NCBI GenBank assembly: GCA_964475375.1
Contig: CAYYWI010000003.1
Location: 1,719-65,718 of the forward strand
Length of the DNA: 64,000 nt
Reading direction: 5' to 3'
Source of the DNA: an uncultured Dehalococcoidia bacterium
GTDB lineage: Bacteria; Chloroflexota; Dehalococcoidia; UBA2247; RBG-13-53-26
A program made the position numbers and the translations under genes. Of this stretch, positions 1-64,000 are shown one piece after another (positions within the stretch are counted from its first letter, which is position 1; every line of letters starts with the position of its first letter). Below the pieces are notes generated by a model. That model was not told where the DNA came from, did not search any database, and was given only the letters and a program-made list of their open reading frames with translations.

Positions 1-570
1 CTGGCCGAGCGTTTCACCACGCCGGTGGCCAAGGCGCTTTCAAAAACGGGAGTTACCCCAAACACACTGACGGTGGTGGGTTTTCTGGTGAGCATAGCCG
101 CCGCCGTGCTGGTTGCCAGAGAGTTCTTCCTTGCCGCTGGGCTGGTGGTACTCCTGAGCGGAGCTTTCGATCTACTCGATGGTCCTCTGGCACGGGCTAC
201 CGGTAAAGCCACCCGTTTCGGAGCTTTCCTGGATTCAACGCTGGACCGCCTCTCTGAAGCGGCTGTAATCGCAGGAATCCTGGCCTACTATGCGTATCAC
301 GGAGGCACCTGGGAATCCATCCTGGCGTACGCCACCTTCACCGGCTCCGTCATGGTCAGCTACCTCAGAGCCAGAGCCGAAGGGCTGGGAGTCAAGTGTG
401 AGGTTGGGATATTCACCAGAGCCGAAAGAGTCATCGTTATGTCAATTGGACTCATGATCGGGCAGTGGATCAACATGGCGATACCTGTCATGCTGGGCAT
501 CATAACTGCGCTCGCCTTCGTCACTGTGATCCAGCGGCTGGTCCACGTCCAGAGAACTGAGAAGACCTAG
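1..570 (+). CDS. CDP-alcohol phosphatidyltransferase, phosphatidylinositol-phosphate-synthase-like (5' end lies outside the window)
   Basis: The frame is open from base 1 into listed ORF 25..570. The N-terminus LAERFTTPVAKALSKTGVTPNTLTVVG and the D..DG...AR..G..T..G..LD..D motif fit CDP-OH phosphatidyltransferases; from memory it is closest to actinobacterial PgsA1/PIP synthase. Confidence 0.8.
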   Translation: MAERFTTPVAKALSKTGVTPNTLTVVGFLVSIAAAVLVAREFFLAAGLVVLLSGAFDLLDGPLARATGKATRFGAFLDSTLDRLSEAAVIAGILAYYAYHGGTWESILAYATFTGSVMVSYLRARAEGLGVKCEVGIFTRAERVIVMSIGLMIGQWINMAIPVMLGIITALAFVTVIQRLVHVQRTEKT

Positions 571-798
571 CCAGGGTTGGATCGTGGCGCTCATCTCCCG
601 CTGTAACCCTGATAAACAACCCCTGTTATTCAATCCATGGCGGATCCGCTTCGCTTGATCCACCCCACGTCTCCAAAAATCTGGCGGCGGCTGAAACCAG
701 GAAATCCTCGGCTGGCAACCTCACAACCAATCCCTTCAAACGTGATTCAGATCAGACTTGCCAGCAACGCAAGCTTGTTCTACTATTGTAGGTGGCTT

Positions 799-820
799 CA
801 GCCCTGAAGGGCTGTTTTGG
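799..820 (+). terminator. Terminator-like hairpin CAGCCC-TGAA-GGGCTG followed by TTTT, about 30 nt upstream of the purA start
   Basis: Seen in sequence: a 6-bp GC-rich stem with a 4-nt loop and a T-run. An alternative pairing TTCAG/CTGAA overlaps it. Confidence 0.35.
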
Positions 821-849
821 CGCGTATTAAACGAGACAAGCGAATTCTG

Positions 850-2136
850 ATGTCAGTAGTTGTGATCATAGGGGCACAGTGGGGCGACGAAGGCAAAGGC
901 AAGATCATCGACATGCTTGCGGAGAAAGCCAGCATGGTGGTCCGCTTCTCCGGCGGGCCGAACGCCGGACACACCGTACACAACCCTTACGGTAAGTTCA
1001 GCCTGCATCTGGTGCCCTCCGGCATCTGCTATCCTCACACCGTCTGTATCATAGGCAACGGCGTAGTGGTCTCACCTACAGTACTCCTGGACGAACTGGA
1101 CCAGCTCACCGGCAAGGGCATAGACACCTCCCGCCTCTTCATAAGCGCTCGGGCCCACCTGATCATGCCCTACCACATTCTCCTGGACAAGCTTGAGGAA
1201 GAGGCCAAGGGTGCTAAAGCGCTGGGCACCACCCGGAGCGGAGTGGGACCGGCCTATATGGACAAGGTGGGCCGGCTGGGAATTCGCGCCGGGGACCTCA
1301 CCGACTTGGAAGGACTGCGCCATCGACTCGCCTTTGTTCTCAACCAGAAGAACGCTATCCTGACCAAGGTATACGGTGCTCCGCCGTTGTCACTTGACCA
1401 GGTCTATGATGATTGCTGCCGCTATGCTGAAAGACTGGTTCCCATGGTGCGCGAGACGGAGCCGATGGTGGCGGAAGCCATGGAGAAGAAGGAGTTGGTG
1501 CTGCTGGAAGGAGCACAGGGCACGCTGCTCGATGTTGATTTCGGCACGTACCCTTATGTCACGTCATCTTCAGTCATCGCTGCCGGAGCCTTTTCCGGAC
1601 TCGGCCTCAGCCCCAACAGGATCGACTACGTGCTGGGCGTGGTAAAGGCCTACACCACCAGAGTGGGTGCCGGACCCTTCCCCACGGAGTTGAATGATGA
1701 GACCGGGGAGAGGATCCGGAAGATAGCCCATGAATACGGAGCCACCACCGGGCGGCCCCGCCGCTGCGGCTGGTTCGATGCCGTGGCAACACGGTTCAGC
1801 ACCCGTATCAACGGCTTCACCGGCCTGGCGCTCACCCGACTCGATGTGCTGGATCACTTCTCTTCCATCAAGATATGCACCCGGTACAGGGTAGACAGCA
1901 ACACGACTACCGATCGGTTCCCCAGCAGCATAGCCACCCTCGAAAAGTGCCAGCCGATCTATGAGGAAGTGCCCGGCTGGCAGTGCGCCACCAGCCATGT
2001 TCGCCGGTACGATGACCTGCCGCCGCTGGCCAAGTCATACGTGAAGAGGCTTGAGGAACTGATGGGCAGCCCCATCAGCATCATCTCGGTAGGCCCTGAT
2101 CGAGAAGAGACCATCATGGTCAGGCCGATCCCGTAA
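850..2136 (+). CDS. purA: adenylosuccinate synthetase
   Basis: MSVVVIIGAQWGDEGKGKIIDMLAE...GGPNAGHTV is the canonical PurA P-loop and N-terminus. The internal ATG at 850 was chosen over listed ORF start 817. Confidence 0.93.
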   Translation: MSVVVIIGAQWGDEGKGKIIDMLAEKASMVVRFSGGPNAGHTVHNPYGKFSLHLVPSGICYPHTVCIIGNGVVVSPTVLLDELDQLTGKGIDTSRLFISARAHLIMPYHILLDKLEEEAKGAKALGTTRSGVGPAYMDKVGRLGIRAGDLTDLEGLRHRLAFVLNQKNAILTKVYGAPPLSLDQVYDDCCRYAERLVPMVRETEPMVAEAMEKKELVLLEGAQGTLLDVDFGTYPYVTSSSVIAAGAFSGLGLSPNRIDYVLGVVKAYTTRVGAGPFPTELNDETGERIRKIAHEYGATTGRPRRCGWFDAVATRFSTRINGFTGLALTRLDVLDHFSSIKICTRYRVDSNTTTDRFPSSIATLEKCQPIYEEVPGWQCATSHVRRYDDLPPLAKSYVKRLEELMGSPISIISVGPDREETIMVRPIP

Positions 2137-2162
2137 GAATCCTGCTGTTAAGCCCAGGCTCA

Positions 2163-2669
2163 CTATCCCCTGTCGCCGCCCGTTGATATTGATCCGTCAT
2201 CGTTAAACCTTGGCAGGCTGGCGCCGCACCAGTAGATCACGTTCGCTGCCTTCAAGCCACTCGGCCACCCTCCGCCAAAGACCAGCATTTCCGTTCGATA
2301 CGGTTTTCCCAGGCCATCGATCCCCGACAAGACCAATACTCGGCCGCCCAACTGATTCATTCCATTCTTGAACTTCCTGCCAGGGAGCAGATATGTGTCC
2401 ACGATTTCCGGAGGCTCGGCAGGAACCCCTGCCCATTCACCTGCAGCCCTCCACTGCGGCTCGCACATCCCGGTCGAACTGCCCAGCTTGCAGAGACCAT
2501 CGAGGTCATGTGACTGAGCGTATCCCACTGCACGATTCAGAAGATTTGTGGCCTGTTCAACACTGATTTCGCCGGAACGATTATTGGGCCATGCCCAGGC
2601 AATGACCGCCACTACGGCCGCCAGCAATAGAAAGGCAACTACGATCAGAACAAGTCTTCTTCGTTTCAT
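2163..2669 (-). CDS. hypothetical protein with N-terminal signal-anchor / transmembrane helix
   Basis: MKRRRLVLIVVAFLLLAAVVAVIAWAW hydrophobic N-terminus and no recognisable domain. The start was moved to the internal Met. Confidence 0.5.
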   Translation of the reverse strand: MKRRRLVLIVVAFLLLAAVVAVIAWAWPNNRSGEISVEQATNLLNRAVGYAQSHDLDGLCKLGSSTGMCEPQWRAAGEWAGVPAEPPEIVDTYLLPGRKFKNGMNQLGGRVLVLSGIDGLGKPYRTEMLVFGGGWPSGLKAANVIYWCGASLPRFNDDGSISTGGDRG

Positions 2670-2822
2670 TTTTTGAACTCCTCTGCATATCATGTCCTGT
2701 AGCAGAACACATTGCGGCATCATAACTTATGAGAATATAGCGACAAAACCCATTGCCTGCAACCCCGGCTGTCGATGTATCATACCCACTCGCTCTCAAA
2801 ACACGCTATAATAGTGGGCCAG

Positions 2823-3869
2823 ATGGCTGAGAACAAAGAGGAACGGATAATCTCCGGCAAGCCCAGGGAAGACGATACGGGGCAGGACAAGAGCCTGCGT
2901 CCCAAGCGTCTTTCTGAGTACATTGGACAGGACAAGGTCAAAGAGAACGTCAAGATCGCCATCGAGGCCACCAAAGCCAGGAAGGAAGCGCTCGACCACG
3001 TTCTCATCTACGGACCGCCAGGCCTCGGCAAGACGACCTTGGCGCACATCATCGCCGCAGAATTAGGGTCCAGCATTCGAATCACCTCAGGCCCGGCAAT
3101 CGAGCGTCCCGGTGACCTGGCGGCCATAATCACCAACCTCCACGAAGGCGACCTCCTGTTCATCGACGAGATCCACCGGCTCCCCAGAGTCGTGGAGGAG
3201 GTACTGTACCCCGCGATGGAGGACTTTGCCCTGGACATCGTGATCGGTAAAGGGCCGGGAGCCAAGAGCCTGCGCCTGCACCTGCAGCGCTTCACACTGG
3301 TCGGGGCCACCACGCGGTTCGCCATGCTCAGCTCCCCGCTCAGGGACAGGTTCGGCTCCATCTACCGGCTGGATTTCTACGACCAGCAGGCCATGGAGAC
3401 CATAGTTCAGCGCTCCGCCTCGATCCTGAAGGTGCAGGCCGAGGATGGCGGTGTGAAGGAAATCGCCTGCCGCGCCCGCGGGACACCGAGGGTAGCCAAT
3501 CGACTGCTGCGGCGGGTCAGAGACTATGCCCAGGTCAAGGCCAAGGGCGTGATCACCAAGGCGGTAGCTGTAGATGCGCTGGCCAAGCTGGAAGTGGACA
3601 AGATCGGCCTGGACCAGGTGGACCACCAGGTCTTGCGCACCATCGTGGAGAAGTTCGACGGCGGACCCGTTGGACTGGACACTATCGCCGCATCCATCAG
3701 CGAGGAAGCGGATACCATCATGGACGTCTATGAGCCGTATCTTCTCCAGTTGGGATTCCTGGAGCGGACACCGCGCGGCCGGGTGGCCACACGCCTGGCA
3801 TACGAGCACCTGGGTTTGAAGTACAGGAACAAACAGTCTCCCCAGTCATCTCAAGGACAGCTTCTCTAA
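2823..3869 (+). CDS. ruvB: Holliday junction branch migration DNA helicase RuvB
   Basis: [25 protein letters not shown]...[20 protein letters not shown]...DEIHRL: RuvB Walker A/B and sensor motifs. Confidence 0.95.
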
Positions 3870-3871
3870 TC

Positions 3872-4417
3872 ATGGCTTCTCTGCTTGTACACACCTGCTG
3901 CGGACCCTGCGCCTCCGGATGCTTTGAGCACTGGCGTCAGGAGGGCTTCGAGGTGACCGCATTCTGGTACAACCCCAACATCCATTCCTTCACCGAACAT
4001 CAGAAGAGGCTCCAGACGCTTCAGGATTTTCTCAAGAGGAACAACATCCCCCTCATCATCTCCGAGGGCTACGACGTCATCAACTACTTCCGGGCGGTTG
4101 TCGGCCATGAGCATCAGAACGAACGCTGCCGGTATTGCTTCCGCCTGCGCCTCACGGCCACGGCAGCAGCCGCAAAAGAGCGAGGGTTTGAAGCCTTCAC
4201 CACCACGCTGCTGATCAGCCCTTACCAGAACCAGGAGCTTCTCAAGGAGATCGGCGAAGAGATTGCCGCGAAAGCGGGGCTGCGGTTCATTTCCGAAGAC
4301 ATGAGGCCATGCTACAGCGACAGCCGGAGGATAAGTCAGGAGCTTGACCTCTACCGGCAGAAGTACTGCGGGTGCATCTACAGCGAGTGGGAGCGCTTCA
4401 GCAAGAAGAAACGCTAG
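3872..4417 (+). CDS. queH: epoxyqueuosine reductase QueH (DUF208)
   Basis: N-terminal LLVHTCCGPCAS motif and C-terminal CGCIYSEW motif typical of QueH. Lies 2 nt after ruvB. Confidence 0.8.
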   Translation: MASLLVHTCCGPCASGCFEHWRQEGFEVTAFWYNPNIHSFTEHQKRLQTLQDFLKRNNIPLIISEGYDVINYFRAVVGHEHQNERCRYCFRLRLTATAAAAKERGFEAFTTTLLISPYQNQELLKEIGEEIAAKAGLRFISEDMRPCYSDSRRISQELDLYRQKYCGCIYSEWERFSKKKR

Positions 4418-4439
4418 TTCTTTCATGGCACTCCCGAGC

Positions 4440-4465
4440 CACGAGCTATGAGCTCACAGCTCGTG
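4440..4465. terminator. Bidirectional hairpin CACGAGCT-N10-AGCTCGTG between the convergent queH and TauE genes
   Basis: 8-bp perfect stem seen in sequence, followed by ATTTCT. Its core GAGCTATGAGCTCA resembles the family C modules further down the window. Confidence 0.45.
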
Positions 4466-4469
4466 ATTT

Positions 4470-5276
4470 CTAGAATGCCCCCACCATCCTCAGCCCCACC
4501 ACCAGCATCACGATAACAAAGACTATCCTCAACACCCTGGCTGAGAGACGGTGAGCCGCCCAGGTGCCGACCTGGGTCATGGCGATACTGGTCGGCGTCA
4601 GACAGAGCCAGGCCGTCAGATTGAAGTAGCCCAGAGAGCCGCCCGGCGACCCCGCAACATGCAGGCCGTTGATGAAATAGCCCAGCGCCCCTGCAGCGCT
4701 GGTAAAGACCATCACCGCGGCCGAGGTGGCCACCGCCTGGTGCATCCTGAATCGGAGCACCGTGGTCATCACCGGCACCATCAGGATGCCTCCACCCACA
4801 CCGAGGAGACCGCTGAACATGCCCAGGAAAAAACCGAAGATACCCCAGAAGAGCGGCCTCTCCCTGGGGACTTCATGAGACTCGACCGGCTTTGCCGTCA
4901 GAAGTCGGACACTGGCCAGGATGACCATCACGCCGAAGACGATCTTCATGACCTCGCCGCCGATGACCTGCGTGGTGAGCGTGGAGCCCAGCAGAGCACC
5001 TGCGGCACCGGCGATACCGATCACGATAGCCGCCTTCCACCAGATCATCCCTCTCCGCTGATAGGCAAAAGTGGTCGCTACGGCAGCCGGGAAGATGACC
5101 AGCAGGCTGGTGCCGAAGGCTGTCTTCACTGTGATGTCCACGTCCCAGCCCAGATGACCGAACACCGCCACCATCACCGGAACCATGATGAAAGCGCCGC
5201 CGACACCCAGAAGCCCCTGGCCTAGGCCAACGACGATTCCGGTTACGAGCAAGACGATTATGAGACTCAACTCCAA
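4470..5276 (-). CDS. sulfite exporter TauE/SafE family membrane protein
   Basis: Two TM bundles with a repeated GxGGG motif (GVGGAFIMVP / GVGGGILMVP), characteristic of the TSUP family. Confidence 0.8.
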   Translation of the reverse strand: MELSLIIVLLVTGIVVGLGQGLLGVGGAFIMVPVMVAVFGHLGWDVDITVKTAFGTSLLVIFPAAVATTFAYQRRGMIWWKAAIVIGIAGAAGALLGSTLTTQVIGGEVMKIVFGVMVILASVRLLTAKPVESHEVPRERPLFWGIFGFFLGMFSGLLGVGGGILMVPVMTTVLRFRMHQAVATSAAVMVFTSAAGALGYFINGLHVAGSPGGSLGYFNLTAWLCLTPTSIAMTQVGTWAAHRLSARVLRIVFVIVMLVVGLRMVGAF

Positions 5277-5354
5277 GGGTGACTTCCCTCACTACTCAGT
5301 TCCAGTTATGCAGGCCGGCATTAGCTATCGCGTGTTCATGACCCCAGACTACCT

Positions 5355-5397
5355 GGGGACACCCCAAAACCCCGGCAGGAGATCCCTCCTGCACCTC
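5355..5397. repeat. Family B intergenic element, copy 1 (GGGGACACCCC..CCCCGGCAGG + hairpin + CACCTC)
   Basis: Seen in sequence: GGGGACACCCCAAAACCCCGGC, then hairpin GCAGGAG-ATCC-CTCCTGC, then ACCTC. See the other family B copies. Confidence 0.6.
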
Positions 5398-5543
5398 TCC
5401 AGATAACGCCAACGTAACCCTCCTGGTGCTGATCTGATAGCGTAGCACAAAGCCACAAATATCTGAACCAGAAGGAGACAGGACAGGATCAGAAACGTTG
5501 GTGAAAATGCGAGGGAGGGGAGATGCGCAACTTCTGAGGAGGG

Positions 5544-6500
5544 CTAAGCTTTCTTCCTGAGAACCGTGGCCTTTACCGCTTTCTCGATGTCGGCTGCAGT
5601 CAGACCATAGCGCTTCAGCAGTTCAGCAGGCGTGCCCGACTGGGCGTACATGTCCTTGATGGCCACGAATGAGACAGGCACGGGGTGATGTTGAGCCACC
5701 ACCTGAGCCACCCTCGCCCCCAGCCCGCCGTGCTCCAGGTGCTCCTCCGCGGTCACGATAGCGCCGGTCTCGGTGGCTGCCTTCACAACAGCGTCGGCAT
5801 CCAAAGGCTTGACGGTGGCCATGTTCAGCACCCGGCAATCGATCCCCTGTTTCGCCAGGTTCTCCGCCGCCTCCAGGGCCGGTGCCACCATGATCCCGTT
5901 GGCGATGATAGTGAGATCAGATCCATCTCTCAAGCGCGCCGCTTTGCCCAGAACAAACTGGTACCCGTCCTTGGACACCCGCGGCACCTTCGGCCGTCCC
6001 AGGCGCACGTAGAAAGGACCGGGAGTGGTTGCCACCACTCTGATCGCCTGAGTCGTCTCTTCGGCATCGGCTGGTACAATCACATTGAAACCGGGCAGCG
6101 AGCAGGCCAATGCCACATCCTCGATAGCGTGATGCGAGAGGCCATCCTCACCAACGCTGATGCCGCCATGCGTGGCCACCACCTTCACATCCAGCCGGGG
6201 CTGGGAGACGGACATGCGCAGTTGGTCGAAGCATCGTCCGGTAGCAAAAACGGCAAAGGTGCTGGCAAAGGCGATCTTGCCAGAAGCCGCCAGCCCGGCC
6301 GCAATCCCGATCATGTTCTGCTCCGCAATGCCGCAGTCGAAAAAGCGATTGGGGAACTCCTTGGCAAAGTGAAGGGTCATGGTTGACTTGGAAAGGTCCG
6401 CATCCAGGACAACGATGTTCGGGTTCTCTCGCCCCAAGACGACGAGCGCCTTGCCGTAGGCGTCTCTGGTAGCAGCCGGCGCTTCCTTCACGTTACCCAC
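5544..6500 (-). CDS. transketolase, C-terminal subunit
   Basis: Pyrimidine-binding and C-terminal domains (GIAEQNMIGIAAGLA..., GEDGLSHHAIEDVA). GTG start at 6500 overlaps the upstream stop by 1 nt. Confidence 0.9.
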   Translation of the reverse strand: MGNVKEAPAATRDAYGKALVVLGRENPNIVVLDADLSKSTMTLHFAKEFPNRFFDCGIAEQNMIGIAAGLAASGKIAFASTFAVFATGRCFDQLRMSVSQPRLDVKVVATHGGISVGEDGLSHHAIEDVALACSLPGFNVIVPADAEETTQAIRVVATTPGPFYVRLGRPKVPRVSKDGYQFVLGKAARLRDGSDLTIIANGIMVAPALEAAENLAKQGIDCRVLNMATVKPLDADAVVKAATETGAIVTAEEHLEHGGLGARVAQVVAQHHPVPVSFVAIKDMYAQSGTPAELLKRYGLTAADIEKAVKATVLRKKA

Positions 6501-7474
6501 TACGCCAACTCCCGCAGCGCCCGCTCAGTTTCCTCACGGTTTGGAGCCTTGCCGTGGAAATCCACGTTGTTCTCCATGAAGCTGACGCCCTTGCCTTTGA
6601 CGGTGTGCGCAATGATCATGGTCGGCTGTCCCTTGACACGCTCCGCCTGCTCATAAGCCGCGAGCAATTGAGACAGGTCATGGCCATCGACTTCGATGAT
6701 GTTCCAGCCGAACGCGCGCCACTTGTCGGGCAGCGGTTCGAGATTCATAACGTCCCTGTTCCAACCGTCGATCTGTAATCCGTTGTGATCGACGATGCCA
6801 ACGAGGTTGTCCAGCTTGAAGTGAGCAGCGGCCATAGCCGCTTCCCAGACCTGACCCTCATCGCACTCACCATCGCCCATCAAGACATATACCCGGTAGC
6901 TTTTGGCATCCAGACGCCCAGCCAAGGCAACGCCGACGCCAAAGGACAAACCCTGGCCCAGAGATCCGCACGTGGCTTCCACACCGGGAGTGCAGGTCCT
7001 GTCGGGATGCCCCTGCAAGCGGCTGTCGATCTTCCTCAGAGTGCACAGCTCATCACCAGCGAGGTAGCCCGACTCGGCCAGGACAGCATAGAGAAGCGGT
7101 GCAGCATGGCCCTTGCTCAGGATGAAGCGATCGCGATCCGGCCAATCAGGCTCCGAAGGCCGGTGCCGGAGGACACGGAAGTAGATAGCTGTGACAATCT
7201 CAACAGATGAAAGGGAGCCGCCGGGATGGCCGCTGCCTGCGATGGAAGTCATTTCAATGATGTGGCGGCGCAAAGTCTTGGCCATCGCCTGAAGGTCTTG
7301 GATGCTGACCAGACTCTTACCTGTGGAGGATAACTTCGCAGATGGGCCAACACTGGTTGGCCGAGGGCTGCTGCCGGGGATACTTTGTTCAAACATGGCT
7401 ATGAAAGAAGTCGGACTGTCATTATACATTAGCGCTGAGGCAGAAGGCAATTGCGCCAGCGCTGCCTCCTTCAC
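6500..7474 (-). CDS. transketolase, N-terminal (TPP-binding) subunit
   Basis: MTSIAGSGHPGGSLSSVEI...GDGECDEGQVWEAAMAA TPP-binding motifs. The 5' start is uncertain: GTG at 7474, or internal Met codons at 7396 or 7285. Confidence 0.85.
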   Translation of the reverse strand: MKEAALAQLPSASALMYNDSPTSFIAMFEQSIPGSSPRPTSVGPSAKLSSTGKSLVSIQDLQAMAKTLRRHIIEMTSIAGSGHPGGSLSSVEIVTAIYFRVLRHRPSEPDWPDRDRFILSKGHAAPLLYAVLAESGYLAGDELCTLRKIDSRLQGHPDRTCTPGVEATCGSLGQGLSFGVGVALAGRLDAKSYRVYVLMGDGECDEGQVWEAAMAAAHFKLDNLVGIVDHNGLQIDGWNRDVMNLEPLPDKWRAFGWNIIEVDGHDLSQLLAAYEQAERVKGQPTMIIAHTVKGKGVSFMENNVDFHGKAPNREETERALRELA

Positions 7475-7559
7475 TTTTGGTTTGGTTTTGGATTATACTG
7501 TGATGGTTCGCGTTGGCCCTATATATAGATTGTAGAACCTGTGAAAGGGGGATGGTTTA

Positions 7560-9632
7560 ATGCAGAGCTACAGCACTGACCACATACGCAACGTGGTCCT
7601 GCTCTCACACTGTGGAGCAGGTAAGACCTCGCTGTCGGAGGCGATGCTGTTCACGTCTGGGGCCATCCCGCGCCTGGGCCGGGTTGACGACGGCAGCAGC
7701 ACGTCTGACTTTGATCCGGACGAGATCAAGCGCAAGATCAGTATCAACCTTTCCGTACTCCCTTGCGAGTGGGATGGCAATAAGATCAATATTCTGGATG
7801 CTCCCGGCTATGCCGACTTCGTGTCCGGGGCGGTGGCCGGGGTGGCAGTAGCTGATGCGGCAGTGATCGCCATCTGTGCAGCGTCAGGAATCGAAGTGGG
7901 CACCGAGATGATGTGGAAGCTGGCCGATGGCAGGGCACTCTCCCGCATCATTTTCATCAACAAGATGGACAGAGAGAACGCTGATTTCAGCAAGGTGGTG
8001 GAGCAGATCCAGAAGAGGTTTGGCCGACATTGCGTGCCCCTGGCCATGCCCATAGGGGCTCATTCCACCTTTGAGGGTGTTGTGGACCTTCTGGCAATGA
8101 AGGCTTACAAGAAGGAGAAGAAGGAGGAAGCCATCCCAGCTTCGGTTGAGGCTCAGGCCAAGGCTTTAAGGGAGAAGATGGTTGAGGCAGTGGCGGAGAT
8201 GGATGATGAGCTCACCCTCAAGTACCTGGATGGACAGGAGATAGCAGCCGAGGAACTGAGCCGAGTTCTGATTCAGGGAGTGAAGGCAGGGAAGATAGTC
8301 CCCATCCTGACCGGCTCGGCGCTGCAGAACCTGGGCACCAACGGTCTGCTTGATGCGATCTGCAAGCTCCTGCCATCGCCGCAGGAAGTCCCGCCAGCGG
8401 AAGCGACCAACGCCAGCAACCAGGCCGAGTCCCTGAAGGCCGATGAGAACGCCTCTCTGGCTGCTCTGGTGTTCATGACCAGCGCTGATCCGTATGTAGG
8501 CAAAGTGACCCATTTCCGGGTCTACTCCGGCACCATCAGCAGCAACTCCCAGGTGTGGAACAGCACCAAGGCGCAGCTTGAGCGTATCGGTCAGCTCTTC
8601 ATGTTCAAAGGCAAGACCCAGGAGGCTGTTCCCAAGGTTATCGCCGGAGACATCGGCGCGGTGGGCAAGCTGGCGGCAACCGTTACCGGAGACACTCTGT
8701 CAGTCAAAGAGCATGCGGTCAAGTTGCCGTCTATCGTTTTCCCGGAGCCGATATACAGCGTGGCTCTGCATCCCAAGACCAAGACAGACGTGGACAAGCT
8801 GGGCACTGTGCTGCCCAGGCTGGCGGAAGAAGACCCCACCCTCCGCATTCGAAAGGACACGGATACCGCTGAAACCGTGCTGATGGGGATGGGAGACACG
8901 CATGTCGACGTGGTGGCCGAGAGGATGCAGCGCAAGTTCGGCGTGGGGGTCAAGCTGGAAATCCCCAAGGTTCCCTACAGAGAGACCATCACGGCGAAGG
9001 TCGAGGCTGAGCACAAGCACAAGAAGCAGACCGGTGGTCACGGACAATACGGGCATGTTCTGATCCGGGTGGAGCCGCTGCCGCGGGGCACCGGTTTCGA
9101 GTTCGCTGACCAGGTCGTGGGTGGCGCAGTGCCCCGGAACTTCATCCCGGCTGTGGAGAAGGGCGTTATGGAAGCGCGGCATGAGGGCGTCCTGGCCCGT
9201 TACCCGATCGTCGATGTCAGGGTCACTCTGTACGATGGCAGCGCCCACCCCGTGGACTCTTCGGAAATGTCCTTCAAGATTGCCTCATCGATGGCGCTGA
9301 AGAAAGCCCTTTCGCAGGGATTCACCGTCCTGCTCGAACCCATAATGAAACTCAAAGTCATGGTGCCGGAAACCTTCACCGGTGACATCATCTCCGACCT
9401 GAATACCAAGCGTGCCAGAGTGATGGGCATGATCCAGGAGGGCGGCCTGCAGGTAATTGATGCGCAGGCACCTCTGGCGGAAGTGCAGAAATACGCTGTG
9501 GATCTGAGGTCGCTGACTCAGGGCAGGGGCACCTACACCATGGATTTCGATCACTACGAAGAGGTGCCGTCCTTCCAGGCCCAGAAGATCATAGACGCGC
9601 GGGCCGAAGAGAAGGAAAAAGAGAAGGCCTAG
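7560..9632 (+). CDS. elongation factor G-like translational GTPase (divergent EF-G paralog)
   Basis: 690 aa with G domain plus EF-G domains II-V (ILDAPGYADF, GDTL motifs). The G1 motif is atypical: SHCGAGKTS. Confidence 0.85.
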   Translation: MQSYSTDHIRNVVLLSHCGAGKTSLSEAMLFTSGAIPRLGRVDDGSSTSDFDPDEIKRKISINLSVLPCEWDGNKINILDAPGYADFVSGAVAGVAVADAAVIAICAASGIEVGTEMMWKLADGRALSRIIFINKMDRENADFSKVVEQIQKRFGRHCVPLAMPIGAHSTFEGVVDLLAMKAYKKEKKEEAIPASVEAQAKALREKMVEAVAEMDDELTLKYLDGQEIAAEELSRVLIQGVKAGKIVPILTGSALQNLGTNGLLDAICKLLPSPQEVPPAEATNASNQAESLKADENASLAALVFMTSADPYVGKVTHFRVYSGTISSNSQVWNSTKAQLERIGQLFMFKGKTQEAVPKVIAGDIGAVGKLAATVTGDTLSVKEHAVKLPSIVFPEPIYSVALHPKTKTDVDKLGTVLPRLAEEDPTLRIRKDTDTAETVLMGMGDTHVDVVAERMQRKFGVGVKLEIPKVPYRETITAKVEAEHKHKKQTGGHGQYGHVLIRVEPLPRGTGFEFADQVVGGAVPRNFIPAVEKGVMEARHEGVLARYPIVDVRVTLYDGSAHPVDSSEMSFKIASSMALKKALSQGFTVLLEPIMKLKVMVPETFTGDIISDLNTKRARVMGMIQEGGLQVIDAQAPLAEVQKYAVDLRSLTQGRGTYTMDFDHYEEVPSFQAQKIIDARAEEKEKEKA

Positions 9633-9924
9633 TTATTCGGAGGGCGATCGGCATCAAACTGACCGCCCTATTTGTTCAATCGGCACTGCGAGACCCTACC
9701 AGTAGCGCGTTCCGGCCACGAAGGCTTCGGTACCCTGTTTCTTCAGCTTCCGCAGGTTCTTGACGTTGGCCGTGGATCGGCTTCAGAAAGTCCAGCTTCC
9801 GGCAGGTCTTGAACTCATCGCACTCCCAGCAGCCCTTGATGCCCCGCTTGTTGCAGCAGACTTAGGCAGGACTCGTCTTCAACCGCGTACCTTCCTGTCC
9901 CGAGGACAAAACCCGGTCTCCGTA

Positions 9925-9947
9925 GGGGCGAAGCTGGTGCTTCGCCC
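9925..9947. repeat. Family D variant: GGGGCGAAGC-tggt-GCTTCGCCC hairpin
   Basis: Seen in sequence: a 9-bp stem built from the GGGGCGAAGC half-site shared with the other family D copies. Confidence 0.45.
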
Positions 9948-10055
9948 TCGGGAGGCACCATCCTTCGGCCCGGTGGTAACATGGCGTTGTCTCCAGGCTC
10001 TGCCGTTCACCCCCTTCATCCCCCCACTGGGGATGGAGATAAGAGGGGAATCTGA

Positions 10056-10093
10056 GGGACACCCCCAGACCCCCGGCAGCGTTCCGCTGCACC
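10056..10093. repeat. Family B intergenic element, copy 2
   Basis: GGGACACCCCCAGACCCCCGGC followed by hairpin GCAGCG-TTC-CGCTGC then ACCG. The hairpin sequence differs from the other copies but stays complementary. Confidence 0.6.
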
Positions 10094-10226
10094 GTTATGC
10101 CACTCCATCTTCCTCGATGGCAGGGGACAGAGAGGTGAGGCGCAGCCCCCAAGCCCCGTCCGTTGGGAAAAGAGAAGGGGCCATGCTTTCGCGTGGCCCC
10201 TTGAAGCAACGAGTTTGATTCTCGAG

Positions 10227-11222
10227 CTATTCCTTCAGCAGTTCCTTGACCTTCGCAGTGAAGGCCGGCAGAGCCTGCTTCCAGTCGCCGACGATCCCGA
10301 ATCGAGCCTCTCGGAAGATGTTGGACTCGGGGTCTTTGTTGATGGCGACGATGGTCTTCGATCCGGAGCAGCCGGCCATGTGCTGGCTGGAGCCGGAGAG
10401 TGCGATTGCGATGTATAGTTCGGGAGCCACGATCTTGCCGGTCAAACCGACCTGGATGCTGGCGGGCACCCAGCCATTGTCCACTGCGGGTCTGGTGGCG
10501 CCAACAGCACCCTTGAACAGCTTCGCCAGCTCTTCGAGCTGCTTGAAGCCCTCGGGGCTTCCGATGCCGCGACCGCCAGCGATGACCGCCGGAGCATCCT
10601 CCAGCTTCACACCAGCGACCTCTTCCTTGACCTTCTTCACAAACTTGGTCTTGATCTTGGCCGCATCAATGCCGGACGGCACATCAACCACTTCACCCGT
10701 CTTCGCGGCATCGCGCGGGAGAGCAGTCATGGCCTTTGCGCGGACGGTAGCCATCTGCGGCAGGGCTTCGGTGGTGAAGATGGCTCTGGCATTGCCACCG
10801 TAGACCGGCCTGGTCTGGACGAGCAGCTTGTTGGCATCGACATCCAGGTCAACGCAGTCCATCGAAATGGCCGTGTTGAACCGGAAGGCCAGCCTTGGGG
10901 CCAGGTCGCGGCCCATGGTGCTCTGGCCGAACAGGACGATCCGGGGATTGGCCTGCTTGATCACGTTCTCTGCGGCCGTGACATAAGCATCGCTCTGGTA
11001 ATCCTTCAGATTGGCGTCATCAACCACGAACACCTTGCTGGCCCCGAAAGCGATGGCCTCGGCGGCCAAACCCTTGATGCCACTGCCCAGTAGAGCGGCG
11101 CAGAGCGGCTCACCCAGCTTGTCGGCCAGTTTCTTGCCAGCGCCAAGCATTTCTGCGGTAATGGCGGCGAGTTTACCCTCGACGATATCTCCAACAACTA
11201 GTACGCCTTTGTTGTCTGCCAT
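10227..11222 (-). CDS. etfA: electron transfer flavoprotein subunit alpha
   Basis: Full-length similarity to EtfA including the C-terminal FAD-binding region ([11 protein letters not shown]). Confidence 0.92.
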
Positions 11223-11232
11223 TCGTTCCTCC

Positions 11233-11400
11233 TTAAGTCGTTATCCTCTCTGAACCACTTTCCTCGGTTGGTGTCTGTCCTTCAGCCTCTGCAGGTTCCG
11301 GCACGTCAGCACAGGTAAGCTGGTCGAGGATCTTCTCGGCCTCTGCCGAGCCAGGCGCTCCGCTAGCCTTCATCCTGGCTATCAACTGATCGATTTGCAT
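11233..11400 (-). CDS. small hypothetical ORF (55 aa) between etfB and etfA
   Basis: ATG..TAA frame MQIDQLIARMKASGAPGSAEAEKILDQLTCADVPEPAEAEGQTPTEESGSERITT, read by hand on the minus strand; too short to appear in the ORF track. It fills the 235-nt etfB-etfA gap. No known domain. Confidence 0.25.
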   Translation of the reverse strand: MQIDQLIARMKASGAPGSAEAEKILDQLTCADVPEPAEAEGQTPTEESGSERITT

Positions 11401-11457
11401 TCCGCACGGCATTCCTGTAAGTCTCCTGCCCTCGACGCTTTCTGCCGACTCCTCTTC

Positions 11458-12261
11458 CTACAGGACCTTGGCCTCTCTCAGGCGGGCGGCCAGCTTGGCA
11501 GCAGCATCGGCTACATTCTCGCCCTCGACGATTTCGCACTTGCCCTCTTTGACCGGCTGGAAGAGCTTGACCAGCTTGGTTCGTCTGCCCTTGGCGCCGA
11601 TCTTGGCGGGATCGAGGCCGACATCGGCCGGCTTCCAGATAGTGGGCTGGATCTTGGCGGCCTTCATGATGCCCTTGAGCGGCGCATAGCGAGGCTCACC
11701 GAGTTCGTTGGTGACTGTGATAAGACAAGGCAGCGGAGCTTCGACGACTTCAAAGCCGTCGGCAACCACTCTCTCGACCTGCACCTTGCCGTCCATGACC
11801 GTGACCTTCTTGGCCAGGGTGATGCAGGGCAATCCCAGTATCTCAGCTATGCCGAGGCCAACCTGACCGGCGTCCCAGTCAGCGGCCTGGCGTCCGCAGA
11901 AGATGATGTCGAATTTGCCGATCTTCTTGATGGCCGCAGCCAGGGCGGTGGCGGTGGAGAAGCTATCGCCATCCTCGTAGGCTGGGTCTTCCAGAAGGAC
12001 CAGCGTGTCAGCGCCCATGGCCAAGGGCTTCTTGACGACGTCCCTTACCAGGTTGTTGCCCAAGCTGAGGACGGTCACCTTGCTGCCCGCTTTGGCATCC
12101 TTGACCTTGAGGGCTGCTTCCACAGCGGTCTCGTCGAAGGTGCTGACTACGGGGGCGACTCCGGGCGGGGGAACAACCTTGTTAGTGGCGGCATCAACTT
12201 TGAAACTGGCGGGAGGTGCTTCCGGATCGGGTACTTGCTTTACACAGACGATCAACTCCAT
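11458..12261 (-). CDS. etfB: electron transfer flavoprotein subunit beta
   Basis: MELIVCVKQVPD... is the typical EtfB N-terminus. Confidence 0.92.
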   Translation of the reverse strand: MELIVCVKQVPDPEAPPASFKVDAATNKVVPPPGVAPVVSTFDETAVEAALKVKDAKAGSKVTVLSLGNNLVRDVVKKPLAMGADTLVLLEDPAYEDGDSFSTATALAAAIKKIGKFDIIFCGRQAADWDAGQVGLGIAEILGLPCITLAKKVTVMDGKVQVERVVADGFEVVEAPLPCLITVTNELGEPRYAPLKGIMKAAKIQPTIWKPADVGLDPAKIGAKGRRTKLVKLFQPVKEGKCEIVEGENVADAAAKLAARLREAKVL

Positions 12262-12418
12262 AAACGACGTCCTCCTTTAGGTGGTCGATACAAATAGAGA
12301 TTTGTGTACAACAAACCAACCTAAAATTTAGCATTCAGCGTTGTTTACTGTCAAACAGACGCTGTGAGATACCCAAGACATGCTATGCAGTTTCAGCGGC
12401 TTAGACTTGCCGAGGCGG

Positions 12419-12745
12419 CTACCTGCGCACTGGAGAGGGAGCGAACAGGCCAACCAGAGCGCCCACAGAAGCCGAGCCCAAAGCTACCAATACCTCGGGG
12501 GTAGCTTTGTCTATGGCCACAAGCACAACAGAGCCAATGGCCGCAACCAGCGCCAGGATGCCGAGCACACAGACGGCGATACGGTAGAGCATCAAGTCAT
12601 CGGTCCAGGGCTGGGTATTCTCCTTGGCTTCATCTCGTATCTTCTCAAGCACGGGAATAGGGTCTGCCTTCATCTTGTCCACCAACTCCTTGTCCGCCTT
12701 GAGGAGTCTTACCATTTCATCTGCTGAACGTGTTTCTGGTTTCAT
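12419..12745 (-). CDS. small hypothetical membrane protein
   Basis: Charged N-terminal helix followed by a C-terminal TM segment (IAVCVLGILALVAAIGSVVLVAI). ATG at 12745 preferred over TTG at 12757 because of SD spacing. Confidence 0.5.
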   Translation of the reverse strand: MKPETRSADEMVRLLKADKELVDKMKADPIPVLEKIRDEAKENTQPWTDDLMLYRIAVCVLGILALVAAIGSVVLVAIDKATPEVLVALGSASVGALVGLFAPSPVRR

Positions 12746-12835
12746 TCTTCGGTCCAACCTCTTTCTTTGAATCTTTGCTGATTCTGCTTCCAGAGGACCT
12801 GCACCTTTGTGGCAAAGACATAAGCTTATTCTCGA

Positions 12836-15800
12836 CTAGATGGATTTACCACGACTGCGGTTCTGCAAGAGATCCCAGATATCGGAGGGAATGCCGATGC
12901 GTCGGTGGATAATCATATCACGAAGGAAAGTGGCATCACCCGGAGAGAGATTTATCGTCCAGACTTTCAATTTCTCCTCATTGGAGATCAAGCTCATGCG
13001 GATGCAGTTCAACTTATAGCGGTCATGACGATAGGTGGTGAGCAAGTCGCCAATCTCGTCTGCTGACATCGCCAGCAACCGGGATTGTGGATACTCGGGG
13101 TCCGGTGTCGGAGGTTTGTAGGAATCCCCGTGAATCGACTTCATCAGCGCTTGCCACGATTCTTCGGGCAGATGCAGCCTCGATCTCCGTATAGCCGGCA
13201 CCAGCCCGATGATGTTGTAGGGGGCAATGTTATGCAGACGAGCCTCGAAGGTCGGCAAGTCCAGCCGACCCCAGGTTCTCTCCAGCAAGGTACGGGCATC
13301 TTCTTTGTGATTCATTCGGCAAAGGCACATGAGCAGCACTCCCTGATCGTTCGGTGACGACTCAAACAGCGTGGCGACGAATAGCTCTCGATGCAGTAGA
13401 TCGGCGATCGCATTTTGGAGTTCCTTGTTCAGGCCCGCTCCGCCCAGATAGTCCAGGAAGGTGACCAGGCGGTTTGGCGGCATGCGCGCCAGCCGATCAT
13501 TGAATTCCACCATTGCCAGGAGGCGGCGAACGATGCCTGCACCAGCGAGTTCCCCGTTGCTCGCCTTGATCTGCCTGATGTCCAGATACTTCAGAAAGTT
13601 GACCACCACTTCACCCGCCGGGGAACGTGCCAGTGTTTGTGCGAACTGGTCGAGCGCCAGCAGGTGGTGAACGATGCCCGTGCTGACCAACTCTCCGTTG
13701 TCTGCCTTGATCTGCCTGATGTCCAGATACTTCAGGAAGTTGACCACGGAGAGCAGCGGCGTACGCGCCAGCGCTTGTGTGAACTGGTCGAGCGCCAGCA
13801 GGTGGCGAACGATGCCCGTGCTGATGAACTCTCCATTGTCTGCTTTGATCTGCCTGATATCCAAGTACCTCAGGAAGTTGACCACCTCCCCCGCCGGGGA
13901 ACGTGCCAGTGCTTGTACGAACTGGTCAAGTGCCAGCAGGCGGTGAACGATGCCCGTGCTGACAAGCTCTCCGTTGCCCGCCTTGATCTGCCTGCTGTCC
14001 AGATACTTCAGGAAGTTGGCCACCGCTGCCGCCGGTGAATGCGCCAGCGTCTGCGCGAACTGGTCGAGCGCCAGCAGGTGGTGAACAATGCCTGTGCTGA
14101 CAAGCTCTCCATTGTCCGCCTTGATTTGCTTGCCGTCCAGATACCTCAGGAAGTCCGCCACGTAGTTCGGCGGTACACGTACCAGATTGTTGAGAAGCAC
14201 AATGTAACCCGTGCCTGATTGCAGGGCGCACAGGCGCTGCCAGCTCCAAGGTATATCCCCTCTCTTGAGACTTCTTGCCGTATGGGGCGGCGCATTGCAC
14301 AGCGCGCGCTCCACAAGGCCATCTTCGTTCATCACTGCCTGAGACCATTGATCATGGCTCATCAGCTCGTTGTAGTCACCGGAAGCCAGACGGTAGTTCA
14401 CCAATCCCACCATGAATGGATAGCGTCGGCAGACTGCGAGGACGTGGCTGAGCCACAGACTGCTGAACTGCCGGTCATCAAAGCCACTCTGAGCTTGCAG
14501 TATGAGCTCTCCCAGGCTGGGATGGAACAACCGACAGTAGAGTCTCGGGCTGTTGCCTCGTATAGGAGCCCGCAGCACCGTGCCATTGGCGGTGAACTCG
14601 GGGAGGAGGGTTTCGATGCTCTGGCCCCAGATGGCGTTGTCCTCCGCATCCAGATCCAGGCTGCCAAGAACGCAGAGCTCGGAGAAGCATTTCCTTTGCC
14701 CCGGTGCTCTGTCCGCCGGTATCAGATAGCGCTGCTGCACCATGGACGTGATTGAACTGCGGCTCAGTGTCCCCGGGTTCCTGGGGTCAAAGGCGGTAGC
14801 GAATACCGCCAAGTCCCCACCACACTGTTTGACCCAACGGCGAGCCGAACCCGAGGCCACTTCACGATCTATCCCAAGGCGTTGGGTAAGCCTTCGGGCT
14901 ACGCATCGGAAGGCCTCCTCGGTCGCCCTCAGTTCCGTTATCTTGAGGGACTCCTCGTCGTAGAGACTGTTTCGATCAGTCACTCTGTGTTCGGAAAGAC
15001 GTCCAAGCAGCAACACATGTACCTGCATCCCTTGAGCACGGAGCGCTTGAGTGCGCTTCAGCAGGCGATGTGCCAGTTGCTGGTCGATATGCACATTGTC
15101 AAGGATCAGTAGCAGCGGCTGCTGCGTGGTGCGGACGAACCACTCGATGTCGCTGCGGGCATTTTCGAACGATTGAGCGCCGTGGAGATCGAGTTCCTTC
15201 AGATCCAGGAAGAGGCTCCGGCCATTCATCTCTGCCGCCCATTCAAATGCTACGGCCAAACCAAAGACGGTTTTGCCGCAGCCGCGTGCGCCTCTGACCC
15301 ACACATCGTTTGAAGCTTTGAGCAGAGAGAGCACCTCCTCGCGCTCGGTCTTCGGCAAGTAGACCTTGCGACCGGCAAACTCCTCGTACGAGGGGCTATG
15401 GGCGTTTCTGCCACCCATGCTAGCCCGAACCCAATCGGACAGGTCGGTTAAGATATGCAGTCCCGGCAGCCGTTCAGCGTGTTGGCACTCTCGCAGGAAC
15501 ATGCTCTGATCTTTCTGCTGCCACTCGGTGCCCGTCCATTCACAGACCATGCCGGTGTGGGGTCTGACGGGCAGATTCGGTCCTGCGCTTTTGATCACAT
15601 CCTCCGCTGGAGGCAGTGAGAAACACAGCAGCCATTCCCCTCGAGCAGAAAGCCGGAGGCGTTGAGCATAGTGTCCGAGGGATGGTGCATCTCTCACCAT
15701 TTCCCCGGTGCTTGGATCTTTGAGAACGGAAGCCAAAGTCCTCTCCCAAAGGCCCAATGCCGGGAGTTCGCTCTTGAACGGGCAGGTCACCAGCCAGCTG

Positions 15801-16708
15801 TGCCCGGCCTGCACCGCTTTGCTCTCCACATTGATATGAGCCACATTCGGGCTGACCACCCTCATCGTCTGTGTCTCAACCTGGGCATGGTGATACAGAT
15901 CCACGACAGCGCGCTGGAAGTTGTAATCGAGCGGTTCGTTATTGCATTGAGGGAGCAGTAGATAGTGAATCCCCCCATGCCCGGCTCGGGCATCCTGCAG
16001 CAGGTCGCTGATGAAGAGGCTCTTTCCTCCAGGTTGGGCGATCAGGTCGTAGCAAATGCTGGTCATGACATTGTGATCACCGATCTGGAGCACGTAGGTG
16101 AATCGGCCTTGCAGAAACCTCCCGCGACCCGGCTGTCGCTCCAATGGGTATGGATACCGCTTGGGTTGGAAGAAATACTGACCCGGAGCATCCGGCATGG
16201 CTGGATTGCAGGCCAGCAGGACAGCGACATTGACGAACGCGGTCGATTCCGATGCCGGGGGGACGAGGGCGAAAAGGCGCTGGCAGCCATCCGGTCCGGT
16301 GAGAGACCGATCGCCCGAAGCCAGGTTCTTGTTGTTGGACAGATCATCTCTCAACAGTTTCCTGAAGCGCGAAAAGCGGAGATACTCAACAGGGAGGCAG
16401 ATCAGACATGCTCCGGTTTCTGCAGGACGCGCGCGGACAAGCCCCCAGGCAAGCTCCATCAATTCCGGAAGCGAATCGGCCGGCACTGATATCTCCGGCA
16501 GCACGACTATGTTGGCCCAATGATCACGGATGGCGGTCGTCAATGCCTTGGAAAGCTTCATTGTGTGGGCGGATACGTCAGACAGACAGGATGGAGCACC
16601 GTCAGGTCCTCGCGCCGTCAGTGACACCGCAACCTGGACAGCCGCAACCCTGTGTTCTTCAGAGGGGAAGCTGCAGTTTTCGATTCTAAAGGCCGCAAGG
16701 CTGCTCAT
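12836..16708 (-). CDS. giant multidomain protein: N-terminal C-N hydrolase (nitrilase-superfamily) domain + central STAND/NLR-like P-loop NTPase + C-terminal 43-aa tandem repeats
   Basis: The N-terminal domain carries the nitrilase E-K-C triad pattern (VAAVQVAV; IVVLPEI; QPKRYPYPLE; TSICYDLIAQPG). A Walker A (VWVRGARGCGKTV) and Walker B (LLLILDNVH) follow. Then come 5 near-identical repeats of the form VNFLKYLDIRQIKADNGELVSTGIVHHLLALDQFAQTLARSPAGEV. Confidence 0.8.
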   Translation of the reverse strand: MSSLAAFRIENCSFPSEEHRVAAVQVAVSLTARGPDGAPSCLSDVSAHTMKLSKALTTAIRDHWANIVVLPEISVPADSLPELMELAWGLVRARPAETGACLICLPVEYLRFSRFRKLLRDDLSNNKNLASGDRSLTGPDGCQRLFALVPPASESTAFVNVAVLLACNPAMPDAPGQYFFQPKRYPYPLERQPGRGRFLQGRFTYVLQIGDHNVMTSICYDLIAQPGGKSLFISDLLQDARAGHGGIHYLLLPQCNNEPLDYNFQRAVVDLYHHAQVETQTMRVVSPNVAHINVESKAVQAGHSWLVTCPFKSELPALGLWERTLASVLKDPSTGEMVRDAPSLGHYAQRLRLSARGEWLLCFSLPPAEDVIKSAGPNLPVRPHTGMVCEWTGTEWQQKDQSMFLRECQHAERLPGLHILTDLSDWVRASMGGRNAHSPSYEEFAGRKVYLPKTEREEVLSLLKASNDVWVRGARGCGKTVFGLAVAFEWAAEMNGRSLFLDLKELDLHGAQSFENARSDIEWFVRTTQQPLLLILDNVHIDQQLAHRLLKRTQALRAQGMQVHVLLLGRLSEHRVTDRNSLYDEESLKITELRATEEAFRCVARRLTQRLGIDREVASGSARRWVKQCGGDLAVFATAFDPRNPGTLSRSSITSMVQQRYLIPADRAPGQRKCFSELCVLGSLDLDAEDNAIWGQSIETLLPEFTANGTVLRAPIRGNSPRLYCRLFHPSLGELILQAQSGFDDRQFSSLWLSHVLAVCRRYPFMVGLVNYRLASGDYNELMSHDQWSQAVMNEDGLVERALCNAPPHTARSLKRGDIPWSWQRLCALQSGTGYIVLLNNLVRVPPNYVADFLRYLDGKQIKADNGELVSTGIVHHLLALDQFAQTLAHSPAAAVANFLKYLDSRQIKAGNGELVSTGIVHRLLALDQFVQALARSPAGEVVNFLRYLDIRQIKADNGEFISTGIVRHLLALDQFTQALARTPLLSVVNFLKYLDIRQIKADNGELVSTGIVHHLLALDQFAQTLARSPAGEVVVNFLKYLDIRQIKASNGELAGAGIVRRLLAMVEFNDRLARMPPNRLVTFLDYLGGAGLNKELQNAIADLLHRELFVATLFESSPNDQGVLLMCLCRMNHKEDARTLLERTWGRLDLPTFEARLHNIAPYNIIGLVPAIRRSRLHLPEESWQALMKSIHGDSYKPPTPDPEYPQSRLLAMSADEIGDLLTTYRHDRYKLNCIRMSLISNEEKLKVWTINLSPGDATFLRDMIIHRRIGIPSDIWDLLQNRSRGKSI
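13542..14190. repeat. Five tandem, near-identical 129-bp repeats inside the giant CDS (encode the 43-aa repeats)
   Basis: Period 129 nt; units start about 13542, 13671, 13801, 13930 and 14059. The core GATGCCCGTGCTGAC..CTTGATCTGCCTGATGTCCAGATACTTCAGGAAGTTGACCAC is conserved across units. Confidence 0.85.
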
Positions 16709-16958
16709 TCCGGGATACCAACTGCTATAACGTCCAAGCTCTTGATTGACCGAGACTTGGCTTTCAATATCAGGCTATACATTGCTATGCGCATCCTACG
16801 ATATCGTCTACGAGGAAGTCAAATAATGACCGATCAAACCGGTTGCGCCGTCATTGCAGTGATCCCTGGTTCGGCCTACCCGGGAGTCACCAACCCTATA
16901 AATTGAACACCCAACGTGGGGTATGCCATAATAGAAAGTCATCCGGAGGATTGGGCTA

Positions 16959-17336
16959 TTGTTGTGTAGAGGAATCAGGGGAGCAACCGTGGCGACGGCC
17001 AACACCAAAGAGGATATTCTGTTGGCCACACGGGAACTGCTGGCTAGGATCGTGGAAGCCAATCAGGTGGACAAGCAGAGTGTGGCCTGCATGTTTTTCA
17101 GCACCAGTCCCGATCTCAACGCAGAGTTCCCCGCGCTGGCGGCGCGCCAGTTGGGCTGGACCGAGACGGCCTTGATGTGCAGCCAGGAGATCCCCGTTCC
17201 CGGAGGCTTGCAGCGGTGTATCCGGGTCATGGTTCTTTTCAACACGGATAAGAAGGCCGAAGAGATCAAGCATGTGTACATCAGGGGCGCTGAGGTGCTG
17301 AGGGATTTTCAGGGGGGACGAGGGAAGCAGACATGA
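16959..17336 (+). CDS. aroH: chorismate mutase, AroH class (monofunctional)
   Basis: MLCRGIRGATVA...CIRVMVLFNTD matches the B. subtilis AroH pattern (MMIRGIRGATT...CIRVMM). TTG start with GGAGGA 10 nt upstream. The gene overlaps the DAHP synthase start. Confidence 0.8.
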   Translation: MLCRGIRGATVATANTKEDILLATRELLARIVEANQVDKQSVACMFFSTSPDLNAEFPALAARQLGWTETALMCSQEIPVPGGLQRCIRVMVLFNTDKKAEEIKHVYIRGAEVLRDFQGGRGKQT

Positions 17337-18364
17337 TTGTGGTAATGAAGACGGGTTCACAGGCCAAAGAGATAGATATCGTCATGGATCGCCTGCACAG
17401 CCTGGGCTTGCAGGGGCATTTGTCCACGGGCGTGGAACGCACTGTCATAGGTGTTGTCGGCGTTATCTCGACCATCCCGGATCTGCGTGAGAGACTGGAG
17501 CTCGTCCCCGGTGTTGAAGAGGTGGTGCCCATCTCCAAGCCGTTCAAGCTCTCCAGCCGGGAGTTCAAGGCGGAGGACACGGTAATAGACGTCGGCGGGG
17601 TGAAGATAGGGGGCAAGGAACTGGTGGTGATGGCCGGTCCCTGTGCTGCGGAGACGCGGGACCAGGTGATGAGCACGGCGCGGGCGGTCAAGGCAGCCGG
17701 AGCCAGGATACTCCGGGGCGGCGCCTTCAAACCGAGCACTTCCCCGTATTCATTCCGCGGCTTGGGCGAAGAAGGACTGAAGCTGCTGGCCGAGGCCAAG
17801 CAGGAAAACGGCTTGCCTTTGATCACCGAGGTTCTCACGCCGCAAGACGTGGAACTGGTGGTCAAGTATGCGGACATCCTGCAGGTCGGCGCTCGCAACA
17901 TGCAGAATTTCACTCTCCTTGACGAGGTCGGACAAGCCGACAAGCCGGTGATGCTCAAGAGAGGGCTTTCGGCCACCATACAGGAATGGCTCCTGGCGGC
18001 GGAGTACATACTGGCGCAGGGGAACCGGCAACTGATACTCTGCGAGAGAGGCATCAGAACCTATGAGACGTACACCCGCAACACCATGGATGTGAGCTCA
18101 ATTCCCATTGTCCACAAGCTGAGCCATCTTCCCATCATAGCCGACCCCAGTCACGGTACTGGAAAGTGGTATCTGGTGGCACCGATGGCCATGGCCTCAG
18201 TAGCTGCCGGAGCCAACGGCTTGATGATCGAGGTTCATCCCACTCCGGACACAGCTCTGAAGGATGGCGCTCAGTCCCTTACCTTTGAGCACTTCGAGGA
18301 ACTGATGAAACGGGTGACTCCGATTGCCGCTGCTGTGGGGCGGACGGTGAATCAAACCAGGTAG
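17333..18364 (+). CDS. 3-deoxy-7-phosphoheptulonate (DAHP) synthase, class I-beta with N-terminal regulatory domain (paralog 1)
   Basis: KPRTSPYSFRGLG, GARNMQNF and IADPSHGTG motifs. About 60% identical to the second copy at 24514..25530. Confidence 0.9.
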   Translation: MIVVMKTGSQAKEIDIVMDRLHSLGLQGHLSTGVERTVIGVVGVISTIPDLRERLELVPGVEEVVPISKPFKLSSREFKAEDTVIDVGGVKIGGKELVVMAGPCAAETRDQVMSTARAVKAAGARILRGGAFKPSTSPYSFRGLGEEGLKLLAEAKQENGLPLITEVLTPQDVELVVKYADILQVGARNMQNFTLLDEVGQADKPVMLKRGLSATIQEWLLAAEYILAQGNRQLILCERGIRTYETYTRNTMDVSSIPIVHKLSHLPIIADPSHGTGKWYLVAPMAMASVAAGANGLMIEVHPTPDTALKDGAQSLTFEHFEELMKRVTPIAAAVGRTVNQTR

Positions 18365-18372
18365 AGGAACGC

Positions 18373-19302
18373 ATGAAGGTTGAGGAGGAGCTCCGGGAGT
18401 TCACGCCACAGCGTGATACTGTGCTCACCATCGGTGTATTCGACGGGGTTCACCTGGGCCACCAGCACCTCATGAACTATCTCAAGAGGCAAGCCATATC
18501 AGTCGACTGCATCCCCGGAGTGGTGACCTTCCGCAGCCATCCGCAGCATGTCATGTCACCCAGGACTCCGTTGTTTCGACTGGTGACTTTGGATGAGAGA
18601 GTCCGGCTGATCCGGCAGTTGGGCATCGATCTGGTGGTGCCGATCTCGTTTGACCTTGAAGTGGCCAAGGTCTCGGCTCGCGATTTCGTCGGCCTGCTGA
18701 AGAAGCACCTCAAGATGCGCGGTCTGGTGGTTGGACCGGACTTTGCGCTGGGCAAGGGGAGGGAAGGGGATGTGGTGGCCTTGCGGAAACTGGGGAAGGA
18801 AATGGATTTCTGGGTGGAGGTGGTTCCACCGGAGATAATAAACGGCGAAGTGATAAGCAGCACTTCGATCCGCCGGGCGCTGTCTAGTGGCGACATAGCA
18901 AAGGTAACCCGTCTGCTGGGCAGGCCGTTTGTGCTGCACGGCAGGATCGTTCATGGTGACGAGCGAGGCAAGCAACTGGGTTACCCGACCGCCAACCTGG
19001 CCTTTTCCAGAGGGCAAGCGCTGCCTGCAGATGGCGTATATGTCACCAAGGCCTACATTGGGCAGAATACCTATCCTTCGGTCACCAACATAGGCAAGCG
19101 GCCCACCTTTGGTAAAAATGAGCGGACCGTGGAAGTCTACCTCATCGGCTTCGCTGGTGAAGTCTACGGCGAGGACCTCAGAATAGAGTTGGTGGAGCGT
19201 TTGCGGGCCGAGAAGCGCTTCTCCAGTCCGGAGGAGCTGACGGCCCAGATCAGCCAGGATGTGGAAAAGGCAATTTCGATGTTGAAGAAGGTGGAGAGAT
19301 GA
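18373..19302 (+). CDS. ribF: bifunctional riboflavin kinase / FAD synthetase
   Basis: VLTIGVFDGVHLGHQ nucleotidyltransferase motif and a C-terminal riboflavin kinase domain (GYPTANL). Confidence 0.9.
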   Translation: MKVEEELREFTPQRDTVLTIGVFDGVHLGHQHLMNYLKRQAISVDCIPGVVTFRSHPQHVMSPRTPLFRLVTLDERVRLIRQLGIDLVVPISFDLEVAKVSARDFVGLLKKHLKMRGLVVGPDFALGKGREGDVVALRKLGKEMDFWVEVVPPEIINGEVISSTSIRRALSSGDIAKVTRLLGRPFVLHGRIVHGDERGKQLGYPTANLAFSRGQALPADGVYVTKAYIGQNTYPSVTNIGKRPTFGKNERTVEVYLIGFAGEVYGEDLRIELVERLRAEKRFSSPEELTAQISQDVEKAISMLKKVER

Positions 19303-20546
19303 CGGCCAAAGCACCGGCTTCGCTGCTGAAGCGGGGTGTAGCAGAGATCATAATTGAGCAGGAAATGTTGAAGCTCCTGGAGTCCGGTAAGCCGCTGCGG
19401 CTGAAGCAGGGATTCGATCCCAGCCGTCCCGATATCCACCTCGGACATGTGGTGGGCTTGAGGAAACTGCGCCAGTTCCAGGAAATGGGCCACCAGGTCG
19501 TGCTCATCGTCGGCGACTGGACGGCCCAGATCGGCGACCCCAGCGGCCAGTCGCTCACCCGGCCCATGCTGACTGCCGAAGAGGTCAAGCGCAATGCCGA
19601 AAGCTATCTGCTGCAGTTCTTCAAGGTGGTGGACAAGGACAAGACCGAGGTCAGGTTGCAAAGCGAGTGGTTCGGGAAGTTCAACCTGGCCGACATCATC
19701 AGGCTGACCAGCAAGTTCACCGTGGCCCAGTTCCTGGCCCGCGAAGATTTTGCCAAGCGCTATGCCGGTGGCCAGCCCATCGCCATCACTGAGCTTCTGT
19801 ACCCGCTGCTCCAGGCATATGACTCGGTAGCCATCAACTCCGACGTGGAGTTCGGAGGCATCGACCAGAAGTTCAACTGTCTGGTGGGGCGGGAGCTGCA
19901 GGGCATGATGGGGCAACGCCAGCAGCAGGTGTTCCTGATGCCGCTGCTGGTGGGCACGGACGGCGTGCAGAAGATGAGCAAGAGCCTTGGCAACTATATT
20001 GCGGTTGATGAGCCGCCGTATGGCATGTACGGCAAGGTGATGTCTGTACCGGACAACCTGATCATGCTTTACTTCGAGCTTCTGACCGACATTCCTGACA
20101 AAGAGCTGGCGGAAATGAAGCAACAGCTTGACGCCCAGTCAGTGAACCCCATGGACTTGAAGAAGCGTCTGGCTTTGGACATCGTGACCCAGTTCCACGG
20201 TGCCGTTGAAGCGCGTAAGGGAGGAGAGCGCTTCGCCAGGGAGGTGCAGAAAAAGGAGCTTCCTGACGATATGCCCGAGCGGAACGTCAAGGTGGCCGTC
20301 AAGGGCACCCCTGATTCTCAAACCGGACTGGTGCTGGTTTCTATGCCCGCACTGCTCGTAGAGACGCATATGGTAGCCGGCACAGGTGAGGCCAGAAGGC
20401 TCATCGCTCAGGGTGCGGTGGAAATTGACGGCGAGAAAGTTGCCGACAACGACTGGAAAGTCGCCTCCGGCATGGTAGTGAAAGTTGGAAAACGACGGTT
20501 TTGTCGTATAATGGTAGACATGAACGCTGGCAGTGGTAAAGTCTGA
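19299..20546 (+). CDS. tyrS: tyrosine--tRNA ligase
   Basis: Class I HIGH (PDIHLGH) and KMSKS motifs plus a C-terminal S4-like domain. Overlaps ribF by 4 nt. Confidence 0.92.
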   Translation: MTAKAPASLLKRGVAEIIIEQEMLKLLESGKPLRLKQGFDPSRPDIHLGHVVGLRKLRQFQEMGHQVVLIVGDWTAQIGDPSGQSLTRPMLTAEEVKRNAESYLLQFFKVVDKDKTEVRLQSEWFGKFNLADIIRLTSKFTVAQFLAREDFAKRYAGGQPIAITELLYPLLQAYDSVAINSDVEFGGIDQKFNCLVGRELQGMMGQRQQQVFLMPLLVGTDGVQKMSKSLGNYIAVDEPPYGMYGKVMSVPDNLIMLYFELLTDIPDKELAEMKQQLDAQSVNPMDLKKRLALDIVTQFHGAVEARKGGERFAREVQKKELPDDMPERNVKVAVKGTPDSQTGLVLVSMPALLVETHMVAGTGEARRLIAQGAVEIDGEKVADNDWKVASGMVVKVGKRRFCRIMVDMNAGSGKV

Positions 20547-20588
20547 ACCCGATATGGCCGGTCTTCTACAGTCCGACTGGAAGAGAAG

Positions 20589-20611
20589 GCAGGCCAAAGG
20601 CCTGCTTTTTT
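20589..20611 (+). terminator. Rho-independent terminator after tyrS (GCAGGCC-AAA-GGCCTGC + TTTTTT)
   Basis: Seen in sequence: 7-bp GC stem, 3-nt loop, then a 6-T run. Confidence 0.6.
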
Positions 20612-20638
20612 GTATTCTGTTAAAGATGGAGGCATAGG

Positions 20639-21721
20639 ATGCAACTACGTATTCCGGGGCCCACACCTTGCCCGGAGGAAGTGCTCCAGGCGCAATCCAG
20701 GCAGATGATCAACCACCGTGGAAAGGAATTCAGCGTCATCATCCGCAAGGTAACTGGGCAACTGAAGCGCTGTTTCCAGACCAAGGGTGATGTTCTGATT
20801 CTGACGGGCTCCGGTACGGGCGGCATGGAAGCCGCCGTCGTCAATACCCTTTCTCCCGGCGACAAAGTGCTCTGCGTCTCCATCGGTGCCTTCGGCGACC
20901 GTTTTGCCGATATCGCCAGAACCTATGGCGCTGAGACCAGGATGCTCTCCTTTGACTGGGGGACTGCGGCTGATCCGGATGCCGTACGAAACGCTCTGAA
21001 GGCCGATGCCGCTATCAAGGCCGTGATGGTAACCCATAACGAGACCTCCACCGGCGTCACTAACGACATCAAATCGATCGCCAAGGTTGCCAAGGATTTC
21101 GACAAGCTGCTTCTGGTTGACGGCGTCAGCAGCGTCGGCTCCATCGACATTCAGGTGGACGACTGGCAGTGCGATGTTGTAGTCACCGGCTCTCAGAAGG
21201 GCTGGATGACCCCGCCCGGCATGGCCATGGTGAGCATGAGCCAGAGGGCCTGGCAGGCATATGACAAGGCCAAGATGCCGAAGGTGTACTGGGACCTGGG
21301 CCGCGCCAGGAAGATCTTCGATGAGAAGGGACAGACGCCCTGGACTCCGGCAGTCTCGACGCTGTATGCCCTGGAGGTCGGCCTTGACCTGATCGAGAAA
21401 GAGGGGCTGCAGAATGTGTTTGCCCGTCATGCGAAGGTTGCCAAGGCAGCAAGAGAGGGAGCCAAGTCGCTGGGGTTGACTCTGTTCCCCAAGGAGTCCC
21501 ACGCCTCCAACACCGTGACGGCCATCAACTCGCCGCAGGGTGTCGATGCCAAGAAGCTTTTGCAGATTCTGCGGGAAGAGTACGGCGTGGTGCTGTCCGG
21601 CGGTCAACAGAAGCTGGAAGGGAAGATATTCCGTATCGGACACCTGGGCTGGGTCAACGAAGCTGATATGACCGAGGTTATCGCAGCCTTGAAAAAGGCG
21701 CTGCCTCGGGCGAAAGCCTGA
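20639..21721 (+). CDS. class V aminotransferase (serine-pyruvate / phosphoserine aminotransferase type)
   Basis: SQKGWMTPPG PLP-lysine region. Lies next to serA, as with archaeal-type SerC. Confidence 0.8.
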   Translation: MQLRIPGPTPCPEEVLQAQSRQMINHRGKEFSVIIRKVTGQLKRCFQTKGDVLILTGSGTGGMEAAVVNTLSPGDKVLCVSIGAFGDRFADIARTYGAETRMLSFDWGTAADPDAVRNALKADAAIKAVMVTHNETSTGVTNDIKSIAKVAKDFDKLLLVDGVSSVGSIDIQVDDWQCDVVVTGSQKGWMTPPGMAMVSMSQRAWQAYDKAKMPKVYWDLGRARKIFDEKGQTPWTPAVSTLYALEVGLDLIEKEGLQNVFARHAKVAKAAREGAKSLGLTLFPKESHASNTVTAINSPQGVDAKKLLQILREEYGVVLSGGQQKLEGKIFRIGHLGWVNEADMTEVIAALKKALPRAKA

Positions 21722-21787
21722 TATGTCCGGCCAAGCTACCCTTACAGTGGGCAGCCCACAGGAGGTTGCCCATGCATCCGGATTCCT

Positions 21788-21819
21788 GCCGGGGCGTGCA
21801 GAGGGGCGAAGCCCCTCTG
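21788..21819 (+). repeat. Family D module: CGGGGCGTGCAGAGGGGCGAAGCCCCTCTG (9-bp stem GCGAAGC mini-hairpin)
   Basis: Seen in sequence in the serA 5' leader. Near-identical to 51778..51803; the inverted copy is at 23658..23677. Confidence 0.6.
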
Positions 21820-21841
21820 AATACACACAATCCCCCAAGAG

Positions 21842-21864
21842 TGCGGGATTCGAGGGGGTTGAAA
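21842..21864 (+). repeat. Family A motif (..GAGGGGGTTGAAAG) in the serA leader
   Basis: Seen in sequence. Shares the GGGGGTTGAA core with 51841, 60184, 32033 (rc) and 34337 (rc). Confidence 0.5.
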
Positions 21865-21947
21865 GATCTTCCATCGGATTCCGGAACGTTGGCTTGATTC
21901 TGGTCCTGTTGACTCGGCGGAAGCCGAGTCAGAAGAGGTGAGGTTGC

Positions 21948-23522
21948 ATGAAAGTACTGGTTGCTGATCCCATAGCCGCAGAGGGAATCGACATTCTGAA
22001 GAAGGATGCCGAGGTTGATGTAAAGACGGGCTTGAAGCCCGAGGAACTTATCTCCATCATCGGCGAGTATGAAGGGCTGATGGTACGCAGTGAGACCAAG
22101 GTGACGGCCAAGGTAATCGAGGCCGGCAAGAAACTGCAGGTCATCGCGCGGGCCGGAGTGGGGATCGATAACATCGATGTTGAGGCAGCCACCCAGAGAG
22201 GCATTGTAGTGGTCAATGCCCCCACAGCCAACACCATGGCGGCGGCCGAACACAGCATAGCCCTGATGCTGGCCCTGGCCAGACACATTCCACAGGCGCA
22301 TGACAGCCTGAAGAACGGCGCTTGGAAGCGCCAGAGCTTCGTGGGGGTCGAGGTCCGAAACAAGACGCTGGGAATCGTTGGCTTGGGCAATGTAGGGTCG
22401 GAGGTGGCCCGCCGGGTGCAGGGATTCCAGATGAGGGTCCTGGGATATGACCCGTTTGTTTCTCCTGAGTACGCCCGCAATCTGCGGGTGGAGTTGGTGC
22501 CCCTGGAGCAGATCATAAAGGAGGCGGACTTCATTACTCTGCATGTGCCTCTGACGTCGCAGTCCAGGAACCTCATCGGCGCGAAGGAGCTCTCCATGAT
22601 GAAACCCAACGTCAGGATCATCAACTGCGCCCGCGGCGGTCTGGTTGATGAGCAGGCGCTGGACCAAGCCATTAAAGAAGGCAAAGTGGCCGGGGCCGCC
22701 CTGGACGTATTTGCACAGGAACCGCCCAAAGACAGCCCGCTACTCAAGAATGAGAGGGTGATCGTCACACCCCACCTGGGTGCTTCGACCCAGGAGGCGC
22801 AGACCAATGTGGCCATCGATGCCGCCCGGCAGATAATCTCGGTGTTCAAGAGTCAGCCTGTCAGATATGCTGTGAATGCCCCGCTCATCTCTGCCGAGAC
22901 AATGCCCATCCTGGCCCCCTATCTCAACGTGGCGACGGCTGTGGGCAGGATGATCGCCCAGCTTGCCGAGGGACAGATGAGCAGCATCGAAATAGAGTAC
23001 GAGGGTGAGATAGCCAAGTACGACATGACGGCAGCGAAGGCGGCTGTGATCGGCGGGTTGCTGGGAGAGATCAGCGAAGAGCGCATAAACGTGGTCAACG
23101 CCAATATCGTGGCCCAGCGGCGGGGGCTGCGGGTCACTGAGCACAAAGACATGGCTTGCGAAAACTACGCCAGCCTGATCACAGTGTCAGTCACCACGAG
23201 CGCCGGAGCCACCATTGTCGCCGGGACGGTGTTGCGCGGCGAACTGCATATCGTCCGGATCAACAACTACTGGATCAACATAGTCCCCAAGGGCGACTAC
23301 TTCCTGTTCAGCGACCACCGAGATCGCCCAGGACTCATCGGGGCGGTGGGGAACGTGACCGGCAGCGCGGACATCAACGTCAGTTCCATGCAGCTCGCTC
23401 GACTCAAACCGAGGGGCCAGGCATTGATGGTGCTGGAGTTGGATGAGCCTCTGAATGAGGTGCAGATCAAGCAGATACTGGCCATCCCGGACGTCTACAC
23501 AGCCAAGCTGGTGAAGCTTTAG
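21948..23522 (+). CDS. serA: D-3-phosphoglycerate dehydrogenase (long form with ASB and ACT domains)
   Basis: GLGNVGSEVARR NAD-binding motif and catalytic R/H/E residues. 524 aa including a C-terminal ACT domain. Confidence 0.92.
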   Translation: MKVLVADPIAAEGIDILKKDAEVDVKTGLKPEELISIIGEYEGLMVRSETKVTAKVIEAGKKLQVIARAGVGIDNIDVEAATQRGIVVVNAPTANTMAAAEHSIALMLALARHIPQAHDSLKNGAWKRQSFVGVEVRNKTLGIVGLGNVGSEVARRVQGFQMRVLGYDPFVSPEYARNLRVELVPLEQIIKEADFITLHVPLTSQSRNLIGAKELSMMKPNVRIINCARGGLVDEQALDQAIKEGKVAGAALDVFAQEPPKDSPLLKNERVIVTPHLGASTQEAQTNVAIDAARQIISVFKSQPVRYAVNAPLISAETMPILAPYLNVATAVGRMIAQLAEGQMSSIEIEYEGEIAKYDMTAAKAAVIGGLLGEISEERINVVNANIVAQRRGLRVTEHKDMACENYASLITVSVTTSAGATIVAGTVLRGELHIVRINNYWINIVPKGDYFLFSDHRDRPGLIGAVGNVTGSADINVSSMQLARLKPRGQALMVLELDEPLNEVQIKQILAIPDVYTAKLVKL

Positions 23523-23571
23523 TTTTTCTTCAACCCCTGTCCCCCGATCTCGGGGGGAAGAAAAGGATTTT

Positions 23572-23615
23572 GGGGGCACCCCAAGCCCCGGCAGGAGGAA
23601 GCCTCCTGCACCTCC
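23572..23615. repeat. Family B intergenic element, copy 3
   Basis: GGGGGCACCCCAAGCCCCGGC followed by hairpin GCAGGAGG-AAG-CCTCCTGC then ACCTCC. Confidence 0.6.
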
Positions 23616-23657
23616 TTTAGGATTTGGAATTTCAGATTTGCAGCGAACAGCCCGGCA

Positions 23658-23677
23658 AGGGGCTTCGCCCCTCTGCG
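23658..23677 (-). repeat. Family D module, inverted copy (AGGGGC-TTC-GCCCCTCTG)
   Basis: Its reverse complement equals the 3' part of the module at 21799..21819. Confidence 0.5.
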
Positions 23678-23823
23678 CGCCCCGAGGTCGAGTTTCGTGG
23701 CTGTCGGGTCGCCGACCCGACGCCGGGTCAGGTCGGGAGACCTGACACCCACAGAGCAGGTTCCGAACCTGCCTGGAAGCCATTTGTAGTGGGGAAGCGA
23801 AACCCGCCACTATTTCAGAAGGA

Positions 23824-24468
23824 TCACCCGGCGACCGCCAGCACAATGCTCTTGTAGATGAAGTAGATCCCGAATCCGACCAGTGTGAGGCCACAGACTA
23901 CTGATATGCCGCGTTGTATGTTGGCTGTCAAGAACCGCCTCATGAAGAACGCGATAGAGCTGATGATGAGAAGCCAAGTGGCATCGAACAGCCAGTGAAT
24001 GCCTCCTGTCAGCGCCACCCACCCACCACCGAAGGCTTTAGCGCCTGTCATGATGGTGACTCCCACTGTAGCCCACCAGAGGAAGAAGTAGGGGCTGGCC
24101 GTGGTGGTCGCCACTCCAGCCATTATGGCGTTCTTGTGAGTGCCCTCGCTCTTCACGTCCACGTCTACTGGTTTTGCCTTGAACACACCCACGGACAGCC
24201 AGATCAGGAGCAACCCGCCGGCCAGGCCCAGACCGATCTGAACGCCGTCGCTCTTCAGAAACTCGGAGACAGAGACTGCGAAGTAGATGAGAGCCATCAA
24301 TGGCAGTTCGATGATACCATGGCCAATGCCTACCATAAGGCCGGCCCACTTGCTCTGAACTCCCTTTGAGATGACGACGGCGGTAACCGGCCCGGGCATC
24401 ATTACACCGCTGGCAGATATGCCCATGACCCAGAGGAGGAACAGCGGAAGCGTTGATGGAGCAGTCAT
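23824..24468 (-). CDS. LysE/RhtB-family amino-acid exporter
   Basis: Six TM helices with an N-terminal MPGPV motif typical of LysE-type translocators. Confidence 0.7.
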   Translation of the reverse strand: MTAPSTLPLFLLWVMGISASGVMMPGPVTAVVISKGVQSKWAGLMVGIGHGIIELPLMALIYFAVSVSEFLKSDGVQIGLGLAGGLLLIWLSVGVFKAKPVDVDVKSEGTHKNAIMAGVATTTASPYFFLWWATVGVTIMTGAKAFGGGWVALTGGIHWLFDATWLLIISSIAFFMRRFLTANIQRGISVVCGLTLVGFGIYFIYKSIVLAVAG

Positions 24469-24513
24469 ATCAATGTCTGAGAGTTATTGTTGCCTCAGGG
24501 GAATCGACCCAGC

Positions 24514-25530
24514 CTAAATAGACCTGCCGACCGATTCCGCCAGCGGCTTCAGCTCTTTCATCAGTCTGGTGAAGTCTGATGGAGTCAGGGACTGGAGGCC
24601 GTCCACCAGCGCCTCTTTCGGGTTGGGGTGCACCTCGATGAGCAGCCCGTCAGCCCCGGCTGCTATGGCCGCCTTGGCTATGGCAGGTACGTAGGCGTAG
24701 TGTCCCGCAGCATGGCTGGGGTCCACGATCACCGGCAGATGGCTGAATCTCTTCAGCACCGGGATAGATGAGATGTCCAAAGAGAACCGTATGCTGTCCT
24801 CGAACGACCGAATCCCTCGTTCACACAGGATCACCTGATTGTTGCCTTCCGCGAGCAGATAGTCGGCAGCAGTCAACCATTCTGTAATAGTGGCTGACAG
24901 GCCCCTCTTGAGAATAACCGGGTGTCTGCTCTTGCCGATCTTGGTCAGGAGCGCATAGTTCTGCATGTTGCGAGCGCCCACCTGGAGGATGTCGGCGTAC
25001 TTGGAGACAAGCGGCACACCGCGGGGTTCGACCACCTCGGTGACGATCGGCAGTCCCATCTGCTGCTTGGCCCGGGCCAGAAGCTCCAGGCCAGCCTTCT
25101 CCAGACCCTGGAAGCTGAAGGGGGACGTTCTTGGCTTGAAGGCACCGCCTCGAAGGATAGAGGCTCCGGCTTTCTTTATGATCCTGGCTGCGTCCATGAG
25201 CTGCTTTTCGCTTTCTACAGCGCAGGGTCCAGCCATTACTACGACACGTTTACCGCCAATATCGATGCCGTTGACGGAGACGATGCTGTCTTTGGGCTTG
25301 AATTCCCGGGAAGCCAGTTTATAGGGCTTCATGATGCGAGAGACGCGCTCCACTCCCGGCAGCACGCCGAAAGCATCGGTGGAAAGCTGGCCTGTGTTGC
25401 TGCCCAGTATGGCCACCACGGTTTTGTCGGTGCCCAGGTTAAGCTGGACGTCCAGGTTCAACGACGTGGCCCGTTCGATTACGGCATCGATCTCCTTCTG
25501 AGTGGCACGGGTTCTCATCTCAACTATCAT
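24514..25530 (-). CDS. DAHP synthase, class I-beta (paralog 2)
   Basis: Collinear with the 17333..18364 product (KPRTSPFSFQGLE, GARNMQNY, VDPSHAAG). Confidence 0.9.
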   Translation of the reverse strand: MIVEMRTRATQKEIDAVIERATSLNLDVQLNLGTDKTVVAILGSNTGQLSTDAFGVLPGVERVSRIMKPYKLASREFKPKDSIVSVNGIDIGGKRVVVMAGPCAVESEKQLMDAARIIKKAGASILRGGAFKPRTSPFSFQGLEKAGLELLARAKQQMGLPIVTEVVEPRGVPLVSKYADILQVGARNMQNYALLTKIGKSRHPVILKRGLSATITEWLTAADYLLAEGNNQVILCERGIRSFEDSIRFSLDISSIPVLKRFSHLPVIVDPSHAAGHYAYVPAIAKAAIAAGADGLLIEVHPNPKEALVDGLQSLTPSDFTRLMKELKPLAESVGRSI

Positions 25531-25822
25531 GTTTTGTACTCCATCTTCTCATGATTCTCACGAAAGTACACAAATTCCCGATCAGGACCGCAGCACCGAT
25601 GGCAATTCCCTGGCCTTTCCCCTCTGCACGCCCCATATCCGATATCCTCATCCTTTGTGATGGGAGCTACAGACCAGAAGCGAATTCCTGCGGGGTCGGA
25701 TGTATTCAGATCGGCCGAGTTGTCTGCATGCTTTCCGACAATCATAGCACGAGTCCGATCGCCGACCAAACGAGTGAAGAGCAAGAGACTCCCCTTCCGA
25801 ATGCCGGCCCGAGTGGGAGACC

Positions 25823-26341
25823 CTATGTCCGCGGCAGAGGCTGTTCCACCTGGATCACCACCGTGTGGGCCATCATGTCCAGCGGTCTCTGCTTCTTCAC
25901 CGATATCCAGATGAATATGGGGCCGACAAATGTGTAGAAGAGGAGCAGTGCCACAACAAGCCTCGACACCGTTCCGGCGGCAGCGGGGTCTGCAGGCAGC
26001 GCCAGTCCCAGGAGGATATCGAACCGTCTGAGATTCCTTATGAGAGCTTCCTTGAGCGGCAGCCTGTCCTCGCGCTCGCTCCTGACTCTGATTCTGAACA
26101 GTGACTTGCCTACGGTCTGGCCTTTTCCGTGTTCGAAATACACGAAGTAGAGGTACCTGAAGAACGCTGCAGCGCCGAACAGTGCATAGGGCCATACGCC
26201 ACCAATACCAGCGCTCTGTACAATCAGGGCCGGCACGAACAGAGGGAGGGTGATGATCTCATCGAGAGTGACCGCCACGAACCTTTGCCAGAGGTAGGCA
26301 TATTTGACTTCTTCAGCCGGCGTGCTTGATGGCTGCATCAT
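25823..26341 (-). CDS. RDD-family membrane protein
   Basis: R...D...D pattern in the N-terminal region (RFVAVTLDEI) followed by 3 TM helices. Confidence 0.6.
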   Translation of the reverse strand: MMQPSSTPAEEVKYAYLWQRFVAVTLDEIITLPLFVPALIVQSAGIGGVWPYALFGAAAFFRYLYFVYFEHGKGQTVGKSLFRIRVRSEREDRLPLKEALIRNLRRFDILLGLALPADPAAAGTVSRLVVALLLFYTFVGPIFIWISVKKQRPLDMMAHTVVIQVEQPLPRT

Positions 26342-26423
26342 TGCGGATCTCGGTCCGTATCAGGGAACATGCTACGATTCTTCTCTGGCTCTCAGAGAGG
26401 CTTGTCTCAACCTGGTGAAAAAG

Positions 26424-27335
26424 CTACGTTGGAGTGATCTGGTACTTGCTCAGGATCACAGCATTCTTGTCATCAAAGAAGAGTCTCTTCATGTCGGAGA
26501 GTGGCTTCTCCCATAGCTTGTTCAGCATGACCTCAAGGGTCTGGATGTCCAGGAGCATCTGCTCTTTCATGTCTATGAAGTGACTCTGCAGCTTGTCCGG
26601 ATCTTCGGCCGCCTTGAACACGGCCGGCCATTTTCTGTAGTCCTGTATGTACTCCTTCCGGGGAACCAGCACGATATCGCCGACAACTATAACCCTGCCT
26701 ATCTGGAAGTTGCGCATAATCGCGTCCCTGAACTCCCGGAGCTTCCTCGTGTGCACCTTGTACTCTTTCCACTCGTTAGACCCTTCAAAATACTCATCCA
26801 GAACGTTCTGGCCTCCGGGCGACGCCACCGGTCTCACATTGCCTCTCCCAGGGAGGCTGTCGCAACGCTCCTCCGCGGGCTTCTGGAAATCCTCCCTCTT
26901 TGCCAGTTGTGGAATCACGCCTCTCCGGCCGGTGCTCTCCAGGACGACAGAATATGCCCCCTGCAGGAAGTCCTCCGCCAGATCACAGGCTGCCGCCAGA
27001 TGGGTGTAGAAATCCTCGAAGGACGACAGTCTCGGGCTCATCACGTGGTCATAGCCGCAGACCAGGTGCATGAACATGGAGTAGTGAAGAGAGGCCAGAT
27101 CCAGGATGTCTTCAGAAACATGCTGCCTCGGCAGACTCCTCTTGCACTGATCGGTGACATTAGCCTCCATCCTCTTTGTGATGGGGACCACAAAGTGCCT
27201 CCAGAAATCCTCGCAATGGGGGAACCTGTCCTTGAGCAAGGGCCAGTACGACTTCTCGTAGTAATCGCCGTCATTGGCGAAGTAGGTCTTCTTGATGGTC
27301 TCCATGGCGCTGCCTAGTGTGACAATGTACTCCAC
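26424..27335 (-). CDS. hypothetical protein (orphan, no recognisable domain)
   Basis: Clean 303-aa ORF with genome-like codon usage. No motif recognised. Confidence 0.5.
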   Translation of the reverse strand: MEYIVTLGSAMETIKKTYFANDGDYYEKSYWPLLKDRFPHCEDFWRHFVVPITKRMEANVTDQCKRSLPRQHVSEDILDLASLHYSMFMHLVCGYDHVMSPRLSSFEDFYTHLAAACDLAEDFLQGAYSVVLESTGRRGVIPQLAKREDFQKPAEERCDSLPGRGNVRPVASPGGQNVLDEYFEGSNEWKEYKVHTRKLREFRDAIMRNFQIGRVIVVGDIVLVPRKEYIQDYRKWPAVFKAAEDPDKLQSHFIDMKEQMLLDIQTLEVMLNKLWEKPLSDMKRLFFDDKNAVILSKYQITPT

Positions 27336-27425
27336 TTTCTCAGGCCTCCCTCGACTGTAGCTGGATAATATGTGGTTCCACCGGGCAAAAAGTCCATCGG
27401 CGGTGCAAAGCTCAGGTTGATCCCA

Positions 27426-27453
27426 TTGACAATTACTGTAGAGACTCTAACAT
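27426..27453 (+). promoter_or_regulatory. Sigma70-like promoter candidate (TTGACA-16-TAACAT) upstream of the CoA-binding gene
   Basis: Hexamers seen in sequence about 100 nt before the 27557 start. An alternative TTGCTA-18-TACAAT sits nearer the start. Confidence 0.3.
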
Positions 27454-27556
27454 GTGCAGGCTGGAGTATTCAACTTCGGGATGAGCAGGTGATAATGTGT
27501 ATGCTGGCCTTTCTTGCTATCGACGGCAACGCGCGAGTACAATCTAGCCTAGCGCG

Positions 27557-28996
27557 ATGTCACTCGATGCCATTTTCAACCCTCGCTCAATTGCGGTCGT
27601 CGGTGCCACAGGGACCCCGGTAGCCGCTCCGAATGCTCCTGCCACCTCCTTCAATGCCCATACCCAGATCTTCATGTATACACTGATTGACTGGGGCTAT
27701 CCAGGACACATCTACCCGGTCAACACCAAAGGCGATGAAATCCGCGGGTTGAAGGTCTACAGGAGCTTGAGAGATATCCCCGGGCCGGTGGATTATGTCA
27801 TCTGCATCGTCCCGGCGGAGGCTACTCCGGGATTGGTCCAGGACTGCGTGGCCAAGGGCGTGAAAGGCCTTCACCTGTACACGGCTGGTTTTGCTGAAAC
27901 CGGTCTGGCTGACAAGAGCACACTTCAGGCCGATCTGGTCAGGGTGGCCCGCAGCGGTGGAGTCCGCATGATCGGCCCCAACTGCATGGGCATATACTGC
28001 CCGAAGATGGGAATGACCTATGGTCCCAACTTCCCGAGGGAGCCCGGCAATGTGGCCTTCATCTCGCAGAGCGGCAGCTACACCCTGTTGCTGGTCCGGG
28101 CGGCGGCGGCACGCGGTTTGCGTTTCAGCAAGGTGGTAAGCTACGGCAATGCCAGCGACCTGAACGAGATTGATCTCCTGGACTACCTGGCGGATGATTC
28201 CGACACGGAGTTCATCGGGGCCTACATCGAGGGGACGAGGAATGGGCCGACCGTGGCGAGGGTACTGGCCAAAGCCGCTTCGAAGAAGCCGACGATAATC
28301 ATAAAGAGGGGCAGCACGGAGGCAGGGAAGAGGGGAGCCAACACTCACACCGGAGCCTTGGCCGGAGACGACTCAGTCTGGGACAGCATGCTCAGGCAGT
28401 GCGGCGCTATCCGGGTGGAGGACTTCGAGGAGATGGCCGATCTCCTGACAACGTTCGCTTTCTTCCGCCTGCCGCGGAGCCGCAGGGCGGTGCTGTTCGG
28501 TGTGGGCGGCGGGGCCGGGGTGCGGGCGTCGGACGAGTGTGAGGCCGGTGGTTTGACTTTGCCTCCGATACCGGAGGAGTTGAGGGCAGAGCTGGCGCGA
28601 TCGCTGACAACAGCGGGAACTATGCTCAGGAACCCCGTGGACCCGGGCCACTATGCACGCGACTGGACGGATATGATGCAGCGGCTGGATAAGTGGGAAG
28701 ATGCGGACATGCTGCTGTGGCAGATCGCCCCGGACATCGAGGCTCTACAAGCGGACGACTTCCTGCAGTACATATACATGATGAGGCTCAACACGCTCAA
28801 GACATTCAAGAGCTTGAGCAAACCCAAGGCCGTGATTGTGCATGCTGTGGAAAGTGACGTCGGCCTTCAGGCGTTGATCGAAACTCGGAAGGCATGCGCA
28901 CAGAACAAGGTGGCCTTCTACCCATCGATATACCGCGCGGCCCGCGCCATAGGGCGGTATATGGACTACTGCGAACGGCACGGTCGCAACACATAA
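27557..28996 (+). CDS. CoA-binding protein, acetate--CoA ligase (ADP-forming)-like
   Basis: N-terminal CoA-binding Rossmann motif (SIAVVGATG...YPVN...VDYVICIVP) and a succinyl-CoA-synthetase-alpha-like motif (GPNCMGIY...FISQSGS). Confidence 0.8.
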   Translation: MSLDAIFNPRSIAVVGATGTPVAAPNAPATSFNAHTQIFMYTLIDWGYPGHIYPVNTKGDEIRGLKVYRSLRDIPGPVDYVICIVPAEATPGLVQDCVAKGVKGLHLYTAGFAETGLADKSTLQADLVRVARSGGVRMIGPNCMGIYCPKMGMTYGPNFPREPGNVAFISQSGSYTLLLVRAAAARGLRFSKVVSYGNASDLNEIDLLDYLADDSDTEFIGAYIEGTRNGPTVARVLAKAASKKPTIIIKRGSTEAGKRGANTHTGALAGDDSVWDSMLRQCGAIRVEDFEEMADLLTTFAFFRLPRSRRAVLFGVGGGAGVRASDECEAGGLTLPPIPEELRAELARSLTTAGTMLRNPVDPGHYARDWTDMMQRLDKWEDADMLLWQIAPDIEALQADDFLQYIYMMRLNTLKTFKSLSKPKAVIVHAVESDVGLQALIETRKACAQNKVAFYPSIYRAARAIGRYMDYCERHGRNT

Positions 28997-29259
28997 GCGC
29001 TGGCATCCCCCAGCCGGAGTTCAAATCCAATCATGACTGTACTTTGAATTTCTTGCCGCCTTCCTGGCAGATGCGCTGGATGATTATCTTTCCCCAGTGT
29101 GCATTCTGGGCGATATCCGACACCATGGTGGCCCACGCTCCAACGAAGTAGAAATTCGATAGTTGAACCTCAACCTGGTTTTTATGCCGTGGGAGTGCCT
29201 CTACAGAATCTCGATTATCTGTTCGGCGACCCTCTGTTTTTCCTGATTGAGGCGAGGTG

Positions 29260-29289
29260 TTGACAAAAATTAATAATTAAGACTATGAT
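29260..29289 (+). promoter_or_regulatory. Strong sigma70-like promoter (TTGACA-18-TATGAT) in an AT-rich island upstream of the DUF2089 operon
   Basis: Consensus -35 and near-consensus -10 seen in sequence. A local AT-rich stretch (29265..29340) stands out in the GC-rich genome. Confidence 0.55.
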
Positions 29290-29346
29290 AGTTCAGACAA
29301 ATTAATACTGATATTAAGCTTTATGATATAAAACAGGTGATCGAGG

Positions 29347-29709
29347 ATGGCTAGAGACTGGCAAGAACTGACAAAGATGACTCAAGGCAAGCCGGTAACA
29401 GTGGAACGCGTGCGTGTGGCGGATACAGATATTACTATCGAGGGGAGTTTTTCGCTCCCGCCGCTGGCTAGTTTATCCGCCGAGGACCAGGTCTTCGTCA
29501 TGGCCTTCGTCCGCTGTCATGGCACCATCAAGGAGATGGAAGAGATGTTTGGCATAAGCTACCCCACAGTGAAGAATCGGCTTAACCGGATCGCCCGGCA
29601 GCTTGAGTTTGTTGAGACCGTGAAGGTCTCACCAGCGGAAGAAGCGATCGGCGGCCTTGAACGCGGTGAAATCTCTGTCGACGAGGCGATGAGGAGGCTA
29701 TCGGAATGA
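29347..29709 (+). CDS. DUF2089-family protein (zinc-ribbon + HTH-like)
   Basis: Size and architecture typical of DUF2089 (MAFVRCHGTIKEMEEMFGISYPTVKNRLNRI helix-turn-helix segment). Confidence 0.6.
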   Translation: MARDWQELTKMTQGKPVTVERVRVADTDITIEGSFSLPPLASLSAEDQVFVMAFVRCHGTIKEMEEMFGISYPTVKNRLNRIARQLEFVETVKVSPAEEAIGGLERGEISVDEAMRRLSE

Positions 29710-29984
29710 AGCGGCCACCCACGTTGATGCACATGAGAATCGAGGGGGAGAGAGGTGGATTCGGCTTATGGCTGCCGCTTTTCCTGATGCTGCCGCTGGC
29801 ACTGGTGGTGTTCACCATCCTGTCCCCGCTGATATTGGTGGCAACCATCGTTCTGTGGCCGACTGGCTGGGGGAAGAGAGCATTACTCACTCTGAGAGCC
29901 GCAATCGAGGTTTTCTGGTCGATACGTGGTCTCAGCGTCGATGTTCACAGTAGTCGTCAAAGCGTGTCGATTTCAGTCGTGTAG
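29706..29984 (+). CDS. small membrane protein (DUF2089 operon member)
   Basis: 4-nt overlap with the upstream gene; two TM helices. Confidence 0.5.
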   Translation: MKRPPTLMHMRIEGERGGFGLWLPLFLMLPLALVVFTILSPLILVATIVLWPTGWGKRALLTLRAAIEVFWSIRGLSVDVHSSRQSVSISVV

Positions 29985-30006
29985 CCGAGTGAAGGAGGAC
30001 AAAGTC

Positions 30007-30450
30007 ATGTCAGACAACAAGAGGAAAATCCTGGAGATGCTGGCTCAGAATAAGATCAGTGCCGACGATGCCTATCGCCTGCTCGGTGCGATAGAGGGGG
30101 GGGAGAGCAGAAGCGACAGCACTGGTAGGGCCGAGACTGCCGTCAAAGCCAAGCCGAAATACTTTCGCGTTACGGTAGTGCCGAACCCCGAAGAGGAGCG
30201 GTCCGGCAATTACGACCGGGTGAACATACGCGTGCCCATGTCGCTGATACGGGCCGGCATTAAGCTGACCTCTCTGATACCGTCCGAAGCCCGGGACAAG
30301 GTAGATTCGGCACTGCATGAAAAAGGCATTGACTTCGATATACGCCACATGAAACCCGAAGAAATCGAGGATCTCATCGGGGCCCTGAGCGATCTTGAAG
30401 TGGATGTCACAAGCAAGACAGGAGAGAAGGTTAGGGTGTTCGTTGAATGA
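30007..30450 (+). CDS. hypothetical protein with SHOCT-like N-terminal motif
   Basis: Perfect SD GAAGGAGGA before ATG 30007. ILEMLAQNKISADDAYRLLGAIE resembles the SHOCT motif. Confidence 0.55.
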   Translation: MSDNKRKILEMLAQNKISADDAYRLLGAIEGGESRSDSTGRAETAVKAKPKYFRVTVVPNPEEERSGNYDRVNIRVPMSLIRAGIKLTSLIPSEARDKVDSALHEKGIDFDIRHMKPEEIEDLIGALSDLEVDVTSKTGEKVRVFVE

Positions 30451-30618
30451 AAGCGCTTTCGATGGCGAAAACTGGCATGCGCCCGAGTGCGTGATTCGCA
30501 GTAATGAGGAGGTGCTTTGATATCTGAGATCAAGAAACCGTACCCGGCGAGCTGTTGGTGGACTATCCCGACCGCGAGCTGAACCGGCTGACTAAAAAAG
30601 GCTGAGTAGGAGGAGAAC

Positions 30619-30756
30619 GTGAAGGAAGCATCTATAGGAGGGACTCTCTGGTTTGCCGGGTGGCTGTTCACTATAGGCTTTGCCCATATGGTGTGGTGGA
30701 AGATCATTCTGGGAATAGTAGTTTGGCCGTTCTTCCTGGGTAATCATCTCGCCTAA
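30619..30756 (+). CDS. candidate 45-aa small membrane protein
   Basis: GTG start 8 nt after TAGGAGGAGAAC. Encodes VKEASIGGTLWFAGWLFTIGFAHMVWWKIILGIVVWPFFLGNHLA; found by hand-reading the + strand, too short for the ORF track. Confidence 0.25.
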   Translation: MKEASIGGTLWFAGWLFTIGFAHMVWWKIILGIVVWPFFLGNHLA

Positions 30757-31004
30757 GCCAAACCAGGACTTCTACTAAGATCGCTTCTCCACGGGGTCCG
30801 GGACAAGCGCCGAAATCCTGGTTTCCAGAGGCATTGATGGATCTTCAACTGGCGGAATAGCCAAACTAAGCCGAATGGACCATCTTCCAGACCAAATGCC
30901 GCAAAGCCTGGCGCGATGGCTCCGAGCGGACAGGCCTCCAGACACCACCCGCAGCCGGCACAACGGGCCTTGTCCAGCCTGATCGGCTTCATCACCGAGA
31001 CCAC
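30753..31004 (-). pseudogene. remnant / duplicated 3' fragment of the 4Fe-4S ferredoxin gene (32131..32556)
   Basis: About 70 nt near-identical to 32255..32330. Encodes IRLDKARCAGCGWCLEACP(L/F)GAIA and then diverges; no N-terminal part is present. Confidence 0.6.
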
Positions 31005-31167
31005 GGGCCCGCAGCAAGACGATCTGCGACGTAGTGGAGTTGCCTGCCGGCCACTGCACCCTCGCCGTCGGCTATCCGGCCGAGCAGTTCTTCCGGCTGG
31101 TGCCGTGAAATCCGCCGAATGTCCAGTCTGCCGAACGTGAGAGGACTGTGCGAGATACTCTATGAGT

Positions 31168-31572
31168 CTAATCCAGTTGCGGCCAGCCTTTGTTGTCGTT
31201 ACCGATGTGCAGTACCCCGTACAAACTGGCGATGCTAACCAGCACGGTTATAGTTGGCCATACCATGTTCAAGTCGAGCAGGATATCAACAATGAGCCCA
31301 GTCGCGTTTACCGCACAATATCCCCAGAACCCCCATTTCTTCCACTTGAACAGAGCAATGACGCAAATAATCTGCAGAATCAGCAATGCTATCAGAACCG
31401 GGGCTGTCCACTGCGGCGCATCCCTGGGCGTCAAAGATACAGCATCCCCGGCCAGATAGAGCGTTATGGCCACCATGCTGCTTGCGATGATTAGAACCAG
31501 CCATCCCGTGAGGCATCCGTGCCTTTTCTTTCTCCTGTCAGTCGCGGGAATTTCCGTAGAGCGTTGCATCAC
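31168..31572 (-). CDS. hypothetical membrane protein
   Basis: Four predicted TM helices; no domain recognised. Confidence 0.5.
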   Translation of the reverse strand: MMQRSTEIPATDRRKKRHGCLTGWLVLIIASSMVAITLYLAGDAVSLTPRDAPQWTAPVLIALLILQIICVIALFKWKKWGFWGYCAVNATGLIVDILLDLNMVWPTITVLVSIASLYGVLHIGNDNKGWPQLD

Positions 31573-31839
31573 ACAACTCCTTAGCAGATTGTCTCAGAGT
31601 CCCGCAGGGCTGTGCCCACCAATGCGCATCCTCATTCTCCGACGAAACCTTCAGGAAATGCAACCGCATCTCCTTCTTGAACATGGACCATCTCACGGAG
31701 TAGGAGCGAAACATGTTTCTTCCCTACGCGGGGCGTGGCCTATACGCAATGCAGGCGCTCCGGCAACACAACCCCGGCATCAACCCGGAAAGGACGGCTC
31801 TGCGCCGGGCGATTGCCCCAAGACGCGTAGCGTGGTATG

Positions 31840-31867
31840 TAGGCGCAACGCATGCGTTGCGCCTACG
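31840..31867. repeat. Perfect 28-bp palindrome GTAGGCGCAACGCATGCGTTGCGCCTAC
   Basis: Seen in sequence: the reverse complement equals the forward sequence, centred on GCATGC. Confidence 0.9.
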
Positions 31868-31871
31868 TCAT

Positions 31872-31897
31872 AGAGGCATGGCATGCCATGCCTCTAC
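31872..31897. repeat. Perfect 26-bp palindrome TAGAGGCATGGCATGCCATGCCTCTA
   Basis: Seen in sequence: lies 4 nt after the 28-bp palindrome and is also centred on GCATGC. Confidence 0.9.
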
Positions 31898-32032
31898 ACA
31901 AGGCGTATCGACCGGCGGTGGTGTTTGTCAGGGTCGTAGCCCATGTATGTTCAAGCAATCCATGTTCGCTGTGGGATCACCTGTGGTGGGCACAGCCCAC
32001 CCTGCGGGACTTGGCCTTCCTCTCATCAGAGT

Positions 32033-32063
32033 CTTTTCAACCCCCTGGCCCCCATTCTTGGGG
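32033..32063 (-). repeat. Family A motif, extended copy (rc: CCCCAAGAATGGGGGCCAGGGGGTTGAAAAG)
   Basis: 30-nt near-identity with the copy at 34337..34366. Confidence 0.6.
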
Positions 32064-32081
32064 AATAGGGAGAAGAGAACT

Positions 32082-32126
32082 GGGGGACACCCCCAGACCC
32101 CCGGCGGGACAAGTCCCTGCACCCTC
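32082..32126. repeat. Family B intergenic element, copy 4
   Basis: GGGGGACACCCCCAGACCCCCGGC followed by an imperfect hairpin GCGGGAC-AA-GTCCCTGC then ACCCTC. Lies 5 nt after the ferredoxin stop. Confidence 0.55.
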
Positions 32127-32130
32127 TTTT

Positions 32131-32556
32131 TTATCCCCTGGCTGAGACATGAAGGCTGAGCGCCTTCTGAGGGCAGAACGCAATGCAGGCAGGTTGAGTC
32201 TTGTTAGAGCACAGGTCACACATGATCACCGTTTTGGTGCTCTCGTCGATGGCGATGGCTCCGAACGGACAGGCCTCCAGACACCACCCGCAGCCAGCGC
32301 AGCGGGCCTTGTCCAGCCTGATCGTATTGGTGGAATCGTCCAGGCTCAAGGCGTTCCTGGGGCAGGCTTTGACGCAAGGTGTGTTACGGCAGACATGGCA
32401 GGAGACGACATCCAGCAGAGATGGTGCCGGCTGAAGCACCCTGATCCTGGACATCTCCAGGTCAAACCTGCCTCCTTTCGCTGCCGAGCAGACGAACTCG
32501 CAGATCATGCAGCCGGTGCACTTATCTCTGTCGCACTGTATGTGGCGGCGCTCCAT
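32131..32556 (-). CDS. 4Fe-4S dicluster ferredoxin-like protein (aldehyde oxidoreductase partner)
   Basis: Multiple CxxCxxCxxxCP motifs (CTGCMICEFVC, CAGCGWCLEACP, CDLCSNKTQPACIAFCP). Confidence 0.85.
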   Translation of the reverse strand: MERRHIQCDRDKCTGCMICEFVCSAAKGGRFDLEMSRIRVLQPAPSLLDVVSCHVCRNTPCVKACPRNALSLDDSTNTIRLDKARCAGCGWCLEACPFGAIAIDESTKTVIMCDLCSNKTQPACIAFCPQKALSLHVSARG

Positions 32557-34336
32557 GCCAGTTTCCTTTCAGCATCTCCATGATGTCGCTCATCCCCAAG
32601 GCTTCGAGCTTCTCTTTTGAGATGATACCTTCGGGGGTCCAGCCGCGAGCAGAGTAGTAGACGTCTATCGCGGCTCTCAGTTCTTCCTCGGAAAGAACAA
32701 CTCCATCGGCTTTGCCGGATGTTATCGGGTCTTTGAACAAGCGCGGCGGCAACCGGTCGTCGGCGCGCTTCCATCCCTCCCGGATGTTGTAGGCCTTCTT
32801 CAGGTTGTTGATCCTCTCGCCTGCCTGCCGGAGTTCGGCAGCGCTCATGGGCATCCCGGTAGCCAGGGCGTAGAGTCGGGCTGCCTCCTGCGGGAAGTCC
32901 TGGAAATGGTCCAGCACTCGCGGGCAGACGGCTATCGACTCACCAGCGGCAGCCAGGTCCTCTCGGTCCCTGAAGCTCATCGTGGGGTCTTGGTGCCCAT
33001 CCAGCATCGCCGTGCTGAGCCCGACCGCCAGATCCAGTGCCAGACCATCAGTGTTTCTTGGATCGCAGCCAGACATTTCCAGGCCTTTGACGTGCATTGC
33101 CCAGTGGTCGGCACCGTGGTCAACCCTGGCGGCTGCCCGACTGACACCCTCTGCCAGAAGATTGCCGATGCCACTTCGCTGTCCGATCCGGTGGATCGTC
33201 TCCAGGATGGCATCGGGGTTACCGAATGTGAGGTCCAGACCATCAGTATCCTTCCGAGACAAGAGTTCCTGCTCGAAGCTTTCCATGCCCCAGGCCAGGG
33301 ACGCGCCGGTGCTCACGGGATCGAGACCATAGGCCTGACACAGCCCCAAGGCTCGCAATATGACCGGCAGCGAGTACATCCCGCACAGCGGTCCCAGGGC
33401 TGCCAGTGCTTCCTGTTCCAGCACAGCTTCCTCGTCTGAATGCGGATCATCCGTTGTTCTGTACACATGTTGACACGCAACAGGACAGGCGGGACAGGCA
33501 ATCGTCTTGACCAGATGTTGTTTGTCAGCGCAGTCCGCAGCCAGGCTCCCGGCACCATCAACAATGGACTGCTGGTAGTTGCGGGCAGGCAGGGAACACC
33601 GCCGGCTGGTGGTGTTCAGACAAGACGCCGGCGTGAGATCATTGGCGCGTCTCTTCAGATCGGTGTTGAGTGCCGCGCACAGGTCCTGCATTGCGCCGAG
33701 ATCATGAACGCTGACAGGGCCGGTGCCTCTGACAGCCATGGCCTTCAGCTTCTTCGATCCCATAACCGCGCCCGGACCACCTCTATGCGAGAGGCGGAAG
33801 CTGTCTTTGATGGCGGCGAAACGTACCAGCTTCTCTCCGGCGGAGCCGATTGATGCCACCTGCACCCGGCTGTCGCCGGTCTCGTGCCTGATTGCGGCTT
33901 CCGTCTCCAAACAGCCTTTTCCTGCCAGACGGTCCGCTTTGCGGAAATGAACTATGTTGTCGTCCACGAACAGGTAGACGGGAGATTGAGCTGCCCCGGT
34001 GACAACTACCGCATCGTAGCCCGCTCTCTTCAGAGCTAAAGACCAGCGGCCTGAGGATATGGAGCAGTTCACCAGGCCGGTCAGCGGAGACTTGGTAACC
34101 ACGGCATGTACAGCAGAAGCCGGAGCCATGGTTCCAGAGAGCCCTCCGCAGGCAAAAACGATTGGATTGTCCGGGCTCAGCGCATCAGCGCCCGGCTTTG
34201 ACCATTCCACCACAAGCCGGATGCCCAGACCCGTACCGCCCAGGTAGTCCCTGAGCAGTCGCTCGGGGAGCTCCCTCACTTCTGTCTTCTGATTGGTTAG
34301 ATCGACAACAAGGTACTTTCCGCTATATGAATTCAT
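32522..34336 (-). CDS. aldehyde:ferredoxin oxidoreductase (tungsten-containing AOR family)
   Basis: MNSYSGKYLVVDLTNQKTEV...YLGGTGLG is an AOR N-terminal domain. About 600 aa with AOR-family C-terminal domains. Confidence 0.88.
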   Translation of the reverse strand: MNSYSGKYLVVDLTNQKTEVRELPERLLRDYLGGTGLGIRLVVEWSKPGADALSPDNPIVFACGGLSGTMAPASAVHAVVTKSPLTGLVNCSISSGRWSLALKRAGYDAVVVTGAAQSPVYLFVDDNIVHFRKADRLAGKGCLETEAAIRHETGDSRVQVASIGSAGEKLVRFAAIKDSFRLSHRGGPGAVMGSKKLKAMAVRGTGPVSVHDLGAMQDLCAALNTDLKRRANDLTPASCLNTTSRRCSLPARNYQQSIVDGAGSLAADCADKQHLVKTIACPACPVACQHVYRTTDDPHSDEEAVLEQEALAALGPLCGMYSLPVILRALGLCQAYGLDPVSTGASLAWGMESFEQELLSRKDTDGLDLTFGNPDAILETIHRIGQRSGIGNLLAEGVSRAAARVDHGADHWAMHVKGLEMSGCDPRNTDGLALDLAVGLSTAMLDGHQDPTMSFRDREDLAAAGESIAVCPRVLDHFQDFPQEAARLYALATGMPMSAAELRQAGERINNLKKAYNIREGWKRADDRLPPRLFKDPITSGKADGVVLSEEELRAAIDVYYSARGWTPEGIISKEKLEALGMSDIMEMLKGNWHGAPPHTVRQR

Positions 34337-34366
34337 TCAACCCCCTGGCCCCCAGTCTTGGGGGGA
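34337..34366 (-). repeat. Family A motif, extended copy abutting the AOR start codon (rc: CCCCAAGACTGGGGGCCAGGGGGTTGA-ATG)
   Basis: Seen in sequence; the GGGGG run lies 4 nt before the AOR ATG. Confidence 0.6.
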
Positions 34367-34476
34367 GGTTAAGGAATCGGGGTACATCAACCCCACGGCA
34401 GCATCCTGCTGCGCCGGTTCTGTCGGCACCATATCCACGCTTGCTTTCAACACGTCTCCCGCAGGGTGAATATCCA

Positions 34477-34869
34477 CTACTGGTTGATAGTCTTCTCTGC
34501 CTTGTCCGGATCGCTCACCTTCAGCACGATGCTGGCCTTGCCCGGAGCAGGATCAACAAAGGCATAGAAGTACTCCAGGTTAATCCCAGCCTTTGCCAGC
34601 GGCCTGGCCACGGTATCCAGAAGGCCACCAGGCTGATCCGATATCTCCTTCTGCAGCACCACTGTCTCTCTGACAGTGAAGCCGGCCTTTCTCAAGGCAT
34701 CAGCACCCTTTGCACTGTCTGACAGGACCATGCGCATGATGCCGAATTCGGATCCCTCCGCAACGCAAAGGGCCCGTATGTTGATGTTCTCGGCCTTGAG
34801 CGCTTCAAGCATAGCCTCAAGCCTCCCCGGCTGGTTCTCCACGAAGCAAGATACCTGTTTGATTTTCAT
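34477..34869 (-). CDS. ACT-domain protein
   Basis: Two tandem ACT-like beta-alpha-beta-beta-alpha-beta units. Sits directly after paaK. Confidence 0.7.
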   Translation of the reverse strand: MKIKQVSCFVENQPGRLEAMLEALKAENINIRALCVAEGSEFGIMRMVLSDSAKGADALRKAGFTVRETVVLQKEISDQPGGLLDTVARPLAKAGINLEYFYAFVDPAPGKASIVLKVSDPDKAEKTINQ

Positions 34870-34883
34870 CTCCGGCCTCCTCC

Positions 34884-36191
34884 CTACTTAAGTCCCATCT
34901 CGCGCTTGTCTACAACCCTCTTGGCTTTGCCTTCTGTCCGGGCTATGGACTTCGGCTCCACCAATTTCACCTTGACTCCAATGCCCAGCGTGCTTTCCAG
35001 CTCGTCGGTCACCTTCTTCTTCAGGGATTCCATCTTCTTCATCTCGTCAGAGAAGACTTCTTCCGAGACCTCGACCCACACTTCAAGGTCGTCGAGGTTA
35101 CGCGCCCGGTCGACGATGATAAGATACTGTGGTTCCACCCCTTCAACCTGCAGCAGGACGCTCTCGATCTGTGACGGGAAGACGTTGACGCCACGGATCT
35201 TGAGCATGTCGTCGGTCCTGCCGGTCACCTTGTCCATGCGCACCAGAGTACGACCGCACTTGCAGGGTTCGGCATGGAGCGTGGTGATATCTTTGGTGCG
35301 GAAGCGGATAACCGGCTGGGCCTCCTTGGTCAGTGTGGTCAGCACCAGTTCTCCTCTCTCGCCATAAGGCAGACTTTCGCCCGTCTGTGGGTTTATTATT
35401 TCAGGCAGGAAGTTGTCTTCAAATATGTGCAGGCCGCACCGGTGCTCGCACTCTACCGATACGCCCGGGCCCACCACCTCGGTGAGTCCATATATGTCTA
35501 CAGCCTTGATCGGTAACCTGGCCTCTATGTCCGCCCTCATCTGCTCTGACCAGGGCTCAGCGCCGCACACGGCCAGTCTGAGCTTGGTGGTCTTGAGGTC
35601 CAGTCCTATCTCCTTAGCGCCTTCTGCCAGGATGAGAGTGTAGGAAGGTGTGCAGGTGAGCACTGTGGTGCCGATATCCTGTATGAGCATGAGCTGTCTT
35701 TTGGTGTTGCCGGTGGAGGTCGGGATCACAGTGGCTCCGACCCTCTCGCCGCCGTAGTGGAAGCCCATGCCGCCGGTGAACAGGCCGTAGCCGTAGGAGT
35801 TCTGCATCACATCATCCTTGGTGACACCGGCACAGCTGAGAGTTCGAGCCATTACCTCGGTCCACATACGCAGGTCATTGGCAGTGTAAGGAGCCACCAC
35901 TGGTTTCCCCGTGGTGCCGCTTGAGGCGTGTACACGGCACACCTGATCCATGGGGACCGCCAGCAATCCCAACGGGTAGTTGTCCCTGAAGTCCTGTTTG
36001 CTGGTGAAAGGCAACCTGCGCAGATCGGTCAGAGACTTGATGCTGTCGGGCGTTATGCCTTTTTGCTGAAGGGTCTGCCTGTAAAACGGCACTTTCTCAT
36101 AGACCCGTGCTATGAGGGCCTTCAAGCGCTCCAACTGGAGCTTCTCCAGCTCTGCCCTGGGCATGGTCTCAAACTTGGGACTCCAAATCAT
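34884..36191 (-). CDS. paaK: phenylacetate--CoA ligase
   Basis: AMP-binding motif SSGTTGKP and the PaaK-specific N-terminus ([15 protein letters not shown]...YEKVPFY). Confidence 0.9.
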
Positions 36192-36214
36192 TCGGATCGC
36201 CTCCTAGATCAAAG

Positions 36215-36817
36215 TTATCCGGCTTGCTTCCTCGCCAAGGCTTCTTCTCTGCCTCTGGCGAAAGCCTTCAGATTCAATTGCAGCACCTTCTGCGGTACCC
36301 GGTGAGACAGGTCATCCAGGTAGTTCTTTTCTTCGATATCGAGGAACACGGACAGAAAACCCACCAGCAGCACGTTCAGAACCTGTGGGTTGCCCATCTC
36401 CTGGGCGATCTGTGTGCCGGGGATGACGTAGAGCCGGTCTGTGTATTCACGGATGATTTGCTCCACCTCTCCGGTGCTCGGGTATTTCGATGCTCCGCCC
36501 ACCGTTGAAAGCGGCGGGATAGCCAGGTCGTTGATAATGGCGATGCTATCTCTGTTCAGATACTCCGCCCAGCGAGCGCCCTCCAGCCTCTCGAAGGCCA
36601 GCAGGAAGTCTACCTCACCTTTCCTTATCATGGGAGAGAAGACCCGCTCACCCATCCTGAGGTGGCTGATGACACTGCCGCCTCTCTGGGACATGCCCAG
36701 CGAATCGGACTTCTTTACATCGTAGCCGGCTTTCATGGCGATCTCCGCCAAGGCATCGCTGGCCAGGATCACGCCCTGCCCCCCTACTCCGGTCATGAGA
36801 ATATCGTTCTTCTTCAT
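36215..36817 (-). CDS. iorB: indolepyruvate:ferredoxin oxidoreductase subunit beta
   Basis: ILMTGVGGQGVILAS is the pyruvate/ketoisovalerate oxidoreductase gamma-like fold typical of IorB. Start moved to the internal Met. Confidence 0.85.
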   Translation of the reverse strand: MKKNDILMTGVGGQGVILASDALAEIAMKAGYDVKKSDSLGMSQRGGSVISHLRMGERVFSPMIRKGEVDFLLAFERLEGARWAEYLNRDSIAIINDLAIPPLSTVGGASKYPSTGEVEQIIREYTDRLYVIPGTQIAQEMGNPQVLNVLLVGFLSVFLDIEEKNYLDDLSHRVPQKVLQLNLKAFARGREEALARKQAG

Positions 36818-38634
36818 TTCACTCGGATAGCCTTCTGGTGGCAGACTTGTGAGCAAACCGAGCACCTGTCACCTATGCAGAGGCCGGTGTCAATTATGAT
36901 TTCATCGCCGTCTCTGGTTACAGCCTGGCACCCCACTCTCAGGCAGTTGAAGCACTTGTCACACTTCGCCAGGTCAACCGTCATCGGCTTGCCCTTTTCT
37001 CTGACTCGAAGAGGACAGGCTCCCCGTATGATGATCACCGACGGCTCCTCAGTCTCCACGCATCGCCTGATGGTTTCTTCGATAAGCGGCAGATCAAAGG
37101 CACTTACGATATTCAAATCACGGATGCCGATACCCCGCACCAAGTCCTCTATTATCACTCTGGGAGCTTTCTCACCTCTGGCCGAGATGCCGGTGCCCGG
37201 ATGGCCCTGGTGGCCGGTCATAGCGGTAGTGCCATTGTCCAGAATTATCGTTGTGCCGCGTCCTCCGTTGTAAACAACATTGATCAGGTTGGTGATGCCT
37301 GAGTGGAGGAAGGTGGAATCGCCGATGACGCTGACGATCTTGTTTGTCACACCGGCCTTCTCCAGCCCGTGCGCTTGCCCGATGCTGGCACCCATGCAGG
37401 CGCACGTGTCCAGAGCCAGGAGCGGCGGATAGACCGCCAGCGTATAACAGCCGATGTCGCTGGCGGCGATGAGTCCCTGGCGCTTCCGGGCAACAACCTT
37501 TCTTCCTGAAACTGACGCATCCTCGGGCAGGGTGTGGTAGAAGCCCAGTCTCTTCAGGGCATAAGAGGTGGCTGCATGCGGACAGCCGGGGCAGAGGAGC
37601 GGGGGCCGCTGCGGCAATTCACGGGCAGATTTGTTTTCCACGACTGAACTGGTTGGTTTCGGCAGTATCCCCGCGGCGACGGCTCTCTCCTCCAGTATCT
37701 CAGGATTCAACTCGCCCATGATCGGCACAACCTCTTTGCCCATCACGATTATTCCCATGGCTCTCAGGATATCCTCAATGAAGGGGTCCAGCTCTTCTAC
37801 CACCAGAACCCTCTTCACTTCCGAGACAAACCTGCGAATGAGAGTCTGGGGAAGCGGATATGTGGTTACCAGCTTCAGGAAGCTGGCCTGTGGGAATACT
37901 TCACGGGCATGCTGATAGGCAGCGCCGCAGGAGATGATGCCCAGGCTGCGATCCTGGAGGATCACCTCGTTGAGCGGGAATGTCTCGACATATGAGGACA
38001 GCTTCCGGATGCGTTCCTCCATCAGAGGATGTCTGGGGCGGGCATTGGAAGGTACCATGACGAACTTGTATGGGTCCCTGGTGAAATGCGGCCGTTTTCT
38101 CTCAATCTCGGGCGCTTCCCCGAGCTCGACTACCGACTTGCAGTGGGAGATGCGCGTGGTACTGCGGAAAAGCAACGGCGTATCGAATTCCTCGCTGATT
38201 TTGAAAGCCCAGCCCATGAGATCATAAGCTTCCTGGCTGTCGGAGGGCTCCAGCACGGGGACTTTGGCGAACCGGGCGAAATGGCGATTGTCCTGCTCAT
38301 TCTGGGAGCTGTGCATGCCGGGGTCATCGCAGGATATGACTATCAAGCCGCCTCGCACCCCGGTCTGGGAAGCGGCGAAGAACGGATCGGCGGCCACGTT
38401 CAAGCCGACGTGCTTCATGGAGGCTATAGCCCGCACCCCGCCGTAGGAGGCTCCCATGGCTACCTCCATGGCCACCTTCTCATTGGTGGACCATTCGACG
38501 TAGATGCCGTCCATCTTGGCCAGGTTCTCCATAATCTCCGTACTGGGCGTTCCCGGATAGGCGGCAGCCACGCTCAAGCCGGCGTGGTACGCACCCAGCG
38601 CCATAGCTTCGTTGCCCGACAGCAGTTTCCTCAT
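36814..38634 (-). CDS. iorA: indolepyruvate:ferredoxin oxidoreductase subunit alpha
   Basis: N-terminal TPP-domain motifs (GNEAMALGAYHAGLSVAAAYPGTPSTEI) and two C-terminal CxxCxxCxxxC clusters. Confidence 0.9.
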   Translation of the reverse strand: MRKLLSGNEAMALGAYHAGLSVAAAYPGTPSTEIMENLAKMDGIYVEWSTNEKVAMEVAMGASYGGVRAIASMKHVGLNVAADPFFAASQTGVRGGLIVISCDDPGMHSSQNEQDNRHFARFAKVPVLEPSDSQEAYDLMGWAFKISEEFDTPLLFRSTTRISHCKSVVELGEAPEIERKRPHFTRDPYKFVMVPSNARPRHPLMEERIRKLSSYVETFPLNEVILQDRSLGIISCGAAYQHAREVFPQASFLKLVTTYPLPQTLIRRFVSEVKRVLVVEELDPFIEDILRAMGIIVMGKEVVPIMGELNPEILEERAVAAGILPKPTSSVVENKSARELPQRPPLLCPGCPHAATSYALKRLGFYHTLPEDASVSGRKVVARKRQGLIAASDIGCYTLAVYPPLLALDTCACMGASIGQAHGLEKAGVTNKIVSVIGDSTFLHSGITNLINVVYNGGRGTTIILDNGTTAMTGHQGHPGTGISARGEKAPRVIIEDLVRGIGIRDLNIVSAFDLPLIEETIRRCVETEEPSVIIIRGACPLRVREKGKPMTVDLAKCDKCFNCLRVGCQAVTRDGDEIIIDTGLCIGDRCSVCSQVCHQKAIRVK

Positions 38635-38641
38635 ATCCTTT

Positions 38642-39400
38642 TCAGCCCTTGACCTTACCCAGATAGGCCTGTTTTACACCATCATTGGAAAGCAGTTCCC
38701 GAGCGGCACCTTCAAGGACTATTCGACCTCTCTCCATGACATAGCCTCTATCAGCGATCTTCAGAGCAGCCACGGCATCCTGCTCGATAAGCAGCACCGT
38801 CATCCCTCCGTCTCTCAGCTTGGCCAGAAGAGAGAGTATCTCTTTCACCAGCATCGGTGCCAGACCCAGGGAAGGCTCGTCCAGCAGCAATATCTTTGGG
38901 GATGACATGAGCGCCCGCCCGATGGCCAGCATCTGCTGCTCTCCGCCGCTCAAGCTGCCCGCCTTCTGCTTTTGCCGCTCCTGGAGCCTTGGGAAGAGCT
39001 TGAGCACCTTATCCAGATTGGCCTTGACGGGGGCGTCGCGCAGTGCACCGGGTGCATAACCGAAGTTGCGATACCATTTCCGCGTGTACAACGGGTAGCT
39101 TCCCAGGATCAGATTATCCATTACTGACATAGACCCGAAGATCTGCCTTCCCTCCGGCACGTACCCTACACCTAATCTTACCGTTTTATGCGGCGGACGG
39201 CCAGAAAGGCGCACTTCATCGAGCCAGACGCTGCCGCTTTTTACGGGAACCGTGCCCGAGATGGCGTTGAGGAGGCTGGTCTTTCCGGCTCCGTTTGAGC
39301 CGACGATGGTGACTATCTCGCCATCATTCACCACGAGAGAGACTTCTCTCACCGCAGTGGAGAGACCGTAGGCTACCGTGACGTTATCGACGCGCAGCAT
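38642..39400 (-). CDS. livF: branched-chain amino acid ABC transporter ATP-binding protein (LivF-like)
   Basis: Walker A GSNGAGKTS, signature LSGGEQQ, Walker B LLLDEP. Confidence 0.88.
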   Translation of the reverse strand: MLRVDNVTVAYGLSTAVREVSLVVNDGEIVTIVGSNGAGKTSLLNAISGTVPVKSGSVWLDEVRLSGRPPHKTVRLGVGYVPEGRQIFGSMSVMDNLILGSYPLYTRKWYRNFGYAPGALRDAPVKANLDKVLKLFPRLQERQKQKAGSLSGGEQQMLAIGRALMSSPKILLLDEPSLGLAPMLVKEILSLLAKLRDGGMTVLLIEQDAVAALKIADRGYVMERGRIVLEGAARELLSNDGVKQAYLGKVKG

Positions 39401-40176
39401 TATTCTTCCGCCTGTTCCTCGCCTAGATAAGCCGCGATCACCTTCTTGTCCTTCTGGATCTGGGAGGCGGTGCCTTCAGCTATCTTCTGGCCGCTGTCCA
39501 GGACGATGACCCACTCGGCAATGCCCATAACCAGGTCCATATCGTGTTCCACCAGTATGATGGTGATGCCCATGTCCCGGATGCGTCTGATGAGCTCGCT
39601 GAGCCCCTGCTTCTCCAGCGCATTCAGACCGGCCCCCGGCTCGTCAAGCAAAAGCAGCTTGGGTTCGGTGGCCAGGGCTCGGGCTATGGTCAGGAGCTTC
39701 TGCTGGCCCAGCGGCAAGCTCATAGCATTCCGGTCGGCGTACATGCCCAAGCCGACCAGATTGAGGTATTTCACAGCGTTCAGTGAGATGGTCTCCTCTT
39801 CGCGATGCGCCTTGGGCAACCGTAGCGCAGCTTCGAAAAAGCCGTAGCGGCTTCTCGGGTGCTGACCGGTCATCACGTTCTCCAGAGCCGTCATGTTGTC
39901 AAAGAGCAGGATGTTCTGGAAGGTGCGGGCGATGCCCAGGGAGGCTCTCTTGTGAGGTGGAACCTTGCTCATGGGCTTCCCCTGGAACAGTATCTCTCCG
40001 CTGGTTGGGATGTACACCCCGGCGATGAGATTGAACAAGGTGGTCTTACCGGCACCGTTCGGCCCGATGACGGAGGTGATCTTGCCGGCTTCCACCGACA
40101 GGTCAATCTTGTCAACGGCGGTCAGGCCGCCGAAGGCCTTGCAGAGACCTTTAATCTCCAGAATAGGACCGCTCAA
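39400..40176 (-). CDS. livG: branched-chain amino acid ABC transporter ATP-binding protein (LivG-like)
   Basis: Walker A GPNGAGKTT, signature, Walker B LLLLDEP. Confidence 0.88.
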   Translation of the reverse strand: MSGPILEIKGLCKAFGGLTAVDKIDLSVEAGKITSVIGPNGAGKTTLFNLIAGVYIPTSGEILFQGKPMSKVPPHKRASLGIARTFQNILLFDNMTALENVMTGQHPRSRYGFFEAALRLPKAHREEETISLNAVKYLNLVGLGMYADRNAMSLPLGQQKLLTIARALATEPKLLLLDEPGAGLNALEKQGLSELIRRIRDMGITIILVEHDMDLVMGIAEWVIVLDSGQKIAEGTASQIQKDKKVIAAYLGEEQAEE

Positions 40177-41156
40177 GGCACGGCTCCTTTATGAGCGCGC
40201 TTCAGCCGCCAGCGTTCAAATGCGTCTCTCATACCAACAAACAAGCCCTGAGGCACGAATATCATCACTACCATAAGTACTAGGCCGTAGACTATGATGT
40301 CCAATCCTCCGAACCTGAGCAATACTTCATTACTGAGTATGCGGACGACTGCCGTGCCGAAGAGGGCGCCCCAGATGCTGGCCAGTCCTCCCACGACTGC
40401 CATAGTAACTATCATTACCGAAGCCATGAACCCGAAGGGCTGGGGGTTGACGGAGCGGAAAGTATGGACGAACAGGCTCCCGGCAATCGAGGCGTAAACG
40501 GCGCTCAGGACGAATATCTTGATCTTGTATCTGCTCAGGTCAATGCCAACGGACTCCGCCGCAGGCTCGCTGCCGTGGATGGCCCTGAGGGCCCGCCCTG
40601 TTCGTGATCTGATGATGTTATGGGACACGAGCAAGGCCGCCAGGCAGAAAAACCAGACCAGGAAGTACTTCATCATAGAATTCTTGAACGCAATGCCGCC
40701 GATGGAGAGATAGGGGATGCCTGCCATGCCATCAGGACCACCAGTGTATTCGGTAAGTTCTCTGAACAGGACATAGACGACCAGTACCAGGCCAAGGGTA
40801 GCCATGGCCAGGTAGTTGCCCTTGAGCCTGAATATGGGAAAGCCTATGACATAGGCGAAGATTCCTGTGGCTGCAGCCGCAATGAGCATTGCCAGCCACG
40901 GATTAACGCCATAGGTTTTGCTGAGGATGGCAGAGACGTATGCGCCGATACCATAGAAAGCTGTTTGCCCCAGCGACACCTGGCCCGTGTAGCCCATTAG
41001 AAGACAGAGGCCCACAGTGACCATGGTGTTTATGGCAATAAATGTCATCAACATGGTGTAGTCGTCCAACTTTGGATGGAAGGGCACGATTGCCAGAAGG
41101 ATCAGCAATGCGCCGAATGCGAGGTAAGTCCACTTGTTCTTAGAAAGGGCTTTCAC
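40173..41156 (-). CDS. livM: branched-chain amino acid ABC transporter permease (LivM-like)
   Basis: Polytopic membrane protein in liv operon position 3. Confidence 0.8.
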   Translation of the reverse strand: MKALSKNKWTYLAFGALLILLAIVPFHPKLDDYTMLMTFIAINTMVTVGLCLLMGYTGQVSLGQTAFYGIGAYVSAILSKTYGVNPWLAMLIAAAATGIFAYVIGFPIFRLKGNYLAMATLGLVLVVYVLFRELTEYTGGPDGMAGIPYLSIGGIAFKNSMMKYFLVWFFCLAALLVSHNIIRSRTGRALRAIHGSEPAAESVGIDLSRYKIKIFVLSAVYASIAGSLFVHTFRSVNPQPFGFMASVMIVTMAVVGGLASIWGALFGTAVVRILSNEVLLRFGGLDIIVYGLVLMVVMIFVPQGLFVGMRDAFERWRLKRAHKGAVP

Positions 41157-41158
41157 TG

Positions 41159-42046
41159 TTAGCTTGTTCTCTCTTCTGTGGACAGGCTGCGAGACCTGAT
41201 CAGCAATATGATCAGGAGGACTATCAGGGCAATGGCGTCAGCATACTCGGACTGAAATGGTCCCCAGTTGATAGCCACTGTCATTGATTCGATGATTCCT
41301 ACAAGCAGGCCCCCGAAAAAGGCAATAGTGTAGCTTTTGAATCCACCGATTGCGGCGGCAACAAAGCCTTTCAAACCAAGCATCACTCCAGACTCGTAGG
41401 AAACGGTTGTGTGAGGAGCCATCACAGCGCCTCCGATGGCCCCGAGCGCCGCAGCCAATCCGAAGGCGATCAAGGCCATTGCTCTGGCATCAATGCCAAC
41501 CAACCCTGCGGCTCCTCTGCTGATGGAGCATGCTTTCAGTGCCTTACCGAGCATGGTGTAAGAGAAGAAGACATGCAGCATGATCATGGCCACGAGGGCA
41601 GTACCCATTATCCACAGGACCTGAGGTTGAATGTAGGCTCCTGCGAAAGAAAGAGATTCGCTTCCGGAGAAGTAAGGGGGCCGCACGGGGTCCCTTGTCC
41701 AAATCTGTCCGGCAACGCCTCGAATGAAGATAGAGGCTCCGATGGTGATGACGATCAAGCTGACTGCTGAGGCTTTTCTGGCTGGACGAATGCCGAGGAG
41801 GTAGAGCACAATGCCCACCAACGCCGCTACGGCGATGGAAAGCGGGATCGCCAGACCGATCGGCAGGCCAAAGGAAGTGAAGAGTATGTAAGAGAGCATG
41901 CCGCCGAGCATCACGAACTCGCCCTGCGCGAAGTTGATGATGCCGGTAACGGTGAAGATTATGGTGAACCCCAAGGCAACCAGAGCGTATATACTGCCCA
42001 TGGTGAGCCCGGAGATCAGATACTGCAGCAATTGGCCTGTTTCCAT
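41159..42046 (-). CDS. livH: branched-chain amino acid ABC transporter permease (LivH-like)
   Basis: Polytopic membrane protein with the ABC permease conserved loop. Confidence 0.8.
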   Translation of the reverse strand: METGQLLQYLISGLTMGSIYALVALGFTIIFTVTGIINFAQGEFVMLGGMLSYILFTSFGLPIGLAIPLSIAVAALVGIVLYLLGIRPARKASAVSLIVITIGASIFIRGVAGQIWTRDPVRPPYFSGSESLSFAGAYIQPQVLWIMGTALVAMIMLHVFFSYTMLGKALKACSISRGAAGLVGIDARAMALIAFGLAAALGAIGGAVMAPHTTVSYESGVMLGLKGFVAAAIGGFKSYTIAFFGGLLVGIIESMTVAINWGPFQSEYADAIALIVLLIILLIRSRSLSTEERTS

Positions 42047-42138
42047 CAGATGAACCCCATTGCCATCTCAGAAAGAGAAGGGGAAAGGTGTACCTTTCCC
42101 CTTCTGACAGCATCAGTGATTGCGATTCAGTTGAGCTT

Positions 42139-43302
42139 CTACGACGACTTGAGCCAGCTCCACACCCCGTTCTTGACCTCGACCATGATGAAGCATCCCT
42201 CAGTCAAACCGTTGTGGTCATCAAGGGACATGTTGAAAATGCCGCCTGTGCCCGGCCAGGCGGTGATCTTGTTCTCGATGTAGTCCCTGATCTTGGCCTT
42301 GTCCGGTCCCACCTTTTCGAGAGCCTCGACTACTATACTGAGTGCGTCATATGCATGACCGCCAAAGGTATCCGCTGTCTTGCCTGAATATTCCGCTTCA
42401 AAGTCCGTCTTGTACTTCAGCAGGACGGCTTTCTGGGGATCCGTATCATCCAACTGGTCAGCCACGAGCAGCTTTCCAGCGGGGAAGATGACCCCATTGG
42501 CAGAACTGCCGGCGTTGTTGATGAAAGTCATATTGGCCACACCATGGCTGCAGAAGAGCGGCATGGTCATATTGATATCAGTCCTGTTCTTGGCTACGAT
42601 TGCCGCCCCCTGGCTGGTGGTCCAGCAGACAAAGGCCTGGGCTGTGGTGTTCCTGATATTGGTCAATTGCGCCGTCATGTCGGTTCCAGCCGGGTCAAAG
42701 GTCTCTTTAGCCACTATGGTAATTCCGTAGCTGGCGGCCTCTGACTCCAGGAACGCCTTCCCTCCCTGGCCATAGCCTCCGGTGTCAGTCAATATGGCAA
42801 TGTTGGTGTAACCCTTGCTCTTCATGCATTTGTAGAGCTCCCTGACAGCCAGCACGTCGGATTGCGGCGTCTTGAAGACCCACTTGTTGGGAGCAGCCAC
42901 AATTGTTGCTCCCGCAGCGCAGGATATGAATGGTATCTCGCTATCGAGGATGGTCTGCTTGATGAAATTACTCTCGCCAGTGGAGCTGGGGCCGATGATA
43001 GCCAAAACCTGATCTTGCTCAATTAGACGCGCGGTCACCAAGGCGCATTCATTCGAGTCACTCTTAGTATCGTAGGCAATGACCTCCAACTTATGGCCGT
43101 TAATGCCGCCATTGTCGTTTATCTGCTTCACCATCATGTCAACGGTCTGTCGCTCGGGAGTGCCCAGTGATGAGTTGACGCCTGTCTCTGCAAAGATCGC
43201 CCCTACTTTATAGGACTCTTTCTCGCCGCATCCCGCCAGCGGGATCGCTGCCGCCAGTATGACCGCGACCAGCAGCAGATAGAACCATTTCCTCATGCTC
43301 AC
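42139..43302 (-). CDS. livK: ABC transporter substrate-binding lipoprotein (LivK/LivJ-like)
   Basis: Lipoprotein signal (LAGCGEK) followed by a periplasmic binding fold. Confidence 0.8.
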   Translation of the reverse strand: MSMRKWFYLLLVAVILAAAIPLAGCGEKESYKVGAIFAETGVNSSLGTPERQTVDMMVKQINDNGGINGHKLEVIAYDTKSDSNECALVTARLIEQDQVLAIIGPSSTGESNFIKQTILDSEIPFISCAAGATIVAAPNKWVFKTPQSDVLAVRELYKCMKSKGYTNIAILTDTGGYGQGGKAFLESEAASYGITIVAKETFDPAGTDMTAQLTNIRNTTAQAFVCWTTSQGAAIVAKNRTDINMTMPLFCSHGVANMTFINNAGSSANGVIFPAGKLLVADQLDDTDPQKAVLLKYKTDFEAEYSGKTADTFGGHAYDALSIVVEALEKVGPDKAKIRDYIENKITAWPGTGGIFNMSLDDHNGLTEGCFIMVEVKNGVWSWLKSS

Positions 43303-43368
43303 ACCCTCCTTTTGTAGTCTCCCGCAACCTGCGAATGGCTATTATTTTGGGGAGACTTAATATCTGGC

Positions 43369-43398
43369 ATTATATCAATCTGGCTGTTTGACCTGCAA
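43369..43398 (-). promoter_or_regulatory. Candidate promoter for the liv operon: TTGCAG-18-TGaTATAAT (extended -10)
   Basis: Seen on the minus strand about 60 nt upstream of the livK start. Confidence 0.35.
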
Positions 43399-43625
43399 AT
43401 CTCCTCGCACTTCTTGCTCTTGGGCTAACCGTCCTCGAAGCACGGGCTGGAACATCGGAATAATTCGACAGATTCTCATTTGGCAGCATGACCTTAGGAA
43501 TGTTTTGCACCTCCTGCCTCCTCTGATGCCCTTCAGGCTTTTCGAGATAGGATGAAACGACCGAAGGCACGTTGCCGTACAGAAGAAGCCTCTGATATAA
43601 TCGGGCGCACAAGAGGGTTTCAGGC

Positions 43626-45173
43626 TTGAAGATCGTCACCGTCGAACAGATGCGGGCCATCGAGCAGGAGGCAGCTAGGGTCGGACTGCCCTCTGAAGTG
43701 CTCATGCAGAACGCAGGACTGGCCGTAGCCCGGCACACCAGGAAATGGCTGGGCAGCGTGCTCGGCCGTCACTTCCTGATACTCATAGGCCCGGGCAATA
43801 ATGGCGGCGACGGACTGGTGGTCGCCCGGCATCTTCATGACTGGGGCGCTGAAGTCCATCTCTACTCACCATCGCCGAGAGCCGAGTTGGACGAGAATCT
43901 CCAGCTTTGCCGGAAAAGAGGCATCGCCATTGCTGACGACCATGCATCGTTGAAGAGCCTGCTGTCATCGGTGGACGTGATCATTGATGCATTCTTCGGC
44001 ACCGGCAAGTCCAGGCCTCTGGACGGCGCTTTCAAGCAAGCTCTGCTGACACTCAAAGAGGCCCGAAGCAGAGACAAGAAACTGAAGGTTGTGGCGCTGG
44101 ACCTGCCATCGGGGCTGAATGCGGATACAGGCGCAGTCGATGATGCCTGCGTCCCGGCCGATCTCACGATTACCCTCGGCTACCCCAAGCAAGGTCTGTT
44201 CACCTTCCCCGGCGCCGGCGTGCTCGGGCAACTGGTTATCGCCGACATCGGGATACCGGACCGCCTGGCGGATCACGTTGCCACCGAGCTTATTGACAGA
44301 GACAAGGTCAGAGCCATCCTGCCAAGGCGATCCCCGGATGCCAACAAGGGAACGTTTGGCCGGGTGCTCATCTGCGGCGGCTCCATCAACTACATCGGGG
44401 CCATGTACCTGGCCTGCGAGGCTGCCGCACGGGTGGGCGCAGGAGTGGTGACGCTGGCAACACCGAAGAGCCTCCAGCCCATCCTGGCCTCCAAGCTGAC
44501 AGAGATCACCTATGCCCCGCTGCCGGAGTCAGAGTACGGAATTGTAGCCTCAGATGCAGCCGAGGCCATCCGGCCGTTCTTGTCCAGCTCCGATGTTCTG
44601 CTCCTCGGCTGCGGCCTCGGACAAAGCGCGGCAGCGTTGTCCTTTGTAGAATCGTTGTTGCTAGGAACCGCTGATCTTCCCAAGCTGGTCCTGGATGCTG
44701 ATGCCCTCAACCTGCTGCCAAAGATCCCTCAGTGGTGGCAGAAAGCACCCGGTGATGCTATACTCACTCCACATCCGGGGGAGATGTCAAGACTCACAGG
44801 GCTGTCTGTACAAGAAATCCAAACAAGAAGACGCAGTGTAGCCAGAGATGCAGCGATGTCGTGGCGGAAGGTGATCGTACTTAAAGGGGCGTGTACCGTA
44901 GTCGCCAGCCCGGACGGCAAGGTCAGCATCAATCCCACAGTCAATCCGGGACTGGCTTCGGCCGGCACGGGTGATGTTCTGGCCGGAGCGATAGCCGGGC
45001 TAGCTGCCCAGGGACTTTCCCTGCATGATGCTGCTGCCAGCGGGGTATTTCTTCATAGCCAGGCCGGTGAGATGGCCAGGAAGAACCTGGGGGATGCCGG
45101 AATGCTGGCCAGCGATCTCTTGCCGCTTCTCCCCGCAGCCATCAAGGCCACCAAGGAAAATGGCCCCGCCTGA
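43626..45173 (+). CDS. nnr: bifunctional NAD(P)H-hydrate repair enzyme Nnr (epimerase + ADP-dependent dehydratase)
   Basis: YjeF N-terminal (LILIGPGNNGGDG) and C-terminal (carbohydrate kinase-like) domains. TTG start. Confidence 0.88.
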   Translation: MKIVTVEQMRAIEQEAARVGLPSEVLMQNAGLAVARHTRKWLGSVLGRHFLILIGPGNNGGDGLVVARHLHDWGAEVHLYSPSPRAELDENLQLCRKRGIAIADDHASLKSLLSSVDVIIDAFFGTGKSRPLDGAFKQALLTLKEARSRDKKLKVVALDLPSGLNADTGAVDDACVPADLTITLGYPKQGLFTFPGAGVLGQLVIADIGIPDRLADHVATELIDRDKVRAILPRRSPDANKGTFGRVLICGGSINYIGAMYLACEAAARVGAGVVTLATPKSLQPILASKLTEITYAPLPESEYGIVASDAAEAIRPFLSSSDVLLLGCGLGQSAAALSFVESLLLGTADLPKLVLDADALNLLPKIPQWWQKAPGDAILTPHPGEMSRLTGLSVQEIQTRRRSVARDAAMSWRKVIVLKGACTVVASPDGKVSINPTVNPGLASAGTGDVLAGAIAGLAAQGLSLHDAAASGVFLHSQAGEMARKNLGDAGMLASDLLPLLPAAIKATKENGPA

Positions 45174-45200
45174 GGCGGAGTCGATTCGAGGAAAAAAGAG

Positions 45201-45968
45201 ATGTTACTTGCCATCGACATAGGTAATACCAAAACTGCCTGCGGCATTTTCGAAGGCAACAAGCTGAAGTCCAACCTGTCGATTGCCACCAGTATCCACA
45301 GGTCAGCAGATGAGTATGCTGCCCTTTTGTTCAATCTGCTTCCCCATCACAAAGTGGCTAAAGAAGACATCAAAGAGGCTGTCATGTGCGGCGTCGTACC
45401 TCCTCTGGTTCCTGTGTTCGAGGAGCTGTGCCAGAATTACCTGGGGATCACGCTGCTCGTGGTTGAGGCGGGAGTAAAGACCGGCGTACGAATCAGCATG
45501 GAGAACCCGCGAGAGGTGGGCCCCGACCGCATCGTCAACGCCGCCGCCGCCTACCGCCTCTATGGCGGCCCGGCCATCGTCATCGACATGGGCACGGCCA
45601 CCACGTTCGACGTCATCTCCGAAGAGGGCGACTATATAGGCGGCGCAATTGCGCCGGGCATGGAGATGGCCAGCGAGGCCCTCTTCACCCGCACCGCCAG
45701 GCTGCCGCGCATAGAGCTGGTTCGACCGGCCAATGCCATCGGCAAGAACACCGTGGCCGCCATGCAGTCAGGAGTCATCTTCGGATACACAGGCCTCGTT
45801 GATGGTCTGGTGAACCGAATCACCAAGGAGATGGGCGCCAAGCCCAAGGTCATCGCCACCGGTGGCTATGCTCACGTCATCGCCAAGGAAACAAGCGTCA
45901 TAGAGGTGGTGAATCGCCACCTCACCCTGTATGGACTGCAACTGATCTACGACCTCAACAGGCGCTAG
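45201..45968 (+). CDS. coaX: type III pantothenate kinase
   Basis: MLLAIDIGNTKTACGIF is the type III PanK signature N-terminus. Confidence 0.9.
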   Translation: MLLAIDIGNTKTACGIFEGNKLKSNLSIATSIHRSADEYAALLFNLLPHHKVAKEDIKEAVMCGVVPPLVPVFEELCQNYLGITLLVVEAGVKTGVRISMENPREVGPDRIVNAAAAYRLYGGPAIVIDMGTATTFDVISEEGDYIGGAIAPGMEMASEALFTRTARLPRIELVRPANAIGKNTVAAMQSGVIFGYTGLVDGLVNRITKEMGAKPKVIATGGYAHVIAKETSVIEVVNRHLTLYGLQLIYDLNRR

Positions 45969-46177
45969 GCCGACCCGCCTGCCGCCCCCCTGGACTCTCA
46001 CCGGGTATCATTGCGAGGAGTCCGCCTCAAGCGGACGACGAGGCAATATCGCCCAGCCCGAGAATGGCTCGCAATGACAGTTTGGATGGGGCCCGAGTGA
46101 CCGCCGGGTTTGACATGGTCTCCGTTTCACGCACTCGGAGATGGAGTTTTTACCATGTTTAGGTTAATATTGGAGCG

Positions 46178-47404
46178 ATGATACAAGATAGAATCGTGCT
46201 CCTGGGAGTCACAGGCAGCATAGCGGCTTACAAGGCAGTGGAACTGGCCAGCAAGATGACACAGGCCGGGGCCAAGGTGGACGTAGTGATGACCAAATGC
46301 GCCACTGAGTTCGTGACGCCCCTCAGCTTCAGCAGCATCACCCATCGGCCCGCGGTCACAGATATGTTTGAAACGCCCGATGAGTACGAGATCGAGCACA
46401 TTGCCCTTGCGGAGCGCGCCAACGTGGTCGTCATCGTTCCCGCCACAGCCAACATCATCGCCAAGCTGGCGGCTGGCATTGCCGATGACATGCTCACCTG
46501 CTCGGTGCTGGCAACCAGGGCACCTGTCATCCTGGCACCGGCCATGAACGTGAACATGTGGGAGAACAAAATCACTCAGGAGAACCTGAGAAGGCTCCAG
46601 GCGAGGGGATTCAAAGTGGTTGAACCGGGAGCCGGATCACTGGCCTGCGGTGCACAAGGGAAAGGGCGTCTGGCTGATATCGAAGACATCCTTTCGGCCA
46701 TCAACCAGGTCTTGAACCAGAAAAACGATCTGGCAGGCAAGCGCGTTATCGTCACCGCCGGCGGCACCCAGGAGCCAATCGACCCGGTGCGCTACGTGGG
46801 CAACCGCAGCTCCGGCAAGATGGGCTTTGCGCTGGCTGAGGCTGCCCGTGACCGGGGAGCCTCGGTGACCCTGATCACCGGCCCTGTCGCGCTGCCCGAT
46901 CCGGCTGATGTTGAGGTCATTCATGTTCAGACCGCGCTGGAAATGCGCGATGCCATTTTCGAGACTGCCAAGAAGTCAGATGCCATCATCATGTCCGCTG
47001 CCCCTGCCGATTTCCGTCCGGCGATGGTGGCCAAGAACAAGATCAAGAAGGAGTCAACCCCCAGCTTAAGCCTGGAGTTGATCTCCAACCCCGATATCAT
47101 CAGCGAAGTGAAAACCGACATCATCAAGGTGGGATTTGCCGCCGAAAGTGAAAACCTGATAGACAACGCCACAGCCAAGTTGAAGAGAAAGAGCCTCCAT
47201 CTCATAGTGGCGAACGACATAACGGAGGCCCACAGTGGCTTTGGGACCGACACTAACAGGGTCACTCTGATCGACTGCCAGGGCAAGATCGAAGCCTTGC
47301 CGCTCATGCCCAAATCGGAGGTGGCCCATAAGGTTCTGGACAAGGTGGTCAACCTGCTGAATGCCAGCCGGACGAGCCAGAACAAGACCAGACGTCAGAA
47401 GTAG
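46178..47404 (+). CDS. coaBC: bifunctional phosphopantothenoylcysteine decarboxylase / phosphopantothenate--cysteine ligase
   Basis: N-terminal flavoprotein domain (LLGVTGSIAAYKA) and the C-terminal CoaB domain. Confidence 0.9.
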   Translation: MIQDRIVLLGVTGSIAAYKAVELASKMTQAGAKVDVVMTKCATEFVTPLSFSSITHRPAVTDMFETPDEYEIEHIALAERANVVVIVPATANIIAKLAAGIADDMLTCSVLATRAPVILAPAMNVNMWENKITQENLRRLQARGFKVVEPGAGSLACGAQGKGRLADIEDILSAINQVLNQKNDLAGKRVIVTAGGTQEPIDPVRYVGNRSSGKMGFALAEAARDRGASVTLITGPVALPDPADVEVIHVQTALEMRDAIFETAKKSDAIIMSAAPADFRPAMVAKNKIKKESTPSLSLELISNPDIISEVKTDIIKVGFAAESENLIDNATAKLKRKSLHLIVANDITEAHSGFGTDTNRVTLIDCQGKIEALPLMPKSEVAHKVLDKVVNLLNASRTSQNKTRRQK

Positions 47405-47434
47405 CCTGGTTTGACCTGTTCATAGAAGCAAACA

Positions 47435-50086
47435 ATGAGTCTGACAGACCTGCCCAAAGCCTACGAGCCCAGACAAGTTGAAGACAGAATCTATCAATTC
47501 TGGCTGGAGAAGGGCTACTTCACGCCCAAGATCGACCATACGAAGAAGCCTTTCACTATCATCATGCCGCCGCCCAACGTGACCGGTGAGCTTCACCTGG
47601 GACACGCACTGACAGCCACGCTGGAAGACATCATGATCCGGTGGCACCGCATGAAGGGCGACCCCTCCCTCTGGCTGCCCAGCACCGATCACGCCGGCAT
47701 CGCCACCCAGGTGGTGGTGGAGCGGCAGTTGGCCGCTGAAAAGAAGTCCAGGCATGACATCGGCCGGGAGCAGTTCGAGAAGCTGGCCTGGCAATGGGCC
47801 ACCAAGTGCCGGCAGCGGATCAATGACCAGCACAAGAAGCTGGGCATTTCCTGCGACTGGACCAGGGACACCTTCACCCTGGACCCGAAGCCGAGCCGGG
47901 CAGTGGCCACCACCTTCGTCAATCTCTACAACAAGGGCCTTATCTATCGCGGCGAGCGGATCACGAACTGGTGCCCTCGCTGCCAGACAGCCCTCTCCGA
48001 TCTGGAAACAGTGCACGAAGACACCACCGGCCACCTGTACCACATCAAGTATCCCCTGGTCGGGCAGTCCGGTTACGTCATCGTGGCTACCACGCGGCCC
48101 GAGACCATGTTCGGCGATGTGGCCGTGGCGGTGCATCCTGAAGAGAAGAAATACGCCGACATCGTAGGCAAGACGGTGGCCATTCCGGTGATCGACCGCC
48201 CCATTCCGGTGATAGCCGACGAAGCTGTCGAGCGCGGCTTCGGCACGGGTGCGCTCAAGATCACGCCAGCCCATGACCCGGTGGACTTCCAGATCGCCCA
48301 GCGGCACAACCTGCCCCTGGTTAATATCCTGAACAAAGACGCCACCTTGAACAAGGAAGCCGGGCCGTACCAGGGATTCGACCGTTTCGACTGCCGCAAA
48401 GACCTGCTTCACCGGCTTGAGAAGGAAGGTATCCTGGTGAAAGAGGAACCGCACCTTCACGCCGTGGGACATTGCCAGCGGTGCGGCACCGTGGTGGAGC
48501 CTTGGGCCAGCAAGCAGTGGTTCGTCAAGACCAAGCCGCTGGCAGAGCCGGCCATCGAAGCCGTCAAGGGCGGACAGATAACCATCATCCCGGACCAGTT
48601 TACCAAGGTCTACCTCAACTGGATGGAGAATATCCGTGACTGGTGCATCAGCCGCCAGTTGTGGTGGGGACACAGAATCCCGGCCTGGTATTGCGATGAC
48701 TGCGGCGAGACCACTGTGGCGGTTGGCAAGCCCGGCAAGTGCGCCAAGTGCGGTTCGACCAGAATCCAGCAGGACCCCGACGTTCTTGATACCTGGTTCA
48801 GTTCAGGGCTGTGGCCGCACTCCACGCTCGGCTGGCCGGAAGATACTGAAGACCTGCGGTACTTCTACCCGACGACGGTCATGGAGACGGCCTACGATAT
48901 CCTCTTCTTCTGGGTGGCCCGCATGATCATGATGGGCATCGAGAATACGGGCCAGGTTCCGTTTCGCTGGGTCTACCTTCACGGCCTGATCAGGGACGAG
49001 AAGGGCGCTAAGATGAGCAAGACCCGGGGCAATGTCATCAACCCGCTGGACAGCATCCAGCAATACGGCGCTGATGCCCTCCGCTTCTCCGTGGTCATGG
49101 GCACCTCCGCGGGCAATGATGTTCCGCTGAGCAGCGGCAAGATGGAATCCGGCCGCAACTTCGCCAACAAGCTGTGGAATGCCTCCCGATATGTCATGAG
49201 AAGCCTGCCTTCGGGCACGGTTGATCTGGCACTGGCGCGTGATCTCCCGGTCGAGGACCGCTGGATACTCAGCCGCCTGGACCAGGTGGTGGGAAAGGTC
49301 AACAAGTTCCTGGAGGAGTTCCGCTTCGGTGAAGCCGAGGCCGAGGTGTACGAGTTCATCTGGGGCGAGTTCTGCGACTGGTATATCGAACTGGCCAAGA
49401 TACGCCTAAGCCAGCCCGATTCGCCCTCGCCGATACCGGTGCTGGTCCGAACGCTGGAGACCTCTTTGCGATTGCTGCACCCGTTCATGCCATTCATAAC
49501 CGAGGAGATTTGGCAGAACCTGGTCGCCCGCCTGCCGAGCGATGAGGCGAGACCCGATTCTCTCATGATAGCCAAATACCCCGCGAGCACCGGATTTGCC
49601 GATGCCGAAGCAGAGCGGGAGATCAGCTTGGTGATCGAAATCGTCCGCTCCATCCGCAATGCCAGAGCCGAGTCCAAGATCGATCCGGCGAAGCGAATCG
49701 AAGCCCGGATTCATACAGGCAATCACCCGGCCCTTGAGTCACAGCGGCAGGCGATCGAGACGCTGGCCAGGGTGCAGCCTCTGCACATCCTGGGACCCAG
49801 AGAGGGCAAAGTTGAGGGAGCCCAAGTCCTCCACGTCGGAGAACTGGACATCATCCTGCCCGTGACGGTGGACGTCGATGCTGAGAAACAGCGCCTGGAG
49901 CAAGAACGGGATTCTCTGCAAAACAGGATCGCCGGCCTGAAGACCAGGCTGAGCGATCAGGCCTTCCTGTCCAAAGCACCTCAGCAGGTGGTGGAAAAAG
50001 AGCGTAGCAAACTGCAGGATTGGCAAGCCAGATTGCAGAAGATAGATGAGAGGCTGGCGGAACTGATTCGGATGAACCCCCGCTGA
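47435..50086 (+). CDS. valS: valine--tRNA ligase
   Basis: HIGH (PNVTGELHLGHA) and KMSKS motifs, plus a C-terminal coiled coil. Confidence 0.93.
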   Translation: MSLTDLPKAYEPRQVEDRIYQFWLEKGYFTPKIDHTKKPFTIIMPPPNVTGELHLGHALTATLEDIMIRWHRMKGDPSLWLPSTDHAGIATQVVVERQLAAEKKSRHDIGREQFEKLAWQWATKCRQRINDQHKKLGISCDWTRDTFTLDPKPSRAVATTFVNLYNKGLIYRGERITNWCPRCQTALSDLETVHEDTTGHLYHIKYPLVGQSGYVIVATTRPETMFGDVAVAVHPEEKKYADIVGKTVAIPVIDRPIPVIADEAVERGFGTGALKITPAHDPVDFQIAQRHNLPLVNILNKDATLNKEAGPYQGFDRFDCRKDLLHRLEKEGILVKEEPHLHAVGHCQRCGTVVEPWASKQWFVKTKPLAEPAIEAVKGGQITIIPDQFTKVYLNWMENIRDWCISRQLWWGHRIPAWYCDDCGETTVAVGKPGKCAKCGSTRIQQDPDVLDTWFSSGLWPHSTLGWPEDTEDLRYFYPTTVMETAYDILFFWVARMIMMGIENTGQVPFRWVYLHGLIRDEKGAKMSKTRGNVINPLDSIQQYGADALRFSVVMGTSAGNDVPLSSGKMESGRNFANKLWNASRYVMRSLPSGTVDLALARDLPVEDRWILSRLDQVVGKVNKFLEEFRFGEAEAEVYEFIWGEFCDWYIELAKIRLSQPDSPSPIPVLVRTLETSLRLLHPFMPFITEEIWQNLVARLPSDEARPDSLMIAKYPASTGFADAEAEREISLVIEIVRSIRNARAESKIDPAKRIEARIHTGNHPALESQRQAIETLARVQPLHILGPREGKVEGAQVLHVGELDIILPVTVDVDAEKQRLEQERDSLQNRIAGLKTRLSDQAFLSKAPQQVVEKERSKLQDWQARLQKIDERLAELIRMNPR

Positions 50087-50113
50087 CTCGCCTCTTCCAT
50101 AAGGAGATAGCTC

Positions 50114-51664
50114 ATGTCGATCGAAGAGAAGCTGAACAATCTAGTCAAGATGAGAGAGCAAGCCATGCAGGGCGGCGGTGCCAAGCGCATCGAGTCCCAG
50201 CACTCAAAGAACAAGCTCACCGCCAGGGAGAGGATCGGCCTTCTCTTCGACCCGGACACGTTTGAGGAGATAGACACCTTCGTAATGCATCGCACCACCG
50301 ACTTCGGTCTGGACAAGGAAAAGTTCCTGGGGGACTCGGTGGTCATCGGCTATGGCAAGATCAACGGCAGGCCGGCCTTTGCATACGCCCAGGATTTCAC
50401 CGTGATCGGGGGCACGCTTTCGCTGGTAGCTTCGGAGAAGATCTGCAAGGTGATGGACCTGGCAGCCAAGAATGGCGCACCATGCATCGGTTTGCTGGAT
50501 TCGGGTGGAGCGCGAATTCAGGAGGGCGTGGACAGTCTGAAGGGCTATGGAGAGATTTTCAGCCGCAACACGCTGTACTCCGGCGTTGTTCCTCAGATCT
50601 CTGTGGTGATGGGACCTGCTGCCGGAGGCGCCACTTACTCACCGGCGATCACCGACTTCATCTTCATGGTCAAGGGCACAGGCCAGATGTACATTACCGG
50701 TCCTGATGTCATAAAGACGGTGAGCGGTGAAGAGGTCAGCCACGAGGATTTGGGCGGGGCCATGGTCCATGCCAGAGTCAGCGGCAACTGCCATTTCGTA
50801 GCCGATGATGAGAAGGAAGTCCTAGGTATGGTCCGCCGCCTGCTGACCTTCCTGCCTCAGAACAACATGGAGGACACGCCTCTGGTGGCCACTAGCGACA
50901 GCCCCAACCGCCGTGACCAGGATTTGATGCACATTGTGCCGGTCGAACCCACCAAGGCCTACAACATGAAAGACATCATCATCAGGGTGTTCGATAACGG
51001 TGACTTCATGGAAGTGCACGAGCACTGGGCTAATAACCTCATCGTGGGATTTGCCCGCCTCAACGGGCAGAGCGTGGGCATCGTGGCTCAGCAGCCGGCC
51101 TATCTGGCCGGTTCCATAGACATCAATGCCTCCGACAAAGGGGCCAGGTTCGTCCGCTTCTGCGACTGCTTCAATATACCGGTGATCACCTTCGTCGATG
51201 TGCCGGGGTATATGCCGGGGACTGACCAGGAGTTTGGCGGTATCATCAGGCACGGTGCCAAGTTCCTCTACGCGTATGCGGAGGCAACAGTGCCCAAGAT
51301 CAGCGTGATTACCCGCAAGGCATACGGCGGAGCCTACGTCGTGATGAGCAGCAAGGGACTGCGGGGCGACGTCAACTACGCCTGGCCGACGGCCGAGATT
51401 GCCGTCATGGGACCCGACGGAGCCGTCAACATCGTGTTCCGCTCAGAGATATCCAAGGCTGAGAAACCGGATGATAAGAAGCGGGAACTCGTCGAAGAGT
51501 ACAGAAACAAGTTCGCCAACCCATATGTGGCGGCCGCGAGGGGTTACATCGATGACGTGATTGATCCCCGCGATACGCGGCCCAAGCTGATCAAGGCCTT
51601 GGAGATGCTGCGGAACAAAGTAGACAGCCTGCCTTCCAAGAAGCACGGGAACATCCCGCTGTAG
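50114..51664 (+). CDS. acyl-CoA carboxylase carboxyltransferase subunit (propionyl-CoA carboxylase beta / methylmalonyl-CoA decarboxylase alpha family)
   Basis: Collinear with PccB/MmdA (GKLTARERI...SGGARIQEG). Confidence 0.88.
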   Translation: MSIEEKLNNLVKMREQAMQGGGAKRIESQHSKNKLTARERIGLLFDPDTFEEIDTFVMHRTTDFGLDKEKFLGDSVVIGYGKINGRPAFAYAQDFTVIGGTLSLVASEKICKVMDLAAKNGAPCIGLLDSGGARIQEGVDSLKGYGEIFSRNTLYSGVVPQISVVMGPAAGGATYSPAITDFIFMVKGTGQMYITGPDVIKTVSGEEVSHEDLGGAMVHARVSGNCHFVADDEKEVLGMVRRLLTFLPQNNMEDTPLVATSDSPNRRDQDLMHIVPVEPTKAYNMKDIIIRVFDNGDFMEVHEHWANNLIVGFARLNGQSVGIVAQQPAYLAGSIDINASDKGARFVRFCDCFNIPVITFVDVPGYMPGTDQEFGGIIRHGAKFLYAYAEATVPKISVITRKAYGGAYVVMSSKGLRGDVNYAWPTAEIAVMGPDGAVNIVFRSEISKAEKPDDKKRELVEEYRNKFANPYVAAARGYIDDVIDPRDTRPKLIKALEMLRNKVDSLPSKKHGNIPL

Positions 51665-51777
51665 AGAGTCTGTTGCATGAGGGATGCAGCAACCTGCTGC
51701 CGGGGTCCAGGGTACTGCAGCACGGGCTTGATTCATCAAGCCGCTATTCGACTTCGCTTTGCCTGTGTCATACCCAT

Positions 51778-51803
51778 CGGGGCGTGCAAGGGGCGAAGCC
51801 CAG
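51778..51803 (+). repeat. Family D module (CGGGGCGTGCAAGGGGCGAAGCCCA) in the fumarase leader
   Basis: Near-identical to 21788..21815. Confidence 0.55.
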
Positions 51804-51808
51804 GCTTA

Positions 51809-51840
51809 CGAGCTATCAGCTCATGGCTCATAGCCTCAGA
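51809..51840 (+). repeat. Family C module (GAGCTATCAGCTCATGGCTCATAGCCTCAGA), left arm truncated
   Basis: Near-identical to 60150..60182. Confidence 0.6.
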
Positions 51841-51862
51841 GTGGGGGCAAGGGGGTTGAAAG
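51841..51862 (+). repeat. Family A motif (GTGGGGGCAAGGGGGTTGAAAG) in the fumarase leader
   Basis: Seen in sequence, 28 nt before the ATG at 51890. Confidence 0.6.
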
Positions 51863-51889
51863 CCTCTAGACCCCAAGTGAAGGAGCAAC

Positions 51890-52741
51890 ATGGCAGTGAG
51901 AAAGATTCACGCTGAAGACATCACGCAAGCTGTGGCTTCCATGTGCCAGGAGGCCAATTTCTTCCTGCCTGAAGACGTCCTCGATGCCATCAAGAAAGCC
52001 ATAGACACCGAAGTATCGCCCCTGGGAAAGACCACCCTGGAGCGCATTGCGGAGAATGCGTCCATCGCCGCCCGAGAGCGCGTCCCTTTGTGCCAGGACT
52101 GCGGCGTAGCAGTGGTTCTCCTCAGATTAGGGCAGGAGGTCCACGTCACGGGAGGCCACCTCTACAAGGCCATCGAGGAAGGCGTGCATAGAGGCTATGC
52201 CGACGGATACTTGCGCAAGTCGATGGTCCGGCACCCATTCTCATCAAGAACAAACACCAAGGACAACTGCCCGCCGGTCGTCCACACCGAGATCGTGCCA
52301 GGAGACAAGCTTACCATCATAGTCATGCCTAAGGGCGGAGGATCAGAGAACATGAGCCGCCTCGCCATGCTTCCACCGGCTCAGGGAAGGGAGGGGGTGA
52401 TCGACTTCGTGGTGAAAGCTGTCGATGAAGCCGGCAGCAATCCCTGCCCGCCTGTGATCGTAGGAGTCGGCATCGGCGGCACTATTGAGAAAGCATCGCT
52501 TCTGGCCAAAGAAGCCCTGCTGCGGCCACTGAGCCAGCCAAATGCAGACCCTGAAGTGGCTGATATCGAAGAGGATCTGCTGAAGAAGATCAATTCCCTC
52601 GGGATCGGACCGCAGGGATTCGGCGGCAGCACCACCGCCCTGGCCGTCCACGTGGAGGTCTTCCCCTGCCACATAGCCAGCCTGCCGGTCGCGGTTAACA
52701 TTCAGTGTCACAGCGCCCGCCACAAGGAAGTCACACTTTAG
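51890..52741 (+). CDS. Fe-S hydro-lyase, class I fumarate hydratase / L(+)-tartrate dehydratase alpha subunit
   Basis: Collinear with FumA N-terminal / TtdA (CQDCG..., cluster-ligand cysteines). No beta-subunit gene follows. Confidence 0.8.
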   Translation: MAVRKIHAEDITQAVASMCQEANFFLPEDVLDAIKKAIDTEVSPLGKTTLERIAENASIAARERVPLCQDCGVAVVLLRLGQEVHVTGGHLYKAIEEGVHRGYADGYLRKSMVRHPFSSRTNTKDNCPPVVHTEIVPGDKLTIIVMPKGGGSENMSRLAMLPPAQGREGVIDFVVKAVDEAGSNPCPPVIVGVGIGGTIEKASLLAKEALLRPLSQPNADPEVADIEEDLLKKINSLGIGPQGFGGSTTALAVHVEVFPCHIASLPVAVNIQCHSARHKEVTL

Positions 52742-52928
52742 AGACGGCTTGACGGTTGCGAGTGCGTACACCGACGGAAGCCTGGCTGGAAGCATCCTAA
52801 GTCCGAAAATAAAGTTTCCCTAGTTCTTGTGAATGGATTCCCCGAACAAAAGCGCACAAAATCAATTTGACAAGGTCAGCGAACCACGCATAGAATTAGG
52901 TCGAACTCCAAGAGGTGGAGATAGATAC

Positions 52929-53498
52929 ATGGTTGAGATGAGTGTTGACAGTATCCGAGTGAGCGTGATGAATTCGCAGAGAGTGGTGATCCTGAAAGAG
53001 AGCCACTCGGATCGTTATTTGCCCATCTGGATCGGGCCTGCCGAAGCAGATGCTATAGCAGTCAAACTTCAGGGCATATCAGTTCCGCGGCCGCTGACGC
53101 ATGACCTGCTCTACTCGATGGTCAACGCGCTGGGGGCTAAGATCAAATCGATTCTAGTTAATGACCTCCAGAACGATACCTTCTTTGCCAGGATTTATGT
53201 CATGGTCAACGGCAAGGAGATTGAGATTGACTCTCGACCCAGTGATGCAATCGCCATCGCCGTGCGGGCCAAGGTGCCCATCTTCGCCGCAGAGGAGGTT
53301 CTGGACAAGGCAGGGATCATCTTCGACCAGCAGACGGGCAAGCCGATGCACAGCCACGGTGAGGCAGAGAAGCAGGCAATCAGCGACGAGGAGTTGCGCA
53401 AACTCTCCGCCTTCACCGACTTCATAAACAGCCTGGACATGAAAGACCTCGGAGAATCGAAAGATCAGCCCGATAAGGACAAGGATTCGGGAGAGTAG
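52929..53498 (+). CDS. bifunctional nuclease (BFN / DUF151 domain) protein
   Basis: The core RVVILKE...RYLPIWIG..EA..I...L.....PRPLTHDL...RPSDAIA matches the BFN domain. Start placed at the internal Met. Confidence 0.65.
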   Translation: MVEMSVDSIRVSVMNSQRVVILKESHSDRYLPIWIGPAEADAIAVKLQGISVPRPLTHDLLYSMVNALGAKIKSILVNDLQNDTFFARIYVMVNGKEIEIDSRPSDAIAIAVRAKVPIFAAEEVLDKAGIIFDQQTGKPMHSHGEAEKQAISDEELRKLSAFTDFINSLDMKDLGESKDQPDKDKDSGE

Positions 53499-53506
53499 CT
53501 TGCATC

Positions 53507-53824
53507 ATGGATGAGAAGTTCATCAAGAAACTGCTGTCCACGATGAAGTGTGGAATGTGCGGCAACCACTATTCGTCCGGCAACCTCAATATCCTGGGGC
53601 ACAAAGAGGACCTGTGGTTTCTTTCTGTTTTCTGTCCTTCATGCAAGAGCCAGGGATTGGTAGCTGCAGTGGTCAGAGAAGGTAAGGCAGCCGAGGCACT
53701 CACCGAGCTTACGCAAGAAGAGCAGAAGAAACTGTCTACCCCACTGAGTTCCGACGACCTGATAGACATGCACGCTTTCCTCACGGACTTCAACGGGAAT
53801 TTCTCGTCGCTGTTCGGGAAGTAG
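53507..53824 (+). CDS. hypothetical zinc-ribbon protein
   Basis: CGMCGN...CPSCKS paired CxxC motifs. Confidence 0.45.
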   Translation: MDEKFIKKLLSTMKCGMCGNHYSSGNLNILGHKEDLWFLSVFCPSCKSQGLVAAVVREGKAAEALTELTQEEQKKLSTPLSSDDLIDMHAFLTDFNGNFSSLFGK

Positions 53825-53871
53825 CTCCTCCCACGCTGACGTAAGAACTCTGCATACTTACGTCGGTCGTA

Positions 53872-55122
53872 TCATCGCTTCAACCTCCCAATAACCTCAT
53901 CCACCGAAAGCTGAACCTGCTCTCCCTTGGCCATATCTCGCAGCACAACGGAGCCGCTCCTCAGTTCCTCTTCCCCAATTATCACGGCGTGGGAGAAACC
54001 CAGAGCGTTGGCCTGCTTCAACTGCGCTTTCAGGCTCCGGCTCTCAACAGCCAGCGTGGCTCCGATCCCAGCCTGCCTCAGCCTGGCACTCAGCTTCACG
54101 GCTTCTTTTCGAGCCTCCGGCCCCAGATGGGCCACATAGACCCTTGCACCGTCCGCCGGCGGCGGAACGATGCCCTGCTTCTGCAGGTTCAGAATGATCC
54201 TCTCCATGCCGGTGGCAAAGCCCACCGCCGGAGTCGGCTTTCCGTCGAGTATCTCGATGAGGTTGTCGTACCGCCCCCCACCGCCAACCGTGCTCTGCCC
54301 CCCCACTTCAACCGGCTGGATCTCGAAGACGGTCCTGGTGTAGTAGTCCAGACCGCGAACCAGATAGGGATTCACCTCGTAGGGTATCTGCAGAGCTTCG
54401 AGACAGTTCTTGAGCGCAGCGAAGTGAGCCTGGCAATCGGGGCAGATGTAGTCTGTGATCCGAGGGGCGCCCTTGACCTGTTCCTGACAGGCCGGGTTCT
54501 TGCAGTCCAGCAACCGCAGAGGGTTGCGCGACAACCGCCCTTTGCAGTCACGGCACAGCGACTCCTCATGACTCAGATAGTAGTCCTTCAGGCGCTGGAG
54601 GTACTCCCGGCGGCAGGTCCGGCACCCGATGCTGTTGAGCTGGAGGTTAAGGTTCTTCAAACCCAGAGACGCATAGAGATGCCACGCCATGTTGATGATC
54701 TCGGCATCCAGAGCCGGGTCTGCCGCGCCTATCGCCTCGCAGCCAAACTGCTGGTGCTGCCGGAACCTCCCGGCCTGCGGTCTCTCATATCTGAAGATAG
54801 GGCCGAAGTAGTAGAGCCTGACCGGCTGAGGCAGATTGTGCATGCCGTGCTCGATGTACGCCCGGCACACCGGCGCAGTGCCTTCAGGGCGCAACGTGAT
54901 CTTGTCGCCGCCTCGATCGTCAAAGGTATACATCTGCTTTTCCACGATATCGGTCTCGTCACCGACGCTGTGGAGAAACAGCCCGGTGTCCTCAAAGACG
55001 GGGGTGTCAATCCGCTGATACCCGTAAAGCCGGCAAATCTCGCCGGCCTTCTCCGTGATCCACTTCCAGTATGACTGCTCGGACGGCAGGATGTCTTTGG
55101 TGCCTCTGGGTGCCTTGAACAA
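53872..55122 (-). CDS. hisS: histidine--tRNA ligase
   Basis: Class II motifs. The start is reassigned to TTG at 55122 (MFKAPRGTKDILP), 6 nt after AAGGAGG; the listed ORF extends 17 codons further upstream. Confidence 0.9.
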   Translation of the reverse strand: MFKAPRGTKDILPSEQSYWKWITEKAGEICRLYGYQRIDTPVFEDTGLFLHSVGDETDIVEKQMYTFDDRGGDKITLRPEGTAPVCRAYIEHGMHNLPQPVRLYYFGPIFRYERPQAGRFRQHQQFGCEAIGAADPALDAEIINMAWHLYASLGLKNLNLQLNSIGCRTCRREYLQRLKDYYLSHEESLCRDCKGRLSRNPLRLLDCKNPACQEQVKGAPRITDYICPDCQAHFAALKNCLEALQIPYEVNPYLVRGLDYYTRTVFEIQPVEVGGQSTVGGGGRYDNLIEILDGKPTPAVGFATGMERIILNLQKQGIVPPPADGARVYVAHLGPEARKEAVKLSARLRQAGIGATLAVESRSLKAQLKQANALGFSHAVIIGEEELRSGSVVLRDMAKGEQVQLSVDEVIGRLKR

Positions 55123-55698
55123 GTCGAACCTCCTTGCCTTAGCAAGGATATATTCGCAAATTGGCCAAGTCAAGAAACGTGAGAAGGCACGGAAACAGGA
55201 TTCTCTCCCTCGAAGGAAGAGGGGCGTGCAGCCTGCAACGGGTCTCGACAGCGCCTCTGCGTTGCAGGAAGGAACGTGTGATATGTGTGGAGACTAGCGA
55301 GACTCTGCGCTAGACACAACGTGGCCCCGCTCCTCATCTCAAAAAGTACGCTCATGTGGCGTCATTCTCGCTCCATGGGGATACAAGCCTAATAGACGGC
55401 ATCCTTGCTTTCTCCTCCTTTTTATACTACGATCATTGAGGATATTCTCCCACTAAAGCATTCGCTCGGCAATGAAAGGAATACACCAAATCCCACGAGG
55501 TAACGTCACTTGGTCAGGACAAGTGAACGCAAGGCCCCATGGTGCCTCCACCTGGAATGCTTCAGCATCCACGTCCTCGACTCTCACAAGAAAGGAGGTA
55601 CAAGACAGAAGCGGCTAGCTTTGCACGGACGACCTATTGGCTATGCCCAAGGGATACCACCGCAGATCAAATCGAATAATTGATGAAGGAGGTTGACG

Positions 55699-57150
55699 AT
55701 GAAGAAATGGAAGACCATTGCCTTGCTGATAGTGGTCGTTGTCCTGGCAAGCACGTCGCTGGGCTTCGCAACAAAGGCTTTCGTACAGGGTAGCAGTCCG
55801 TCCCCAGCACCCATAAAGGTCAAGGTAATTGGCGAAGACGGCAAAGCGCTGGAGATACAATCGGCGATTGCGAAGCGAGAAGGAGATATCAGAACCCTTG
55901 ATCACATCGACAGATGGACTCTTCGGGAATTAGGATACAAGGAACTAGTGTTCCCTTGCTCCAATAGGTTCGAGGCTATCTCGACAAACTACCTCCTGCC
56001 AGATGACGCCGCACAGGGCCCAGACACCTGGTACATCCTGCGATTCGAGTTTACCATTGATTTCAGTGAGGACTGCCAGGACGGTCGTGTAGAAATCGCG
56101 GCGCTTACCAACGATGCTGCTTGTGGGAGAGTTCTCTTCAACACCGGAATGCGAGATGGATCGCTGTCAATCCAATACGCCACCTCAAGCGGAGACAAGC
56201 AGTGTACGACAGAGAGAAGCGTGCAGGTCAGTACGTCGGGGTATCTTCGGGACGCCCTTCTGTTCGCTACAGGGGTCAAGCCAGGTCAAAACACGCTAAC
56301 CTTCAGACTGGCACAGTATGGCGGAGCCAAAGTAGATGCCCTGCGGGTCTCCAACGTGAGCAGCATAGAAGTCACCACATCCCCTCCACCGGGGAGCAAC
56401 AAGCAGGCCGTGTCTGATTTGCCATTGTTGTCGTCCCAGGATGCGGCCAAGGCTCAAATGATAGCCATGGCCGACGCGAACCTTCAGGAGATCCTGTGTG
56501 ACAAGGAATACACGGTCTCAAGTGCCACCGCATGCAACTGGCCTCGAAATGCAGGAAATGCCAGGCTGGACTTGGTCTTCAAAGTCCCGCAGCAGATCAG
56601 CTTCGATTGGCCTTGGCCTCCCAACGCGACAATGCCAGGGCTCTTCTGGGTTAGGACCATAACCATCGCCATTGATCTTGACAACAACAAGGTAACCGGA
56701 ATATCTCCCGTTGCTCAGCCATTTGCCAAAACAGGTAGCGAATCCTTAGAGGCAAAGGCGTCCACCCTCACCGAGGCAGAGAAGATTCGAGCGAAAGAGA
56801 TCGTGTTGAACGATCCTGAGATAAGGGAGTTGCTCGCGGGACGCGTCTACGAGGTTGCATGCCGATACGGCGAGAAGTCGCCCGATACTCTCATCGGCGT
56901 TTGGGAAACGGAGGACTCGCGCAAGCTAGGGGCAGCGCTGGAGATATGGTTCCAGAGTCCTATTGCTATCCGCCACGACTGGCCCATCGCAAAGCTCAGC
57001 GAAAGTGACCCTCTTCAGTATAGTGTAGAACGAACCTCAAGGGAGATCACCGTCAGCGCATTGTGCGTGAGTGTGGACCTAGCAGAGGGAAAAGTCGTTC
57101 AGATAGCACCCTTGGGCACAGACACAAGAGAAGGAGGTATAGTGAAATGA
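55699..57150 (+). CDS. hypothetical secreted protein
   Basis: SD GAAGGAGG before ATG 55699; signal peptide (MKKWKTIALLIVVVVLASTSLGFA). No known domain. Confidence 0.6.
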   Translation: MKKWKTIALLIVVVVLASTSLGFATKAFVQGSSPSPAPIKVKVIGEDGKALEIQSAIAKREGDIRTLDHIDRWTLRELGYKELVFPCSNRFEAISTNYLLPDDAAQGPDTWYILRFEFTIDFSEDCQDGRVEIAALTNDAACGRVLFNTGMRDGSLSIQYATSSGDKQCTTERSVQVSTSGYLRDALLFATGVKPGQNTLTFRLAQYGGAKVDALRVSNVSSIEVTTSPPPGSNKQAVSDLPLLSSQDAAKAQMIAMADANLQEILCDKEYTVSSATACNWPRNAGNARLDLVFKVPQQISFDWPWPPNATMPGLFWVRTITIAIDLDNNKVTGISPVAQPFAKTGSESLEAKASTLTEAEKIRAKEIVLNDPEIRELLAGRVYEVACRYGEKSPDTLIGVWETEDSRKLGAALEIWFQSPIAIRHDWPIAKLSESDPLQYSVERTSREITVSALCVSVDLAEGKVVQIAPLGTDTREGGIVK

Positions 57151-57809
57151 AGTTGAAGACGGCTTATGTCTTGGTACTGGCAACAGTGCTTCTTGCCGCT
57201 GCGCTCCTGCCATCGACGGCCTCCGCGTGGACAACTGCTTCGGGTTCTGTAGAGATAATCTACAATGGTAACCTGTCACCAGGGCCTCTTGAAGACGAGG
57301 AGTTCTATAACTATGACTTCAAGTATGAGAACCAACCTTATGGCAACAAGGTTGACTACACGGTGAACATGCTGTTCCTCAACAACGGCACGCTGGAGAA
57401 TGTATACGAGACCTATTGGGGTCGGTCTTCGCATTCAGTAATGTGGATGGAGGTCTGCGAATACGGGGACCGCGGGTGGGAGGCAAACCGCGGGACTAGA
57501 CAGGGTGGCAACTTGGCTGAACAAGCCAACCACATGAGATTGTACGCATACAACTCGGACTACTTCATAAGTCCCGCGGGTGGAAAGTTCTCCATAGGCA
57601 CCACGCATTTTGACTACGAATGGCAGCAGACCGGATGGAGTGAGACTGTGGAAGGAGGCTGCTGCCAGTGGGCGTCTGAACAGGGTCTGCAGGTAGCGCC
57701 TGATCTGTATTTTCTGTACAATGAGGAACCCTACCGCAAGCAGAGCACTTGGATAGAAGACCACTACTGGTTGAATGATGGGTACGCTTCTGTGGTTTGG
57801 ATTCCCTGA
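57147..57809 (+). CDS. hypothetical secreted protein (W/Y-rich)
   Basis: SD AAGGAGG before ATG 57147, overlapping the upstream stop. Signal peptide (MKLKTAYVLVLATVLLAAALLPSTASA). Confidence 0.6.
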   Translation: MKLKTAYVLVLATVLLAAALLPSTASAWTTASGSVEIIYNGNLSPGPLEDEEFYNYDFKYENQPYGNKVDYTVNMLFLNNGTLENVYETYWGRSSHSVMWMEVCEYGDRGWEANRGTRQGGNLAEQANHMRLYAYNSDYFISPAGGKFSIGTTHFDYEWQQTGWSETVEGGCCQWASEQGLQVAPDLYFLYNEEPYRKQSTWIEDHYWLNDGYASVVWIP

Positions 57810-57904
57810 GTTCCATGCATCGGACGCGCATCGGCGAAATGGGTGCCACGTAGCCAACAGACTGGCCGACAGCAGCGAATGATGCGCTTTGTGCAGAGGC
57901 ACAG

Positions 57905-57931
57905 GGAGGGGGTTACAACCTAACCCCCTCC
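57905..57931. terminator. 10-bp GC-rich hairpin GGAGGGGGTT-N7-AACCCCCTCC downstream of the secreted-protein pair (no T-run)
   Basis: Seen in sequence; contains the GGGGGTT core shared with family A. Confidence 0.35.
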
Positions 57932-58109
57932 GCATCTTGACTTCGCATGTGCCGAATCGCAGTCGCAAACGGTTGAGTAACAGAACCACGTGGCCCGATG
58001 TAACGCAAGCCCCGCAATCTTGATTCAGTCCATTAATGACTCACGCACATGTCGTCTCTACGCTCAATACCCGTCGGAATAGTATATAGTATTCGGAAGG
58101 AGTTCTGAT

Positions 58110-58502
58110 ATGCAGCCGTCGGTTTCCTCCCCAAGCGAGATCAGTCGGATGATTGAGATCGGTTTCACGGCATTCTCGGTTGTGTGCCTCCTACTCGCAG
58201 GCTCCACTGGGGTTCTGCTGACTAGAAGTGACGAGTTCATTCGGCGCCACTCCCTCGCAGTGGCATCCTATGGAGTACTGAGTCTCCTGCTTGGTGCTGC
58301 AGTCCTTGCATACAATCTGCTGGTCTTCGTATCCCCCCCTGAGCAGATATTGGAAGAGCCTGTCAACTGGATGCCAAAGGATAACCTGGGGTTCTTCTTC
58401 TTCACTTGCCTTGCACTGTTGGCTATCGCGTTGGGAATCGCTCTGTTCGCGAGGGTACGCCGTGCACGTCGCCGCCAGAGCGATGATGATGTACCGACAT
58501 AG
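58110..58502 (+). CDS. hypothetical membrane protein
   Basis: Three TM helices and a basic C-terminus (RVRRARRRQ). Confidence 0.45.
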   Translation: MQPSVSSPSEISRMIEIGFTAFSVVCLLLAGSTGVLLTRSDEFIRRHSLAVASYGVLSLLLGAAVLAYNLLVFVSPPEQILEEPVNWMPKDNLGFFFFTCLALLAIALGIALFARVRRARRRQSDDDVPT

Positions 58503-58635
58503 GCTACACAGCAGGCGTTTGATATCAATCCCTTTCTTCTGATATCCTTTTTGTTGCTCGCCCGAGAACGAGCTGATCAGGCTACTGTGAGAATGATTCG
58601 CTGACTACAACGGTGTTGTAGAGACTGGGGGCAAC

Positions 58636-59763
58636 TTGGATCTAGAGCTTTCCGAAGACCAGAAAATGCTGCGCAAGACGGCCCGGGACTTCCTGGTGAA
58701 TGAGTGCACCAAGGCTTTCGTCCGGGAGATGGAACGGGACGAGAAGGGTTACTCGCCGGAACTGTGGCGGAAGATGGCCGACCTGGGGTGGATGGGACTC
58801 CCGTTCCCTGAGCAATACGGCGGCTGGGGCGGGAGCTTCCTGGACCTCGTGGTGCTGATGGAAGAGATGGGACGGGCCTGCCTGCCGGGTCCCTTCATGT
58901 CCAGCGTCGTGCTGAGCGGCCTGACCATCCTCAAGACCGGCAGTGAAGCCCAGAAGCAGCAATATCTGCCGGCTATAGCCCAGGGAGACATTCTTACCCT
59001 GGCGCTCACTGAGCCGAACGGCGGCTATGATGCCGCTTCCATTCATACGAAAGCCACGGCGTATGGCGATGAGTTCGTCATCACCGGAACCAAGTTCTAT
59101 GTCCCCGATGCCCAGATTGCCAGCCACATGCTGGTGCTGGCCAGAACGAAAGATGGTGCCAGGGAAGACGGCCTGACCTTGTTCATAGTCGATGCCAGGA
59201 GCCCCGGCATCAAGTACACACCACTCAAGACCATAGGCAGCGACAAGCAGCACGAGGTTGTCTTCGACAACGTCAAGGTGCCAAAGACCAACCTGGTAGG
59301 ACAACTCAACCATGGCTGGCATGCTGCACAGAGGGCGCTTCAGTTGGCGGCAGTGGCCAAGTGCGCCGAGATGGTAGGGGCAGCCCAGCAGGTCCTGGAA
59401 ATGACGACAGCCTATGCCAAGGAGAGGATACAGTTCGACAAGCCCATCGGCAGCTTCCAGGCTATCCAGCATCACTGCGCCAATATGCTGATCGATATCG
59501 ACGGCATGAGAATGTTGACCTATGAGGCGGCCTGGCTGCTGAGTATGGGCCTCCCGGCGGACAAAGAGGTCGCCATGGCCAAGGCCTGGGTCAGCGATGC
59601 CGTCGTCCGGGTGGCCAAGCTGGGTCATCAGGTGCACGGCGGCGTCGGCTATACCATTGACCATGACCTTCAGCTATACTATCGGCGTGGGAGAGCGGCC
59701 CAGTTCCTGTTCGGCGATGCTAACTACCATCGGGAGACGGTAGCTTCGAAGCTGGGCCTCTAG
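58636..59763 (+). CDS. acyl-CoA dehydrogenase
   Basis: ACAD N-terminal, middle and C-terminal domains (YGGWGGSFLD...; C-terminal catalytic-base region). TTG start, or ATG at 58666. Confidence 0.88.
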   Translation: MDLELSEDQKMLRKTARDFLVNECTKAFVREMERDEKGYSPELWRKMADLGWMGLPFPEQYGGWGGSFLDLVVLMEEMGRACLPGPFMSSVVLSGLTILKTGSEAQKQQYLPAIAQGDILTLALTEPNGGYDAASIHTKATAYGDEFVITGTKFYVPDAQIASHMLVLARTKDGAREDGLTLFIVDARSPGIKYTPLKTIGSDKQHEVVFDNVKVPKTNLVGQLNHGWHAAQRALQLAAVAKCAEMVGAAQQVLEMTTAYAKERIQFDKPIGSFQAIQHHCANMLIDIDGMRMLTYEAAWLLSMGLPADKEVAMAKAWVSDAVVRVAKLGHQVHGGVGYTIDHDLQLYYRRGRAAQFLFGDANYHRETVASKLGL

Positions 59764-59772
59764 CGGGGTGAA

Positions 59773-60123
59773 ATGCAGAAGTGCATCTTCTGTGACATCG
59801 TGACCGGCAAGATACCGGCAACAATCCTCTACCAGGATGATCAGGCTATTGCGTTCAGAGACATCCATCCCCAGGCACCGACACATGTACTGGTGATTCC
59901 CAAAGAGCACGTGCCAACGGTAGCCGAGCTCAGCAGCCAGCACAAAGAACTGGCAGCTCACCTGATTTTCGTGGGCCACGAAGTGGCCAGACGTGAAGGG
60001 CTGACAAAGGCGGAAAAAGGGTACCGCCTGGTAATAAACTACGGGCGCGAAGGCGGTCAGGAAGTGCAGCACGTTCACCTTCACGTCATTGGCGGTCGAC
60101 CTCTGAACGGGACCATGGGTTAG
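59773..60123 (+). CDS. HIT-family (histidine triad) protein
   Basis: CIFCDI N-terminus and HVHLHVIGG histidine triad. Confidence 0.9.
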   Translation: MQKCIFCDIVTGKIPATILYQDDQAIAFRDIHPQAPTHVLVIPKEHVPTVAELSSQHKELAAHLIFVGHEVARREGLTKAEKGYRLVINYGREGGQEVQHVHLHVIGGRPLNGTMG

Positions 60124-60142
60124 CTGTGCTGACGAAGCCCTC

Positions 60143-60182
60143 TATGAGCCATCAGCTATCAGCTCATGGCTCATAGTCTCAG
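60143..60182 (+). repeat. Family C module, full copy: inverted repeat TATGAGCCAT-N13-ATGGCTCATA followed by GTCTCAGA
   Basis: 10-bp perfect inverted repeat seen in sequence; the inner part GAGCT/AGCTC is also palindromic. Confidence 0.65.
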
Positions 60183-60183
60183 A

Positions 60184-60203
60184 GTGGGGCGGGGGTTGAA
60201 TAG
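60184..60203 (+). repeat. Family A motif (GTGGGGCGGGGGTTGAATAG) in the pyrF leader
   Basis: Seen in sequence, 7 nt before ATG 60210. Confidence 0.6.
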
Positions 60204-60209
60204 GAACAG

Positions 60210-61028
60210 ATGACATTCAACGCTAAGCTCATCCAGGCAGCCCGGAAGAACAAGAGCCTCGTTTGCCTCGGTTTGGACCCCGACCCTCAGTTAATGCCCA
60301 AGATGGGTATCTTCGAGTTCAACAAAGCCATCATCGATGCCACCTCCGACCTGGTCTGCGCCTATAAGCCCAACCTGGCCTTCTATGAGGCCCTGGGCAT
60401 CGACGGGCTGGCGGCCCTGCAGAAGACAGTGGAACACATCGCCGGGAAGGTGCCGGTCATCGGCGATGCCAAGCGCGGCGACATCGGCAACACGGCCAAA
60501 GCCTACGCCAGGTCGCTCTTCGAGGTCTTCGGTTTTGACGCCGCCACGGTCAACCCCTACCTGGGCTTCGACTCGATAGAACCCTTCCTCGCCTACAAGG
60601 ACAAGGCTGCGTTCGTCCTCTGCCGCACTTCCAACCCCGGCGGCGCCGACTTCCAGGATCTGGCCTGTTCATCAGCCAAGGCAGGCGACAGACAGCCGCT
60701 CTACAAGTTCGTGGCTCAGAAGGCACGCGAATGGAACAAGGCGGACAACGTCGGTCTGGTAGTAGGAGCCACCTATCCCGAAGAACTACAGGAGGTGAGG
60801 CGGCTCTGTCCGAACATGACGCTGCTGATTCCAGGGATCGGAGCGCAAGGGGGCAGCCTGGATCTCGCCGTCAAATACGGGGTAGATACCCAGGGCAAGG
60901 GGGCTTTGTTCGCCAGTTCCAGACAGATCCTCTATGCGGCGTCGCGGGGCAGTGACTTCGACAAAGCGGCCAGAGAAGCTGCCGACAAGATGCGCCGGCA
61001 GATCAACCAGATACTCTCCTCCGGTTGA
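60210..61028 (+). CDS. pyrF: orotidine 5'-phosphate decarboxylase (type 2, long form)
   Basis: LVCLGLDPD...KRGDIGNT motifs of type 2 OMP decarboxylase. Confidence 0.88.
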   Translation: MTFNAKLIQAARKNKSLVCLGLDPDPQLMPKMGIFEFNKAIIDATSDLVCAYKPNLAFYEALGIDGLAALQKTVEHIAGKVPVIGDAKRGDIGNTAKAYARSLFEVFGFDAATVNPYLGFDSIEPFLAYKDKAAFVLCRTSNPGGADFQDLACSSAKAGDRQPLYKFVAQKAREWNKADNVGLVVGATYPEELQEVRRLCPNMTLLIPGIGAQGGSLDLAVKYGVDTQGKGALFASSRQILYAASRGSDFDKAAREAADKMRRQINQILSSG

Positions 61029-61261
61029 TATTGCGCACCATCCATCCAGGCGATATACTGCACTTAAAGCTGCGTCCTTTGCGGCTGATGACTGGAGGTT
61101 GTGGGGCTTCGGGGTGGAAACCATCAAGTATCTGAACTGCCACACCGTTTGATTGAGAGAGCCGTTCTGCGAGGCGGTTGAAGGGTCCCACTGATCAGAA
61201 CCAGCAATCGAAGCTGAGCCTTTCAGTTCTGAAATGTGATCGATCTGTTGGAGAGGGGGTG

Positions 61262-61525
61262 ATGCAAATGGCTACAGAGGTAGAAGTAGGATTGGTGACC
61301 GATTTCTTCGCTCGGCCGGTAGTCGCCGGAGTCAACCTGACCGCAGACCTCAGGGCAGGTGAGAAGATCCACATCAAGGGCCACACCACGGATCTGGAAA
61401 TGGTAGTGGAATCGATGCAGATTCACAATGCCAACGTGGGGGAGGCCAAACCGGGAGACTCCATAGGCGTGAAAGTCCCTGATCGCGTGCGGCGAGGCGA
61501 CAAGGTCTACAAGGTTGTTGAGTAG
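61262..61525 (+). CDS. small hypothetical protein, possible beta-barrel (EF-Tu domain-2-like / PRC-like)
   Basis: SD GGAGAGGGGG before ATG 61262. GEKIHIKG...GDSIGVKV...GDKVY pattern. The function is not recognised. Confidence 0.4.
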   Translation: MQMATEVEVGLVTDFFARPVVAGVNLTADLRAGEKIHIKGHTTDLEMVVESMQIHNANVGEAKPGDSIGVKVPDRVRRGDKVYKVVE

Positions 61526-61529
61526 GTTG

Positions 61530-62006
61530 CTACGGCCCTATGGACTTGAGCAGGTTGGCCATCTCGATGGCGCTCATTGCAGCCTTGGCACCCATGTTGC
61601 CTTCCTTTACGCCCGCTCGTTCGATGGCCTGCTCCAGGGTATCGGCCGTGATTATCCCGAAGATCACGGGCACGCCGGTATCGAGCGATACTTTGGCGAC
61701 GCCCTTGCTAGCTTCGGCAGCAACATAATCGAAATGGGGCGTGCCTCCCCTGATGATAGCGCCAAGACAGATGACGGCACTGTACTTCTTCAACCCGGCC
61801 ATCTTCTGGGCGATCAGCGGTATTTCAAAGGATCCGGGCACCCAGGCGATATCGATATCTGCTTCCTTGGCTCCGTGGCGGAGTAACGCATCCTGAGCAC
61901 CCGCGAGTAGCCTGGAGGATATGAACTCGTTAAATCGTGACACGACCACTACGAACTTGTGCCCCTCGGCCAGCAGTGATCCTTCATAAGTCTTTTTCGC
62001 CATCAC
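61530..62006 (-). CDS. ribH: 6,7-dimethyl-8-ribityllumazine synthase
   Basis: [10 protein letters not shown]...[10 protein letters not shown] lumazine synthase motifs. Confidence 0.93.
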
Positions 62007-62012
62007 TCCCTC

Positions 62013-63221
62013 CTAGTCTTTGTTGGGCACAAAATGGTGCCCCAGCTTTGCGCCCTTCGTCTTGAGATAAGAAGCATTATACGAGTTTGGCGGGGCCACA
62101 ATAGGCACCGTCTCTGTCACCTTGAGACCGTGCCCTTCCAGGCCCACAACCTTCCTGGGGTTGTTGGTCAAAAGACGAATGCGCTCCAGACCGATATCAG
62201 CCAGAATCTGAGCTCCGATACCGTAGTCTCTCAGGTCCGCGGCAAATCCCAGCAGCTCATTGGCCTCGACCGTGTCCATTCCCTGATCCTGCAGGGCATA
62301 AGCCCGCAGTTTGTTGTGAAGGCCGATGCCGCGACCTTCCTGCCTCATGTAGAGAAGCACCCCCTTCCCCTCCTTGACTATGGCCTGCATCGCCATGGCC
62401 AGTTGCTGACCGCAATCGCAACGCAGGCTGCCGAAGACGTCGCCGGTAAGGCACTCACTATGCACCCGCACCAGCACCGGATCTCCGGCTGCCACATCTC
62501 CCAGCACCAGAGCAACATGTTCATCAGGATCGACAGTGCTTCTATAAGCTATGATGGTAAACTCACCGAACTTGGTGGGCAGCTTGGCTTCCGCCACACG
62601 GTTGACCAGTTTCTCATGACGGCGGCGATACGTGATCAGGTCGGCCACGCTGACCATCTTCATCTTGTACTTGGCCGCCATTTCCTCCAACTGGGGCAGG
62701 CGGGCCATAGAGCCATCCTCATTCATGATCTCGCAGATCACGCCTGCCGGGTAGAGCCCGGCAAGTCTGGCCAGATCGACCGAAGCTTCCGTATGCCCGG
62801 CGCGCACCAGGACCCCCCCCGGCCTGGCCTTGATCGGAAAAACGTGACCGGGCCGCGCGATGTCTTCCGGCTTGGTGGCGGGGTTGATCACGGTCTTTAT
62901 GGTGGTGGCCCTGTCCTTAGCTGATATGCCGGTGGTCACGCCATGCTTGGCTTCAATGGAGATAGTGAATGCAGTGGAGAACCTGGCGGTATTATCCTGA
63001 ACCATCATGGGGATTCTGAGCTCTTCCAGCCGCTCGCCGATGACGGGCATACAAATCAACCCGCGAGCCTCTTTGGCCATGAAGTTGACAGCCTCAGGCG
63101 TCACTTTCTCAGCCGCTATAACCAGATCCCCCTCGTTCTCCCGGCCTTCGTCATCAACTATGATGATGATCTTGCCGGCCTTGATGTCTTCAATTGCCTC
63201 TGGGATAGTAGCCAATGCCAT
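62013..63221 (-). CDS. ribBA: bifunctional 3,4-dihydroxy-2-butanone-4-phosphate synthase / GTP cyclohydrolase II
   Basis: DHBP synthase N-terminal half and GCHII C-terminal half with the CxC...C zinc motif (CDCGQQ). Confidence 0.93.
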
Positions 63222-63239
63222 ATAAATCTTCTCCTCGGA

Positions 63240-63878
63240 TCAAGCACCGGGACTGGTGGCACTGAAACCATGCTCCGACAGAAAATCGAGAGTAACGCCA
63301 CCCCGGCTCTCTTTGAATTTCTCAACATACTTGGCGATGATGTCCACTTCCAAGTTTACGTGATCTCCCGCCTTCTTGCCACCAAGAACCGTGTTCTTTA
63401 GAGTATAGCCAACAAGCGAAACGCTGAAAGAGCTCTTGTCATATCCAACGACGGTGAGGCTGGCTCCATCAACAGCAATGAACCCTTTTTCCACCACATA
63501 CCGCAGGATTTCCGGAGGAGCAGCAAACCTGGCGACAACAGCTCCACCTTCCGGCACCAGCGAGATGACCGTGCCGGTGGCGTCCACATGCCCCTGAACC
63601 AGATGACCACCAACCCGCCCTCCCACCATCAGGGAGCGCTCCAGGTTCACGCTGGAGCCGGGGTGCAACCGACCAAGATTGGTACGCCGGAGCGTCTCAG
63701 GCATCACATCTACAGAAAAAGAAGAGCTGGTCATTGCGGTGATGGTAAGGCAGGCTCCATTGACGGCAATGCTGTCGCCAAGGCGAGTCCCATCCAGCAC
63801 GGTCGAAGCAGCGATAGTCAGCTTGCCTGAGCCGATCGACTTGACGATACCCACTTCCTCAACAATACCGGTGAACAA
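63240..63878 (-). CDS. ribE: riboflavin synthase
   Basis: MFTGIVEEVG... with the duplicated lumazine-binding repeat. TTG start after GGAGGA. Confidence 0.9.
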   Translation of the reverse strand: MFTGIVEEVGIVKSIGSGKLTIAASTVLDGTRLGDSIAVNGACLTITAMTSSSFSVDVMPETLRRTNLGRLHPGSSVNLERSLMVGGRVGGHLVQGHVDATGTVISLVPEGGAVVARFAAPPEILRYVVEKGFIAVDGASLTVVGYDKSSFSVSLVGYTLKNTVLGGKKAGDHVNLEVDIIAKYVEKFKESRGGVTLDFLSEHGFSATSPGA

Positions 63879-63931
63879 GATTTCCTCCAGTTGCTTATTA
63901 CCGCATCGGCCGAGCAGCGGTTCGGGGCGGG

Positions 63932-64000
63932 CTAGCGAGCGACATATCCACTGATCAGGACGTCGCTTCCCACAATCTCCGTTTTCACACGGGTGAAAGC
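63932..64000 (-). CDS. ribD: riboflavin biosynthesis deaminase/reductase RibD, 3' end (remainder outside the window)
   Basis: Reading from the window edge gives ...VGSDVLISGYVAR-stop; frame chosen by its C-terminal RibD-like pattern and the rib operon context. Confidence 0.45.
   Translation of the reverse strand, partial: AFTRVKTEIVGSDVLISGYVAR

Follow-up and report, generated by a model that had tools for sequence, protein, structure and literature searches.

What are two long, perfect palindromes doing side by side in the gap downstream of the genes for an aldehyde:ferredoxin oxidoreductase (AOR) and a ferredoxin in an uncultured Dehalococcoidia bacterium? The original prediction, made from the 64-kb stretch of DNA analysed here (the window, 64,000 nt in length), offered paired operator sites for a dimeric regulator, cruciform-forming sequences or the footprint of a recombination or restriction event. 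The features that frame the question are the following.

31839-31866: P1, GTAGGCGCAACGCATGCGTTGCGCCTAC, a 28-bp perfect palindrome by sequence and symmetry
31871-31896: P2, TAGAGGCATGGCATGCCATGCCTCTA, a 26-bp perfect palindrome by sequence and symmetry
31870-31897: P2 with its feet; of the two strands, the minus strand alone has the G foot (base 31897)
31573-32130: the gap that holds P1 and P2, about 559 bp, downstream of the ferredoxin gene and upstream of a membrane ORF
31168-31572, minus strand: membrane ORF of 134 aa, without a Pfam hit; real homologues exist
32131-32556, minus strand: 4Fe-4S ferredoxin gene
32522-34336, minus strand: AOR gene, with AFOR_N and AFOR_C domains
32080-32096, minus strand: terminator-like hairpin CTGGGGGTGTCCCCCAG with a T-rich tail behind it, 35-50 nt past the ferredoxin stop; a related copy of this hairpin lies at 10056-10077

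Sequence, Symmetry and Folding of the Palindromes

Both palindromes are present as predicted, 28 and 26 bp long, centred on GCATGC and separated by 4 nt (TCAT on the plus strand), with a start at 31839 that is one base off the original coordinate. Their length had been called improbable by chance, and we agree: base composition leads one to expect ~3e-4 palindromes of 28 bp and ~1e-3 of 26 bp per window, so the adjacent pair is not a chance product, and the longest palindrome in 50 shuffles of the window reached 24 bp. In the 64-kb window, P1 and P2 stand alone in length; the longest perfect palindrome besides them measures 16 bp. The half-sites of P1 and P2 are identical at 9 of 13 positions (TAGnnGCAnnGCA), and each difference between them is mirrored, and hence compensated, on the opposite arm. 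P1 carries GTAG at the 5' end of both strands and is closed by CTAC, whereas P2 in the window has the GTAG foot on the minus strand, the plus strand reading ATAG, with CTAC closing one side. As single-stranded DNA, P1 is predicted to form a hairpin with a 12-bp stem and a 4-nt loop (dG -14.4 kcal/mol, z -5.7) and P2 one with an 11-bp stem and a 4-nt loop (dG -11.3 kcal/mol), and the two fold as separate hairpins, each on its own.

The remaining window is ordinary chromosome, with tRNA synthetases, RuvB, riboflavin genes, an ABC transporter and IorAB. Exact-sequence look-ups with the ferredoxin and membrane proteins gave no match, and two Logan contigs with the same AOR stop within the ferredoxin gene, short of the palindromes. 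The ferredoxin gene fragment of 73 nt at 30913-30985 duplicates 32252-32324 at 94.5% identity and recurs in the close relative described below; nothing was seen that connects its origin with P1 and P2. The original prediction placed the palindromes in a non-coding stretch between the membrane gene and the ferredoxin/AOR genes. The position (31573-32130) was right, but the stretch holds a decayed transposase gene; P1 and P2 lie in an intergenic gap between tandem genes, yet inside a pseudogene.

A Palindrome Family Dispersed Across Phyla

We scanned one genome per species with the shared skeleton TAGnnGCAnnGCATGCnnTGCnnCTA / TAGNNGCANNGCATGCNNTGCNNCTA (18 specified bases) and recovered at least 119 loci, where roughly 9 chance hits were expected. 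A second, independent and narrower pattern applied to metagenome contigs recovered at least 120 loci. Among the matches listed, the family extends over some 15 phyla: Chloroflexota, Cyanobacteria, Acidobacteriota, Planctomycetota, Gemmatimonadota, Nitrospirota, Bacteroidota/Chlorobi, Deinococcota, Omnitrophota, Armatimonadota, Patescibacteria, Bacillota, Lentisphaerota, Desulfobacterota and Calditrichota. Both isolates and chromosomes closed with long reads contribute loci; therefore, the family sequence is not an assembly artefact. The identical 26-mer TAGGGGCACGGCATGCCGTGCCCCTA makes up 67 of the 127 genome copies among the matches listed, and 108 of these 127 are perfect palindromes at the four unconstrained pairs, against a chance expectation of 0.4%. 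Because a G precedes nearly all of the genome copies listed (121/127) and a C follows them (120/126), the unit is best described as the 28-mer GTAG…CTAC. Perfect palindromes also account for 123 of the 128 metagenome copies listed and for ~85-95% of the copies listed over both scans. None of the 120 metagenome loci listed contains exact P1 or P2. These differ from the commonest 28-mer by three and two compensated pairs, respectively; both departures of P2 from the family consensus (TAGAGG, GCATGG) recur in other genomes, and the departures of P1 do likewise.

Variation within the family preserves pairing. In a set of 42 distinct variants, in which the search pattern had fixed 7 of the 12 pairs, 95.6% of the cells are paired and all four free stem pairs co-vary, with 45 double-sided changes vs 9.4±2.7 in shuffled data, a count that none of 500 shuffles reached. 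The genes next to the copies have little in common. Crude ORF calls on the matches listed assign 26 copies to convergent, 31 to tandem and 5 to divergent gene pairs, usually within tens of nucleotides of a stop codon. The nearest 150 genes of the matches listed fall into 136 unrelated Pfam families, the copies lying downstream of unrelated housekeeping genes, and the Pfam scan of these 150 neighbours revealed no enriched family, nor did a transposase rank among the top families.

About 20% of the copies listed mark the exact midpoint of a longer palindrome that is particular to the locus, some copies (loci L005, L053 and L066) have tandem half-site duplications, and in cyanobacteria the 28-mer centres an element of roughly 106 nt with 11-nt terminal inverted repeats and unrelated flanks. 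Within these loci, members of a wider GTAGGGGC…GCCCCTAC family are centred differently (e.g., TTCGCGAA). Target-site duplications were not in evidence, as 2-nt flank matches among the matches listed were direct in 12 of 115 cases vs inverted in 24 of 115. In IMG/VR the exact consensus 28-mer turned up just 3 times, so phages do not carry the family to any notable degree. An Rfam scan of the locus and of 18 family loci returned nothing meaningful.

A Decayed RAYT Gene Around the Palindromes

REPs are short palindromic repeats for which mobilisation in trans by a single-copy HUH tyrosine transposase, RAYT, has been proposed, and they cluster around the RAYT gene (Bertels and Rainey, 2011, PMC3116915; Nunvar et al., 2010, PMC2817692). 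The gap around P1 and P2 contains the remnant of such a gene, together with REPs of its own. The rows below refer to P0035, an intact RAYT protein encoded at another locus (L132).

About 31632-31945, minus strand: RAYT (tnpA_REP) pseudogene, most like subclass 2.2
Upstream of P2, minus strand: N-terminal remnant of the RAYT pseudogene
31805-31731, minus strand: P0035 residues 44-68 at 64% identity; HUH mutated (ERLH), stop codon at a conserved W
31702-31667, minus strand: P0035 residues 74-85 at 92% identity, in another frame
31670-31632, minus strand: P0035 residues 172-183 and the stop at 75% identity; C-terminus
Missing in the window: P0035 residues 86-171, including the catalytic Tyr region
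31985-32005, minus strand: upstream REP of the pseudogene, GCAGGGTGGGCTGTGCCCACC, with a TGT loop on a 7-bp stem, its foot being GCAG, not GTAG
31598-31621, plus strand: degenerate downstream REP, one arm destroyed by a 4-nt deletion; kept in the close relative

The link to RAYT surfaced only through targeted tblastn. With E. coli RayT as the query against the loci collected, a minus-strand stretch of the window (31802-31689) right next to the palindromes matched at 42% over 38 aa with E 3.7e-4, and the same query matched the close relative with E 3e-5. The window translation RPFRVDAGVVLPERLHCV*ATP corresponds to RPFEINAWVVLPEHMHCIWTLP of E. coli RayT, and BLASTP against the E. coli protein gave E 3e-11. 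The NCBIfam model NF047646 (REP_Tyr_transpos) matched the sequence reconstructed from the close relative with E 1.7e-6 and 28 bits; the score is far below the cut-off of 80, as expected because the remnant is a fragment. Pfam Y1_Tnp was not detected in the reconstructed remnant. A search with the reconstructed sequence also recovered three intact proteins of 182-186 aa (P0034-P0036), which score 168-199 bits against NF047646 (cut-off 80) and are, by this measure, bona fide REP_Tyr_transpos proteins. We had considered '...LVGTALRDSETIC' as the RAYT 'AIRNTKDY' region and rejected it, as the comparison with P0035 identifies 'AVAFPEGFVGE*', just before it, as the actual C-terminus and reveals the loss of residues 86-171.

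The repeats on the two sides of the remnant complete the picture. The upstream REP at 31985-32005 has one mismatch to GTAGGGTGGGCTGTGCCCACC and forms the right arm of inverted repeats I1 and I4. In L132, GTAGGGTGGGCTGTGCCCACC stands on both sides of the intact RAYT gene for P0035 in inverted orientation, the classical REPtron arrangement. The window has the corresponding outer inverted repeat (24/28 nt), with arms at 31598-31621, which is the degenerate REP, and at 31984-32011. Inverted REPs therefore remain on both sides, one of them degenerate, while of the RAYT ORF with its HUH motif and catalytic Tyr there is a remnant only. Since the REPs of the pseudogene match those of the L132 RAYT, the pseudogene had its own REP family, unlike P1 and P2. 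Judged from its sequence, the locus is a pseudogene and former REPtron, and a decayed RAYT gene with its own REPs, plus two REPs of a second family, accounts for the 559-bp 'non-coding' gap.

The Same Locus in a Close Relative

The original prediction had called for a comparison with relatives. We carried it out on contig L125, which is 95% identical to the window over 27265-31870; both palindromes are kept there, at a different spacing and next to an unrelated segment. P2 is unchanged and present as the full 28-mer GTAGAGGCATGGCATGCCATGCCTCTAC, with GTAG on both strands. P1 reads GTAGACGCAACGCATGCGTTGCATCTAC and has three changes, of which G5/C24 -> A5/T24 is compensated and one uncompensated change breaks the symmetry. 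The distance between the palindromes is 67 nt in L125 vs 4 nt in the window, and the extra inter-palindrome segment encodes ITVGAYFVTMVRGSRVGERLV, a typical RAYT N-terminal strand.

When 30 nt are taken out at each L125 palindrome, a single frame results: …GRYAS|ITVGAYFVT…GERLV|ITTLRVW…RPFRVDAWVVLPEHL…. This restored frame aligns to RAYT N-termini (P0034 residues 17-77, E 6e-7). Because the removal restores the frame, P1 is an insertion in a RAYT reading frame, and its insertion point in L125 is the centre of GGTGAT|ATCACC. P2 was probably inserted into the RAYT ORF as well, to judge from about 5 upstream residues. The HUH motif reads ERLH in the window and EHLR in L125, and these unlike lesions in the two strains mean that decay went on after they split. 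Furthermore, from the ferredoxin stop to the palindromes the two strains carry unrelated sequence (184 nt in the window vs 625 nt with a SHOCT ORF in L125), and of the outer inverted repeat L125 retains the left arm alone. The locus is plastic.

RAYT Genes That Carry the Palindrome

A second type of RAYT is associated with the palindrome family elsewhere. It follows the pattern HHRRSIRLKGYDY…GAYFVT…VMPNHVHGII…FGxPxxGSxPTIIRSFKSA…VWQRNYYEHIIR…YIxNNP; these proteins are of the subclass 2.4 type (NHVH, WQ, YIxNNP) and match NF047646 with E about 1e-16. The palindrome lies within their ORF straight after HUH, where it is read as VGARHAVPL or RGTACRAPT. Such genes occur in 5 of the 119 genome loci listed, with the palindrome inside the ORF in all five, and in L053 identical palindromes also stand on both flanks of the RAYT gene. 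Among the 120 metagenome loci listed, 8 have a subclass 2.4-type RAYT, with the palindrome inside the gene in 4 and within 350 nt of it in 4. The loci with such genes, the palindrome inside or beside them, total 13 among the matches listed. Many homologues of these proteins carry the name 'REP element-mobilizing transposase RayT'. Of the best 120 of at least 7,999 homologues, ~3/4 have a hairpin-derived peptide after HUH, an upper estimate, as the ranking favours proteins that share the insert; VGARHAVPL or RGTACRAPT itself was found in 58 of these best 120, often partly duplicated. The pseudogene adjacent to P1 and P2 is not of subclass 2.4, the subclass expected to mobilise REPs of their type, and no intact RAYT was found in the 64-kb window.

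Comparison With Known REP Systems

These observations agree closely with the description of the subclass 2.4 TnpA_REP proteins (Bertels group 4), which are about 194 aa long, carry NH[IFV]H, WQ and YIxNNP and occur in Cyanobacteria, Bacteroidetes and a range of further phyla (Quentin et al., 2018, BMC Genomics 19:475, PMC6006769). Their REPs are 'double foot', with GT[AG]G at the 5' end and C[TC]AC at the 3' end, and this subclass is unique in having REPs within the tnpAREP gene itself, between HuH and Y, with the frame intact (PMC6006769). The same authors suggested that a double-foot REP may be a collapsed REPIN (PMC6006769). P1 and P2 have the GT[AG]G foot, a basal stem within 7-20 nt and a loop within 2-5 nt, and they are the only 2 copies of their family in the 64-kb window, both at this one locus. 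Feet, RAYT motifs, the in-ORF REP and the phylum scatter were all re-observed here. The difference is one of location: the window copies lie in the N-terminal coding part of a 2.2-like RAYT pseudogene, with no 2.4 gene there.

Similar parallels can be drawn with the GTAG-REP superfamily, in which a GTAG tag is joined to a 6-13 bp stem with a minimal loop and complementary stem variants (Di Nocera, De Gregorio and Rocco, 2013, BMC Genomics 14:522, PMC3733652). Its members form heterodimers with spacers of 1-5 bp or 20-100 bp, favour tandem or convergent intergenic sites, insert within palindromes and form REPtrons, and the SMAG repeats of Stenotrophomonas are grouped with them (PMC3733652). The tag, the complementary variants, the heterodimers, the placement and the REP-flanked RAYTs are alike in the family described here. 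The tag of the GTAG REPs is, however, unpaired and at one end, whereas in the P1/P2 family it is paired and present on both strands. Among supplementary files of Di Nocera et al. (2013), nothing matched GTAGGGGC, GGCATGCC or similar sequences. As in REPIN/RAYT systems, we observed short palindromic repeats with an HUH tyrosine transposase and REPs clustered near the RAYT gene. A REPIN, however, consists of two inverted REPs that pair across a conserved spacer, in contrast to P1 and P2, which fold separately and have a spacer of 4 vs 67 nt.

A search of the literature for the literal palindrome sequence found nothing relevant. Mobile hairpins of about 21-27 nt, alone or nested in larger MITE-like units, are also reported to have been described in Nostoc by Elhai and colleagues in 2008 as small dispersed repeats (SDR) and hairpin-bearing MITEs, and the 28-mer inside the roughly 106-nt cyanobacterial element looks much alike. 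In the texts of PMC6006769 and PMC3733652 we found neither the identity of the 28-mer across about 15 phyla nor two double-foot REPs in a RAYT pseudogene of another subclass. All of the features that we saw nevertheless fit the descriptions by Quentin et al. (2018, PMC6006769) and Di Nocera et al. (2013, PMC3733652).

Origin of the Palindrome Pair

We consider it about 85% probable that P1 and P2 together are a double-foot, GTAG-type REP heterodimer lodged in a decayed RAYT gene of another subclass, a fossil REPtron and not a control element of the AOR/ferredoxin genes. The REP would be a 28-bp non-autonomous mobile DNA hairpin whose guide, GTAG, marks the stem foot on both strands. For the transposition chemistry, which we infer from the literature, the element would fold into a hairpin on single-stranded DNA, a RAYT would recognise the stem and the GTAG foot (in line with the established RAYT/IS200-IS605 biochemistry), and the HUH/Tyr centre of this HUH/Y1 enzyme would cleave and then rejoin the hairpin element. 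The double foot would make either strand usable as a substrate. A RAYT of subclass 2.4 would be the mobiliser of the P1/P2 family, and we infer that this genome has, or once had, such a gene. Both copies would have entered the 5' part of a RAYT gene of the other subclass with its own, different flanking REPs, and the invaded gene would since have decayed: its HUH motif mutated, a stop codon and a frameshift arose, and 86 codons were deleted. Because P1 and P2 lie in a RAYT gene that is of another subclass and has REPs of its own, the locus reads as a fossil REPtron struck by a second REP family. The copies in the window are now most likely inert fossils, active at most as RNA or DNA hairpins.

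Part of the original prediction survives in this reading. Of the options offered, the recombination footprint alone comes close, P1 and P2 being insertions of REP hairpins mobilised by a transposase; the formation of hairpins or cruciforms is central to how REP elements work. The restriction half of the footprint is not supported, nor are the paired operator sites, which are at odds with the variable spacing (4 vs 67 nt), the 136 unrelated neighbour families and the covariation that preserves pairing.

Alternative Explanations

REPs are known to take on roles as RNA hairpins in 3' UTRs. P1 and P2 could likewise now act on the AOR-ferredoxin transcript from its 3' UTR, terminating or attenuating it or blocking 3' exonucleases, a role that would be compatible with a REP origin but that we regard as improbable here, if worth keeping in mind. 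The strength of the two hairpins is in its favour, as is the RNA of the whole gap (about 558 nt), which folds unusually well (z -5.2). Both palindromes are also retained in the relative in spite of about 5% substitutions, and the family prefers sites just past genes or between convergent genes, as GTAG REPs do (PMC3733652). Yet the palindromes are within a pseudogene, 235 nt past the ferredoxin stop and behind the terminator-like hairpin at 32080-32096, which is a better candidate for the operon terminator. A scan for intrinsic terminators listed neither P1 nor P2, and no T-run follows either of them (flanks ATACCACG, CACAAGGC).

A pair of operators for a dimeric regulator of the membrane gene or the operon is very unlikely. 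In its favour are the perfect dyad symmetry, the two related half-sites and, 2 kb from P1 and P2, a gene for a DUF2089 helix-turn-helix protein as a candidate regulator. The evidence from the family and the relative points the other way: the spacing changes from 4 to 67 nt in a 95%-identical relative, in which P1 has three changes, one of them symmetry-breaking; the element is dispersed beside unrelated genes in about 15 phyla; and its variation is compensatory, the sequence itself not being conserved. In addition, the sites are inside a transposase pseudogene, and no promoter-like sites were found when they were sought in 30600-32700.

We give equally little credence to P1 and P2 as the interior of a MITE of roughly 414 bp bounded by the inverted repeat at 31598-31621 and 31984-32011. 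That repeat does enclose the palindromes, and the roughly 106-nt cyanobacterial element with its 11-nt terminal inverted repeats, which the 28-mer centres, offers a precedent. A second copy is absent from the window, however, and we rejected the outer repeat as MITE ends because L125 keeps the left arm only and L132 shows such arms to be REPs that flank an intact RAYT. With arms of the L132 type and a RAYT pseudogene as the enclosed sequence, the unit is a decayed REPtron, not a MITE. Finally, a link to restriction-modification, in the form of clustered or protected SphI-like sites, is suggested by the GCATGC at the centre of both palindromes but can practically be dismissed, as the window contains GCATGC about as often as expected (18 times vs 17.5-19.6), other centres occupy the same loci in the wider family and the proposed check for an SphI-like system saw no restriction-modification genes among the Pfam hits of the window.

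Implications for REP and RAYT Biology

P1 and P2 belong to a known, widespread family of double-foot REPs and are relics of selfish DNA, not a regulatory switch. For annotation, a tempting false lead is gone: no operator pair or restriction site governs the aldehyde:ferredoxin oxidoreductase operon. The locus also explains why short-read assembly and ORF calling fare poorly in its vicinity, with nearby contig breaks and spurious ORF peptides such as VGATHALRL. The current understanding of REPs is unchanged by these results. Palindromes of the P1/P2 type are a convenient marker for double-foot REPs and, with identical 28-mers in many phyla, copies centred in longer palindromes and tandem half-site expansions in RAYT genes, they could help a study of how REPs and RAYTs spread.

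In the usual description, REPs are specific to a lineage and partner a RAYT that is passed on vertically. The 28-mer GTAGGGGCACGGCATGCCGTGCCCCTAC, unchanged in about 15 phyla, might instead reflect a recent inter-phylum spread of the 2.4 RAYT and its double-foot REP, or an exceptionally strict structural constraint, with the window as a case of conflict between REP families; we offer this reading as speculative and rather doubtful. If the inter-phylum reading were true, the pair of 2.4 RAYT and double-foot REP would be unusually promiscuous, and the window would record a conflict between selfish hairpins in which the gene for a rival transposase was disrupted.

Variable DNA and Small Repeats Near the Palindromes

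The stretch from the ferredoxin stop codon to the paired REP palindromes is a replacement hotspot. In this interval the DNA of the window (31948-32130, 184 nt) is unrelated to that of L125, a contig from a relative (327-951, 625 nt), in strains that are otherwise 95% identical. The L125 segment includes a 65-aa SHOCT ORF and also holds two REPs in inverted orientation (GTAGGGTGGG…CCCACC). The two strains share a conserved three-gene cluster downstream of the membrane gene (window 29347-30450; L125 2532-3635): its members are a DUF2089 gene for a helix-turn-helix protein, a membrane ORF of 92 aa and a gene for a SHOCT-like protein.

On the side of the membrane gene opposite the ferredoxin gene, we identified a 73-nt direct copy of the Cys-rich core of the latter (IRLDKARCAGCGWCLEACP), 94.5% identical between positions 30913-30985 and 32252-32324. 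L125 carries such a copy as well. A Logan contig ends inside the ferredoxin gene, probably because of this near-identical duplicate.

Two other small repeats recur in the window. One is a short dispersed motif, TTCAACCCCCTGGCCCCCA(T/G)TCTTGGGG, with copies at:

32036-32063, with no gene behind it
34336-34363, directly upstream of the AOR start codon
51842-51861, minus strand, ahead of a start codon at 51890

The copy preceding AOR likely includes the ribosome-binding site of that gene, and the one lacking a gene may be a relic 5' leader. The other repeat is a 22-mer (GGGACACCCCCAGACCCCCGGC) found in identical form at 32084-32105 and 10056-10077. It folds as a G/C hairpin followed by a T-rich tail, and appears to represent a second family of short repeats that lie between genes and resemble terminators.

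Genomic Settings of the REP Family

Among the matches listed, approximately one-fifth of the family copies lie exactly midway in a longer perfect palindrome that is specific to the locus and adds up to 15 paired nucleotides per side. Copies so placed include:

L015, 6834-6888
L014
L049
L062
L081
L125, 1088-1127

Removal of the 28-mer from the longer palindrome leaves a palindrome without a loop. The central placement could reflect an insertion preference for palindrome centres or an inverted duplication of the flank upon insertion.

In Nostoc and Chroococcales, alignment of five loci (L052, L067, L079, L094 and L024) placed the consensus 28-mer at the centre of an element of ~106 nt. The element is bounded by terminal inverted repeats of 11 nt that match perfectly (TATAGCGGTTC…GAACCGCTATA), and its flanks are unrelated among the loci. 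This element is a MITE-like carrier of the double-foot REP, and resembles the long palindromes that surround GTAG-15 dimers in Anabaena (Di Nocera et al., PMC3733652).

Among the best 120 of at least 7,999 RAYT homologues, the palindrome-encoded segment of subclass 2.4 genes is often partially duplicated (VGARH-VGARHAVPL and HAVPLQ repeats), and in a 311-aa transposase of Thermosynechococcus sp. NK55a (P0090) it has grown to ~30 tandem PPHGM units. These intragenic duplications suggest slippage of the half-hairpin or repeated cleavage and rejoining.
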